64,000 nucleotides of DNA. Source: Paecilomyces variotii (Eukaryota). The stretch lies in NCBI GenBank assembly GCA_004022145.1, contig RCNU01000008.1; one strand, written 5' to 3'. Below the pieces are notes generated by a model. The model saw nothing but the letters and a program-made list of their open reading frames with translations. It made no database searches and was not told where the DNA came from. Both the position numbers and the translations under genes were made by a program. Positions 1 through 64,000 of this stretch are shown here, one piece after another; the stretch's first letter is position 1; the number at the start of each line of letters is the position of its first letter.

Positions 1-52
1 AAACCTGATGCGCACACAGCTGTCGCCAAAGGGCGCCGCCAACAGGAGCCAT
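1..52 (-). CDS. bioDA: 5' end of bifunctional dethiobiotin synthetase/DAPA aminotransferase (partial, runs off window)
   Basis: ATG at 52-50 translates MAPVGGALWRQLCAHQV, resembling the Aspergillus BioDA N-terminus that precedes the GANTDVGKT P-loop; divergent from bioF as in the fungal biotin cluster. Confidence 0.75.
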   Translation of the reverse strand, partial: MAPVGGALWRQLCAHQV

Positions 53-601
53 GGTGGTGAAGAGCTGCGATCACCTCTTCCTACTCAACCACCGTGCAAT
101 TGAGCGGAAATCTATGCGACATCAATTGGACTCAAAAGACTGCTCTGATTCCATGAATCAATAATCAATAATCAATCCATGCTATCTCGGAACTGATAAC
201 CGAACGCCGCGGCCACCAGAGCGCGTCCGACGATCGCTGGCGCTTCAACGGTTCCTCGCGGCCTGACAAAATTTTTCCCGTCGTGCTCCGCTCCACCAGA
301 TTTCTCATGGAAAAGGCGTTGGCCCCAACACGATTCGTCACCGGGAGCGTGCGGTCCATGGTGGGATTTTTCTCTGGAAGTTAAGTTAGTCTAGTTCTAT
401 CTGAACGGGAAATTTGGTCTATCTCGTTCTCCACTGGTGGCCGTCAGACCGGTCGATGTTAACTAACTAGGTCACTCCCGCAGTTAGTCACAGTTGGGAT
501 CTTTATAGAAACTCCCTCGTACCTCGGAAAGGAGCACAATGGCAATGGCGAAGCTCAAAGAATAAGATTGCTAGTTTTCTTGTTCCTGAAGATGCGTTAG
601 G

Positions 602-1948
602 ATGGCTTCTTCACAATCTCTCCTCAATTCGTTCCAGGCCGCGCTGAAGCGGAGGGAGGCCAAGTCATCCAGGCGAAAATTGACTGTGCTTCCCCCGGGC
701 TCCGTTGATTTTTCGTCTAATGATTTCCTGTCACTTTCTACATCTTCTAGTTTCCGGTCTCGTTTCCTACACCATGTGAACAGTACGCCTGCGTCTCAGC
801 CGCTGGCAAGCGGTGGATCCCGACTTCTGGACGGCAATTCCCACTATGCGGAGGAGTTGGAGAAGTTCATTGCGGGGTTCCATGATGCCCCGAGCGGATT
901 GCTATTCAATTCAGGCTATGACGCTAATGTCGGGGTCTTTTCATGCATCCCGCAGCCTGGGGATGTGATCCTGTATGATGAGCTGATTCATGCCAGCATC
1001 CACGAGGGCATGCGGCTCTCAAGGGCGACTAAACGCATCAAGTTCGCACACAATTCGCCATCAGGTCTAAAAGAGGCGCTGGAGAAGCAGATTCAGGATG
1101 ACCAGGCCATTGTAAATGGTACCCGCAATGTCTTCATCGCCCTGGAATCTGTGTATAGTATGGACGGGGATATCGCCCCGGTAAAAGAATTCATCCAGGT
1201 CGTGCACGACCTTCTCCCACGAGGCAATGGCTACTTCATCGTGGATGAAGCACACGCAACAGGTGTCTTTGGCCCCCGCGGCGCTGGCGTTATCCAGGGC
1301 CTAGACGAGCAGAAGCATATATTCATTCGAGTGCACACTTTTGGAAAAGCTCTTGCAAGTCATGGAGGTATCTTCGCGGCCCACGTCACTTGCATTTCGA
1401 TAGCCCGCTAATATTACGATTCAGCCATTGTTCTATGTGATCCTCTCACAAGAGACTATCTCATTAATTATGCTCGAAGTCTCATCTACACCACGGCATT
1501 GGCCTTCCCATCACTAGCTTCCATCCGCACAGCATACGAGCTCCTTCAGCGAGGTGAAACAGAATCCGTACGTCCCCGAACAGCCCAAAAAAGATATTCC
1601 ACACTTACTAATATCATCCAGCTTCGAGAAAACCTCCAATATCTAATCCGACATTTCCGCGCCCGTCTGAGAGAGATTCAACTAGCAGACTCCTCCATTC
1701 TGGAAGTAGATCACTTCCCAGACTCCCCGATCTTCTCCTTTCGGAGTCCATTCCCCCGTGATCTGGCAACTGCCTGTCAGCGTGAAGGGTTTATCGTTCG
1801 TGCTATCATGCCTCCCACCGTTCCTGCAGGTAAGGAACGGGTAAGGGTTTGTCTGCATGCCGGCAACACTACGAAGGAAATCGATGATTTTCTAAAGATC
1901 GTCCGGAAATGGGCGTCTGAGAAGAAAGGGGCTGTCCCTCGTTTATGA
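602..1948 (+). CDS. bioF: 8-amino-7-oxononanoate (KAPA) synthase, 3 exons
   Basis: Motifs DFSSNDFL, GSRLLDGN, ESVYSMDGD, DEAHATG, HTFGKA (PLP lysine). GT-AG introns ~1368-1424 and ~1568-1621 join ORFs 602..1411 and 1499..1948. Ends in PRL, a possible PTS1 variant. Confidence 0.93.
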
Positions 1949-2600
1949 CGCGGAGTGGAATTCTGTATCCTACTAGCTTGATGGCATAACAAGTGATCTC
2001 AGCATGCAGTTTCTCTTTTCTATTCCCAGCAGCTGGTCGGGTTTGTTCTTGTGTAACTATTTGAACATCATATAGGAAAATTTGGTTTATACTTCATATT
2101 TTTCCAACGAAAAAAATCTACTGTCAGCACCCTATCTACGCACTGTGCCACGATCCAAAATGCAACACGCCTCTCCTACCCTAAGTAAAGAATACGCAAA
2201 ATTACCTCCACCAACCATCTCTGAACGAAATGTAGGTCATAGATTTCCGTAGCTTCATTCGTGTAGTTGCTCACACAATCTGTAGGATTCCATGCTGAAC
2301 GGACACTTGCTTAGCTTCCCATTTTTGTTTCCGTGTTCTACAAGCTTGTTGATCGAAGCCAGAATCCCGCGCTACGTATCTCCAGTGTACCAACTCGAGG
2401 TATTCCTCGCAGTGAGAGCTTGCAACTATGGCCTTCCCTTGTCCAAGATGCTCACGCATAGACTTCCAGTCGTGAAGGAGGTACCTTATCCCTCCGCCAG
2501 GATCTGGAAGTGTTGTAGTAAATGTCCTTGCTGCGCATGTCCACCAAGTTACAAAAGGTATGTCTTCGTCTTTGTCTTCGTCTCCATTTCATTTTATTTC

Positions 2601-2679
<79 letters not shown>
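2601..2679. repeat. (TAT/ATT)n microsatellite, ~26 units
   Basis: Perfect trinucleotide run ending ~70 bp before the transposon TIR. Confidence 0.98.
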
Positions 2680-2680
<1 letters not shown>

Positions 2681-3169
2681 TTCCTTATATCTTCTCTTTC
2701 CCTCTTATTCTGTCTCTATCATTTGAGATGTTCTTCGACCCACATACTGTGTTTAGTCATCTGACGACCGTTTCCACCTGCCGACCATTTTTTTAAAAAT
2801 TCCCTAATTAATTCAACCATCTACTAAACTACTAATATAGATCCTATTTTATTAGCTCTTAAAGATTTAAAGTCTTTAAAGCCTGGCAAAAAGCCTAATT
2901 ATATAAAAACTATAAAAAAATATAATATAAATTAAATAACCCTATTGCAATAATATAAGGGTATCTAGGGCTTATTAATAGTCTAATATAAAAACTAACA
3001 ATTCTTAAATATCTAATAAGAGAAAATATTTATTAAATAGATTAATGGCCTTATAGAATATAGCTTACCTCTTTTATATAAAATATTATAAAACTTTATA
3101 AAAGAAATCTTTAAAAAAGAGTCTAGGCAATAATAGCTATTATACTTTATAAAGAGATATAAGAAAGAC

Positions 3170-3424
3170 TGTTAAGGTGCGGGCTTAGGAAGCGGGTCAG
3201 AATAAATAGAATAAGGTAGTTAATACTAGGACTAGCTATAAAATCTCTATCTAGCTAATTCAGACTAGAATAGGCTATTATAGGCAGGCTTAATAAATAA
3301 GATATAGTTTAAAGAGCTTAAATTTAGATTAAGCTATATATTAAAGATATCTTTATAAGGTTATATAATACCTTATATAAGTATTAGCTAATAGATCTCT
3401 ATCTCCTATACTAGCACTATAATA
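3170..3424 (-). repeat. LTR (3' LTR of the minus-strand element)
   Basis: Begins TGTTAAGGTGCGGGC; aligns to 8859-9113 with transition-type differences. Confidence 0.93.
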
Positions 3425-6400
3425 ATACTCTTCTCCTTAAGATTAAGCTCTATTAAAACTATCTCTTAGCTTTAGCTTATTTAAATAGTAATAGTAGAAG
3501 TTAGTAATAATTTCCTAAATATACTATAAATAATATATAGACTTTTTAATTAGATTATTATAACCTAACTATTTAATAATATATTATAATTAAAAGCCTC
3601 TATACTTATAATATTCTTATTAGGAGTCTAAAATATCTTTAATAATTTATTCTTTAAAACTATTAACTTTAACAGGTAGTAATAAAGGTTATCTTTATTT
3701 AAATATAGAGTCTTTAATAATAAGGCAAAGTAAGCTAATATTAAATATAGGATAAACATATATTAAGGTAAATAGGTTAAGCTAATAGATATATAAGCTA
3801 ATAACCTTAATAATATAAAATAGGCTAAGATTCTTCTAATTAAATTTCTTCTAGAAATATTAAATATAGATATTTTAAGTATTTAATTAAATAGACTATC
3901 TTATATAATAGTAGTAGGTTAAAGTTTAGTAATAATTAATCTACTTTTTATAATAGGCTTAAGCAATATAAATTTAAATATAGATATAATCTATAATATC
4001 TTATATCTTTTTAATAAAGGCTTTAATATCTTTAATAGCAGGCTAGTTTATAAATTAAATAAGTTTAAATCCTATATATAGATAGAACCTATAATTAGTA
4101 AAAAAAGGTAATACTCTAATAGTCTTAGAATAGTAGAAGTTTAATATAAATTTAGTTAAAGATAGCTAATTAACCTAATTATCTTATAAATAGCTAATAT
4201 AAGCGCATAAGTATTATTTTAAAATAGTATTTATTCTCTTAATCTAACTATTAGTCTTAAGATAATAAATAGTAAATAGCAGGTTTATAATATCTAAGTA
4301 TTAAATTAGATATTTCTAGAAAATAATAATAAATTAAAGACTTTAGTTAGATACTATAATCTTTAATAGCCTGTAAAACTTCTATATATAATAGATATAT
4401 AATTATACTACTCTTTTAATATTATAAATAGCCTAATAAAAAATAAAGTACTTTATCTTTATAAATTAGTCTATAATAACTAATATAGTATTATAATCTT
4501 AGTAAAATATAAGTCTAGTAATAAAATCTATTAAAATATCTTACTAAAAGTATTTAGAGATAAGAAGCTAATATAAAACTCTTTAATAGCCTTTATTTAA
4601 AAATATAATATAGTAATAGATATAGTAATTCTAGGTCTAGTAATTTATATATTAATATATATTTAGCTAATAATACTCTTATAAAATTAAGTTATAAAGC
4701 TTATATTTTCTAGAGTATTTAAATATATACTTATTATAGTATTCTTATAATAAGTAGGTTTTTAACTTATTATAATTAAGAATATATAGATAGTCTCTAT
4801 AATATAGATATCTTCCTCTTTATTAATAGTTAGCTAGTATAATCTTAGGATAATAATTAGCTTTATAATCTAGGGCTTATAAGATAGATTATATTAAATT
4901 ATTAAATAGATAAGCTATATCTAGTAGATCTTTAATACTAAATAAGTATTTTAATTTATTAGGCATAGTAAGAGAATTTAACTAATTTTATTTAATAGGC
5001 TAAACTATTTTTTTAATAAGCTAAATAGTCTTTTTAGTAAATTAGATTATCTCTTTAACAGGTTAAATAATCTTAATAAACTAATTAAGTAACAGGGTAA
5101 ACTAGATAGATTCTCTAAGCTAAATAAATTAATATCTTAGAGTAAATTAAGTAGATATTCTTATAAATTTAATAAGATTTTTAATCTTTTAAACTATTAG
5201 ATTAATAAAATAAATATACCTTACTATTTAACTTTTAATAATAGCTTTTAGTTTTAGAGATCTCTAAATCTATAGATTAAGGTTCTTCTTCTTTAAGACT
5301 ATTTAGCTCTAATATTATAACTATTTATTCTCCTCCTTAAAGAGATCTTCTAATCTCCTAGTTAAGATATTAAGTTTTATTTCTTACTTTCTAGGTTAGT
5401 ATATAATTTAAAAGTTAAACTAGGATAAAAATTTAGACTAATAGGCCTATTACTAGTTTAATAATTTAATTAATATAAAGTATTTTAGATTATAATAGTC
5501 TATAATAACTTTAATTAATAATAGTATATTTTTAAGCTTAAGGCATTACTCTTTAAAATAGTAGATAATTATTAGCAATTCTTTATTATAAATCTTATAA
5601 TTATATTTTATAATAGAAAACTTCTTTAAAAAAAATATAATAAAATATAGGATTCTTTTATTATACTAGGATATAACTTTAGCTAATATATAATTAGATA
5701 AATTAGTTTTAACTATAATCTTATAGGTTTAGTTAAATAGCTTTAAGATTAAGGCTTAAATAAATACTTCTTTTAGGGCTTTAAAACTAGACTAATAGAT
5801 AATTATCTAATTAAAGAGAACTCCCTTTTAAATTAAGCTTATAAGCAGTATAATTATTTTAGAAAAGTTATAAATAAACTAATAGTAAAAGTTACTAAAC
5901 CTAATAAAGGCTTATATATTAGTTATATAAGTTAAGGTCTTTTATTTAATAATTATTTTTACCTTATTTAAGTCTATCTTAATATAGTCTCAGCTAATAA
6001 TAATATTTAAGAATTTAGTCTTAGAAATAATAAACTCGCATTTTTAAATCTTTATATATAGGCCTACTTTATATAGCTTCTATAGAATAGCGCAGATATA
6101 TTAAATATATTTAGAATAAGTTATACTATATACTAAGATATTATTAAAATATATAATATAAAAGATATTAAAATAATCTTATAGAATATTATTAATAAAC
6201 CTTTAAAATATTACTAGTACTTCTATTAAGCTAAATAATATTATTAATAATTTAAATAAACTAAGTTAGGTATAAAAGGCAGTTAGATATTCTTATCTCT
6301 TCTTAATATAAAGATTATTAAATATAGAAATAATATTAATCTTTATAAAATACTTTATTCTTTTTAGATTATTTAAAGTCTCTTTAATTAGAGGTAAAGA

Positions 6401-8858
6401 ATATTAGTCTTTAATAATTATTATGTTTAAGGCTTAATAATTTATATAGATTTATATTCTTCTATTAAGCTTCTTAATAAATAGGATTAAGAATATAGTA
6501 GGTAATAAACTTAGGCAGATAAATCCCTTTTTTAGATTTTTTTTAATTTATTCCTTTAAGACCTTTAATTTATCTTAAAATATAATATATAAGGGTTTAA
6601 AAAGGAGTAACTTTTTTTTTAGCAGCTTAATATTATAATTATAAAAATAATATAATAATAAGTACTTAGCCTCTTTAAGAAAAAAGATATTAATATAATT
6701 CTTAAACTTCTTAAATAATAGGTAAGTAAGATCTTTTTCTTAGACTTATTTAATTCTTAAAGTAATATTTAGATTTTCTAGAATAATTATAAATATTTAA
6801 ATATTTCTTTAAATATAAGTAAAATAGGCGGCTAAAAAAATAAAGGCTATATTTCTCTTTTCTAATTTTCTAGATCTTAGAGGCAGGTATTAGAATAAAG
6901 CCTTTAGAAAAATATTATATAAGGCAAATATTTTAATTAGTTTTAGAGATATATTATAATTTTTTTAATAATAATTATTATTAAAAATAATATTATAGGT
7001 AATAAATTATAAATGTAGGTTATAGTATTTTAATTAAGGGAGTCTTAAGATAATAAGATAATGCGCCAGTTAGATAATATAGAACTTAGTATCTTTCTTA
7101 AAATAATTTTTAATTCTTATATCTATTTAAATATAATATATAATCTTCTTATTTTCTAGTTCTTTTTTATTAAATATATATAGGATAATTAAGCTTTTTA
7201 AAAGGATAGGCTTTAATTTTTAGTCTTTAGCCTATTTTTAATTTATAAATCTTTATCTTTTAACTCTAATATTAAGTAAAGTATAAATTAATAAATAGAT
7301 CTTTTTTTTCTTCTTTTTTAATATTATAAATAATATTATTAATTTTAATTATTATAGATATTTTTTAAAGTTAATTTTATAAATAGTAGTAGCAGAGATT
7401 TAGATAATATATAATTCTTAAGCCTAGCTATAACTTACTTTAGGCTTACTTCTTTTATTAAAGATTAACTAAGGGATAGACTATATAAGTTTAAGAACTA
7501 GATTATCTAAAAAATCTAAGGATAGAGTTTATATATAGCTATAATTTAAATCTTCTAATAGTTATTTAAGTATAGATAATCTCTAATATAATATTCTAGC
7601 GAGCTATATTAAAAATAGGCGCTAATTTTATAATATAATAAGCTATATTTTCTCCTATTTAGGTATTTAGAAATATTTAAATCTATTAAATTATATAGCT
7701 ATATTAGGGCTAGTTTATTTTTTTATATAGGGCTTCTCTAGGGCTAGCTATTATATCTTATAATTAAGATAAGATTTAAAATAAATAAAGGGAATTAAAT
7801 ATACTAAGTAAGTTTTAAAATAGCAATATAAGTCTTTATAATAAAGGGCTAGTTTATAATATATTAATAGCAGCAGTTCTTAAGGTCTTATAAGAATTTA
7901 ATAAACTAATAATATTTATAACTTAGGGGCTAGCTATATAATAATATTTTTTAAAATTCTTAGCTAATAGCTTACTCTAATAGAATAAATAATATTCCCT
8001 TAAATATTTCTCCTTCTAATACTAGGCGCTAGAATTTAATAAAAAAGATTTTAAATTCCTTATTAATTTAATAGAGGTTAAATAATTTATTATATATATT
8101 ATTTATATAATTAGGATTATTAAATATATACTCTAGAATATTTAAAATCTTTTAATAATTATTAAGAGTATAGGTTCTATCTTTAATATATAATAATACT
8201 TAGGTATAAGGTATATTCTTTAAGTAATTAATTATATAAACTATATAGCTCTAAGGGATTAAGAATTAGTCTTAATTAATTATTATCTTCCCCTAGATCT
8301 AGGCTATAAAGTGCTAAAAATCCTTTTAGTTACCTTTAAATTTATTAAGATTAAGGAGTCTCTCTAAAAATCTAGGGGTAGAAAAAGGTATAATAATAAA
8401 TATCTTAAATACTCTTATTAGAGCAGCTATAGGCCTTTTAATACTAGGCTTAAGTTTAAATATAAATAAAGATATATTTATAATAAGTATAATTATATAA
8501 TAGGCCTAATCTCTCTTAAAGATAGCTTAAATATATTATTATTTTTTTTTCTTAAAGCTAGGTTTTTTAATATTATTAAATAGCTTTAAATTTAGTAATT
8601 TTTTATTTAAGTCTTTATTAAATAGCAGTAAATTCTTATTAAAGCTTTTAAAAGTATACCTTAATTTAATAATTTATTTTATTTATAATAGTCTTAGCTT
8701 TACTAATATATTTATATATTAGGTAATAATAATTATACTATTTTAGCCTATAGCTAATAGTAATATACTTAATAAACTCTCCTAGAGTTATTAGCAGAAA
8801 TAGAAAAATTAGGGCAGATATTATTAATAATATTAACTCCTAGGTAAGAGCTATATAG

Positions 8859-9113
8859 TATTAAAGTGCGGGCTTAGAAAATAGATTAGAATAAATAGAA
8901 TAAGATAATTAATACTAAAACTAGCTATAGAATCTTTATTTAGCTAATTTAGACTAAAATAAGCTATTATAGGCAAGCTTAGTAAATAAAATATAGCTTA
9001 AAGAGCTTAAATTTAGATTAAGCTATATGCTAAAGATATCTTTACAAGGTTATATAATACCTTATATAAGCATTAGCTAGTAGATCTCTATCTCCTATAC
9101 TAGTACTATAATA
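8859..9113 (-). repeat. LTR (5' LTR of the minus-strand element)
   Basis: Begins TATTAAAGTGCGGGC (mutated TG start); followed by the AAGAC TSD. Confidence 0.93.
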
Positions 9114-11112
9114 AAGACCTTCTATTAGCTTAGGGTATTATTATAGATACTTTATATAAGTAAGCTAATTTTATATTTAAATATTCTTTATATTTTAAGT
9201 TTATAAATTAAAAGCTATAGAAATTTAATATTAAGCTATATAATATTTATAATATAAATAAGAAGGGTTTTATAATTAAAGTCTTAAAAAAAATTAAGAG
9301 AATTTTTTCTTACTATTACTATAAATAAAGATATATTAAATAATTAATTTAAGATAAGAATAGGGAATAGATTATAATACTTACTATTATTTATATAGAT
9401 AGGATATTATTATTACTAGCTCTAATCTATAAAGCTATATTAAAAAAATTATAAAATATATAGCTTTAAGTATTTAACCCTAAAATTTATAAATATTTTT
9501 TTACCTCCTCTTCTAATAGCTAAACTAATAATAAGGTAAGATATTAATAGCTAATTAAGATCTTTAATAAGGAGATTAAGATAAAGATAGATAGAGGCTA
9601 CTAGCTATTAATCCTTAATAACTATAATTTCTATATTATAAAATACTTTATTAATTATTATAATTATAATAGAATCTTATTATTATTATTTCTATCTTAT
9701 TCTATATATATATTATAATTATTTAATATTTCTCTATTTAGCCTATTAGCTAGAGCCTATAATATTTATTTAAATATCTAATTAAATAAATGTCTAGGAT
9801 TTAGCCGCTTTAAAAAAAGGGATTTTCTTAATCTTTTTCTCCCTAGCTAGGATACTGCTTTTATAGTAAAAAATATTAATAATAAATAGGCAGTAATTAG
9901 TCTGTATCTATTTAATCTATAGGTTATTTTTAAGCATTTTAAAAAGAAATTTAAAGAGAGGCTTTTTTTAAGCAAATTAAGTTAATTAGTATTATCTATA
10001 AATAATTAGCAGGGGATTAAAAAGCTTCTATAAGAAGTTTTAAATAATATATATAATAAAAAAGCACTAAAGCTTATAAATACTATAATAGACCTATATA
10101 TTAAAAATATACTTCTCTAGTAATAAAATATTAGTCTATAATATATTATTCTTAATAAATAGGTAAAATAATAGTTTATTAGAACTTTATAGCTTTCTTC
10201 CCGCTAACTAAAAGATAATAATATTATCTTCTTTAATCTAACTAAGGTTTAGGAGATATAGTAAATTCTAATAGATAAAAAGAAAGCTAAATAATAATTA
10301 TAATACTAAAAATAAAAACTTTAATTTTAGTAGCAGTAGCAGTAAGAAGAGAAATAATATATTATCTAAAAAAAGTATAAAATCTGAGAAATAGATTATC
10401 TAACTCGCCTATAAATATAGGAAGAAAAATAATGCCTTAAAAAAAAAAAGTAATAAAATAGGCAGCTATTTAGCTTTAAAAAGAATTAAAATAAATTAAT
10501 TAAAGCCTAAAGAAAAGATCTAAACCTATAAAATAATAGATATTAAAAGAAAATACTATTAAACAGGTAGTTAAAGCTAAAATAAGCCCCTTAATAATAA
10601 CTAGTTAAGGACAGCAGATATAACTACCTAAGCAATTTAGGGATCCTAAAAACTAGTCTAATATAATCTACTAATCGCCTAGATTAAACCCTCTAAATAT
10701 TAATTAATTTAAATATGTTGTTGTTAAAATCTAGTAGATTTAATAATTCAGCATCCCATAGTAAAAAACGGTTGGCAGGTGGAAACAGTCGGCAGATGAC
10801 TAAACACGGTAGCGCTAAGTTACATGATCCATCGAATCATCTCCAGTCTATCTAGACTAAGATCCGCTATCCCCTAAACTCGGGAGGCCAAAACACCAGG
10901 TCCGACCTTTTACCGTCACCGAAAGTAACTTACTATCGAGTCCTCCCGCGAAGGCCATCTGTTGGCGTGGCGCTCATGGGCAGAAGTTGTTTTTCGAAGG
11001 ACAGATAAGTCTCGCGAAAACTACTGCTGATAGAAAACCCAAGTTAAACTCCAACTGGCGATAACCAGGCCCCCCGGTCCTGCGTTTTTCTTCGGTAGAT
11101 GTACACGCAACC

Positions 11113-13055
11113 ATGGACCAGATATTCTTCGAGGCTCGCAGTATGGTGAGCGTAATGCTCGATTGGCGACATGCTACTTACATACTACTTCCCCTAATCT
11201 GCCTCTCCACGTATTTCATCGTGCTAGCTCAGGGCTTCCTCACGGTCCGCAACAAAAAGGATGGCAGCTTACCCCCGACCGTTCCGTATGCTATTCCCTT
11301 TCTTCGACATCTGCCAGCTTTTATTCGAGATAGAGAAAGATTCCTGGGCAAGGCCATGTAAGTTGTCAAATGACCCATACAATGGATCATTATATTCTCA
11401 TACAAATATACATACATATATACTCATTTATTTACTCCCCATACAGCGTTCGATATGGCGCATATGTCCCAGTCAGGATTCACATCTTGAATAGATCTAT
11501 GACTCTGCTGTCCGGAGCGAAGCACATTTCCACTCTATTCCGGAACTCGCGAGACCTGAACAATGACCACTGGCAGGTTCAGATTCTCGTCAATGCATTT
11601 GGTCTTCCTCGGGAGGATGGCGACGTCCTTCTCAAAGACGACACGGGGATCAATGCTCAGCCGCATCCCAATAGCACCATGACTGTGGCCGAGCACCGGA
11701 TCTTTTATCTCCATCACCACACATTTGCCACCTGTCTGACCGGTTCCAGCTTGGACGCTCTAGCCAAACAGCTCGTCCAGACTCTATCAGACCAGTTCTC
11801 GAATTGTGATATTGGCCACGACACCTGGACTGAACTCCCAGACATATATACCAATTTCATCCGGAAGGAAGTCTTCCACGCAGCCATCACCGCTCTATGC
11901 GGCACGCATATTTTAGAAATCATCCCGACGCTCGATGAGGATTTCTGGGCTTTCGATCATGCGATGCCGGATTTATTCCAAGAGATGCCACGATTCCTGG
12001 TCCCGGATGCTTATCGTTCTCGCGATCGGATGAAGCAGAATATTATGAAATGGCATGATTTCGCGAACAGACATTACGACGTTACTCGAGCTGAAGAAGA
12101 CGAGCGGGAGTGGGAGGAGTTCTTCGGATCTAGAGTCATGAGGATCAGACAGAAGATATTCCATCGGACGCCACTGACTCCTGAGGGATACGCAGCTGAT
12201 GATCTGGGTATGATCTGGGGGTAAGTGGTACAGCTCTTTTATAAACCCTTTATATCCACTTTCCCCCTGACCTCGAATTAACGAATCCCTATTATCAGAG
12301 CAAACGGCAACGCCATCCCAGCAGCAGGCTGGTGCATCCTAGAAGTCATCAAACGCCCTGATCTACACCGACGCGTCCTGGATGAAATATCAGACTCCAT
12401 CACCATCACCCACGACGGAACGGATCCCAAAATTTCCATTGACATTCCCCGTCTTTGCAGCCAACCTTATCTGCAATCCATCTACGCGGAAACACTACGT
12501 CTACGTACCGGAATCGTCCTATCTCGTGTACCCACTTCAGACCTCACCATCGACGGCTGGCGGTTCAAAAAGGACGAACCCATAATGGCATCTAGCTGGT
12601 TCAGCGGTCGCGATGCTTCTGTCTGGAATACTGGTTCTCCTGATGATCCTCATCCCGTTAGTGAGTTCTGGCCAGAGAGATTCCTCGTCTATCCCAATGA
12701 TCCGGATAGTGGGCCCATCAGAAGATCCGGAACAACATCAACATCAACGACAACATCCCAGGGACAAAAACACGAGAAAACCGAACATCCCCCAAACCCC
12801 AAATTCTCACTCTCCAACACCGCCGGATCATGGATCCCGTACGGAGGCGGGGTAAAGATCTGTCCCGGTCGACACTTCGCGAAGCAGGAAATCATAGTCG
12901 TGATGGCGCTCTTCCTTACCATGTTTGAGGTTGAGGTTCTAATGACGGAGGAGGAGCTGCAGAATGCTATGAAGCCCGATCAGAGGTTCTTTATGTTTGG
13001 AGTCATGCCGCCGGCGGGGAAGATTCGAGCTCGAATGAGGAGGAAGAGGTTGTGA
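11113..13055 (+). CDS. Cytochrome P450 (CYP7/CYP8-like I-helix), 3 exons
   Basis: N-terminal TM plus PPTVPY; ETLR (ExxR); FWPERF; heme motif PYGGGVKICPGRHFA; introns 11358-11446 and 12221-12298 restore frame. Confidence 0.92.
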
Positions 13056-13597
13056 TTGATTGTGATTGGTTTGAATATGTATATAGGTGTTGTTTTTGTG
13101 TCGTATATATAGGTTTCCATCTATGCATCTATGGGATGTAATATAGGGCTTGGTGGTTTAAATGTGGATATCACTATATGGAGATGTGATAGGTTGGATG
13201 ACGAGCTGAATGATTGACGCGTGTCCAGGTGCTCCTGTTTTGCAAATTGCGATATGATCCTTTTCATAGCATACATGTCTAGCGGATACGGGAGGGAAGC
13301 ATTGAAGATTTCAATTGTATTTTGTCGGACGTTTAAAATACGGGGTCCGTCAATAACAAGTCAGTCTACCTAATCTAAGCACTCCTGTTCGCTCATAAGG
13401 AAATGGTCAAAACATAACTATAACTAGTCTCTGATCTTATACATCGAGACTTCTCCTTCGGGTAAAGCTTGTGGGATCGATCGTAACAATATGTGCTATC
13501 AGAACTCGTTGGAGTTCCAAAGATATCATAGTTAAAGTTTCAGGTGTAGTTTAATTTTCTTTTCTTTTTTCACATCCTAGCTCGTTTCAGGCAGAGG

Positions 13598-15471
13598 CTA
13601 GATCTTGTCCTTGACGTACAGGTCGACGTACTTGTCGACGTCGTAGTTTTCAAGCTTGGCACGGTCCCAGCCTAGCTCCAGGAACTCGTTGACACGGCTG
13701 GTGTCGTAGTGCGCAGAGATGTGACGCTTGTACTTGGACAGGATCTCGGGCTTGGCCTCCTCGCGACGGAGACGGTGGCCGAGAGGAGCCTCGACGACGA
13801 CCTCGTCGAGGACCGTGCCGTCGTTGAGGATGACGGTCAGGGCGTTGGGGATGGTACGCTTGGCAGGGTCATGGTAGTCCTTGGTGAATTGGGGGTCTTC
13901 CACGCAGCGGATGCGCTTGCGGAGGTCCTCGACAACGGGGGAGGTGGCAGCCTCAGAGCCGTCGGTGTAGTCGTTGGCAGTCAGGCGGTTGTAGACCAGC
14001 ATGACGGACATCATGTACTGCAGAAGCTGTTAGTATAACATCTTTGAATGATGAATCAGGAGGGAAACCTACCTGAACGCAGTGGTCACGGTCAGCAAAG
14101 TTGTCCATGGGCTTGAACTGCTTGTCAATGATGCGAACGCAAGCTTCGTGCGTGCGGTTGACGATCTCCTTGATGTCAGCGACAGTCTTGCCCATGGCCT
14201 TGAGCTTCTCGTTGACGATCTTGGCGGCCTCGATGGCAGTCTGGGAGTGGAACTCAGCTGAAGCAAGTCAGTATCTCCTATTTTGATCCCGTTGACACAT
14301 GCTGAGAACTTACCAGGGTAGGAGACCTTGAAGAGCACGTTCTCCATGACGTAGCTACCGTACGGGCGCTGGAACTTGAACTTGTTGCCCTTGAACAGGA
14401 CATCGTAGAATCCCCAGACGGGCGCAGACAGAACTGTGGGAATACCCGACTCGCCCTTCTGGATTCTCAGGACCAGGTTGACGGCGCGCTGGCAGGCGTC
14501 TCCGGCCGCCCACGACTTTCGGGACATCGTGTTGGGGGAGTGACGGTAAGTACGCAGACTCTGGCCATCAGCCCATGCCTGGGTGATGGCATCAGCAGTC
14601 TGAGACTCGGTCAGGCCCAGCATCTTGGACACGACGGCCGCCGTGGCAACCTTGACCAGCACGACGTGGTCCAGGCCGACCTTGTTGAAAGAGTTCTCCA
14701 GAGCCAGGACACCCTGGATCTCGTGAGCCTTGATCATGCCCTCTAGGACATCCTTGATCTTGAGGATCTTGCCATTGCCCAGGTTGCCGCCAGCACGGTT
14801 CGTTCGGGAGATCCAGTCGGCCACGGCCAGAATACCTCCCAGGTTGTCGGACGGATGACCCCACTCAGCGGCCAGCCAGCAGTCATTGTAGTCCAGCCAG
14901 CGGATCATGGCGCCAATGTTGAAAGCGCCATTGACCGGGTCGAGCTGGTAGGGCGTTCCGGGCACACGAGTTCCATTGGGGACGGTGGTGCCGGGAACGA
15001 TGGGGCCCAGCAGCTTGGTGCACTCCTTGAATCTGAGGGCCTCAAGACCACATCCCAGGGTGTCCAGGAAAACCAGACGGGCAGTGTCGTACTGTGAATC
15101 AATTCCATTCAGTCAGTCAACTTCACTTTCTCTAGTGCAAGGATATCAACAGGCCACTGCGTCTCAGCAACCCGAGGGACACCTACGGCCAGATCGGAGT
15201 CAATGTTGTAGTTGTGGATGTAGCTGGCCATGTCCTTGATCTCGGGATCGTAGACCCTCTCCGTCGCGGGAGGAGCCGCTGCGGCATACTGCTTGGAAGC
15301 CATGCTGGAGAATCGCTGGACTCTCGAAGACGTAAGAGTGGTTGTGCGGTTGTTGCAAAGAATTGAAGCAGCTCCAGCGCGCGAGCTCGACAACGAGGCG
15401 ATGCGGGATGTGCCCAAAGTGCGGGGGGACCTGTGGGTCAGCCGTCTCAATGCTGAACCGGAGGCAGACAT
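13598..15471 (-). CDS. prpD: 2-methylcitrate dehydratase, mitochondrial, multi-exon
   Basis: [41 protein letters not shown]; Arg/Ser-rich presequence from ATG 15471; three GT-AG introns. Confidence 0.95.
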
Positions 15472-15529
15472 AATTAAGGAAGACAAAAAAAAGAGACAAC
15501 AGATGGGATTGTATACCAGCAGCAGACAG

Positions 15530-15560
15530 GAGGAGAGAGAGAGAGAGAGAGAGAGAGAGG
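15530..15560. repeat. (GA)n / CT-rich tract upstream of prpD
   Basis: gagagaga run; pyrimidine-rich on the prpD sense strand. Confidence 0.85.
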
Positions 15561-16629
15561 CCGTCAGCAGAAGAAAAGACAAGAGCTAAAGAAGAAAGAA
15601 GAAAATGCTGTGATGAGCGGTCGACGAAGCTCTGATCTCATGGCGCGTTGAGAGCTTCGCAGGGATATCGCCGGCACCCCTGCCGAAGCCGAGGTCAGTA
15701 CATTATTACTGTATTTGCTTCACCATCTCTTCTCTCCGTTTCCCGCTGTCTTTCTTGCGGTTATCGGCGGTTGTCTGGTTCGTTGCTTTGTCCATGTTGT
15801 CGTCTTCGTGTGTTCCCAGCAGTTGATCCCTCAAGCATTTGCTGCAGGAGCGCAGCTGGATGGATTGCAATTCCTGACGATGGAGATGATCGACATTCGA
15901 CATTCTCCTTGGTTTACAGCATTCGAGAAGGTCCACGCATAATACAGGACAAACAGTGGTCGAGCAGCCATCCTGGTATGTCTCAACGATTACTCCGGTG
16001 CCGGGATTTACAGTATTCGTCCGGTTTCAAGTCTTCTGGTCTATCTACTCCGTATCCCACGGCAATTCAGGCTCGTCGGCTTCCATCGGTAAACTCTTCT
16101 CGGCTTTCCCTCTCCTTTCCCCGGACCCCGCACGGACTCGGTGGGCCTCAAGAACTCTAGAGCGCGCCCGTTGTGTTTACTGCTGTTTAGGGTGAACTCT
16201 AGCGGCTCTAGGAGTACTTACTTACATTTGCCTACAGCACGAGTGGACGAGAAATAATCAAAACAGTAACAGGACAAATGCTGACCTTGATTTGGAAGTG
16301 TTGTACAGTAAAAGGCTCTTCTTGTCCCAACACAGAACAACATCTGAGCAGGCTATGGTGGTAATGGTACAGTCAAAGCAGGGTATAATAGAGAAAAGCG
16401 GCCTTGCACTCAGTATCCGATAAACAAAACAACATCGCACATCCCAACACCAGAACAATGAGTATCTACAGAGAGGAGGGTTATTGGCTGCACAAGACAC
16501 CGAAGCGCATCGGTACAGATCCAAGTCGGTAAGAGTGTTCTGCTTCCTGAGTTCGTTCCGGCATCAGAACCGACCATCCCATTCGCTGCGTACACAGCAT
16601 GATTCGCAGCCTATCTGCGAGCAGAAACC

Positions 16630-18714
16630 CTAGCAGTGCATCGATTGCTCCGATGCCGCTACTTGTAATTCAGCCTCATCGGTCCGCCGGAGTGACTTGA
16701 TGATCTCCCGATAAAGCGCTCTGGCGACGGCAGGCGGCACCGCGTTGCCAATCTGCTTGCGCACCTCTCTCGGTCCGAAATGGTGGTTCAACGGAAACGT
16801 CTGCAGGCAGGCAAACTCTCGGTTCGTGAACCCCCGTTTTCCACTGGGATGGTGGTTGTTCTCGCCGCCGCCGCATGTGATCGTCCTGGCCTGGGTGCGA
16901 GGGTCGAAGGGACGCTTGAAACCGTTGCGACGACCACGCTCCAGAGCTCCCATCACATCATGATCAGGAGCATCTCGAGGAATTCGAGAGATCATCGTCT
17001 CGATGGTTGTGTATGGCAGCAGTCTAGAGTTTCTGTCCCCGTGGGTAGGGCGAGGAAATTGGGGCAAGTCCTCCCCGGGCCTGAATGGATCTTAGTAAAG
17101 ATGGAATCACAGGAGAAATTAAACATACCCAGATGCAATGATGAACAGCCTCTTGCGACTTTGCGGCACACCATACTGCGAACAGTCTAACACTCCACAA
17201 CGCACAGAATACCCGATCTCAACAAAGTCCTGGATGACCGCGAAGAAGGTTTCCCGATGCCGCTCGGATAGTCCCGAGGTCTCCTCCATGGTGTGTATGC
17301 GAGGCTTCGACCTCTCGATTATATCCCGACAAGAAAATATGCAGGCAGAATTGGCGTCATCGTTGCGACCGTTGATGGTATGCGCCGGGGAGAATGTCTG
17401 GCAGGGCGGGGATCCATGGCTGACGTCCACTTTGAGCTCGCTGGGATGGTTGGTCAAGAAGTTGGTCACATCAGCGACCTCACAGACAACATCCGGGAAG
17501 TTGGGTCCGTACGACTCAATCGCATGGTGGCTCTTGTCGAATGCCCATTTGATCGATAGCCCGGCTTCCACCGCGCCTCGCGATACACCTCCTGCTCCAC
17601 AAAACCCATCGCCGAAGGTATATTGCCTGGAGTCCTTGGTCCGTCCGACGCCATTGGATGGCTGAGTCAAGTCAACAGCAACCGGTCCTTCAAGATCGAT
17701 CACCGTATTTGCGCTATAGCGAGCTTTCTTGGCACTTCCAAATGGTTCCGGGTCGCCTCTCCAGTTTCGTCTCAGAACATGGTGAGGCACACTGTACCCG
17801 TCGTCTGCCTCTGTTGCTGATAGATATTCGATAGCCCCTTCACCTGTTTCTGTGTTGCTTTTCCCCGCGACTGTCGTCTCTTTGAGGCGGCAGTAGAGCT
17901 CGCCACGTCTCCTCATCTCGTTTTCAGATGTGAAGAGATGCCGTGAGTCAACAGAGCTGTTACATGGGTATCGTGCATTGGTAAGATGGAGCACCCTGAA
18001 GCGCTTCACCCTCCCAAGTGGCACATCCTCGTGAACATGGCTCTCCGGGTGCTCGCTGATAATCCAGCAGAGCTCGTTCACCCACTTCGGGTGTCGCGAA
18101 TCCATAGTCTCCAGTCTCCTGAACCGCTGTCCATTGAGGAACACGCGTCCAGAACGTTCTTGGAAGATGTGGATAATCCGTAGGAACGTGCCGTCATGGA
18201 GCTCAACTGACTGACCCGCACTATAGCACGAGCCCTGGTCCCAAAAGAAGGGGGTCACTTGCGGCTCACCTTCTGGTCCCCGAAAAGGGCTGGCCTCAGG
18301 GGAGTCAGTTATGACAGTGGTCCTTGCTGCCCTTGAAACCCGCGCATCGGTAAGGTATTCTCCCGGTTGAAAGGGTCTGTCCAGATCATCTAGATCATCG
18401 GTGAGGTCGATCACTTCTGGAACAGCTTCTCGACTTGCCGGACTGCCAACCCGATTGCTTGATGCTCTCTGTATACTTATGGCGGATCTCGGGCTTAGCG
18501 ATCTCAAAAAGCACTGAGCATCGGGGTCGTTGACAACAGTCTCGCTCCCATCAGTGATCGTAGAACTGTTGTCGCTGACAATGCTCTGCCCTCGCGATGT
18601 GTACGCAGCTGGGCTCTTTCTGTGGTGTCCATAGGGTCTGCCGACGTCACAGTCGGACTCATCATCAATTTGTATGGGGTTTGAAAGAGAACCGGGGGGT
18701 GATGAAGGTGGCAT
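16630..18714 (-). CDS. dmtA: C5-cytosine methyltransferase of the RID/Masc1/DmtA family, 2 exons
   Basis: Motif I FCGAGG, IV SPPCQ, VI MEET (ExT instead of ENV, typical of RID/Masc1), VIII QSRKR, IX RGFTNREFACLQTFP, X IGNAVPP; intron 17081-17128; start codon uncertain. Confidence 0.9.
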
Positions 18715-19955
18715 CCTGGAGGGACGAAAACCGCAGCAGATAGACTCCGACCAAGGGCGTAATTCAGCAGTGAACGAAAGAGATGTCAGCAAAAGGCAAG
18801 CAGCAAATGCATCACCTGTTCTGGATCTGACTTCAGACGGAAATGATAGAAAGATGAGAGATATAGTAAATGAAGTGAGTTGTAAAAGACCTGACTAGTA
18901 GTCTGCTACAGATACTCTGGACCAGAAAGACAGAAGGTCAGGCATATATGGATCTGTCTCCCAGATATGAGGATCAGTCCAGATAAAAGGCGAGGAGAAA
19001 AGATTGTGAGTTGTCAAAAAGTGAAGTTGAATAAGAACATGCTTTGACAGGCCTACAATATAACTTCTTTGGGGGAAGGACTGAAGTAACTGAAAGTCCA
19101 GAGAGCTGTGACCACATAGGATCTGTATGTAAAGAAGAGATGAGATCACCAGGAAAGATTCCAGTGATTTGTGCTGTAGTAGCCAGATTAGTTCCAGGAC
19201 AGACAGCGGCAGGAATATTCAATCCTGCGCATATTCACATAGCTTTAGCTGCACAGTGAATGGCAGGCAAGAAACACAAAGCATTCTGGGTAAAGTGCAC
19301 AATAAAGCATCATTTTTAACCATGTTCTTCCACACTAGGCTGGAGAATAGGTATCTGCTTGATTCCTGTATGGATTCCATTGTCGCAGAGACAACTGTAA
19401 GGCCAGACAAATGCCATGAGAGCAAAGATGCCACTCTAAGTTATCAAGTGATAAACAACCCATTAGAAAGCTGTTGTAAGTGCTCGGTCCGAGAACGGCC
19501 GCCATCACTGCTGAGTCAGCGTATCTCCCGGAAAAACCGCCACGCCGAACCAGAAAAAATTTCGCAGCAAGAAATCTCTTTGGTCAGTGTGGGCAGCGCA
19601 AAAAACTCTGGGTCGCACTCTTGACCTGCAGTGGAGAAAAGCGCCTTGGGATATCATCCGCTCCCTGGGACGAACTCATTTTCCTTTCTAATACTCCTCA
19701 TAATGTCTCCTCTCCTCTCGGGTCTCCCCCAGACATTCCTCCTTGCCTTGCAGGTTGATTCCTAGCAGTCCGGTCCCCAGTCGCAGCGGGTGATCTTTCA
19801 CTGCTGCGTCTGCTTAGGAGTCTCTATCTACAACCTGCGAAGACGGCCGTGAATTCCGCCTTTTCCGGCCTCGTCTGTGTGAAGAGAAATTCGATCTCTT
19901 AGAAGTGAGTATGGCCTGAGCAAGCAATTCATTTCAGTACTCCCAAGTCGACTAG

Positions 19956-20030
19956 TCGCATGATGAGCATTTGTTTTTATAGATGTTAGACTACTGAAGC
20001 ATCTTTGCGGAAAATTTTCAAGCCTGATTT
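19956..20030 (+). ncRNA. Box C/D snoRNA, snR58-like (LSU rRNA Cm663 equivalent), in the ade4 5'UTR intron
   Basis: ATGATGA 19960-19966; guide ATAGATGTTAGACT 19979-19992 complementary to LSU GGAGUCUAACAUCUA; CTGA 19994-19997 (the +5 rule selects the C of AGUC); second CTGA 20024-20027; inside GTGAGT(19905)...CTGAC...TAG(20111) intron; ends uncertain. Confidence 0.75.
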
Positions 20031-20132
20031 TTGCCTCTTTACCCCACCTTTGCCTCTTCTTCCTCCCATTTACAGGTCTGGCAGGTCGAACTGACTGCTT
20101 CCTCTGTCTAGGACCATTTCCACTCCTTCAGA

Positions 20133-22083
20133 ATGTGTGGAATTCTCGCAGAGATCCTGGCGAACCCTAATGGTTCTGCCGCAGTCGATCTGCACGAAGC
20201 GCTCTACCTGCTCCAACGTGAGTAAACCCTTCTATCGGACCATCATACTCCGTGAGACTCCGGCGAAATATGGGAGTCATTGTGGCGCGGCTACCGCATT
20301 TCATATCATCCGTTTTCGATTTCTCTCGTGTATATACTGACTGGGGACTCTCGAAACAGATCGTGGCCAGGATGCTGCGGGTATCGCTACTTGTGCCTCT
20401 GGCGGTAGGATCTACCAGCTCAAATCCAACGGTATGGCCGCCAAGGTCTTCCAGGATGGCGCCAGAGTCGCAGACCTACCCGGTTTCATGGGAATCGGCC
20501 ACCTCAGGTATCCCACTGCGGGCAGCAGTGCCAACGCGGAAGCCCAACCGTTCTATGTGAACAGCCCGTACGGTATCTGTCTTGCGCATAACGGAAACTT
20601 GATCAACGCCCCGGAACTGAAGCGGTATCTCGACCTCGAGGCACACCGTCACATCAACACCGACAGTGACAGTGAACTGATGTTGAACATCTTCGCCAAC
20701 GAGCTCAACGAGACCAAGAAGGCACGCGTGAACAAGGAAGATGTGTTCGCCAGTCTTGGTCGGATGTACAAGCAGTGCCAGGGCGGCTGGGCCTGTACCG
20801 CCATGCTTGCAGGTTTCGGGCTGCTGGGCTTCCGAGACTCCTATGGTATCCGTCCTTTGGTTCTGGGTTCTAGACCTTCCCTCGATGGGAAAGGTATGGA
20901 CTACATGATGGCCTCCGAATCGGTCGCCTTGGACCAACTCGGCTTCACCAACATCCGCGACATTCAGCCCGGAGAGGCAGTCATCATCGAGAAGGGTGGT
21001 GAGCCGGTGTTCCGTCAGGTTGCGCCGAAGATGAAGTACGCGCCGGATATCTTCGAATACGTCTACTTCGCTCGTCCGGACTCCGTCATCGACGGCATTA
21101 GCGTGTACCGTAGCCGACAGAGAATGGGTGATCGTCTGGCCGCACGCATCCTTGACGTCCTGGGCCCGGAGGTCGTGAAGAACATCGATGTAGTCATCCC
21201 TATTCCCGAGACTTCCAACACGTCAGCCGCCAACGTTGCGCGCTACTTGGACAAGCCGTATTGCCAAGGCTTCGTGAAGAACCGTTACGTCTTCCGCACG
21301 TTCATTATGCCGGAACAGAAGACCCGACAGAAGGGTGTGCGCCGCAAGCTTAACGCCATGAAGTCCGAGTTCAAGGGTCGTAATGTTCTCCTGGTGGATG
21401 ACAGTATTGTGCGTGGAACCACAAGTCGAGAGATTGTAACGATGGCCAGGGAAGCGGGTGCGAAGCAGGTCCATTTCGCCAGTTGCGCCCCACCAATTAC
21501 GTGAGTTTCTTTCTCAGTATTCCCAGACCAGACACATACTAACCGCTGCAGGCACGCTCATATCTATGGTATCGATTTGGCTTCACCGAGTGAGCTGGTT
21601 GCGCACAACCGTGATCCCGCTGAAATCGCAAAACACATTGGAGCCGACAGCGTCGTCTACCAGACCCTGGAGGACCTCAATGCGTCCTGCGCTGAGATCG
21701 CGCAGGAGAATGGATTGGCAGAGCCCAACCAATTCGAAGTTGGTGTCTTCTGTGGTAGCTACATTACCCCTGTCTCTGAGGGTTACTTTGAGCATCTGGA
21801 GAAAGTGCGCGGCGAAGGCCGTAAGCTCAAGGTTATGGACCGTGCAAGAGAGGCAGTCGCCAGCGGTCTCGCTAGTAAGACAGACTATGAAATTGCTGCC
21901 AATGGCGTGAAACTCGACGACCGGGGAAAGGTCGTACCCGCCTCCACCCCTAGCGAGTCTGAAGTCCCTCAAGTGAGCTTCAGTGCAGCTCGCGAGGCTC
22001 CCCAAGCGGTAGAGGCTTTGGAGTCACCAAAAGTCAGGGATCGTATGGACATCAGCATCCACAACTTTGGTGATTATGCATAG
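20133..22083 (+). CDS. ade4: Amidophosphoribosyltransferase, 3 exons
   Basis: N-terminal MCGI (catalytic Cys), QHRGQDAAG across intron 20218-20359, [29 protein letters not shown] motif; second intron ~21501-21551. Confidence 0.96.
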
Positions 22084-22604
22084 ACAGCTAAGGTTTAGAT
22101 GGACTGACCTAGCATGGAGTTTAGAAGGTCATGGGCTTTATATGATGTTTCAAATCTTGATGCTGCTATATGAAACATTGGGGCGGAACCAAAATGTGTC
22201 CATGGCCATGTCGAGAAATTTTCTTCAGATACAAAAAGAATAGTGACCTGCGAGCAATCTGAAAGTGCTCGTGCTCGTGCTCGTGCTCTTTCGAGAGAAA
22301 AGTACAGTGTACATCGTGCTCATCTATATACCCTTGAACGATGATTAGAAATACAATGAAGAAATAGAATGTCATCCCGGCGACGGGGTTCGCACTAAAT
22401 ATCCACTTTCTCGACCTCCACGAATAATCCTGCCATGACTCCCATTCTGAATGTCTCCGAGTACCTACTATCGCAGATAAGGGACTGAAATTCTGATCTC
22501 TCAGGAACTGTGGAGGTCCGCCTGATTTTGATTTTTTGACACAGCAAGATGTTTTACTGCCTTTGAATATTGACGTCTCTAGTATGATACATATGCTCCA
22601 TGCT

Positions 22605-22620
22605 ATCACGTGCACGTGAT
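22605..22620. promoter_or_regulatory. Perfect 16-bp palindrome with two CACGTG E-boxes
   Basis: ATCACGTGCACGTGAT, ~300 bp upstream of the glycosylase ATG. Confidence 0.5.
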
Positions 22621-22921
22621 GTAACATTGACGGCCATGAAGTCACTGAGACTGCTCAAGATGCTCTCTCATTTGACAAAGCCCGCATTCTCTCAGATCTC
22701 CCATTCGTTCCATGGATCTATCGCTTTCTGCATCCATGAGCGTGACTGCAGGGATACTATTCCAGTTATAGGAAGTACCTGGAGTCTATTATCCTTTCTC
22801 CTGAGCTTATCGTGCTCTTTGGTATCTACAAAGCGCCTTTGATAATTGTGCTACTTCATCTCTATTCCTATTATACAGTTCAAGATACCCCTTTGTATTT
22901 TATTTCTATAACCGATAAACC

Positions 22922-24274
22922 ATGGAAAGACGTGTTACGCGCTCTGCTGCAAAAGCAGCTATTCTGCTTGCTGCAACAACTGAGCAAACTGGACAAGCAC
23001 CGCCATCTGAAATAAAGGGTGAAAGCGTACCACCTAAAAAGAAGAGGAAGAGGAATAATACGGTCGCAGAACCTGACATCAATGAACTGCCTCACAATCT
23101 GGGCAAAGCCCCTATTCCCACGACATCGTCGACAACGGCAGATAAGCTTCAGGGGGGAAACACAGCAGTGAAGAATGGGAAGTTAGATCGCATAAAGGAT
23201 GAACTGCAAGATACTGTTGATAAAGCAACAACAACACTGGATGCAAAGGCTGAGGGAGGGAAAGGGAAGAGCAATAATCCATATGGTCTCACACCTGGCG
23301 TTAGTCCATTCCCTGAATGGTCCCGACCGACACCAGAAGAGTGTGAGGAAGTCAATAAACTCCTCTCAAGTGTCCATGGGGAAGTCATTGCGCCGACATC
23401 TATACCTGAACCATCTCTTACCGTCACTGGATGTGGAGAAGTCCCGTCTGTTCTCGATGCTCTTATTCGAACCCTCCTGAGTGGTGCAACCACTGGAAAT
23501 AATTCTGCTATGGCTTTCCAGGGGTTAGTCCAGAAGTTTGGCATTCTCCCTGATGGCATCGGGAAAGGCAGTGTCAACTGGGACGCCGTCCGTCAAGCTC
23601 CAGTTAAAGATATCTTCCAGGCTATTAAGCGCGGTGGATTGGCAGAGTTGAAAAGCAAACGGATCAAAGAGATCCTGAATATGGTCTACGAGGAGAACGT
23701 GCAACGTCGAGACGCTCTCTTGAAGGCCAAAAAGGAGGGTACAGCTGAACCTCCGGGGGCCAAAAATGAGACGGAGGTCGAGAAGCAGAACGAGATCGAC
23801 CGCGCAAATGAACATGTGCTCTCGCTGAACCATATCCATTCTCTCAGCAGCGAAGATGCCATGCTGGAACTAGTCAAGTACCCGGGAATCGGGCCAAAGA
23901 CGGCAGCTTGCGTTATCCTCTTCTGCTTACAGCGTCCTTGTTTTGCCGTGGACACTCACATCTTCCGGATTACCAAGTGGCTCGGCTGGATACCGTCAGA
24001 GAAGGTTGATGAGGTCAAAGCCTTCAGTCATCTGGAAGTCCGTATTCCGGATCATCTGAAGTATTCTCTCCATCAGCTCTTTATCCGTCATGGAAAATCC
24101 TGTCCTCGCTGCCGGGCTATTACGGGAGAGAACAGCGAAGGATGGGAAGAGGGATGCGTTATTGACCATCTTGTTAAGCGGACGGGCAAACGCAAGGGAG
24201 CTCCAACGTCGGCTCCCAAGGCGAAGAATAGGAAGTCTCGTGGAGGAAAAGAAGATGATGACGAGAGCGAATAG
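22922..24274 (+). CDS. HhH-GPD family DNA glycosylase (endonuclease III / DEMETER-like core)
   Basis: HhH motif LVKYPGIGPKTA, FAVDTH catalytic Asp, C-terminal HGKSCPRC...C; basic NLS-like stretches; intronless. Confidence 0.9.
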   Translation: MERRVTRSAAKAAILLAATTEQTGQAPPSEIKGESVPPKKKRKRNNTVAEPDINELPHNLGKAPIPTTSSTTADKLQGGNTAVKNGKLDRIKDELQDTVDKATTTLDAKAEGGKGKSNNPYGLTPGVSPFPEWSRPTPEECEEVNKLLSSVHGEVIAPTSIPEPSLTVTGCGEVPSVLDALIRTLLSGATTGNNSAMAFQGLVQKFGILPDGIGKGSVNWDAVRQAPVKDIFQAIKRGGLAELKSKRIKEILNMVYEENVQRRDALLKAKKEGTAEPPGAKNETEVEKQNEIDRANEHVLSLNHIHSLSSEDAMLELVKYPGIGPKTAACVILFCLQRPCFAVDTHIFRITKWLGWIPSEKVDEVKAFSHLEVRIPDHLKYSLHQLFIRHGKSCPRCRAITGENSEGWEEGCVIDHLVKRTGKRKGAPTSAPKAKNRKSRGGKEDDDESE

Positions 24275-24724
24275 CTTTCTCTAAAAATATGCTGATCTAT
24301 GGGGCCCTGTTTGAGGCCTATTTAGCTATTGCAGATAATATTTAGTTCTGCATTTTTATTTCGATTTGCGATGTCTTCTGAAAATGCATAGCTAGACGCA
24401 TAAATAAATATTTACATGAGACTGTAGTCTGGAAAAGACAATATGGACCTTTAAAACTTTAAGATTTAATCCAATAATCCAAGTATAGCAAGCCATAACT
24501 AAATGAGGCAATACACATGACTTACAAGAATTTCTACATCTTTTTGTCTTCATATCGCATGTTTGATTATCTTGCTGTTCGCCAGTCGGCCCACCTCGCC
24601 CGAACAAGCTCCGCGTTCCCCGCCAACTCTAAAAGTTCAAGCCCCTTAAATTAAAGGCCGCAAAAGCCATAACTACAACAGAAAGAGTTGTCTACACGGC
24701 CTTTCCATCCCCGGATCCCTCAGG

Positions 24725-26817
24725 ATGGATTGTATAACCTCCCGCATCCCTCCTCCTATACTCGCAGCCGCAGAGGATCTGGGTCTCGAACCGCAATGGC
24801 TCAGCATCGGGATCGTGGCGAGCTTCACGTTCGTCGCGGCATACTTGGGCTACGCATACGTGCTCTGTCGGAGAGAGGCGCCGGTCAAGTTCAACGTTCC
24901 GCTTCCGCCTGAAGTGCGTCCTAATTGGGTCGCGAAGAACTGGGATGATGTGCAAGCAGAAGATAAGGTGTTGTTGGAGGCGCAGACTCGAGGGGTGAGT
25001 GGGATTTCAATCCTGGTGAATGGTTTGCGGGTGGGATGAAGGGTGGTTGGCTGACTTGTTTATTCGTTTTTCTGAGTTATAGCAATGGAGCGAAAAGAAG
25101 ATAATGAGCTATTGTCCGGCGGATGGACGAATTTTGGGCGCTTCTGGTCCGGGTATTAAGCCGGAGACGCCGGAGGGAATCGATCGCGCGGTGCAAGCGG
25201 CGAAAAAGGCGCAGGTTGAATGGGCGAAGACATCGTTTGCGGAGCGGAGGAGGGTTCTGAAGACTTTACTGAAGTATGTTGTTTTAGTCTTGGAACGTGT
25301 TAATGGGTGTATCGGGATACTGACGGTTGCGCGCTTCTTGCAGATACGTACTTGAGCATCAAGATGAGATCGTGACTGCCTGCTGCTTGGATTCCGGAAA
25401 GACTAAAGTCGACGCATCGTTTGGCGAAATCCTCGTGACGACTGAGAAACTGAAATGGACAATCGATCATGGAGAGAAAGCGCTGCGGACTGAATCTCGA
25501 CCGACCAACTTCCTGATGATGTATAAGAAGAATACGGTTCGGTATGAGCCTCTGGGCGTGGTCGCCGCTTGTGTCTCTTGGAACTATCCTTTCCACAACT
25601 TCATTGGTCCGGTCATCAGTGCTATCTTTGCTGGTAATGGAATCGTGGTCAAGCCTTCGGAGCAGACGGCCTGGTGTACGGGCTATTTCCTGGACATCAT
25701 CCGTGGAGCGTTGATCAGCTGTGGACACCCCCCGGATCTGGTCCAGAGTGTCGTGTGTCTGCCGAACGTTGCGGACGTCCTAACATCGCACCCCGATGTC
25801 TCTCAACTTACGTTCATCGGCTCGAGGCCCGTTGCGCACAAGGTCTGCGAATCTGCAGCGAAGGCGCTACTCCCTGTGACGGTGGAGCTTGGTGGAAAGG
25901 ACCCTTCGGTTATCCTGGATGATTCGACGACTATCAAGCAGCTTCCTGATATCGCCTCGATCCTTATGCGCGGTGTTTTCCAGTCCGCTGGTCAGAACTG
26001 TATTGGTGTAGAGCGGGTTATTGCTCTGCCCGGTGTCTATGACAGGCTGCTGGACATTGTCACACTACGTATCAAGGCACTTCGTCTAGGTTCCATCTTT
26101 TTGGACTCCAAGCCTGACCCTAAGGATCCTAACTACAAGCCTATCACTCCAGATGTGGGCGCGGTGATCTCTCCTACTGGCTTCGACCGCTTGGAATCTC
26201 TCATTGAGGATGCCGTTAAGAACGGTGCTCGTCTTATCTGCGGTGGAAAACGCTACAATCACCCGAGACACCCATATGGCCATTATTTCACACCCACCCT
26301 ACTCGCAGACGTCACTCCCTCGATGAGAATCGCCCAGACTGAACTGTTCGCTCCTGTGTTTGTTCTCATGAGGGCCTCTTCTGTGCCGGATGCCATTGCC
26401 ATTGCCAACTCCACCGAGTACGCCCTGGGTGCCAGTGTGTTTGGATTCAACAGTCGGGACGTTGAAGCCTGCGTCTCTGGCATCAAGTCTGGTATGGTCG
26501 CCGTCAACGATTTCGGAAGCTACTACGCCGTCCAGCTGCCCTTCGGCGGCGTCAAGGGCTCAGGATACGGCCGATTTGCCGGTGAGGAAGGTCTGCGCGG
26601 TGTGAGCAACATCAAGGCGGTCTGTGTGGACCGTTTTCCCAGATTGATGGCCACCAAGATCCCACCCACGGTCGACTATCCGATTTATAAGGGCGACGGT
26701 GATCGTAAGAACGGCAATGGAGCATGGGAAATGTGCAAGGGTGTGGTGGAGACTGGATACCAGTTGACTTTGGCTGGACGAGCCAGTGGAATCATGAAAA
26801 TTATGAAGAATCTGTGA
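24725..26817 (+). CDS. msc7: Membrane-anchored aldehyde dehydrogenase, MSC7-like, 3 exons
   Basis: SWNYP, KPSE, FIGS, ELGGK, GQNC, ELFAP, PFGGVKGSGYGR; N-terminal TM; introns 24995-25082 and 25274-25343. Confidence 0.88.
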
Positions 26818-27401
26818 GAAGATATTTGATATAAACTGTGGCGGTCAATTCACGACTGCATGTCAGCAAGGGTAAAAGCCCTGTATAATAATGACTGTAT
26901 AAAAGAATCAGTGTATAATAACGAGAAATTATCTCAATCCTCATATTTTAATCATGCACGGTAGTTACATTGTACCGAGGAGCTAAATCGAGAAATGGAC
27001 TGATCTACAAGTGTCATCAACGTCTCAATTATTAACTTGCGTCAATAATCATCTATCATAAATTAAACATGAAACCACAAAATCGAAGATGGGGTATGAA
27101 AAACGCACGACAGCGAGCAAAAAGTTCAACAAAGCTGAGAACGCTCCCATTTCGTTGCCAACGGATAATCATATCATCTCCCATCTTCATCCTCACTCGT
27201 GAAGCGCAGATACTTTGCGAAAGGGAAAAGAAAAAAAAAATCGAAGAACCGAAAAACCATGTGGTATTATCATAATAAAAAAAGTTTGCATCCGTAACAT
27301 AACCCATAATAACGCGTATCGTCATCCATCGTCCCTATCGTCCCTCATCACCATTGAACTTGAGATCCCACGTTTCCTCGTGTTTTGTTGCTTGATCAAG
27401 A

Positions 27402-27696
27402 TCATATCGTTGATCTTGTTGTTGTTGTTCCTGCTCCTCTCCGTCGTCGTCTTCCTCCCACGTAGCCACAGGTGAGGCATGAGATGATGACATCGCAGAC
27501 GGTGACGATACCGGAGATGATGGCCTGGCAGACGGCACCGATGCCGTTCACGATGGCCATGAGGCAGCTGCCGATGGCTTGGAAGATTGATGTGATCTGT
27601 TATCAGGGTTGTTGGTTAGTTCTTTGCTCCAGTAATATGTATGTGAAAGGCTGCGTGGTAGGGGGAGAGACGTACGCAAGAGCAGACAGCACCCAT
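27402..27696 (-). CDS. 71-aa spliced microprotein with predicted N-myristoylation and Cys-rich amphipathic helix
   Basis: Exon 27696-27676 (MGAVCSC), intron 27675-27597 (GTACGT...CTAAC...CAG), exon 27596-27402 ITSIFQAIGSCLMAIVNGIGAVCQAIISGIVTVCDVIISCLTCGYVGGRRRRRGAGTTTTRSTI*; CAAAATG context; C-ending codon bias. Confidence 0.85.
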
Positions 27697-28785
27697 TTTG
27701 AATTATGAGGAAGTTGTTTTCTTTTTGTTTTGGAGAATTTAGTTGGACTTGGGAGTGGTAGAGGTTTCGCTGCTGTTCGAATATGAACTTGAAGCTGGAG
27801 CGTGGAGAGAAGTGTTGCTGAATGGTTGCATGAATCAGATTTTCTTTGCTGTTTTTCGTTGGTCTTGAAAATCGAGCAAGCAATGAATTCATCAGAGGAA
27901 GAGGCAAGTTGGCAGCTATATATGTTGGTATGATATGGCTGCTGCTACACGACCGATGAAAATTTTCCTACACAATTATGTTTATCCAAGTTACAAGTTG
28001 CCCTGGTCTAGAATTCCGTCATAGGGGTTATCCTGGACGTCATGAGCGTTCAAGTTTCTGTTCTTCCTAATTGCCTATCTCCCTTCGATTTCTCCTATCA
28101 AACGCAGGACCAACTCACAACCGTCCAGCTAGTCTATCCCGCTTCTCCATATCTGAACTAAATGGAATGTCAGTGCGCAGGGTCAACGGACATGGATCCA
28201 TACTTCATAGAGGGCTGGGGTTTCTAGATATCATTGGAAGAGTCGCGGCTGTTCCAAGGCATGGACATCACCTTCGACCATTCAGGAGGAGAACCAACCG
28301 CACGAGGATTGGATCATAACGTCGATGTCTCTTTTTCCCTGGTTTACTTGCACCGCTTGATTCAAGGATAATTGTCGATTGTTGGACGTTTTGCGTGAGT
28401 GGCGTCATGGTTCTCTTTGGGGCTCTTTTGACGTCATTTGAATCGGAGCGGAGTCACTGGAAGTCCAGAAAGAGACTAGCGTCAGGGCATCATCCCGTGA
28501 TGAAGAACCACGTGCTCTAGCATTGCCCTAAGGCGGAACGAGTTCTGCCAATCAGTTGCTTCGAAGGGCTCTGGGGAACAATTCTCTTGTTGACTGAATG
28601 GGAGATTATTTGTCTTGGAGCGTTGGGATATGTTAACCTCGTCCGTGAAATTCTCCACTTGCTAGTGCTCTCTGAGCTTGATTCAGCCCTACCAGAGCTT
28701 ATTTTGTTGGCATTGGTTTCTTGGTAGTCTTATGATGAACGATTAGGGGGCAACGAATGAGCTCTCTCGTGTCGTGTCCACGGTG

Positions 28786-30204
28786 ATGGAACTCACTCCT
28801 ATCAGGGTGCGCGGACGCAGGAAAAAGCGAGCTGTCGCAAAGAAGAAGAGTCATGAAGAGAAGGAAAATGCAGAGTCTAAAGCTGTTGCGTTGCGCCGGC
28901 CCAAGGGTGGTCGGCCGATGATGTCTCTTGAAGATAAGGCAGCCTCGCAGTCCAGAGCTGCCGCGCGAAAGCGTCTTCCGCAGACAACTCCCCCTGGCAG
29001 ACGACGCAGGAAGTTGTCAAGGTTAGAATGCCTTCCGGTAGAACTCATCGAAAAGATATTTCTCTATTCACTGGACGTCGATCTGCCCCGGTCATCGCCC
29101 ACTCTGGCAGCTGCATTGTCCAGGGAGCGGATGTATAAGGTCTTCATTTTGTTGTCGTTCTGGAATGACCTGCCTGTCGAAGAAGATGCTTCTCAACCGA
29201 TGATAGCACGCATCCTGGCACCGGCTGAATATGAGCGCCTGGACGAAGAAGCACGGAAGGCCCTGCAATCTGATGTTTTACGCTGTCGATGGTGCACTGT
29301 CCAGCGCATCTTGGGAGAGCTCCCTCAGCTGATGAACCTCACACTCCAGAAGTACTGGCTAGGGGCTGGTATCTCAATGGACAAGACTAACCAGGAAAAC
29401 TTCGATCGTTTCCTGGCCAGAAAAGATGATATTCGAACATTCGAGGGTACGGACTCCAGGGGGGATCACTACACCTTGACCGTCGTACCATTGCTCTCAA
29501 TCACTATCACCTGTGCAGAGACACAGGAGGTCGAGACACATCGCATCCTCAGTGTCAAGAGATTTCCCGACAGCCTGTTACGCGGCGACGACGGGTTTTC
29601 CGACGACGACATAGCCTATCTCGAAACCCTCCGTACCGGACACGGCTTCGACGCTCCAGGCACAGACGTCTCATTCTCCCGAGACGCACTCCAACAAGGA
29701 ATTCACAATGCTCTTATAGAGCACAACTCTCGCGCTCTCACCGCCCTTCTGAAAATAGACGAGTACTTCATCCGTCATCGCCTAGAAAGCGAAGGGACAA
29801 GCTCTACCCCCCCCTATTCCATCCCACCGGAACATTTCCACACAGCCGTGACAAATGCCGGCAATGATCCAACATTCTTCCAACTTCTTCTCCGCACAAA
29901 CGCAGAGTCTCTTCCCGCGGATGATGCAACCATCACGCAGTGGGCAATGGATCTCAATAACGGTTTGGGGAACTGGTTGCTTGATTTCATGGTACAGCTT
30001 CCGGAGCATATTGAAGCTGCGAGAGCTGACCCTCGTACGGCTAGTCTGTTCTATATGGGCAGGGCTAATCAGGACATTGAGCTTGGAAGGCGGTACCTTA
30101 ATGAGGTGCTGGGTATTACGGAGTTGTCAAGTTGGATGGAGGAGACTGAATTCGACGTGTCGAGTTTATGGGAGGTGGAGAGGTCATCTGATTCTGCATC
30201 TTGA
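28786..30204 (+). CDS. Hypothetical protein with F-box-like motif
   Basis: 472-aa intronless ORF; LECLPVELIEKIFLY; basic N-terminus. Confidence 0.8.
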   Translation: MELTPIRVRGRRKKRAVAKKKSHEEKENAESKAVALRRPKGGRPMMSLEDKAASQSRAAARKRLPQTTPPGRRRRKLSRLECLPVELIEKIFLYSLDVDLPRSSPTLAAALSRERMYKVFILLSFWNDLPVEEDASQPMIARILAPAEYERLDEEARKALQSDVLRCRWCTVQRILGELPQLMNLTLQKYWLGAGISMDKTNQENFDRFLARKDDIRTFEGTDSRGDHYTLTVVPLLSITITCAETQEVETHRILSVKRFPDSLLRGDDGFSDDDIAYLETLRTGHGFDAPGTDVSFSRDALQQGIHNALIEHNSRALTALLKIDEYFIRHRLESEGTSSTPPYSIPPEHFHTAVTNAGNDPTFFQLLLRTNAESLPADDATITQWAMDLNNGLGNWLLDFMVQLPEHIEAARADPRTASLFYMGRANQDIELGRRYLNEVLGITELSSWMEETEFDVSSLWEVERSSDSAS

Positions 30205-30713
30205 GGCCTGTCAATCAATGAATCGAATAAAGTATGCTTCAGCATTACTCTAACCATGCGATGGAACATCCGACAAGAGTCTTTCTTGGCACTGGAACAC
30301 CCCACCGAAAGAAAACCATACACTGCCCAACTACTGCTCTACAGCACAGGACCATTTTATATCATATGCAATATGTGCTGAAAAGGAGCAACGCTTTCTA
30401 TTTCTTGAAAAGTCTATGGGATGACGTCTTTGAATAGAATCAAAGCATTATATCACCTGTGGCTAAGGCGCGAAATTACATACAGGTAATAGAATATGAT
30501 ACATATCTCCGTCGAATTGATGCTGATCGACAGTGCAGCCATCCTTGAGGCAGGGCCGTCAAAGGATTCGGAACATCACATAATATCTCCAGTGAAGAGA
30601 AGGTCGAGGTCGTGGAATGCTATCTGGCGGTCTTTACCTGGTGTGTCTGGATTCATAAATCGTCAGCTGGTGGACCTTATTGCAGAAAGACTCGAGCATA
30701 AGACCACTTACAT

Positions 30714-31628
30714 TCACAGGTGCTCACCGACGGTCTGGACGACGGAACCGATGGGGACTCCGAGGGCAGGGAGACCAAGACCGGAGAGGAGACCAGCAAC
30801 GCTGGGAGCGAGCTGCATCAGAAGGAAGCCTCCGTCGTAGCTGACGACGTGGAGGACACCGTTAACATGGGGAGCGAGGTCCTTCAGCAGGTCACCGACG
30901 GAGCTAGCGCTGGCGACGATCTGACCAACGGGGACACCGACAGCGGGAAGACCGAGACCAGAGACGAGAGCAGTAACTTCAGGGCTGAGCTGGATGAGAA
31001 GCTGCTTAGCATCCTGGCCAGTAACTGTCAGGAGACCCTGAGCAGCATTTCCCGCGTCGCTGACGACCTTTCCTTCCGCGCGCTTGACGTGGTCACCAAC
31101 AGTAGAGACGATAGAGCCGACGGGAACGCCAACGCCAGGGAGAGCGAGACCCTCGAGGAGACTAGCGACGGAAGGAGCAAGCTGAACCAGGTAGAACCCT
31201 CCATCAGTGCCGGCGACAGTGAGGAGGCCCTTGACCTCGGGAGCGACGTGCTTGGCGAGATCACCGGCGGAGCTGGCGGTAGAAATGATGGTACCGACAG
31301 GGACACCGACCTCAGGAAGTCCGAGACCGCTGACCAGGTTGGACACTGCAGGGCTGAGCTGGACGAGCAGGTGCTGAGAGTCCTGACCGGCGATGGTCAA
31401 GAGCTTCTGAGCGGGCTTGCCAGCGCCAGTGACAAGCTCGCCGGCGGTGTTTCGGCCATCAGCGGGGAGAGCCGCAGCAGGAGTGGCCAAGCTGGAGTAA
31501 GCTGGCACACTGGGAGTGGGAACAGCCGAGATCGAGGGCAGGTTGGCGGCGTTAGGAATCTGCATGGCCGGAGCGGCCATGGCAGCGCCCGCCATCATGG
31601 CGGCAATGGTGCAGGCGAAGGCCTTCAT
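30714..31628 (-). CDS. Secreted protein with four internal repeats (ABAB)
   Basis: Signal peptide MKAFACTIAAMMAGAAMA; four LxQL(S/A)PxVxxL(V/L)xGLxLPxxGVP(V/I)G repeats; KR at the module junction; strong codon bias. Confidence 0.9.
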   Translation of the reverse strand: MKAFACTIAAMMAGAAMAAPAMQIPNAANLPSISAVPTPSVPAYSSLATPAAALPADGRNTAGELVTGAGKPAQKLLTIAGQDSQHLLVQLSPAVSNLVSGLGLPEVGVPVGTIISTASSAGDLAKHVAPEVKGLLTVAGTDGGFYLVQLAPSVASLLEGLALPGVGVPVGSIVSTVGDHVKRAEGKVVSDAGNAAQGLLTVTGQDAKQLLIQLSPEVTALVSGLGLPAVGVPVGQIVASASSVGDLLKDLAPHVNGVLHVVSYDGGFLLMQLAPSVAGLLSGLGLPALGVPIGSVVQTVGEHL

Positions 31629-34600
31629 TGTGACTGATTTCTCGAACGAGTGGACGGTGGGATATGCACAAAAGAGAGTGAAAAGAATGATATTATTCTA
31701 TACCACACGTGTCGCCGGGGTAGGCAAAAAGAATGACTGGGGACACTGGAGTGCGTTGAGGAAAGAAAAGAGAAAAAGGAGGAATCACCAGGCGGAGGCA
31801 TCTTATTCTTTAATACTGATACCCATAAAACGGTGATCATCAGTGTACTCGCCGTATGGAGTATAGAGGGAGCAGAAAACGCACCTTTCAGCCTTGAATC
31901 CACAGTATCTATCCACCTAGTTAGAATCAGATTTGGCTTCGGATATGCGCTCCCGTGTGGAGGAACAGTTAATTTGCAAGGAACAGGCTCCACGGCGATT
32001 AATCTTTGAACAATAGTCATGAGGGTCTGTATCTGTATTATTACTCCAAAACATCCTACCATCACGATTGGCAGTTTAGTAAGTAGTTAGGTCCTTGGCA
32101 GCTCGGATACCCTCCCGGAGTACTGGGAACAACGATGCAGCTATCAAGAAACTACTCAGTAGCGTGATCAAATAGAACCCAAGCCATATTTTAGTTATTC
32201 ATTTACAGCGCCATATTATTGGGTTAGCTTGATCACTTCATCTCCTGACGGCGGACAACGGCGGATGATCTGAGGACCCACAAAAGGGACTTCAGGACAA
32301 TCTGTCTGAATCTCTGGCAATACCAAATCCCGGAACGATTCACGGGTGAGATTATTGGGTCTCTATCTAGATAGCTGGTAAGTTTCTTACAGTGATGCTT
32401 GAGATTGGCATCTGGCCCATGCAGAACGGAACATCGACAGCGCTTCTTCAAAGGAGATCTATCTCATCGAAGACCGGCTTTTAAGTTATATTAGTTAGCA
32501 GAAGGTTAGATTATAGTCGATATGATCGCCGGAAAAGAAAGTTGAATACGGAGTAATGGTACCCAATACGGAGCTGCATAATGATAATATGCCCATTTTT
32601 GTAGGAAAGAAGGATCTACCTCTCTAAGTCTATCTAGCGGTTTTCATGTGATTGCACATCCAGCCTCTGCAGTGCTCATTTCGGGCTGCTTTCTAGAATT
32701 GACATGGTTCCGTATATCGCTCCCCTTTTTTGGATGATGGGAATTATGGCCAGTATTAATTTATCTAGCCCATTCTTCATCAGCGATTGTTTAAGGCGCC
32801 TTGGGAGAGATCATGGTATTGAATGATGGCCAGCGGACACACGGGATATTCTACCTACTCGGGCAGAGTAGTTCATACACTCAGGTAACTAACAATGTCG
32901 TATTATTATTATTACACGTAGTACAGAAGTATCCAGTTAGTCCTTTTGATGCTTGCAGTCTACTCCGTAATCATCATCATGTGCCAGCCAACACTTCCAT
33001 GGCATGGGTCCCAGGCCGACGATCACCGGGAAGAAGCCCGACTAGACTATCAAGTGGGGGTATACTTATAGTAGTGTATAGCTTGGTGTCGATTTCAAGC
33101 CCAGGGGAAAGACATAAGCAATTCTAGGGTCGATCTAAAAAAACCAGCCATGTGGTGCCGTAATAATAATGGCCAGTCATGACATCCAGCAATTCAAGAC
33201 AACCAACAGTCTTGGCATATACACATGGATAATCGATCGTCAGGGGAGCGTAGATAGGTAGCTTGATTCATTGCGGATCGGAAATTAACCTTCCCCAGAG
33301 GGAATAGGAGAGTCTTGTGACATCATGAGGTTATTTGTATTATGGTCTTTCAGCGTCTATGGTAGATTATTATTATTATTACCAGGACATGCAGGAAGCT
33401 GGGACTGTTTGGATCGAACAAGAGTCATATTAATAATATGTAATGTTCATGGTAGTTAGATAGATCGCGCCATCCACGTTTGTTTTTCCATAGATCAACG
33501 GAGTCGGTCGCCCACTCCAAGCACTAAGCCAACGTACTAGGTAATAATAATATTTCCCGGATATACGGAGGGAAAGGCTTAGCTAGACTCCTAACTACTC
33601 TAAATAACCCCCGTCCTCAGTAACTATCTAATGGTCAATATACTTAGCGAATGACGACTGATGAAATACAATACAAACGCTCTTCATTTCATATTTCAAC
33701 GTCCCAATTTCCATTTATCAGCACCAATTCAGCGGTCCCCTCGCAGAGAGATTGAAGTCCCCCTATCTAAACGACCGTCGTCGGAAGCGGCAAACAACCC
33801 GACAAGCTGACGACTAGTTACCTGTCTAAGGAATGAGAAAGATTTGTGGATCGCCGAAACGATCGGTCTGCAGCGACTAGATATCATCCAGGAACGAGTG
33901 AGTAGATAACTCAGCGACGAGGGCCAACAAGAGTCCTGGGAGACGACAAAGCTAGGGAATGATTGCTTCCCAAATCGCGTCGTACCGATACAAAACACTG
34001 TGGGGTGGTTGGTTTCAGATCTCCACGTTTAAAAACAGCTCTGTTTGTAACAATTAACCTGCTTGGTCTGCTCCGGTAAGTTCTTGGCGCTGGAGAATGC
34101 TGCTTTCGTCGTGCAAATGGGGGTGAATCTGTCGAGTGTCTACCTATTTACTTGGGAGATAGAAGCTTTCGAGAGTACACCAATTGTGGGGTATGTATCT
34201 AACGTGACTTTATTCGCTCTCTGAAGACAGCAGAGAATCACCCGTAAGCTTTAGGGTAAGTAAATATTAAGTTCGATAGCCTTTAAGTAGATCGATCATA
34301 ACTGAAATAACAGACTTGAACTCCAACGAGTTCTGTTGTGATATATACCTTCTAAGTAGATGGTTAATATGGATTTCTGAATATTTTCCCCACTATCAGG
34401 TCTTCAAACCACAAACATATAATCCAGTCGTTTCCAACCATTTGTATGAAATCCACCCACGGAACCCCTCTAGTTATGTGCTTCATGACTTGAATAAGAT
34501 AACCAAGCCTCTGGTCTCGATCTGGAACATACTTAATAGACATATCTTGCTCGTATGTTTGGAATCATGCGATGTGCAGTCTAATAAAACCCCGTTTTTT

Positions 34601-35460
34601 TTTTCTTCAAGTATATCTCAATAAGCATAATCAATCCGATAAAACGTATTATTCTCGCCACTTATTTACTCTTATGTTCTGGCTAAAAAGACTCGTAATG
34701 GGAAGATAGATATATCCTCCTGGATCCGATGTATTCCTCCCTAAATCGGACTGTGTCTGTCGTCATCATGGCATTAGGATACAGAGATACTTCGTTTCAA
34801 ACTGAGTTGCTTTCAGCTGTATATCTTCCATATAGATATACAGTAATAATATCAATCTCGTGACTTGGTCCTTAATAGCAACGTGAGTGTTGGCATCAAG
34901 CTGCTTAATTGTTTTAGGCAGCTCAAGAATCAAATCCCCATTATAGTTAAGAAAATGCGTATGATGGCTTTATAGGAACAAGGGACCACTTGGACTTCCC
35001 TTCCTGTCGGGGCGTTGGAATGATAAAGTCTCAGACAGTTTTATAAAGCCAAAATATATTAGGATTATTATGTAAATTGTTACTATGTATTCATATGTTT
35101 ACTTTAGTTTAATTTCCTAGATCCTAAGAAATGAGTTCGAATTCTTTTTCATTTTTGTCGCGCAAGTACGCTACGTGGTCGCGCTGAGTGTTTTCCCACT
35201 GCTAGTAATATGCATGTAATGGTATCTATCTATAAAATGTAGTCTTCATTCTCTCCTCCCCTTTCTTAGTTGACTTATTTTTTCTGTCAATGCTCGTTTC
35301 GAACTTCCTTATTCTGAGGTAAAGCAGAGACAGACCAAGCTTTCGATAGATGAAAAAGCGATGATAGGATAGAATCCCATGACCGGCTCGTCACAGCGTA
35401 TCAAGCAGTCAGTCCGCGCATCCATCCAGAGGAGGGCTCATCAAGTTCTATGTTGCGGCG

Positions 35461-36534
35461 TTAAGAACCCTCTCCCATCCCCAAATTTACCATCAGGTCG
35501 TTTTTAGTTCGTATATCGTGAGGCGGCAACTCGTGCCAGCGATTCTGCACGAGGTACCTGACAAATGGATCGTTCGGGCCACGAGCATATTTCAATGCAG
35601 CACGGAAATGGCTAGGACGCGCCGGCCAACGGAGCGGGTAGTTGTAGTTCTTGACCCGTATGTACATGCCAAGGAGATTCTCAAAGGTGTTGAAGTCCCT
35701 GGCGTGGATTGCCTGGCGGATCACGCGCTTGGAGCGATGGCAGCTGCTATCTTCGTCAATGTAGGCTTCCAGGGATAATAAGGACAGGAACTCCAGCTTA
35801 GCCCCTGTCCATGGGGGATGAAGGAGCTTGTCCGGCATTCGGGCGGGCGCGTCAACAGAGCAGGCAGGGAGACGAAACATGTCGGTCTCGTAGAAGACCG
35901 GACTGGGTTCTCGGATCTGTACTGCCCCAAAGTTGAACCAAATGGCAACTTTGAGATCTCTCTGGGACTCGGGATCTTTGGCATTGAGAATAATGTCTCC
36001 CTTACCCCGACGGCCGTTACGGCCGCGGTCATACTGCGCCCGCCGCAAGAAGTAGCTATCCAGATTGGAGAGAAATTCGCGATCCTGGGAGCTGAAGATC
36101 AGCTGCTGACATTTGCGGCGGATTACATGTTCAACATAGTCCCTTTGGCATCTGCGCATCAGCTCCACGGTGCACCAGCGGCATTGCAGAAGTCGCGTCT
36201 GGAGGACACTGCGCTCCTCCGGGGACAGGGCAAAGAAGTCCAACGGCGGAGGCAGGAAGTCCGGCGTGAAGAACCCATGGCGGGAACTGTCATTGGCGCT
36301 GCTGAAGGCTAGACGGACTAGCCAGGCATATATCAGCGGGTCGGAGAGGGAGCGCGCGATGAAAAGTGAAGCTCGTGGCAGGCTGATCTCCAGACACTCC
36401 AAGAAGATTTTCTGAATAATTTCCACAGGCAGGCTCTCCAGGCTAGAGCGTGAAGTGATGGGTCGCTGCATCAGCAGAGAGCGCGACGTCCCAGCGGTGT
36501 GGTCGCAATCGGAGGGCGTCTGGACGGGTTCCAT
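35461..36534 (-). CDS. Hypothetical protein with F-box-like motif, paralog of 28786..30204
   Basis: 357-aa ORF; LESLPVEIIQKIFLECLEISLPRAS and LLQCRWCT. Confidence 0.8.
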   Translation of the reverse strand: MEPVQTPSDCDHTAGTSRSLLMQRPITSRSSLESLPVEIIQKIFLECLEISLPRASLFIARSLSDPLIYAWLVRLAFSSANDSSRHGFFTPDFLPPPLDFFALSPEERSVLQTRLLQCRWCTVELMRRCQRDYVEHVIRRKCQQLIFSSQDREFLSNLDSYFLRRAQYDRGRNGRRGKGDIILNAKDPESQRDLKVAIWFNFGAVQIREPSPVFYETDMFRLPACSVDAPARMPDKLLHPPWTGAKLEFLSLLSLEAYIDEDSSCHRSKRVIRQAIHARDFNTFENLLGMYIRVKNYNYPLRWPARPSHFRAALKYARGPNDPFVRYLVQNRWHELPPHDIRTKNDLMVNLGMGEGS

Positions 36535-38263
36535 TCACGACATAGATCCCTCGAGGTCACAACAGGGCCAAGAGCATACGCTCATGCTGCTGATGGCCGC
36601 TGCTGTTCCTCGATCACCCGGACTCTCGTTGCCTGATTTGATTTCCTATTCCTTTCCTTCTACCTGGGTGCACGTAACCCGGTCCATATAGTAGCAGTCC
36701 CCGCGGGGCTTCACACAAATAAATGCCTTAGGTAGCGGTGGGGAGTTCACAAAACCACTCGTTCGGGGCGCCGGCTTTCCAAATGCGCGGTACCTCCGAG
36801 TTGGGGCCAGCAAATCTTCCCAGCCCGATGGAAACTTCCTCTGCACGATGCGCTGGTGGTGCGCGAAAATCCCTGGGGCGCAGCGACTGGTCGATCACGA
36901 ACGAGCGCGGGGGTTGATATCGTCAACCAGGGTGCGTCCTGGGTCCGTGGCAGTGGGAAAAAAGAAGTTGGAGATCCGGATCGATCAATTGGTCCAGGAA
37001 GTGACACAAAGAGGCGAAAGGAACCAGGGGGAGAGAGAGAGGAGGGACGACCCAAGCAGAAAAGCGGTCCTTTCTTATTATTTTTCTCTTTTGCGCGGTC
37101 CAGGGTCTAATAATAATACTCGATGAGACGACCATATGGTACTAATAGGCGGGGAAGCTCGATCGGATGCCGAAACCTAATAATATGCCACGATATGAAC
37201 CGTCCAGGGAAGCAGATGGCAGTTAGCCAGCAAGGTAGTGCGAAAGCCGATATTGGCCTGTATACCATACTCTACTTAGTCTGGAGGGGCTTTCGGACGA
37301 TTGACGATACGATCACAACGTCGTACAGAGTAATCTTCGCATTGACTATGAATAAACGCCTCGACCCGCCCGGCTGGGACGGCTCTTCCGGCTGGATGGT
37401 TCAACAACGACTTGTGCAGTCGCACGACAGACATGGTGGCTTGGGCTGTGAGCATCTCGATCGTGTCTGGCATCGGCAGCATGACTTGTTGTATGCGAAA
37501 CGCCAAGAGCCTACTGACTCGACGGACGCCGGATGAAAGAGATCACTGCCTGCTTGGGACCCTATGGAGGAAAAGACCCTGTCAGTCTGATATCGCTTGT
37601 GGTATGACACCTTCGCGAGCAATGCATATCTATTCGGCCAGCAGGGTTGAATGCGTCAGTGCAAAGCTACATCATGCGTGTCGACCAAACCCCCGGGCAG
37701 CGCACTTCAATTCGACGAAGCTGTCGCTTGCAGGGCTTGTCTTTGGTTATCAGTGTCCGGGTGGACGAACAGGGTCTCTTATATCCGTCTCCGAAACTAT
37801 ACTTGATACCACTATAAGCCTACTGGCTCCATCAGATTCCACTTAAGATGGGATAGATTGCCCGGCGATCTGCGAGTTGCAACTTGCAAGCGGCATATTA
37901 TTATTGCCCTAAGACTGCACTTCGGTTCACCTTCCCAATACGCAGTAGATACATGGGTATATGGCATTATCCCGTCCAGAGCACTGCATTGTTGTCCTGC
38001 CATCGGGCGTTATGGAGGGTACAACATTGGATGACGAGTTGTCTACGCGACCGGGAACACGGTGATACGTCGGACGGAAGAGGACACCAATGTGGATTAA
38101 CCATTTAATTCAAACATGGGTTCTATACATGGACGACCAGGTCATGCAGCCAACAAGCGAAAACCGCAAGAGGCTGATCCATCTATTTGACATGGAGGCT
38201 AGGGTGACATGATCATACTGGTTGGGGGTAACAAGGGAAACGTAGGATAGTAGGTCACGACGT

Positions 38264-39014
38264 TTACAGAACGGAAAGGTCGCCAAAGCGCTCCTGCGGG
38301 TCGCGAAGCATTAGTAAAGAGTTCAAAGATCGACCAGATGCCACGAAAATGGGCGGGGTAGAAGGCAAAACGCACCTTGTAGCCAGGCGGCATCCATTTG
38401 CCCCGGATAACCAGGGAGGCGGTCTTCTCGTCGATCTCGGGCTGAGCGGCAGCAACCTCGTCCTGCAAAGTAGCAAACATATCTTAGTACACCATCCAAG
38501 ATCACACGTTCGGGCCGCCGGAGCGAAACATACCACAGTGAGGTCCTCGAATGGGCGGGCAGTCTCGATGTTCTCGAGGGTCTTCTGCAGGTTGGACAGC
38601 TCGGCCTCGACCTTGCCCTTGGTCTCCTCAGCGTTCTTGACGGCCTGGGCCTCGAAAGCGTCAATGGCCTTCAGTTGGCGGTTGACGTCGTAAGTGGCCG
38701 GCTTGAAGCTCTTGAAGTAGTTCTCGATCTCATCAACGACCGCCTGGTTCTTCAGGATCTTGCGGTAGTGGGCGAAGTCGACAGTCTGGGGCTGCTCAGA
38801 CAGCACCTGAACCTTGCGGCGCGCATCGTCGTTACGCTTCTTGAAGGCCTGGAGGGAGGCGGCAGTCTGACCGCGGAGGCCCAGCGAGCCGGTCACCTTG
38901 GTCCAGTCAAGCTTGAGGGCAGCGCTGCGCTGTAAACACAGAGTTAGCGGCGTCAGTCCATGCGACAATCGAGAGACACAGGGTAATTGGACTCAATTGA
39001 CGTACTGCAGCCAT
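38264..39014 (-). CDS. atp7: Mitochondrial ATP synthase subunit d, 4 exons
   Basis: [12 protein letters not shown]..., [34 protein letters not shown] introns. Confidence 0.95.
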
Positions 39015-39427
39015 TGTGATGGTGGCAGAGGAGAGATGGTAGGGAGGGGGATGGGGTCGACGTGCAAAGATGGACGTTCCGGAGAGTTGAGGCTGTTCGG
39101 CAAGGTTTGGATGCCAACACATCACGTGACGCCATGTTCCCGTGTCCCGAGCGACATCGCTCCCCTATGCTAATAGGGTCATCTGGACAACTGACAGCTC
39201 TACGTACACAATGCACCATATTAAATTGACTCTTGGAAAATACAATGGCAGGAAAAGTGGTTCGCATTTCTTTTACTGAACTGATTTACACGGCAACCGC
39301 CAGAGGAATCAGCCTCCCGAGGGATATCTGCCTAACTATCGTTCGGACTCGGTCCTGACTGCAGCTGATTCGAAAGTCACAGCCAGGACCGACTCCCTGA
39401 CCTATGAGAACGTCACACAGGCCATCA

Positions 39428-40244
39428 TTATATGCTGAGAGCCATGATGGAGTTGACAATATCGTTGTCGTTCTCCTTAAGAGCCTTAACGGCCTTCTTT
39501 CTCGAGACGTTGGCCTGAGCCATGACGAGCTCAATGTCCTTGGCCTCGAGGCCGGAGTCGTCAACCTCCTCGCCATCATCCTCTTCCTCCTCCTTCTTGG
39601 CCTCGGTCTCAGGGGCCTTGCCCTTGCCGTGGTCGTGGTCGTGGTCGTGGTCGTGACCGGCGTGGGCGTCACCGTTGCCGGCGGCCTCGGCGGCAGCCAG
39701 CTGCTGGGCAGCGGAGGCCTGAGCCTGGGAGTTCAGGTCCTCAATCTTGGCCTCACCGAAGATGCTGTAGCATTGTAAGCTCAAGTGTTCCATATGGGTC
39801 CAGACAAATGGGGTACCAACATCCAGGTGTTGCTGGAGGGGGATCGGTAGACATCGGGCTGGTTGATGACGAAGAGGATCTGTGGAACGGCGCGTTAGCC
39901 TTTCTGCAGAAAGTCGTATGTCGGATGCTCTCAAATTGTATCTTCCAGCCGCGGAGAGGGACTGGCGTCCGACTGGGGTGGTATCTTTCCGACAAGGGTC
40001 ATGGACTTCATACGTTCTTGGGTCTGCGGAGGGTGACACGAGTAATTCCAGGGACGTGCTTCAGGCCGAGCTTTCCAATGGCCTTTCTGGCCTTCTTCTC
40101 GTTACGGGAGTGAATGGTGACAGCGGCGCCGCCGGGGATGGTGGGCTCCTCTCCAGCCTCAGACTCGGAGCTGCTGCCCGCATCTTCGACGTTCGCCTTG
40201 GGGACTTCCTCGTCGGGGAGCTCTTCGACTCTAGGGTTGGCCAT
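39428..40244 (-). CDS. egd2: Nascent polypeptide-associated complex alpha subunit, 3 coding exons plus 5'UTR intron 40271-40439
   Basis: [26 protein letters not shown]-terminal [16 protein letters not shown]...[10 protein letters not shown]. Confidence 0.95.
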
Positions 40245-40936
40245 TTTGTGATTCGGACGAGCTTGAAGTGCTGTGTTAAGCGGTCGTTAGCATTGCGCAC
40301 TGTGCAATTATACAATTGATCCAGCACGAGCCGTGGGAAGTATACTACCCCGCCACCATCTGTACGCGCATGGTGGGGAATGGACTTTCCAGGCTCGGTG
40401 GTGAGAATGTATGGCTCCAGAAAGCAAGTTCGAACATACCTTGCCGTTGATAATGGACTGTGGTGGATGATGTGAATTTTGTCGTGCTGGAGGTTGGAAG
40501 CCGCACAGCTGTGTGAAGGTCCCAGGGCCGATGCGCATCTTGCCGAATACCGTTAGCGAGGCTGCTACCCTCCCGACGACCCCAATGGCAAGACACACAA
40601 CCTGAGATACAAGGCTACGGTCCCCGCATTAGTTAACGATGATGGAGACATTTATATCTACAGTTAAGAACTCGTCGAAATTACTTCTAAATTGTTATTT
40701 CATAATTTTTGGCATCGAAACACGGCTGATCCCGGCCGTGTCTCCAGATCCACGGTAAATGGAACAAGCGTGCTCTTCGTGACACAATGAGGATAACCAC
40801 TGCTCGGATATCAAAGTTTTTGAACCATTTTATGCTGTCAATGATAATTCGTACAGCGGATATTTGCTGGATGGACTCCAGCGATGTCAGACCACCCAAG
40901 GAATTCCTTCGCACCATGCACCGAAACCTAAAACAT

Positions 40937-41605
40937 CTAAGACGACTTGGCGGCAGCCCGGACCTTGGCGTGCGCCTTCGCGATCTCGTAACGAGCCTGC
41001 AAGGAAGGTATCCAGTTAGCCCAATGTTTCTTCTTTTCCCTCCGATTGTAGTATACACCCATTCATCCTGGAATGTGTGTCCAACTTCGCAGATAACTCC
41101 TCCCGGTGGTAGAAAACAGTATCAACGTACCTGCTTCCTGAGTCTGAGGACCTTGAAGCGCTCGAAGTCGGTCAGGTTCTTTCTCCGCTCCTGCTGCTCG
41201 CTGCGCTTGGCGAAGCTGCTCTGAGCGAACTTGGCGTCGATCTCGTTCTTCTCCCACAGCTTCTTCACGGGGCCAGTACCGGCAGCACGGGGCAGACGGG
41301 GGATGACGAAAGGAGTGAGGGTAGCGTGAGAGAGAGCAAGGACGTGACGGGGGACGACCTTGTTCTCCTGGCTGGAGGGACCGTCGACCAGAACCTGCAA
41401 TTCGCGATTTGAATCAATATGATATTCGATTGACCGCCAAACCAACTCATTTCCCCCTTTGATTCTGGATGTCACGTACACGTCTGTGGTCAACGATCTC
41501 GACAATAGTAGCCAGCTTGCCGGTGTAGGGGCCGCTGCGGATGAGCACAACGCGCCCAACCTCAACAAGCTTCCATGACGAGACTTTGATATCGATTTCG
41601 GCCAT
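40937..41605 (-). CDS. rpl14: 60S ribosomal protein L14 (eL14), 3 coding exons plus 5'UTR intron 41617-41695
   Basis: [39 protein letters not shown]; last exon [19 protein letters not shown]. Confidence 0.95.
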
Positions 41606-42122
41606 GGCGAAGGCTTCTGAAAAGGCGCACACTGGAGTTAGCGTAATTGCAACCAGCAGAACGCAGCGGCGATGATAATGCTCGGGGAAACTCACGGTCG
41701 TCGACTCCGGATTGGCGTAACGGTGGTTGTTGGTCGAAGAGTCGAGTGTCGAGTCGTCCGGAGCGAAGTTGCTGTGCTGGATCGCGAATTTCGGAGGTGG
41801 AAGCGTCGCCCACAATGAGTCTCGCTTAGCAGCCAGTAGCAGCCCGCCAAAGGCTTCTGTGTGGTCTAGGGCTGTCGTCCCACCTTGTTCTAGCGCGTCT
41901 TAGCCGAGTTGTTTTTCCGATCCGGAAAGCTCTTTTTAAGCCCCGAAGCTTCCCCCTCTTGTTTTTTTCCCCCAGTGCTGCATCTACAATGGTAGAGAAA
42001 TGCGTTCTACCGGTGCCAGACATATCATGATTCCAGCTCGACTCTCCCACTAACACGACTGTGCTCTCGCAGCTCTATTGTCACTGGTATGTATACAGCA
42101 TTGTTTCTTCCTGTCGTTCTTC

Positions 42123-42228
42123 TTACATGATGCGGTAATTTGCGATTGACCCAGCTCTGTGAAACCCTCGCCGGGGTTTCAAAAGCAGTGCTGGCGTATG
42201 ATATTCATTTCTTACATATTCTGATATG
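42123..42228 (+). ncRNA. Box C/D snoRNA, snR87/U16-like (SSU rRNA Am436 equivalent)
   Basis: Box C ATGATGC 42127; guide GGTAATTTGCG 42134-42144 complementary to SSU CGCAAAUUACC; D' TTGA 42146; internal stems ccagc/gctgg and tgaaaccc/gggtttca; C' ATGATA 42198; D CTGA 42221. Confidence 0.85.
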
Positions 42229-42399
42229 CACTTCTATATCGTGTTTCATTTCATCCCAAGTTTTGCCCAATGTTCTTGGCTGACTCGAAAAAAAAAGACA
42301 AACAGGTATTCAGGTCAACCCAATCTTCACCCTGCTTTGCCAACCGTTTTTATTATTCATCTATATGGTACGTTGATGCCTTTTGCGCTTCCCCGTCTC

Positions 42400-42485
42400 T
42401 CCGATGATTACACCCTATCATGCCTAGATAGTAAATGACGCCTTCGGGCGATGATCTATCCTTTTATCACCAAGATCTCTGAGGA
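42400..42485 (+). ncRNA. Dual-guide box C/D snoRNA: D guide snR24/U24-like (LSU Cm1437), D' guide snR65-like (LSU Um2347)
   Basis: tcc/gga terminal stem; C ATGATTA 42404; guide CTAGATAGTA 42424-42433 plus D' ATGA 42435; cgcc-TTCG-ggcg hairpin; C' ATGATC 42451; TTATCACCAAGATCT plus D CTGA 42479, matching the recalled 3' end of yeast snR24. Confidence 0.88.
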
Positions 42486-43243
42486 CCTCCAACCATCACT
42501 ATGTTGTCACCCGCCCTCTGATTGTCCAGGGACTGACATTTATATTCAGTAGGAAATGGTCTTGGCAGCAAAATTTGAACTCCGGCAACTTGCGTCCATT
42601 GCTTTGTTTTGGCAAGAGATCCAGTCGTATCTCACTGTGTAGGAAGGCGATAGTTAGAATTATGAATCCAAAAAATTATTATCAGGCATATCATTCGAAA
42701 CCTTCTAGTTTCTTGTAATTCTCAAGCGTATCAGCTTGATGGCTTAACCTCGCGGACTATATTCAACTTATCACGCGTTTCTTGATGATGTGGTAGAATG
42801 TAAACATGCCAATTCCCTTCTCTTACACGTACTACTATCTCTTTGACGTGCTCCCAAAGGACACACTATTGAGATCCCCATGTCAGACACGAACCACGCA
42901 AGAGAGTATGTCCACTCGAAACGTATGTCAAGCGTCTTTCGGGAACTTGACTTGTTGGTAATATCCCGCAGCCTATTACTGCACTGCAACTGACGTGCTA
43001 GTCAATACTATAGGTGGAAAGCAAATGCAGATTCCAGTAAGCTGAGAATTGCAGTGCGATGAATCATAATCAATGTCCATCTGGATAAATATCTGCTATG
43101 CGTTTCTAGGAGAATCTGATTTGTTTTCGTCAATTGGGTGGAAAGTTTGTTATCTATATATTTTCGCGTCTCTCAAAGTCTTTCGTTCAGAACTTCCAAG
43201 TAAAATTCGCTAGCTACACCATCTATCATCATTATCTCTATAA

Positions 43244-45071
43244 TCACATTCGATATCTGAATCCTCTGGCCCTAAGATCTGTTACATCATCTTTGTTGTC
43301 CGCCTGTTCATCTCCTATAAGCAACTCTGTCTCGGTGTTTCTGCCTTCGTTACTCTCAATTTCATCGCGCCATCTATTGACCAGAACTAGATAGACTCTT
43401 AACCCTAGCGCGAGGATAATTACGAAGGAATAGCAGATAATAATGGCTCGGAACGCTGTATGGTAGTGTGGAGCTTCGGACGATTTAAAGAATAAGGGAC
43501 CACATCTACCATTCAACTTGTTAGTTCTTAAAATTCTATATATATAGAGAGAAAAACCCGATAATTGTTAGAACTCACATGTTCCCTGTACAATACGCAA
43601 TGAATAATAACGCACTCATGGTCAACTTCTTCGTCGAGCCCTTGTAATTAACCCCGACAAGGGACATCGAGAGTGGAAGAGCCCCTGGTCCGGTGGATAG
43701 GAGGTAGTACGCAAAGAGATTAAGACCTTTGCTGACATTAGTGTATATGATGGCGCTTCCGATGACAGGAAATATGACGACTATAATTAGAAGGTAGGTT
43801 GTGACGTTCTGGAATTCGCTGGAAAGTCGACCACTATGTAGCCGCTTTATTAGTCTGTTCGATGCAGAATGGGTTTAGATAGCCGGGGAGCAAGGAGTGT
43901 GACATACGTGATTAGAATTACTGTGAATGAGATTACCGATGCTGGAAGCGTAACTAGCGTTGTCTGGAGAGATGTAAAACCGAATCCTTTCAGGACAAGG
44001 TTGCCGAAATTCTGGGTACCGCCATTGGGGATCTTGATTGTATAATGTCAGCCTTGAAGCGTTGATATTGAAAGGTAGAGGCGACAAGACATCCGTACCT
44101 GTGCGAGCAACGATATACCAACAAAGAAAAACGTCTTAGGGTCCAGAAGGCATTCAGTGATTTGGCTAGTTTTCCAGGAACTTTTCCCCTTCCCAGTTCC
44201 TGCGGCCTGGACTCGTCCTTCTGCAACCTTTCGTTGCTCTTCCGTAAGGAACTTGGCCGACATAATGGAATCAGGTAAAAAAGCTAGCAGCACCCATCCC
44301 CATATGAAGGTAGCTACACCCAGGATCTGTGAGTCGGAATCAGCAAATGCCTGGCATGGGATGAACGAAAAAGAGATGCCAGCGTACAATATACAGCCAC
44401 CGCCACGGAGAAAAGGGTCGTTCAATATGTCCGATCCCATACGCAATAAAGCTCGCAAAAATTCCTCCAATTGCATTCCCTGAGAACCATATCCCGACCC
44501 GCGTAGGGACCTCTTCTCGGGTATACCACATGGAGGTGATAAAGAGGAAGGCTGGTGATATCGTCGCTTCCGCAACGCCAAGTAGAAAGCGAACCGCAAG
44601 CAAACCACCAAAGTTGGTACAGGCCGCCGTTAAAGCAACAACTGTCCCCCAGAAAAGAGTATTAACCGAAACATACTTCCCGACAGGTAGTTTTTGGATC
44701 AGTACTGATGTCGGATATTGCCAGAAGAGATAGCCAAAATAGAAGATGCTTGATACCCAGCTGTATTGGGAACCTTTCAGATGCTAAAATAGCGTTAAAT
44801 AAGATAATTACTAGAATATAGGATAATGAGGGAGACCGTTAGAACCTACCGTGTCTTCTTCGAGGCCAAATACAGCCGCGCTGGAAAGGATCGTTTTGTC
44901 CATGAAATTCAGATTGTAGGTGATGAACAGCAATGGCATTAGGCGAAGGTCAATTTTGCGTAGGACATGACTAGAAAATGCATTATCTGCTTCAGAGTCC
45001 GCTTCGACATCAGCATCGACCACCGTGGTGTCGATAACGGAGGGCACATTTCGCCTGTCGGTGATGCCCAT
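43244..45071 (-). CDS. MFS transporter, allantoate permease (Dal5/ACS) family, multi-exon
   Basis: LRKIDLRLMPLL, FMDKTILSSAAVFGL, RFLLGVAEA, MWYTREE, DVTDL...FRY. Confidence 0.9.
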
Positions 45072-45546
45072 CCTCGTGACGAATATTCCAGAGATTGCTT
45101 GACCAAAATTATCGTACCAGTTATACTAAGCAAAACAGTCAATATTACCATGGCTTTGCATTTGAAAGAAAAACCCATACTCTAACTGATCACCAGGAAC
45201 GTTCACCCCGTGCGGCTGGATACCCTATCAATAACCGGATCGGGAGGTCCCGCCACGGACGGCTAGTTTGATAAGTACTGGACCTCGGTGTTTCAAAGAT
45301 TAACTGGTTTCCTACGTGATACATGTAGGATAAACCCAATGGAATATGGAGCGAGAATATCATTGGGATTGAGGACTTGGAATCATATTGATCAAGCAGC
45401 ACATTTGCTTGTGTCTTCACGATAGTTGTCAAAGTTATGCGGAAAGTAAACATTTGAAGCCCTCACACTGGTGATGTGATGACTAATCATAGTTCCCTTT
45501 GAACGCCAGACGTCTTCGTCAACTATTGTTTGTGAACAAGATCAAT

Positions 45547-46868
45547 ATGTCTCCTGCCGGCTCCAAAGGCAACAAAAATACACCTGCGCGGAAGAAGGCC
45601 TGCAGACAATGCACCAAGGCGAAAGCCCGTTGCGGTCACGAGAGACCACGTTGCTCTAGATGCCAGTCCCGGAACTTGGACTGTCAGTACACGACCTCAA
45701 CAAGTGGATGTTATTCTAGCATGTCACCTGCTAACCAGACAAATCATGACATCTTCCACGGCATAAGCACATCGCAGTTTGGAGGTCAAACCCCGCAACC
45801 GTCGAGAAGCAGTGTCTCAGATAGGGGTGATGGGTCCGTCACCAGTCCTACGCATCAGCTAGGGTCTTCGAATCTAGTTCAAACTGATACTAGATCACAA
45901 TTATCTGATCGTCTGAATCTGGACTTCTCTCATCTTGATCTCGTGTCTATTGCAGATAGCACTCAGATTCGAAATCGCTGGTTGGAGAGCTTCTTTCCGT
46001 CAGATAATCAGATCCCGAAAACATTCTTACCGTATACGGTGCAGTTTCTATCCTGCGTCTTGGCATCGTATCCAAAGTACATGTTGAGAGACGTATGTGT
46101 CCCACCGATTATACATACAGTGCAAGTAAATACAAGGGAACTCCCACTTGCGTTGGCGAACTGCTACAGCCTAGTTCGTATGTGGGAAACGAGAGCCATT
46201 GGAAGCGAGGCGATCGTAACATCAACTGTGCAGCGGGAAATGGAGAGATTGATAGAAGAGGTATTTCTCCCGAAATGTAGACGCTCTCACTTTTCACTGA
46301 TGTGGACTTTCAGCGCGAGTCATATGGACAAATGGAACTGCTCGCTGCGTCGCAGGCATATTTGATTTATGTAATAATGGCATACTTTTCACCTGCGCAG
46401 GGTATTCCACTCGTCGACAGCTCAACCATTGTACATCTCCAAGAATTCTCTTCCAGACTCGCCCTCGGTGGGCTGATATCTGCGGCAGAACTGATGCACA
46501 CCCGTCCTTCATGGGAATCGTGGATTGTGGCTTCAGCAAAAAGGCGCGTTATTTTCGCCTCTTATCTTTTCAACAACGTATTCAATTCAACAAACCAGGT
46601 CCCAGTATACCTTGCTGAAGAACTAGGTGACCTTCCAGTTCCTGGAAACAAATTACTATGGGAAGCGAAAGATCGTGTAACTTGGGAGAAAGAGTATGAC
46701 AGACATCTCTCACTATGGGAAGACGGAGATCTGAGAACGTTCGAACTCTGGCGCTCCCCAGAGACGGGGTCTCCAAACAGACGCAAAAGAATCCATCAGT
46801 GGCTACGATCTGTTGATGAGTTTGGGATGATGCTGTTTGCTACCTGTGCGCATCTACACGGATGCTAG
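45547..46868 (+). CDS. Zn(II)2Cys6 transcription factor, 2 exons
   Basis: ACRQCTKAKARCGHERPRCSRCQSRNLDCQY; intron 46261-46313; PSWESWIVASAKRR. Confidence 0.92.
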
Positions 46869-46955
46869 AAGGAGATTGTTGGTTTAAAGCAACAGTGCCT
46901 GCTTTGATGACCGCAGATTTCAGAGAACATTATTCTCATAAACGAGCTCGCTGTC

Positions 46956-48890
46956 CTAGCAACTGTACCTGAACGAGGGATCCTCTTTGTCGGTGATATC
47001 TTGTCCCTTTTCCACAGTGGGCACGCTTGTCGTTTCTTGCTCCGCTATATCTCGGAGTCTATTGTCCCTGGCACAGAGATACCAGTATGCCGCTGTAGCG
47101 ATGAGCAGCAAAAGCCAGGTCACAATTGCAGTGACAACACCTTCGAAGTATCGTGGTTTCACCGTCCACAGCTGCGGCCCTCCGATGCACCCAGCACAAT
47201 ATCCTATGAAGAAGAATGTGTTCACAATGGCACGTTTAGTGTTCCCTTTAACGTTAGAAGCACTGAGGCTTAGGAGAACAGACATGATATCTGATATAAT
47301 CGACGACTATGACGAAAAGCACATTGTCAGCACCTTAAACAGAACGAGTCGAGGGTATTTAGGACTCACGAGCCAAGAGGCAACAATCAGACCCCAACCT
47401 GCCGAGATTGGAAGTCTCAAAAGAAGGATGTTTCCAACAAAAGGTGGTATTATGAGGAAGATAACGACAAGACAGCGCTTATTTGGCATGAGGAAGCATC
47501 CAAGTACACCGATCCAAATGAAGACGATCTGAACAGCTCCTGACGGGGACGTGTATAACATTGTTTCAAACTTGTTATACCCGATATTATTAATGACGAG
47601 CGAGGCAAACTATGTGGAGCCCGTCAGTATGATAGTTTGGTGATTGAAAAGAAGGGAATGTTACCGTTAAAACTGGAGATTGCATGGTGACGAGCACACC
47701 GAACCAGAACACGAGCCAAGCTTTAGCATCAGTCAATGCTTCTTTCAGCTGATCGACCGAGAAGTGCGTCTTGTCCCCTCCTTCGCGGTCCTTAGCCATG
47801 CGAAGCATTAGAACCTCCTTCTCCCGCTGATTGAGGAACCAAGCTTTCTCAGGAACACTTGGGATGAGGATGTAGAATAGTATTCCACAGAAGGAAGTTA
47901 ATGATCCACATATGAGAAATAACACTCTCCATGGCGCAAGGCTAAGTGTAGAATTCTTCCCGATGCCGTACATCAATAACGACCCAATAACTTGTGCCAG
48001 GCCATTCATCGTCACCCACATGCTGCAAGGACCTTAGTGCATAGCAATTATGTTAGAGGAGAACGAATGACATACCCTATTCGCATCGGGTGTTCACTCT
48101 TTCTATACCATATACTCGTGATAGAAACGAAAGCGGGAGATACTGCACCTTCGGACAGCCCTAAAAGAAACCTAACAGCTGCAAACCCTGCATAGTTGTG
48201 AGCAGCTGAAAGACACATGCATATACCACCCCAAATAATGCTAGACCGGACGTCTAAGTTAGATCAAGGATTCTGCATGTCTGTAACTGGCTGTTCTCGA
48301 CTTACATCGTTACACCGACGAATTTAGCCAAAGGTAGCTTGCTCATTAAGTAAATAAAAGGATATTCAGAGACAAGTTGTCCTATTTACCATCAGGAAAA
48401 TAATCCCACTTTCCAGGAAAAGGAAGCTGTGGATGTACCGATATAGAATATTGATGAACACCAAGAATACTGTGTCCCTTTCAGATTCAGATCATCGATA
48501 AGGCCGAAGACAGATGCATAACTGAGACTTTGTTTGTCCATATCTTGATTCGATATTGTCAATAGTGAAACGATCATTGATAGACCAGTTCTATCTTACA
48601 CTGAAAGAAAAATACCAGGCACATCTGATATGTTGCCAGCAATTAGCGATGCCTCTCGTCCCGGTAAATAGGACATGTCATGTTATAATAACCAGACTTG
48701 CACATACCATGGGCAGAATAACACAATCAATCTTCTTAAGAACTGCCTTTTCTTCATCTTTTGTATACGTGACTCTTCCAACGTCAATATTATCGCCTTC
48801 TGCCAATTCTATTGGCACTGAAGACTGTTGAGCTCCTTTATCGATGGTATCGGGTCTACCCGATGATGACTTCCCCTTCTCGACAAGCAT
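46956..48890 (-). CDS. Second MFS transporter, allantoate permease (Dal5/ACS) family, multi-exon
   Basis: LKKIDCVILP, MDKQSLSYASVFGL, APWRVLFLICG, NVKGNTKR, DITDKEDPSFRY. Confidence 0.9.
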
Positions 48891-49487
48891 GGCTCCTGTG
48901 TTTATGCCTGATACTAACTCTTCGTAGCAGGATGCCAGAGATGGGTCAAAGAAGATGACACAGTTGTTAAATCCAGCAATCTATAGCTGTATAACTCTCC
49001 AGCGTATGCGCCCATGCAAGTCGTGCAGGATCTAATATATGTCCTGTCATACCGATCATCTTGCCTATCTTCGGACGATGTCCGCTGATCCCAACTATCA
49101 AAGATCTCGGCTTCCGGCACTGACAACTTATCATTTTACCAAAGGCCAGGATAAGTAGATTATTCCCGATCGGCCAAGTCGACAATTAATTGGCCGTAAC
49201 AGGATAGTGGCATTTAAACACGAGTCTGGAAGCTTGAACTTATCTCCTAGTGGCTGGTCCAATGTCTACACGCTAGGAATTCCGCACCTTTAGTTGGTGG
49301 GCAATTCTTCTATACTACGCTACTTATCAGCTGGAATCAATGCGGAGATCTCTTCTGCGGGGTTGCAATCCTGCCCGAGAGCGCATATCTGCGGCGTGAG
49401 AGACAAAAGGCTGTACTGATCTCATGTTTATGGTTATGGAGTTTTTTGAGAAAGCATCTTGCTTCCTTTTCTTATTTCCAAAGATCA

Positions 49488-50897
49488 ATGCCTACAGTAG
49501 CGAACTGGATGGACATATCATATCGAGAATTTGACGACGAAAACTTCAGCATGCAGACGAGGACTACACCTGAAAAGTTGCTCAAGCCTTGGCTGCCCCA
49601 ACCGCAGAAAACGTATATTTTCAGAAATGCAAATATTATTAATCCGGTCGATGGTTCAGTCCGTTCAAACAGCACCGTGAAGATATCTGGCGGCTTCGTA
49701 GAGAGCATCACCGACACTATCGCCGAGGAAGCAGAGATAGCCGACTCAGGCGTGACTGTTCTTGATCTTGGATCGAAGTACCTCTGTCCCGGGCTGATAG
49801 ATTGCCATGTGCATCTCACAGCTGTTCCTGGAGGGAAAGACCTCGGTGGTGCCTTCGGAATTGCAGAGGATGTATCGAAATTCAGGCAGCCGTTCGTTTG
49901 TCAACAAATGCTCCGTCGAGGGTTCACTACCGTCCGGGACTGCGGCGGTGCTTCTCTGGCTCTAAAAGAAGCAATTGCAGAGGGTGTATTTCAGGGTCCT
50001 CGTCTGTTCATTGCCGGCCATGCTTTGACGCAGACGGGCGGCCATGCTGATCTTCGGGCTAGTCATGATCATACTGAGTGCTGTGGTGGCACGGTGACCG
50101 GTCTGGGAAGACTCTGCGACGGCGTTCCTGAATGTATCAAGTATGCCAGGGAGGAACTAAGGAGCGGTGCTGATTTCATCAAGATCATGACCGGCGGAGG
50201 TGTAGCTAGTCCTACAGACGCGCTCACCAACCTTCAGTTCACTGCTGAGGAGATCCAGGCAATCACAACAGTGGCAGATACCTATGACACATGGGTCACT
50301 GCGCACGCGTACACACCTCGTTCAATAATGCACGCGATCAACAACGGGGTCAAGGGCATAGAGCACGGAAATATGATCGATACTGAAACAGCTAAGATCA
50401 TGGCCGAAAAAGGCGTCTTTCTGACACCAACCCTAATCGCATACTCCGAAATGTCATCTCCACGATGGCCTGGTTTTCTGCCACCAGAATCAGTCGTAAA
50501 GAATGAAGCAGTTCTTCGCGCGGGATTGCGCTCTCTTCAAATCGCCTCCGAGGCTGGTGTGACTTTGTGCTATGGCACCGATCTTCTTGGACCTTTAGGT
50601 ATTGCGCAGACGAAGGAATTCGCTATACGATCCCAGGTGCTGTCGCCGTTAGCCATTCTTCAGAGCGCAACGGTAAATGCAGCAAAGATGTTACGCAAAC
50701 CTGATTTCTTGGGTCAGATCCAGCCGGGTTTCGCGGCGGATCTTTTGATATTGACGCAGAATCCCCTTGAGGACGTGACGATTTTTGATGAACCTGACAA
50801 GAACCTACTAGCTGTGATCAAGGATGGGAGGGTAGAGACAAGCCGGTGGTCACAGTTGTCAGAGGAAGTGTCGAACCCTGTATCAGTCATTGAGTAG
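49488..50897 (+). CDS. Metal-dependent amidohydrolase (Xaa-Pro dipeptidase/ochratoxinase-like subgroup)
   Basis: PGLIDCHVH, RGFTTVRD, FIKIM (carboxylated Lys), AHAY, EHG, GTD, ADLLIL; intronless; start could be 49488, 49509 or 49551. Confidence 0.92.
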   Translation: MPTVANWMDISYREFDDENFSMQTRTTPEKLLKPWLPQPQKTYIFRNANIINPVDGSVRSNSTVKISGGFVESITDTIAEEAEIADSGVTVLDLGSKYLCPGLIDCHVHLTAVPGGKDLGGAFGIAEDVSKFRQPFVCQQMLRRGFTTVRDCGGASLALKEAIAEGVFQGPRLFIAGHALTQTGGHADLRASHDHTECCGGTVTGLGRLCDGVPECIKYAREELRSGADFIKIMTGGGVASPTDALTNLQFTAEEIQAITTVADTYDTWVTAHAYTPRSIMHAINNGVKGIEHGNMIDTETAKIMAEKGVFLTPTLIAYSEMSSPRWPGFLPPESVVKNEAVLRAGLRSLQIASEAGVTLCYGTDLLGPLGIAQTKEFAIRSQVLSPLAILQSATVNAAKMLRKPDFLGQIQPGFAADLLILTQNPLEDVTIFDEPDKNLLAVIKDGRVETSRWSQLSEEVSNPVSVIE

Positions 50898-51395
50898 ATG
50901 ATCTTGAAATTGCATCGCAAGGTGGTTCATAGGACCTGCATGCTGGTTTCAAAGAGGAAAAAAAAGCATGGACATGGAATTAGATATGAGGAAAGTGGTA
51001 ATCAGTAAACCCTGATTTCGTCTGCTATACACAACTAGGAATTATGTTATTTCCAGCTAGATCAATCATGATGCTGTGATGCGCCGCTGAGTCCTGTCCA
51101 TCGCCTAAGATTAATATTTTTATTTCTCATTGAAGAGCTAATTTTGATGCCCGAAGATGCAAAGGGAAAAGATTCTAAATGATTTAATAATACTGGGCAG
51201 GGGATATTGGGAGAATTCAGTAAATGCAACACATAACGACGGCCAAAGTAAAGAAGAACCATAACTCATCGGAGCCAAATCTCTGGTGTCATCTCTCTTC
51301 CACTGTCCATCAAATTCCTCCCGTAGCCCTTCCTGTCTATGGAATCGTAAAGTTGGAAGAAGAGAAACAATACTGCATGCTCGCTAAGAATTTCA

Positions 51396-52585
51396 TCATA
51401 GGGTTCCCGCGGCACCCGTCTTCGTCACGTCAGCAGTTGCTGGACCCTCCCTGCTGAGAATCCACATAAAAACGAACTGGACGATGTACGAATAGATGAA
51501 GAGGAATTGGGTGCGGCGGTTCCGTTGAGATCGGGCAACAGTGTGCATGGAGCCTGTGCGCATAGAGGTATCACTGGTAGAGTCCGGAAGGAGGACGTAT
51601 TTAAGGGAGCGGAGCTGCGTATATGTCAGGCTTGTTCGAAGGAAAAGAGAGATTTATTGGAGCTCACCAGGAAGAAAGCATTAGCAAGGAAAGTGTAGGT
51701 AAACACTGTCCAACCAACCCAGCCACCAGTTCCACGTCCCGGGGTCAGAATCTCAGACACAAGCATGGTCACGATGATTCCAACGAATTTGTATCCTGAA
51801 TACGCGACTAGGTCCAGTAGCTGAGAGTCGTTTGTGATGCTCAGAAGATACATAGCTACCTTCAAGCAGAGAATCTCAAAGAATATAACAGCCAGAGCTG
51901 TTGTCGTAATGGACCCCAGCAGCTCCGGGTGGAAGCTGCCCCTGAGACCGGCCAGAACGGTGCAGAGGAGAATATATGTCACCACGGCCATCGTTGGAAT
52001 GTACATATCCGGCGAATTGATATCATCACGAGGAGGGAGGAAGATCGACGAGTATTGTTGCTGCGTGATCTGACCATTGGGGCCTGCGGAAGTCGCCGTC
52101 AAACGTGCTTGCTGGCGAGACCAAGGCTTATGCCGCCAAGGGAAGAATACGAGTGCTAGCTTGCTGAGGACATAGGAATTGGACACATTGAAGTAGTGCT
52201 TGAGGGCGGGGATAGAAATGTAACGGTTGAACTGCAGACGGTTAAGATCGTACAGACATTAAAGACAGCCTTGAACGAAGTGAGATGGTTTCCATACATT
52301 TTGTTCCATATATTCTTGCCCAGCCATCATCGCAGTCTTTCCCACCTGGAAACCCATCTGGGCCGTGGGTTCGTTGATGAAACCACCGAACCCAGGCGCA
52401 AATGTCCCGCTTCCGCCCTGCGCGGGCGCAGGCTGATATGGATTCCCATAGCCAGCACTCTGGGACTGCGGAGGAACCGGCGGAGGAGGAGATCGCATCA
52501 TAGGGACCGTCGAGACGTGTTGCGGCACCGGATGGTGTAGCGGAGGGGAGTGCGCGGGCGGCGGAGCAAACGACGAGCGCTGCAT
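51396..52585 (-). CDS. yif1: ER-Golgi transport membrane protein Yif1, multi-exon
   Basis: FPWRHKPWSR, PPRDDINSPDMYIP, LDLVAYSGYKF; Pro-rich N-terminus. Confidence 0.92.
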
Positions 52586-52876
52586 GGTGGATGGAGACGA
52601 GCAAGGAGAAACGGGAGGAGTGAGGAGTGAGGAGGAGGTCGAGAGGAGTCGTAGAGGCGCAGACCTTGGTTGCGGAGCGCTCGTGCCGCGGCGAAGATGG
52701 TTGTGATCCTGAATGTGAAGATAGTTAAGTTGCACTTCCGGGGTTGCGAGTTTGGACTCCATTAGTTAGTACGTGGCCCGAGTGTCGCGCGCCGACAGCT
52801 TTCGCCGCAGCTTCTCCCCACACCGTTCATTGCTCGTCCAGTTTTTGCAGCGCGACAACCAGAAAAGCCAGTCGAT

Positions 52877-54933
52877 ATGTTGGATGCTTTTGAGATTTTC
52901 ACTACCTCCGGGGTCGTTCTCTGGTCGAGATCCTACGCCCCGGTTGGCGCTCATGTCGTCAACGGTCTTATCAACGATGTGTTTATCGAAGAGAAAGTGC
53001 GGCCGCAAAGTCATACTGTCGAGGGTGTCTCGCCGGTTTACAAGAGGGAGAAGTACAGTCTGAAATGGAAGAAAGTCGAGGAAATGGGCCTTGTCTTTGT
53101 GGTTCGTTGTGCATCTCTTTTTAGTCGCAATGGACGGTGGCATTGACATCATGGAAAACTATCTAGGCCGTCTATCAATCTCTACTTCATCTCAGCTGGA
53201 TCGACAAGCTTCTGGACAATATAGCCACGATCTTTGTCGACCTTTACAAATCGGAGCTGAAGAGTCTCCGGGCAAGAGTAGTCGTGTACCCATTCGACAA
53301 ATACTTCGACCAGCAGGTTCGGGAGCTTGAAGGCACTGCGGTTGAAGCCAAGGAGCCTCTTGTGGCGACGAAGGAGAAGGACGACCCGTTTGTCTCGTCT
53401 GATAATGGAGGTCCGCCTCCGCCGCCGGTTCCTGCCCTTCTCAAAGGTATGCTTGATTGATTTTTACCTGAGGAGAAAGCTGCTGACCATTGAACAGCGC
53501 AGCCTCAAGCTGCGCGGACTGAGGCGCTCTCTCTTGAGAGTACGCCATCACAGTCTCCTAATACATCCAGGCCGTCTACCCCAGGTTCTTCTCACATTAT
53601 CACAGGAAAAACTGGCCCAGGTGGACGTGTATCCCGCCGCGCACGCAAAGCCGCCAATGCGAACGCGAACGCTTCCTCGGGCGAAGAAAGTTTGAAGAAA
53701 GGAAAACCAAAGACTACCGGGAAGAAGATGCGAAAGTGGGATGCGGATGGCCTTGCTGACGAGGATGACGGAGAGGTCCTTGACTATTCTGCCGCGCCAG
53801 ACGAGGAGGGACAAGTCCCGGCTGTTCAAGCTGTGGCACAGGAATCTTGGGGAAAGAAGACCGGAAAGGGCCAGTTCGTACTGAAGGATCTGGGCGAGGA
53901 GATCAACTCTATTCTCGAAAGTGCAGATGCACAAAAGGCAAAAGCCGGGTCTTCGACGGGCATCATGGGTTCCGGTTTCAATGCTATTGGTGGTCTTTTC
54001 CGCAATATTGTGGGAGGCAAGGTCTTGACCGAAGCCGACCTCGAGAAGCCCCTGAAAGCCATGGAAGATCACCTCTTGAAGAAGAACGTAGCGCGAGAAG
54101 CGGCGATCCGTCTATGCCAGGGAGTCGAGCGCGAACTTGTTGGAAAGAAAACCGGTAGCTTTCAGAGCATTGATGCCGCGCTCCGAACTGCCATGGAGTC
54201 TTCTCTGCGGAAGATGCTTACTCCTACTTCGTCCCTGGACCTCCTACGTGAGATCCAATCCGTGACGGCACCAACTAGCAAATCGCAGACGCCTCGTCCG
54301 TATGTCATTTCCATTGTTGGTGTCAACGGAGTTGGAAAGTCAACGAACTTGAGCAAGATCTGTTTCTTCTTGCTTCAAAACAATTACCGTGTCTTGATCG
54401 CAGCCTGTGATACCTTCCGTTCCGGGGCCGTCGAGCAGCTCCGCGTACATGCTCGGAATCTGAAGGAACTTAGTGCGCGTGAGAATGTTGGTGAGGTGGA
54501 GCTCTACGAAAAGGGATATGGCAAGGATGCTGCGAATGTCGCGAAAGATGCCGTGAACTACGCTGCTTCCAACAAATTTGACGTTGTCCTGATCGACACT
54601 GCTGGACGGCGCCACAATGATCAACGTTTGATGTCTTCGCTGGAGAAGTTTGCCAAGTTCGCCAATCCTGATAAGATATTCATGGTGGGAGAAGCTCTTG
54701 TCGGAACAGATAGTGTGATGCAGGCCCGCAATTTCAACCAGGCGTTCGGTCCTGGTAGGAATCTGGATGGATTCATTATCAGCAAGTGTGATACCGTTGG
54801 TGATATGGTTGGCACCTTGGTCAGTATGGTCCATGCGACTGGTATCCCAATTGTGTTTCTGGGCGTTGGCCAACACTATGGTGATCTCAGAGGCCTCAGT
54901 GTCCCCTGGGCTGTCAACTTGTTGATGAAGTAA
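52877..54933 (+). CDS. srp101: Signal recognition particle receptor alpha subunit, 3 exons
   Basis: MLDAFEIFTTSGVVLW longin domain; GVNGVGKST, DTFRSGAVEQL, DTAGR, SKCD; introns ~53103-53167 and ~53447-53498. Confidence 0.95.
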
Positions 54934-55371
54934 TATGTCGGGGCAACCATGATATCCGCTCCACTGTTACCATTAATCGTTATGCATAGCTTGAATATAG
55001 ACATGAAAGTTGTGACTTAATTTGCTACTCCCTAGATATCTCAGGTCGATCTTACACTTTACTATGTAGAATATCTGAGAAGGTTAGAAGATATGCAGAG
55101 TTCTGGCAGATGATTTCTAAATAGCTTTTTGAAATATAAACGACGAAGTAGCAATGCTCACACTTATAAAGCGTAGAGAAATCTTCTTATGTTCTATATA
55201 GGACTGCTGTATATGCACTTTAACAGGAGAAATATGTCTACCAATATTAAAAGTGAGCTGCTGCTTTCTCCTACGCAAAAAATTAGCTTTATATCTAGGC
55301 AGGGTCGGAGAAAAGAGCTGTATTGAGAGACTTTACCTTTCTGCCAGTTCATTGTCGCGATAGTTGGTACC

Positions 55372-56831
55372 TTAATACCCCATACCGCGCACCGAATGTA
55401 AATGATACCCATGCTGGCGGGCTACCAGATCATCCCAGTTGTCTAATGTCTCCTTCATAATGTCCGTTCCTGTGCCTGTAGTTAGCATTTACTTTTTCTG
55501 AGTATTGCTAAACTAGAGACTCACCCCACATGAAATCCTGCCAGGCATGATCTGCCCAGAGATCTGGGTTTCTGCCTGGACCTCGAATAGCCTCGTCACG
55601 CTTGCGTTGTTCTTCACCGTCTGGTAAATGCAAAGCCTTCCTAGTCACAGCCGCGCTCTGTTGAATGCGTTCTGCCCGCTCTTTGCGCACTATTTCGTAT
55701 ACAGAAAGCGCTGTGGGAACCGAATCGGTTAAAGAAAGCGCGCAGGTGAGGACCGCTGCATCTTCAATGGCTTGCGCAGCACCTTGTGCCACATATGGAA
55801 GCATCGGGTGGCAGGCATCACCCATCAAGACGCATTTATTCTCGACCCATGAGGGCAAGGGCATGTGGGAATTCAGCGTCCACTCCATCACCTCGCCATC
55901 CGGAACATAACTGAGCAGGCTGCGCACCAAGTCATCCCAATTCTGGTAGAATGACAGCATCTCCTGCTTATCACCTTTCTTCGTCCAACTCTCCTCATTG
56001 GGTGAATCAGCCTTCTGAGGATGTAGCAGGACCATGTTGTATACTGTGTTCTTTTTAATGGGATATGCCATGATATGCCCGCCTGGTCCCATCCACCGCA
56101 TGCCTACGTTACTGTTCAGTAAGTCCAATGCACGCTGATCCCCCTGCATCTTCTCTTTTGGGATCAGGATTCGATAGGCTGCATCGCCAGTTGGCAGGAC
56201 TGTGTCATGGACGCCGTGATGGGACGCGATCTGTCGCCGGATATCTGACTTGATCCCGTCCGCCGCAATCACCACATCGCCGGAGATCCATTCCCCTGAC
56301 TCCAGCTGCACCTTGGCTTCGAAGTCATCGGCTACTCGCACAACACGCGAACTTGTCCGAATTTCAACCCCAGCGGCCTTGTTCCCGTCCACTAGGATAC
56401 TTTGCAGATCTCCTCGATGGATGACTGCTAGAGGTGCGTGGTACTTCTTACCGACCTATGGAGTGGTGAGAACTTGCTGATAACAGAGTATCCTGAAAGA
56501 TAGAACGTACCTCGGGCATCAGAGGCGCTGTTCCGAGTTCCTGATTGTTTGCATAGCGTCGCAGGGAATTCTTCTCCAGGACATTCGCTTTTGCCATAAC
56601 CTTGTCCAGCAAACCTAGGCGACCGAGAATGCGAGCGGCATTAGGAGCCACCTGAATGCCAGCCCCTACCTCTGCGATCTCGTGCGCGCGTTCTAGGATA
56701 AGAACTTCATGTCCGGTCTTCTTGAGCCCTAGAGCTACCGACAAGCCAGCAATACCAGCGCCCACAACTATCACTTTCAATGGGCGCTTGGCTTCGAAGG
56801 ACCATTTGAAATCGTCCTGATAAGTATCCAT
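55372..56831 (-). CDS. FAD-dependent monooxygenase (salicylate hydroxylase-like), 3 exons
   Basis: VVGAGIAGL, EVGAGIQ, AADGIKS, GDACHPMLPYVAQGAAQAIED; last exon ends ...HLHSVRGMGY*. Confidence 0.9.
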
Positions 56832-59043
56832 GTAGACTTTCGACTTTTCTTTTTTTGAATTTGCAGTATAAATGAACAAAGGGCAGTAACTCCGATCTAT
56901 TTTCAGTCGTGGGGTATGCGATTCTTTATATATTTCAGCCATCCAACCCTGGAATGCGCTGGATACGACCTGTACATTTTGGTGTCAGCACCATATGTCG
57001 GCAATGAAGCCCGGATGAGGGCAGCTGTATGATAGAGGCGAGCGGTGTAGGAACCATCTACTCTGAGCGATCCGAGACTCCCAATAGCCACGATGCCCAA
57101 AGACAAATTGCAAGACCATGTTTAAGTCTGGCCATCCTACAGGCCAGAAAAGAAAGATAGGAAATAGCTGGGGTGAGTGGAGCTTTCGTCAGTAATACGT
57201 TATATAGACTCGGCAACTTTGTCGGTATTTAGGTCGGAAGCGGCCTCTGCTACTACTTAGGGATGCTATTCTGACCGAAGACAGCATAAAGTGCAGTATC
57301 CAGACGTAGCGGGTTAAATACATAAACCGGGCGTACCTTAAGAGATCCCCTCAACATGGGATAAGTTCAGCAATCCTACTCATAACTTCCATAAGATACT
57401 GGTGTCGATTTCACAAACTCTTCCGGAAGGGGCGTATTCTCCCTGAGATTGTTCAAGATGATCAGCAGTTTGTACGGACCCATGCGTCTATGAAATATTG
57501 ACCTTCTGTAACTAGGCACAGCCAGTATCCACTTAACATTTCTTATCTTCAGCAAATTCTGGGAAAGTTGAAGAAATGATCTAATCCCAAACTATGGAGA
57601 ACTTTCAGGGCCGGTGTATATGTCTTTGATCTCTGATTGGATATGTGTATATTTGATTAACAAATGATGTTGGAGAAGATAAAGGGAAAACAAGAATTAA
57701 CCAGGCACATATCTTCGCCGGGTAAAGATTCTCGCGCCATTGTAACTGTCTTTTGTGCCTCAAATCAGTGCGTCATCTCCTTCTGTATAGTTACGACAGA
57801 GTAAATCTTGGACTCAATCTTTGTGAATTTAAATCAATTTGAAACCACGTTCTAATTAAAATTGGTAAGTACGTAAGTAGGTACTATTGCATAGTACGCG
57901 CGTCAGCCATCGTATCGAGGCCTAAGGTCATATAACCCTAGTGTCTGGAGCGGAGGACACGGTTCTCCTCTGTCTATACAGAGATTCGACTATAATGAGG
58001 TACTTGATGGCATCGAAACTCAGATATAGCCAGAACCACAGAGACAATAGTGAGCCTGCGAATAACGATAGTGTTCAATCCGAGACCAAAATATTTGAGA
58101 GGGATTATACCTATAATAACTACAGAAGCGGAAGCGATGCCTCCATTGTAGCTCGACGCACGCAGCTTTCTCCCGGGACCGGGAGCTAATATGATGTGAA
58201 TGGTGAGATGAATGGTTGAAATGTTGAAGCCTGCGTTCATTGACCGTGTCAAAGTAGTCTTCAGACTATAATCTAGTATATCTTTTGTAATGCTGGTAAG
58301 TATGCAAACAATATTCCTACTAATATCTTCTGTAGTGAAAAAAGAATGGTAGTCAACTTGTATACAGATCTATGATCAATAACAGAAGACTACTAAGTTG
58401 ACAAGTATTAATCGTAAGCGGTGTAAAATCTTTGCTGGCTGTCTTGTTCGGATATTGCTGCTTTGCTGACAATACTTCTCGCCTGAATTATGCAGTTTGG
58501 AATCCCGCAATTATCAACCAGGATGACCTGGTACTTGAGAGGAACTAGATTTCGCGCTTACTATATACCCTTTTCGTCCGAGTAGGATATTGTCACCGGT
58601 AATAATCATTGCTTAGCCTTATTTCCGCGGTGAAAGTTTTTATAAGATTCAAAATGGGAAAGATTTGTCAGACATTACACCCCTTTTCTGACTGACTACT
58701 GCTGATTGTAGAACATCCATAGAGGTAATTCAGAGCGGGGAGGATTCTCATATAATAATAATATCACTCAGTTAGAAATCTAGACGTACATCATGAATTA
58801 GTAATACACAATAACAACAACAACGATGGAAGTTCCAGATCACGCGCAATAACTGAGATAAATGATCTCGATAAGTGAGCAAAATATTCTAGCGAAACAC
58901 CAGTCTAATGCTAATTCAATGCTTAAGGCGAGTCGAAAAGAAAGAAAGAGACGGATGATATGCGAACAGAAAACAAAACAAGCAGTGGCAATGTCTATAT
59001 CTTGAAAAATGCAGATGTGATAATCCTCATACATATCGCTAAA

Positions 59044-59587
59044 CTAGCGACCGGTAGTTGTCGGGGGTGTTTCCCAGTGGCGAAGCATCAGTTGAACAGC
59101 AGCTGTCCATTCCTTGATGCATTCATTCGAAAGCCATTCGATAAGCTCCGGGGTAGGTTGCTTGTCACCCCACATGGCAGGTTTTGCGGCGAGGATTCTG
59201 GCATGTTTTGGAATGAGTTGCCTGTTTAATGGGGTTAATACAGGGGCCATATATTAAAACACAGGACGAAAACACAGACTTCTCTTGAATCTTGGTAAGG
59301 ATCAACCAGCAATAGTTCCAGCTGCGACAGCTCTGAGGATCACTGGATACTAGCCACTTCGCTTCGTCCAGACACTCAGAGCTGAAATGATAGTTCTTCG
59401 TCAATCCTCTTAGCTCGTTGAGTAGGTTGTTCGAATTGACATAGTGTAGCCATGCGCTGGTCATAGGCTCTGTAACGTCCGCAGATCCGAGCTGTGCAAA
59501 TACTTTCTCAACTCGACGAAGTTCAGTAATTGTATTTATGCGGTGGGTGCGAAGTGAGTGAATCAATTGAGATTTGTCTTGCTGCAT
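59044..59587 (-). CDS. Hypothetical protein, 2 exons
   Basis: MQQDKSQLIHSLRTHRINTITELRRVEK...; intron 59222-59279 joins the two ORF-track pieces in frame. Confidence 0.75.
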
Positions 59588-60461
59588 TTTGGGTATCAGT
59601 ATACACTGCGTTGAATGGGATGAAGAAAACGAATATGTCGAACAGAAAGAGAACCGAGTGAAAGAAATATTGATAACAGATGCACAGACAGGGATATCGA
59701 ATATCTTGCTATTGAATTTATGGAAAGTCTGGGACATCTGTTCAAGCCGCGGGGGTCTCGTATGTCTTTTAAAGCCTGCGCTGACGTTGCTTGTGAACCA
59801 GATATAATGTTTAGCGTCTCCGGATGGCAATTCTCATAGTCATACTTCATCTTCAGGCATGCTTATTGTATCAATTTGGCCAATCGGGTGCCCTGGACCT
59901 TCAGGTTTATGCGGCTCTCAGGCACATACTGTGTGGAGATGGCGTTGTATGCAGTATCTATGACTATAAGCTGTTCATGTAACCGTAGAAGGCCTGAAAC
60001 ACCTGAAATAGAATCATGCAGTTTAAAGATATATCAGCAGGAGTGGCGAAGAGAAGAATTCGAAGTAATCTTGAGGTACGTCTCTGTAATTGCTCCTGCT
60101 TTCGAAGGCCGGTAGACAGAACAGGTAAATGTTAGCGAGCAACAGATATAGCAGGTGCCTCGATAGAGTAGGCAATTTAGGTTCTAGCAAGATAGGAGCG
60201 CACCTAATTCGCAAATCTCCTTACAAGAGTCCTTATGTATTTACGTCTATGGGTACCAGGTTCTCTAGTACTGGAATCAATAACACATGTACGTGGGCCA
60301 TTCTACATAGCCCTTGAACACCATAAAAGGTTACATCAAATGGTGGTGAAGCAGCGTAAGCTCTATAAACACCTTCTGGAAGTCGATGGAAGAAGAACCG
60401 TACCAGTTACCCACGCTGACAGTGAATGGACTTACCTATCAGCTAGTCACTTTTCCTGGAC

Positions 60462-60500
60462 AAAAAAAAAAGAAAAAGAAAAAGAAAAAGAAAAGAAAAG
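60462..60500. repeat. poly(A)/(GAAAAA)n simple repeat
   Basis: Purine-only run. Confidence 0.85.
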
Positions 60501-61350
60501 ATAGAGGATTATCAGATAGCGTGACATCATCGGCTGACTATAATTATTGACTGACTCAATAATCGGTAAAAGAAGCCTGGAATAGTTAGGTGTTAGATCA
60601 TCTCACGTCAAATAAAGGACGATATTAGCAATGATGAGAAACGCTTGGGGGCTTTTCTCTCTTCCAAGTATGATCGATGTCAGCCCTGATCTTAACAGAA
60701 CTGTGACCCGCATCAGCTGAGTACTTCCCTCAAGAAGCCCAGCAAGAGGATGATTAATCCAGATCTGTACAGACCTTAATCAATAAGAATGAGGGATTTC
60801 ACAATCAAAGAAGCTTCTGGATTACGCGTGGAAGAATCGCTGACAGTAGCTAATGCAGAGCACAGCCTCTGATGGCGCTGATGTAGGGCCTTATCTTGCA
60901 CCTCTTGGTCTAAGGACCCTGATTTCTTGATCAAAAGTAGTTTAATTACGAACCAAGCAGGGGGGGTTTACGGTTAGCCCATGACTGTTGGCCATGATCT
61001 TCTGCGGGGGAGCGTCGATCTGTTGTTACACATTGCTCGACAAGGAGACCACATGGCATCTATGGCTGACATATGGAGATCACCGGTGAGAAAGCAAAAC
61101 GCCCCTGTAAATCAAAAATAGCAATTGGTGGAGATCTGACCTGCTGTTATATCGCTCGAATGAGACAGATCCTCTGAGGCAGGGGTCTAGTAAGCACTAA
61201 ACGCAACGCAACGGTAGGGCTGCGCAGCACATATACAATATTTGGACTTCAGAAGAAGAATCTGCTGCGCTGTAAGTGCTCTGTGTTTTTCTTAAGGACT
61301 CTTAAAAATAATAACCATTACACATTTCTGGGTACTATCATTTCCGTTAT

Positions 61351-62373
61351 TCACAAAGCAGGAGTATCCGCGAACAAATGATCTGCCATTTGCGCGGGAT
61401 ATCGTTCGCCATGCACCTCTGCATTCTTACAAGCTTTTCTGATGATGTCTACATCTTCCTTGCTCAGGTGGACATTCACAGCACCAATATTCTCCTTCAG
61501 TCTGTCGATCTGGGTGGTACCGGGGATCGGGAAGATGTCCTCTCCTTGAGCCAAGAGCCACGCCAGCGTCAGTTGGCCAGCAGTGCAGCCCTTCTTCCGT
61601 GCGAGCGATTGAATTTCGTCGACGAGCTGCAGGTTCTTTGGGAAATTCTCCTCTGAGAAACGTGGAGCCATGCGGCGCCAGTCGCCCTCCGGAAAGTCGT
61701 TTGGTGAGCGGTATTTGCCGGTCAACATGCCACGGCCCAGAGGACTGTAGGCGACGACGGCAACACCAAGTTCGCGACATGTCTCGAGGAGCTTAACTCT
61801 GGGGTCCTCGATATCGAGGGTGAAAGGCGAATATTCAATCTGAACGGCAGTGATCGGGTGGACCTTGCATGCACGACGCAGAGACTCTGCACTGCATTCA
61901 CTCAACCCGAGATATTTGATCTTGCCTTCCTTCTTCAGCTCAGCCATCGCCTGCACCGTCTTCTCGACAGGAACGTTCTTATCCAAACGGTGGCAGTAGT
62001 AGAGGTCGACATATGGAAGGCCCAATCTCTTCAAGCTTTTCGCACACGCTTCCTTCACATACTCCGGGTCGCCTCTGATCTCCAGGGAGCCGTCAGGCTT
62101 CGGATGCAACGCGAACTTGGTTGCCAAGAAGATGTCCTTGCGTTTTTCGGGGTTGGCCGCAAACCATTTGCCCAGCAAATCCTCATTGTCCATGTAGATG
62201 TCGGCCGAGTCCCAGAAATGTTCACCAGCCTCGTATGCGGCATCCAGGACTGCAAATCGCTCGTTGTCAGGCTTGGGAGGGCCATAGAAGGCGGATAGAC
62301 CCATACAACCGAAACCGATGCGGTTGACCTCAGGGCCGTTTCGACCGAGAGGGGCTTTCGGGATTGACGCCAT
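61351..62373 (-). CDS. Aldo-keto reductase (YakC-like)
   Basis: IGFGCMGLS, WDSADIY, LATKF, DLYYCHR, LGLSE, AYSPLGRG, PIPGT. Confidence 0.93.
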   Translation of the reverse strand: MASIPKAPLGRNGPEVNRIGFGCMGLSAFYGPPKPDNERFAVLDAAYEAGEHFWDSADIYMDNEDLLGKWFAANPEKRKDIFLATKFALHPKPDGSLEIRGDPEYVKEACAKSLKRLGLPYVDLYYCHRLDKNVPVEKTVQAMAELKKEGKIKYLGLSECSAESLRRACKVHPITAVQIEYSPFTLDIEDPRVKLLETCRELGVAVVAYSPLGRGMLTGKYRSPNDFPEGDWRRMAPRFSEENFPKNLQLVDEIQSLARKKGCTAGQLTLAWLLAQGEDIFPIPGTTQIDRLKENIGAVNVHLSKEDVDIIRKACKNAEVHGERYPAQMADHLFADTPAL

Positions 62374-63528
62374 TCTTTTTCAGATGTTATGTTTATTCGG
62401 AATCAATTGAATGCTGCTCGAGTTATCGTGACGGGGGCTGGATTTATATTTTGCTGGATAGGAAAAGACAACAGCTGTGTCCGTGGATTTAAACAATGCT
62501 GAGTATTACAAAACCCAACAATTCCACTTCTCGGAGATAAATTGAGGAGTTCTTGGGGCGCGCTGGGGCTGGAGTATATCCACAACCAATGGATCGCCAT
62601 GGTGATAACACATATCGTCACAACTACGGCAGAGATTGCGTGACTAAATTTTAGTATGCTCCACGCGGGTATATGGACGTTGATATAGCTTATTATTATT
62701 GGAGTCTACTAGTTATACTCTGTACAGTTATAACATGCAGAGATATTGGAAGCAGGCTGAGAAAGGGAAATATCACATGGAATTCTCAATAAAGGAAAGG
62801 TTGCCAACAATAAAAAAAAATCAAACATGAGAATCTATGGTTATTTTGCACACGTCATTCGGATTCGAATTATCCCAAGCTGACAAATCACCAAACGCAA
62901 GAAGTTCCAATTTCTACAGAGTTTCTGTCAACTTCTATATCGATGCCGGATATTAGCGTTTATCTCCGAGGTATCTCCTGGATTGCTGTACATCTATCTA
63001 TATAACGTTAAGTGGTGTAGAGAACAACTCATCGAATCAGTCCCCTCTATCAATTACAACGCCTGTGTCGCCATGCAGGCTTAGGACCGACCGTTGTCAG
63101 AGTGTAAAGTGGCATGATTACTTGACATTTATGTTACAGATTTTCTTCAAGAATTCTGCTGCGTCTGTCTTTATATATCTGCCCTAAGCGTAATTTTTAA
63201 AATTCAACAGATGCCGGTTTCCTTGTAAACGTGTATAGGAATAGCGCTTCAACGGTGTAGAGCCTGCGCGTCCCAGATTAGAAATAACCTTTATATCGTC
63301 CATGGAACTCAATAATATTCGCCGCCATTACTGATGCTCGACTTCATAGAGGACACGAACAACTTTTCTTGTCCGTTGCAAACGGTCGTTACTATATGAC
63401 CCTTTCCACGACTATCAACACGCTCGAACTAAGTGAGTTGTTTACATCAAATTGATTGTCCCATCTTTTGAATCATCCAGTCTTGGGGTCTCCAAGGTTA
63501 TTGCCGCAGTGAATCTAACGTCATAACT

Positions 63529-63843
63529 ATGGACGACAAATCAGGAGAAATGGCTGCTGCTACCAGCAACAACGCTCCTGACAACTCAGATGATGAGATA
63601 TCTGAACAAGAGATCAGACGATTCCAGGATATTTCCCACTTGTCATATCCCGAAGCGAAAAGCATTCTCATACGTCACCGCGCGAATGCGTCGCGCAAAA
63701 GGATCTCTGATGCTCATTGGGAGCGAGTGAAAGCCCAAAAGGAAGCTGAGGGGTTCGATAGAGAAACATACGAGTATGCCAGTCAAGCTGGGTTGATATA
63801 CCGTCAAGATGATCGTGATTCTCGTGACACCGACACAGGTTAG
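63529..63843 (+). CDS. Hypothetical protein, probably the first exon of a gene continuing past the window
   Basis: 104-aa charged ORF ending at an AG|GTTAGT donor-like site (~63839). Confidence 0.5.
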   Translation: MDDKSGEMAAATSNNAPDNSDDEISEQEIRRFQDISHLSYPEAKSILIRHRANASRKRISDAHWERVKAQKEAEGFDRETYEYASQAGLIYRQDDRDSRDTDTG

Positions 63844-64000
63844 TCACATAATTGCGGCCTTCGGATGAAGTACTTTGTAAATCTAGAAAGGCCGCTCTTG
63901 ATTCTCCCCAGGCCATTCCAAAACTTGGCTGCGACTCTGCAGATACTAGCTACTGGTGTCTCGGATCGCGAGTGCACTTTCTTTTGTCTTACTGCTGCTG

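What the first reader, a model, noticed from the sequence alone, without database searches (positions are those of the whole stretch)
42400..42485. Single C/D snoRNA combining the yeast snR65 and snR24 target guides
Seen: a complete C-D'-C'-D layout with a cUUCGg hairpin. By the +5 rule, the D guide (CACCAAGATCT) selects the C in LSU AGAUCUUGGUG and the D' guide (CTAGATAGTA) selects the U in LSU UACUAUCUAG. Known: in S. cerevisiae these sites are Cm1437 (snR24) and Um2347 (snR65), served by separate snoRNAs, and snR24/U24 normally carries the Am1449/Gm1450 guide at D'. Inference: the guides have been reassorted into one RNA, so another snoRNA should cover A1449/G1450. It may already be catalogued in other filamentous fungi.
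Basis: partly seen in the sequence, partly recalled or inferred. Interest (0 to 1): 0.75.

Follow-up and report, generated by a model that had tools for sequence, protein, structure and literature searches.

The report
U24-like snoRNA carrying an snR65 guide
An intron-encoded methylation-guide RNA of an Aspergillus-type fungus carries in one molecule two ribosomal-RNA guides that baker's yeast keeps on two separate RNAs; this is a modest reshuffling of a well-known kind of gene.

Summary
Window 42400-42485 (+) has a full box C/D layout: C, D' guide, D', a UUCG hairpin, C', D guide, D and a 3-bp terminal stem.

- **D guide:** it is the U24/SNORD24 guide. By the +5 rule it selects the C of LSU AGAUCUUGGUG, which is yeast Cm1437.
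- **D' guide:** it pairs over 10 bp with UACUAUCUAG and selects exactly the U that is 2'-O-methylated by snR65 in yeast (Um2347).
- **Genomic setting:** RNA contigs show the element sits in intron 2 (42368-42549) of a short, spliced, polyadenylated, non-coding host transcript. Intron 1 of that transcript holds the known snoRNA Afu_514. The host gene lies head to head with an eL14 ribosomal protein gene.
- **Conservation:** in a roughly 94%-identical relative, 38 substitutions fall across the locus and none falls in either snoRNA.
- **Not shown:** the mature RNA, the methylations, the organism's own rRNA, and how widely the arrangement occurs.

Splitting and recombining of snoRNA guides in fungi is well documented. 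U24 is already a single-function RNA in N. crassa, S. pombe and human. I therefore rate this a new member of a known kind, of modest interest. It may be listed in supplements I could not open.

The parts
41977..42692 (+). Host transcript of the two snoRNAs. Start and poly(A) site are approximate and taken from a close relative.
   Evidence: a 756-nt contig of run X5 (organism B) lies on 41977-42692. It has a template-switch-adaptor-like loose end before 41977 and GGA(18) behind 42692. The contig is unspliced.
41977..42086 (+). Host exon 1
   Evidence: joint 42085>42297 (cut +1), GT..AG.
42087..42297 (+). Host intron 1 (211 nt): GTATGT...GCTGAC...AG
   Evidence: joint seen in X1 (1 contig, depth 78.4) and X7 (1 contig). 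Sequence.
42123..42226 (+). Known box C/D snoRNA Afu_514, inside intron 1
   Evidence: RF01515, 103.3 bits (gathering 39), E 3.5e-18; 74 cDNA clones in A. fumigatus.
42298..42367 (+). Host exon 2 (70 nt)
   Evidence: Lies between the two joints.
42368..42549 (+). Host intron 2 (182 nt): GTACGT...ACTGAC(42532-37)...AG. It holds the candidate snoRNA.
   Evidence: joint 42366>42549 (cut +1), GT..AG, in X1 (1 contig, depth 30.7). Sequence.
42400..42485 (+). Candidate box C/D snoRNA (about 86 nt), U24-like
42404..42410 (+). C box AUGAUUA (position 6 is U, not G)
   Evidence: Unchanged in relative X8.
42424..42433 (+). D' guide CUAGAUAGUA. A42430 is the 5th base upstream of D'. It pairs with LSU UACUAUCUAG, the yeast Um2347 site.
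42435..42438 (+). D' box AUGA
42439..42450 (+). Hairpin CGCC-UUCG-GGCG between D' and C'
   Evidence: Also in the centroid fold.
42451..42457 (+). C' box AUGAUCU
   Evidence: Aligned to GaUGA of the SNORD24 model.
42465..42478 (+). D guide UAUCACCAAGAUCU. It forms 14 bp with LSU AGAUCUUGGUGGUA, including one G-U. G42474 is the 5th base upstream of D and pairs with the yeast Cm1437 site.
42479..42482 (+). D box CUGA
42550..42692 (+). Host exon 3, up to the poly(A) site
41131..41394 (-). Exon of a ribosomal protein eL14 gene, head to head with the host gene
   Evidence: PF01929 Ribosomal_L14e, E 1.8e-29.

Best explanation
The element is an intron-encoded box C/D snoRNA, the local ortholog of U24 (snR24/SNORD24). 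It is released from intron 2 of a short non-coding, spliced, polyadenylated host transcript. Intron 1 of that transcript yields Afu_514. The host gene is transcribed divergently from the eL14 gene.

The C/D and C'/D' motifs would assemble a fibrillarin (Nop1) snoRNP. The D guide (14 bp) would direct 2'-O-methylation of the LSU cytidine equivalent to yeast C1437. The D' guide (10 bp) would direct methylation of the uridine equivalent to yeast U2347, the job done by the separate snR65 gene in S. cerevisiae.

I infer the following history. In a lineage where the A1449/G1450 function already sits on a separate U24b-type RNA, the vacant D' slot of U24 holds the snR65-type guide.

**Shown:** the motifs, both complementarities and their register, the intron position, host splicing, and conservation in a relative.
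**Inferred:** the mature RNA, snoRNP assembly, both methylations, and the history.
For: **Anatomy.** The full C-D'-C'-D layout is in place, with a terminal stem and a UUCG hairpin.

**Family.** The only Rfam family that matches is SNORD24. The alignment runs end to end over model positions 1-76, and the D guide ACCACCAAGAUC plus CUGA align at high posterior probability.

**D target.** The eukaryotic LSU reads AGATCTTGGTGGTAGTAGCAAATAT in 34 of 37 rDNA loci fetched; 3 differ within the 4-base spacer that the search pattern left free. L256 and L273 are confirmed as LSU_rRNA_eukarya. The paired C lies 12-13 nt before an AG, as for Cm1437/Am1449/Gm1450, which are guided by U24.

**D' target.** The exact 10-mer lies 914 nt downstream of the first target in L256; in yeast 2347-1437 = 910. 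Its context, TCCCTATCTACTATCTAG, is identical to the yeast T1 fragment in which the paired U is Um. That methylation is lost in an snR65 deletion.

**Setting.** GT..AG joints place the element in intron 2. The spliced host RNA is 323 nt and its longest ATG ORF is 28 aa.

**Conservation.** In X8 all 38 substitutions and 6 indels lie outside 42400-42485 and outside Afu_514. Given the flank rate of 0.070 per nt, P(0 in 86 nt) = 0.0019. A better-looking C box, UGAUGC at 42374-79, is hit by G42378>A in all three relatives, so the conserved AUGAUUA is the real one.

**Precedent.** Guide separation and recombination are documented in fungi.
Against: - **No mature RNA was seen.** All runs laid were assembled contigs, which cannot show the ends or level of an RNA.
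- **Not found in the A. fumigatus screen.** That cDNA screen recovered 74 clones of the neighbouring Afu-514 and lists no U24-like RNA.
- **The C box is unusual.** It has U at position 6. A survey of fungal snoRNAs reports box positions other than the first purine and the D-box C as at least 99.7% conserved. All 7 metagenomic U24 genes whose C box could be read keep G there.
- **The D' side is weak.** The D' duplex is only 10 bp and A-U rich (7 of 10). D' is AUGA and C' is AUGAUCU.
- **Rfam score is below threshold.** The SNORD24 score is 23.5 bits against a gathering score of 41.
- **Conservation rests mainly on one relative.** For X5 only 27 of 35 substitutions were listed, and for X7 only 23 of 29. 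The 14 unlisted ones could lie in the element.
- **The organism's own LSU was not examined.** One of the three rDNA loci that reach far enough (L264) lacks the D' target.
Confidence: 0.72

Rival explanations
1. It is a functional single-guide U24 ortholog, like N. crassa CD50. Only the D guide works. The D' complementarity to the U2347 region is not used for methylation.
For: - N. crassa CD50 is listed with one target only, and no N. crassa snoRNA is listed for the snR65 site.
- The D' duplex is the minimum 10 bp and A-U rich. The D' and C' boxes are degenerate.
- Um2347 is absent from human and Arabidopsis in a cross-species table, so the site is not universal.
- Even in yeast it is only about 66-76% modified, and snR65 gave no stable CLASH hybrids.
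Against: - A 10-mer in the exact +5 register on a known methylated U is very unlikely by chance. Only 0.3% of random 10-mers match anywhere in 3.1 kb of LSU.
- The D' guide region shows none of X8's 38 substitutions.
- Several N. crassa guides are accepted at 10/0.
Confidence: 0.17
2. It is a decaying or non-assembling copy. The G-to-U change in the C box breaks the G-C pair with the D box, so no stable snoRNP forms. Another U24 gene elsewhere does the work.
For: - C-box position 6 is reported as nearly invariant in fungi.
- The Rfam score is sub-threshold.
- It was not recovered in the A. fumigatus cDNA screen.
Against: - The element is as free of X8 substitutions as the validated Afu_514, while the flanks differ at 7%.
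- The tandem G-A core (UGA in both C and D boxes) is intact.
- It sits about 51 nt upstream of the putative branch point. Afu_514 in intron 1 sits about 57 nt upstream of its own.
Confidence: 0.07
3. It is a chance assembly of box-like motifs, or a conserved intronic element unrelated to snoRNPs, such as a splicing or regulatory signal.
For: The predicted fold is no better than shuffles (z = -0.03).
Against: - A non-significant fold is normal for box C/D RNAs.
- There are two independent guide matches in register, an end-to-end SNORD24 alignment, and an intronic setting beside a known snoRNA.
Confidence: 0.03

Closest known systems
U24 / SNORD24 (snR24 in S. cerevisiae; U24 in S. pombe; Nc CD50 in N. 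crassa)
   Same: - The D guide is the same (ACCACCAAGAUC type), immediately before CUGA, selecting the Cm1437-equivalent.
- The element is intron-encoded and about 75-98 nt long.
- Several metagenomic U24 genes also have a short stem between D' and C'.
   Different: - The D' guide is not the AUAUUUGCUAC guide for Am1449/Gm1450 seen in the Rfam consensus and in 8 metagenomic U24 genes, 2 of them with one changed base.
- The C box is AUGAUUA, not AUGAUGN.
- Rfam scores it 23.5 bits, below the gathering score of 41.
snR65 (S. cerevisiae)
   Same: It selects the same nucleotide, the Um of UACUmAUCUAG (25S Um2347; 2345 in Taoka's numbering). Deleting snR65 abolishes that methylation.
   Different: - In yeast snR65 is a separate gene.
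- No Rfam family other than SNORD24 matched the element at E up to 10 on 116 nt. I did not verify that an snR65 model is in the library.
- Which box (D or D') carries the guide in yeast snR65 was not checked.
U24b (S. pombe) / Nc CD51 / human U76
   Same: This is the documented solution for the Am1449-type site in species where U24 is split.
   Different: It is a different RNA. None was found in this window, and the rest of the genome is not available.
Documented guide recombination in fungi (Nc CD5 = snR72 + snR78 functions; clans CD_5 and CD_19 'target switches')
   Same: One filamentous-fungus snoRNA carries two guides that budding yeast keeps on two RNAs, and the D/D' positions are preserved.
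   Different: The U24 + snR65 pairing is not mentioned in the main texts I read. The supplements were closed.

Membership tests
Box C/D snoRNA | D box CUGA near the 3' end and a short terminal stem with the 5' end | tested here: met
   CUGA at 42479-82. UCC 42400-02 pairs with GGA 42483-85.
Box C/D snoRNA | C box RUGAUGA near the 5' end | tested here: inconclusive
   AUGAUUA at 42404-10 matches 6 of 7 positions. The GA that forms the sheared pairs is present, but position 6 is U. That position is reported as at least 99.7% conserved in fungi. The variant is unchanged in relative X8.
Box C/D snoRNA | Guide of at least 10 nt complementary to rRNA, with the 5th base upstream of D/D' opposite a methylated nucleotide | tested here: met
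   D guide: 14 bp (one G-U) on the Cm1437 site. D' guide: 10 bp on the Um2347 site. The target sequences came from other eukaryotes' LSU and from yeast data, not from this organism.
Box C/D snoRNA | Stable RNA of about 70-130 nt bound by fibrillarin, Nop56, Nop58 and Snu13 | not testable with these tools
   Only assembled contigs were available.
U24 / SNORD24 (RF00069) | Score at or above Rfam's gathering threshold | tested here: not met
   23.5 bits against 41. E is 1.6 on 5 kb and 0.036 on 116 nt.
U24 / SNORD24 | D guide for the Cm1437-equivalent (human Cm2351 in the table) | tested here: met
U24 / SNORD24 (dual-guide form of budding yeast and plants) | D' guide AUAUUUGCUAC for Am1449/Gm1450 | tested here: not met
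   It is absent from the element. The single-function form exists in N. crassa, S. pombe and human.
snR65 | Guide selecting 25S U2347 | tested here: met
snR65 | Overall sequence similarity to yeast snR65 | tested here: inconclusive
   No such Rfam match at E up to 10. I did not confirm that the library holds an snR65 model, and no snR65 sequence was available.
Intronic snoRNA in a non-coding host gene (UHG-like) | The snoRNA lies within a spliced intron, and the spliced RNA has no long ORF | tested here: met
   GT..AG joints. The spliced RNA is 323 nt and its longest ATG ORF is 28 aa.

The most novel reading that the evidence does not exclude
In the Aspergillus lineage, and possibly more widely in Pezizomycotina, the snR65 function has moved into the vacant D' slot of an already split U24. 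That would be an undescribed inter-family target switch. It would leave no independent snR65 gene and would be carried by a snoRNA with a conserved, normally forbidden U at C-box position 6. The missing snR65 homolog in the N. crassa catalogue would then be explained by an overlooked D' guide in Nc CD50.
Probability: 0.35. Interest if true: 0.4.

Novelty: new member of a known kind. Interest (0 to 1): 0.3.

Why it matters
- **Annotation.** It fills a gap in Aspergillus snoRNA annotation. The published A. fumigatus list has Afu-514 at this locus but no U24 or snR65 equivalent.
- **A testable example of guide movement.** It gives a concrete case of how methylation guides move between snoRNA scaffolds while the rRNA modification pattern stays put.
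- **An easy experiment.** One small intronic element predicts two specific methylations about 900 nt apart in the LSU rRNA.
- **C-box tolerance.** The conserved C-box variant is a natural test of how much the box C/D kink-turn tolerates.
- **Limits.** None of this changes how snoRNAs are understood to work.

Tried and rejected
- **Own genome.** None is held. I could not run a genome-wide search for U24b, for an independent snR65, or for the organism's own rDNA.
- **Metagenome scan for the D guide plus D box.** By eye, 8 are U24 genes, all with the classical D' guide. The other 109 look like chance hits in unrelated DNA and were not studied further. None of the 117 holds TAGATAGTA, so no ortholog with the composite layout was obtained. 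This says nothing about its true distribution.
- **Viral-contig scan for the LSU target.** 119 loci were returned, and none has rDNA context.
- **U24b-type guide in the window.** There is one 1-mismatch hit at 38470 (-). Shuffles expect 1.46, so it is at chance level.
- **Alternative C box UGAUGC at 42374-79.** I rejected it because G42378>A occurs in all three relatives.
- **My first guess for the intron 1 acceptor (42305).** It was wrong. The joint is at 42297.
- **RNA folding.** Not informative (z = -0.03).
- **Earlier findings of this scan.** Nothing was on record.
- **Literature.**
  - Searches for snR65/snR24/Neurospora, snR65/Pezizomycotina and RiboMeth-seq/Aspergillus found no paper describing this composite.
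  - The main text of Canzler 2018 holds no U24, snR24, snR65, 1437 or 2347.
  - The T. rubrum ncRNA paper and the intron paper hold no U24 or snR65.
  - Supplements were closed. Canzler Tables S14/S16, the van Nues 2011 alignments and the Liu 2009 sequences may already list it.
- **Parts of the locus without listed differences in X5 and X7.** These are not evidence, because 14 differences were not shown.

Full report
**What is at the coordinates.** Window 42400-42485 (+) reads, 5' to 3':
- UCC, one half of the terminal stem.
- G, a spacer.
- AUGAUUA, the C box (42404-10).
- 13 nt of spacer.
- CUAGAUAGUA, the D' guide (42424-33).
- A, a spacer.
- AUGA, the D' box (42435-38).
- CGCC-UUCG-GGCG, a hairpin (42439-50).
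- AUGAUCU, the C' box (42451-57).
- 7 nt of spacer.
- UAUCACCAAGAUCU, the D guide (42465-78).
- CUGA, the D box (42479-82).
- GGA, the other half of the stem.

The one blemish is the C box, which has U where the consensus RUGAUGA has G at position 6.

**Family by model.** At gathering thresholds Rfam finds only Afu_514 in the whole window, at 42123-42226 (103.3 bits). At permissive thresholds the candidate matches one family, SNORD24 (U24). The alignment runs end to end at 23.5 bits, below the gathering score of 41. E is 1.6 on 5 kb and 0.036 on 116 nt. The alignment is carried by the C box, the C' box, the D guide ACCACCAAGAUC and CUGA. The model's D' guide AUAUUUGCU has no counterpart in the candidate.

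**The two targets.** No genome is held for this window, so I fetched eukaryotic LSU rDNA that contaminates prokaryote assemblies. This gave 37 loci. L256 and L273 were confirmed as LSU_rRNA_eukarya.

*D target.*
- 34 of the 37 loci read AGATCTTGGTGGTAGTAGCAAATAT; 3 differ within the 4-base spacer that the pattern left free.
- The D guide pairs with AGAUCUUGGUGGUA over 14 bp, including one G-U.
- G42474, the fifth base upstream of the D box, faces the C of AGAUC.
- An AG lies 12-13 nt downstream of that C, matching Cm1437, Am1449 and Gm1450. All three are assigned to U24 in yeast.

*D' target.*
- The D' guide pairs with UACUAUCUAG over 10 bp, with mismatches on both sides of the duplex.
- A42430, the fifth base upstream of D', faces the fourth base of that sequence, a U.
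- In L256 this 10-mer lies 914 nt after the first target. In yeast 2347 minus 1437 is 910.
- It is also present in L250, at +965. It is absent from L264, the third locus that extends far enough.
[quoted passage not shown] In that fragment the paired U is the 2'-O-methylated one.
- That paper numbers the site 2345. It is the Um2347 of other tables, as its Cm2335 is their Cm2337.
- An snR65 deletion abolishes the methylation.

**More than chance.**
- Each guide occurs once in 64 kb. Shuffles expect 0.22 and 0.04 occurrences.
- The two guides lie 34 nt apart on one strand, and each is followed by a D-type box at the right distance.
- Only 651 of 200,000 random 10-mers (0.3%) have a perfect complement anywhere in the 3.1-kb LSU piece, before any requirement on register or on a known methylated base.

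**Genomic setting.** I laid the contigs of four public runs on 41960-42720.
- Run X1 (organism A, 7 contigs, all at least 99% alike) shows two GT..AG joints. They define intron 1 as 42087-42297 and intron 2 as 42368-42549. The first joint is also seen in X7.
- Afu_514 lies in intron 1 and the candidate lies in intron 2.
- A 756-nt contig of X5 (organism B) covers 41977-42692 unspliced. Before it is a loose end that I recognise, from recall, as a template-switch adaptor tail. Behind it is GGA(18). This looks like a full-length polyadenylated primary transcript.
- The spliced RNA would be 323 nt, and its longest ATG ORF is 28 aa. It is a non-coding snoRNA host gene with one snoRNA per intron.
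- Both snoRNAs end 51-57 nt upstream of a putative branch site (ACTGAC at 42532-37, GCTGAC at 42279-84; read, inferred).
- The host gene lies head to head with an eL14 gene (PF01929, E 1.8e-29).
- This fits the A. fumigatus location of Afu-514 between Afu6g03830 and Afu6g03840. [quoted passage not shown]

**Conservation.** X8 is a metatranscriptome contig about 94% identical to the window.
- It differs at 38 substitutions and 6 indels over 41960-42690, and all of them are listed.
- None falls in 42400-42485, and none falls in Afu_514.
- The intron flanks are hit at 42378, 42385, 42389, 42395, 42500 and 42541.
- With the flank rate of 0.070 per nt, the chance of no substitution in 86 nt is 0.0019. 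For Afu_514 it is 0.0005.
- For X5 only 27 of 35 substitutions were listed, and for X7 only 23 of 29. None of the listed ones is in either snoRNA, but the 14 unlisted ones could be.
- The same data rule out a more canonical-looking C box, UGAUGC at 42374-79. It is hit by G42378>A in all three relatives.

**What was not shown.**
- The runs are assembled contigs. They cannot show a mature 86-nt RNA, its ends or its level.
- The A. fumigatus cDNA screen recovered 74 clones of Afu-514 and lists no U24-like RNA.
- The C-box U at position 6 is unusual. A survey of about 5,600 fungal box C/D sequences reports these positions as at least 99.7% conserved. All 7 metagenomic U24 genes whose C box could be read keep G there.
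- The D' duplex is minimal (10 bp, 7 A-U pairs).
- The yeast counterpart site is only about 66-76% methylated.
- snR65 was among three methylation guide snoRNAs (with snR53 and snR78) that gave no stable CLASH hybrids.
- Um2347 has no human or Arabidopsis counterpart in a cross-species table.

The D' function is therefore less secure than the D function.

**Comparison with what is known.**
- The classical U24 of budding yeast and plants carries two guides: D' for Am1449/Gm1450 and D for Cm1437.
- All 8 U24 genes I recovered from metagenomes have that layout.
- In N. crassa, S. pombe, human and mouse the two functions are on separate RNAs: Nc CD50/U24 and Nc CD51/U24b/U76.
- The N. crassa catalogue lists a single target for CD50 and no RNA for the snR65 site.
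- Separation and recombination of guides is an established theme in fungi. Nc CD5 unites the snR72 and snR78 functions, and Canzler et al. describe 'target switches' in clans CD_5 and CD_19.

The present RNA is thus a U24 ortholog of the split type whose D' slot carries the snR65-type guide. I found no mention of this pairing in three literature searches or in the main texts read. The relevant supplementary tables and alignments were closed and may already contain it.

**Verdict.** Most likely (0.72) this is a functional intron-encoded dual-guide box C/D snoRNA. The main rival (0.17) is a U24 ortholog whose D' complementarity is not used. I rate it a new member of a known kind, of modest interest.

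Noticed in passing
window 42123-42226 (+): Afu_514 was listed as an orphan in 2008. It gives a weak end-to-end SNORD16 match (19.9 bits) that shares the guide GUAAUUUGCG. It lies in intron 1 of the same host gene. Canzler 2018 states that 7 of 9 A. fumigatus orphans were later mapped to families with validated targets. Which family Afu_514 went to is in a table I could not see.
   Followed up: partly
window 41131-41606 (-) and 41607-41976: An eL14 ribosomal protein gene lies head to head with the snoRNA host gene. About 370 bp separate its start codon from the host transcript start, which suggests a shared bidirectional promoter. No promoter motifs were analysed.
   Followed up: partly
window 42374-42379 (+): A canonical-looking UGAUGC box sits directly after the 5' splice site of intron 2. 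It is not conserved: G42378>A occurs in X8, X5 and X7. It is a decoy for motif-based snoRNA finders.
   Followed up: yes
window 41960-42720; runs X5, X7, X8: Three other sources (organisms B and C and a food-fermentation metatranscriptome) share most of their differences from the window, about 5-6% divergence. The window's organism therefore has close relatives that carry the same two-snoRNA host gene.
   Followed up: partly
L237-L273: At least 37 assemblies filed as bacterial or archaeal genomes or MAGs contain eukaryotic LSU rDNA fragments. This is contamination in the public records.
   Followed up: no
window 42783-42790 (+): A UGAUGAUG motif lies about 90 nt beyond the host poly(A) site. 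No D box or guide was evident, and it was not examined further.
   Followed up: no
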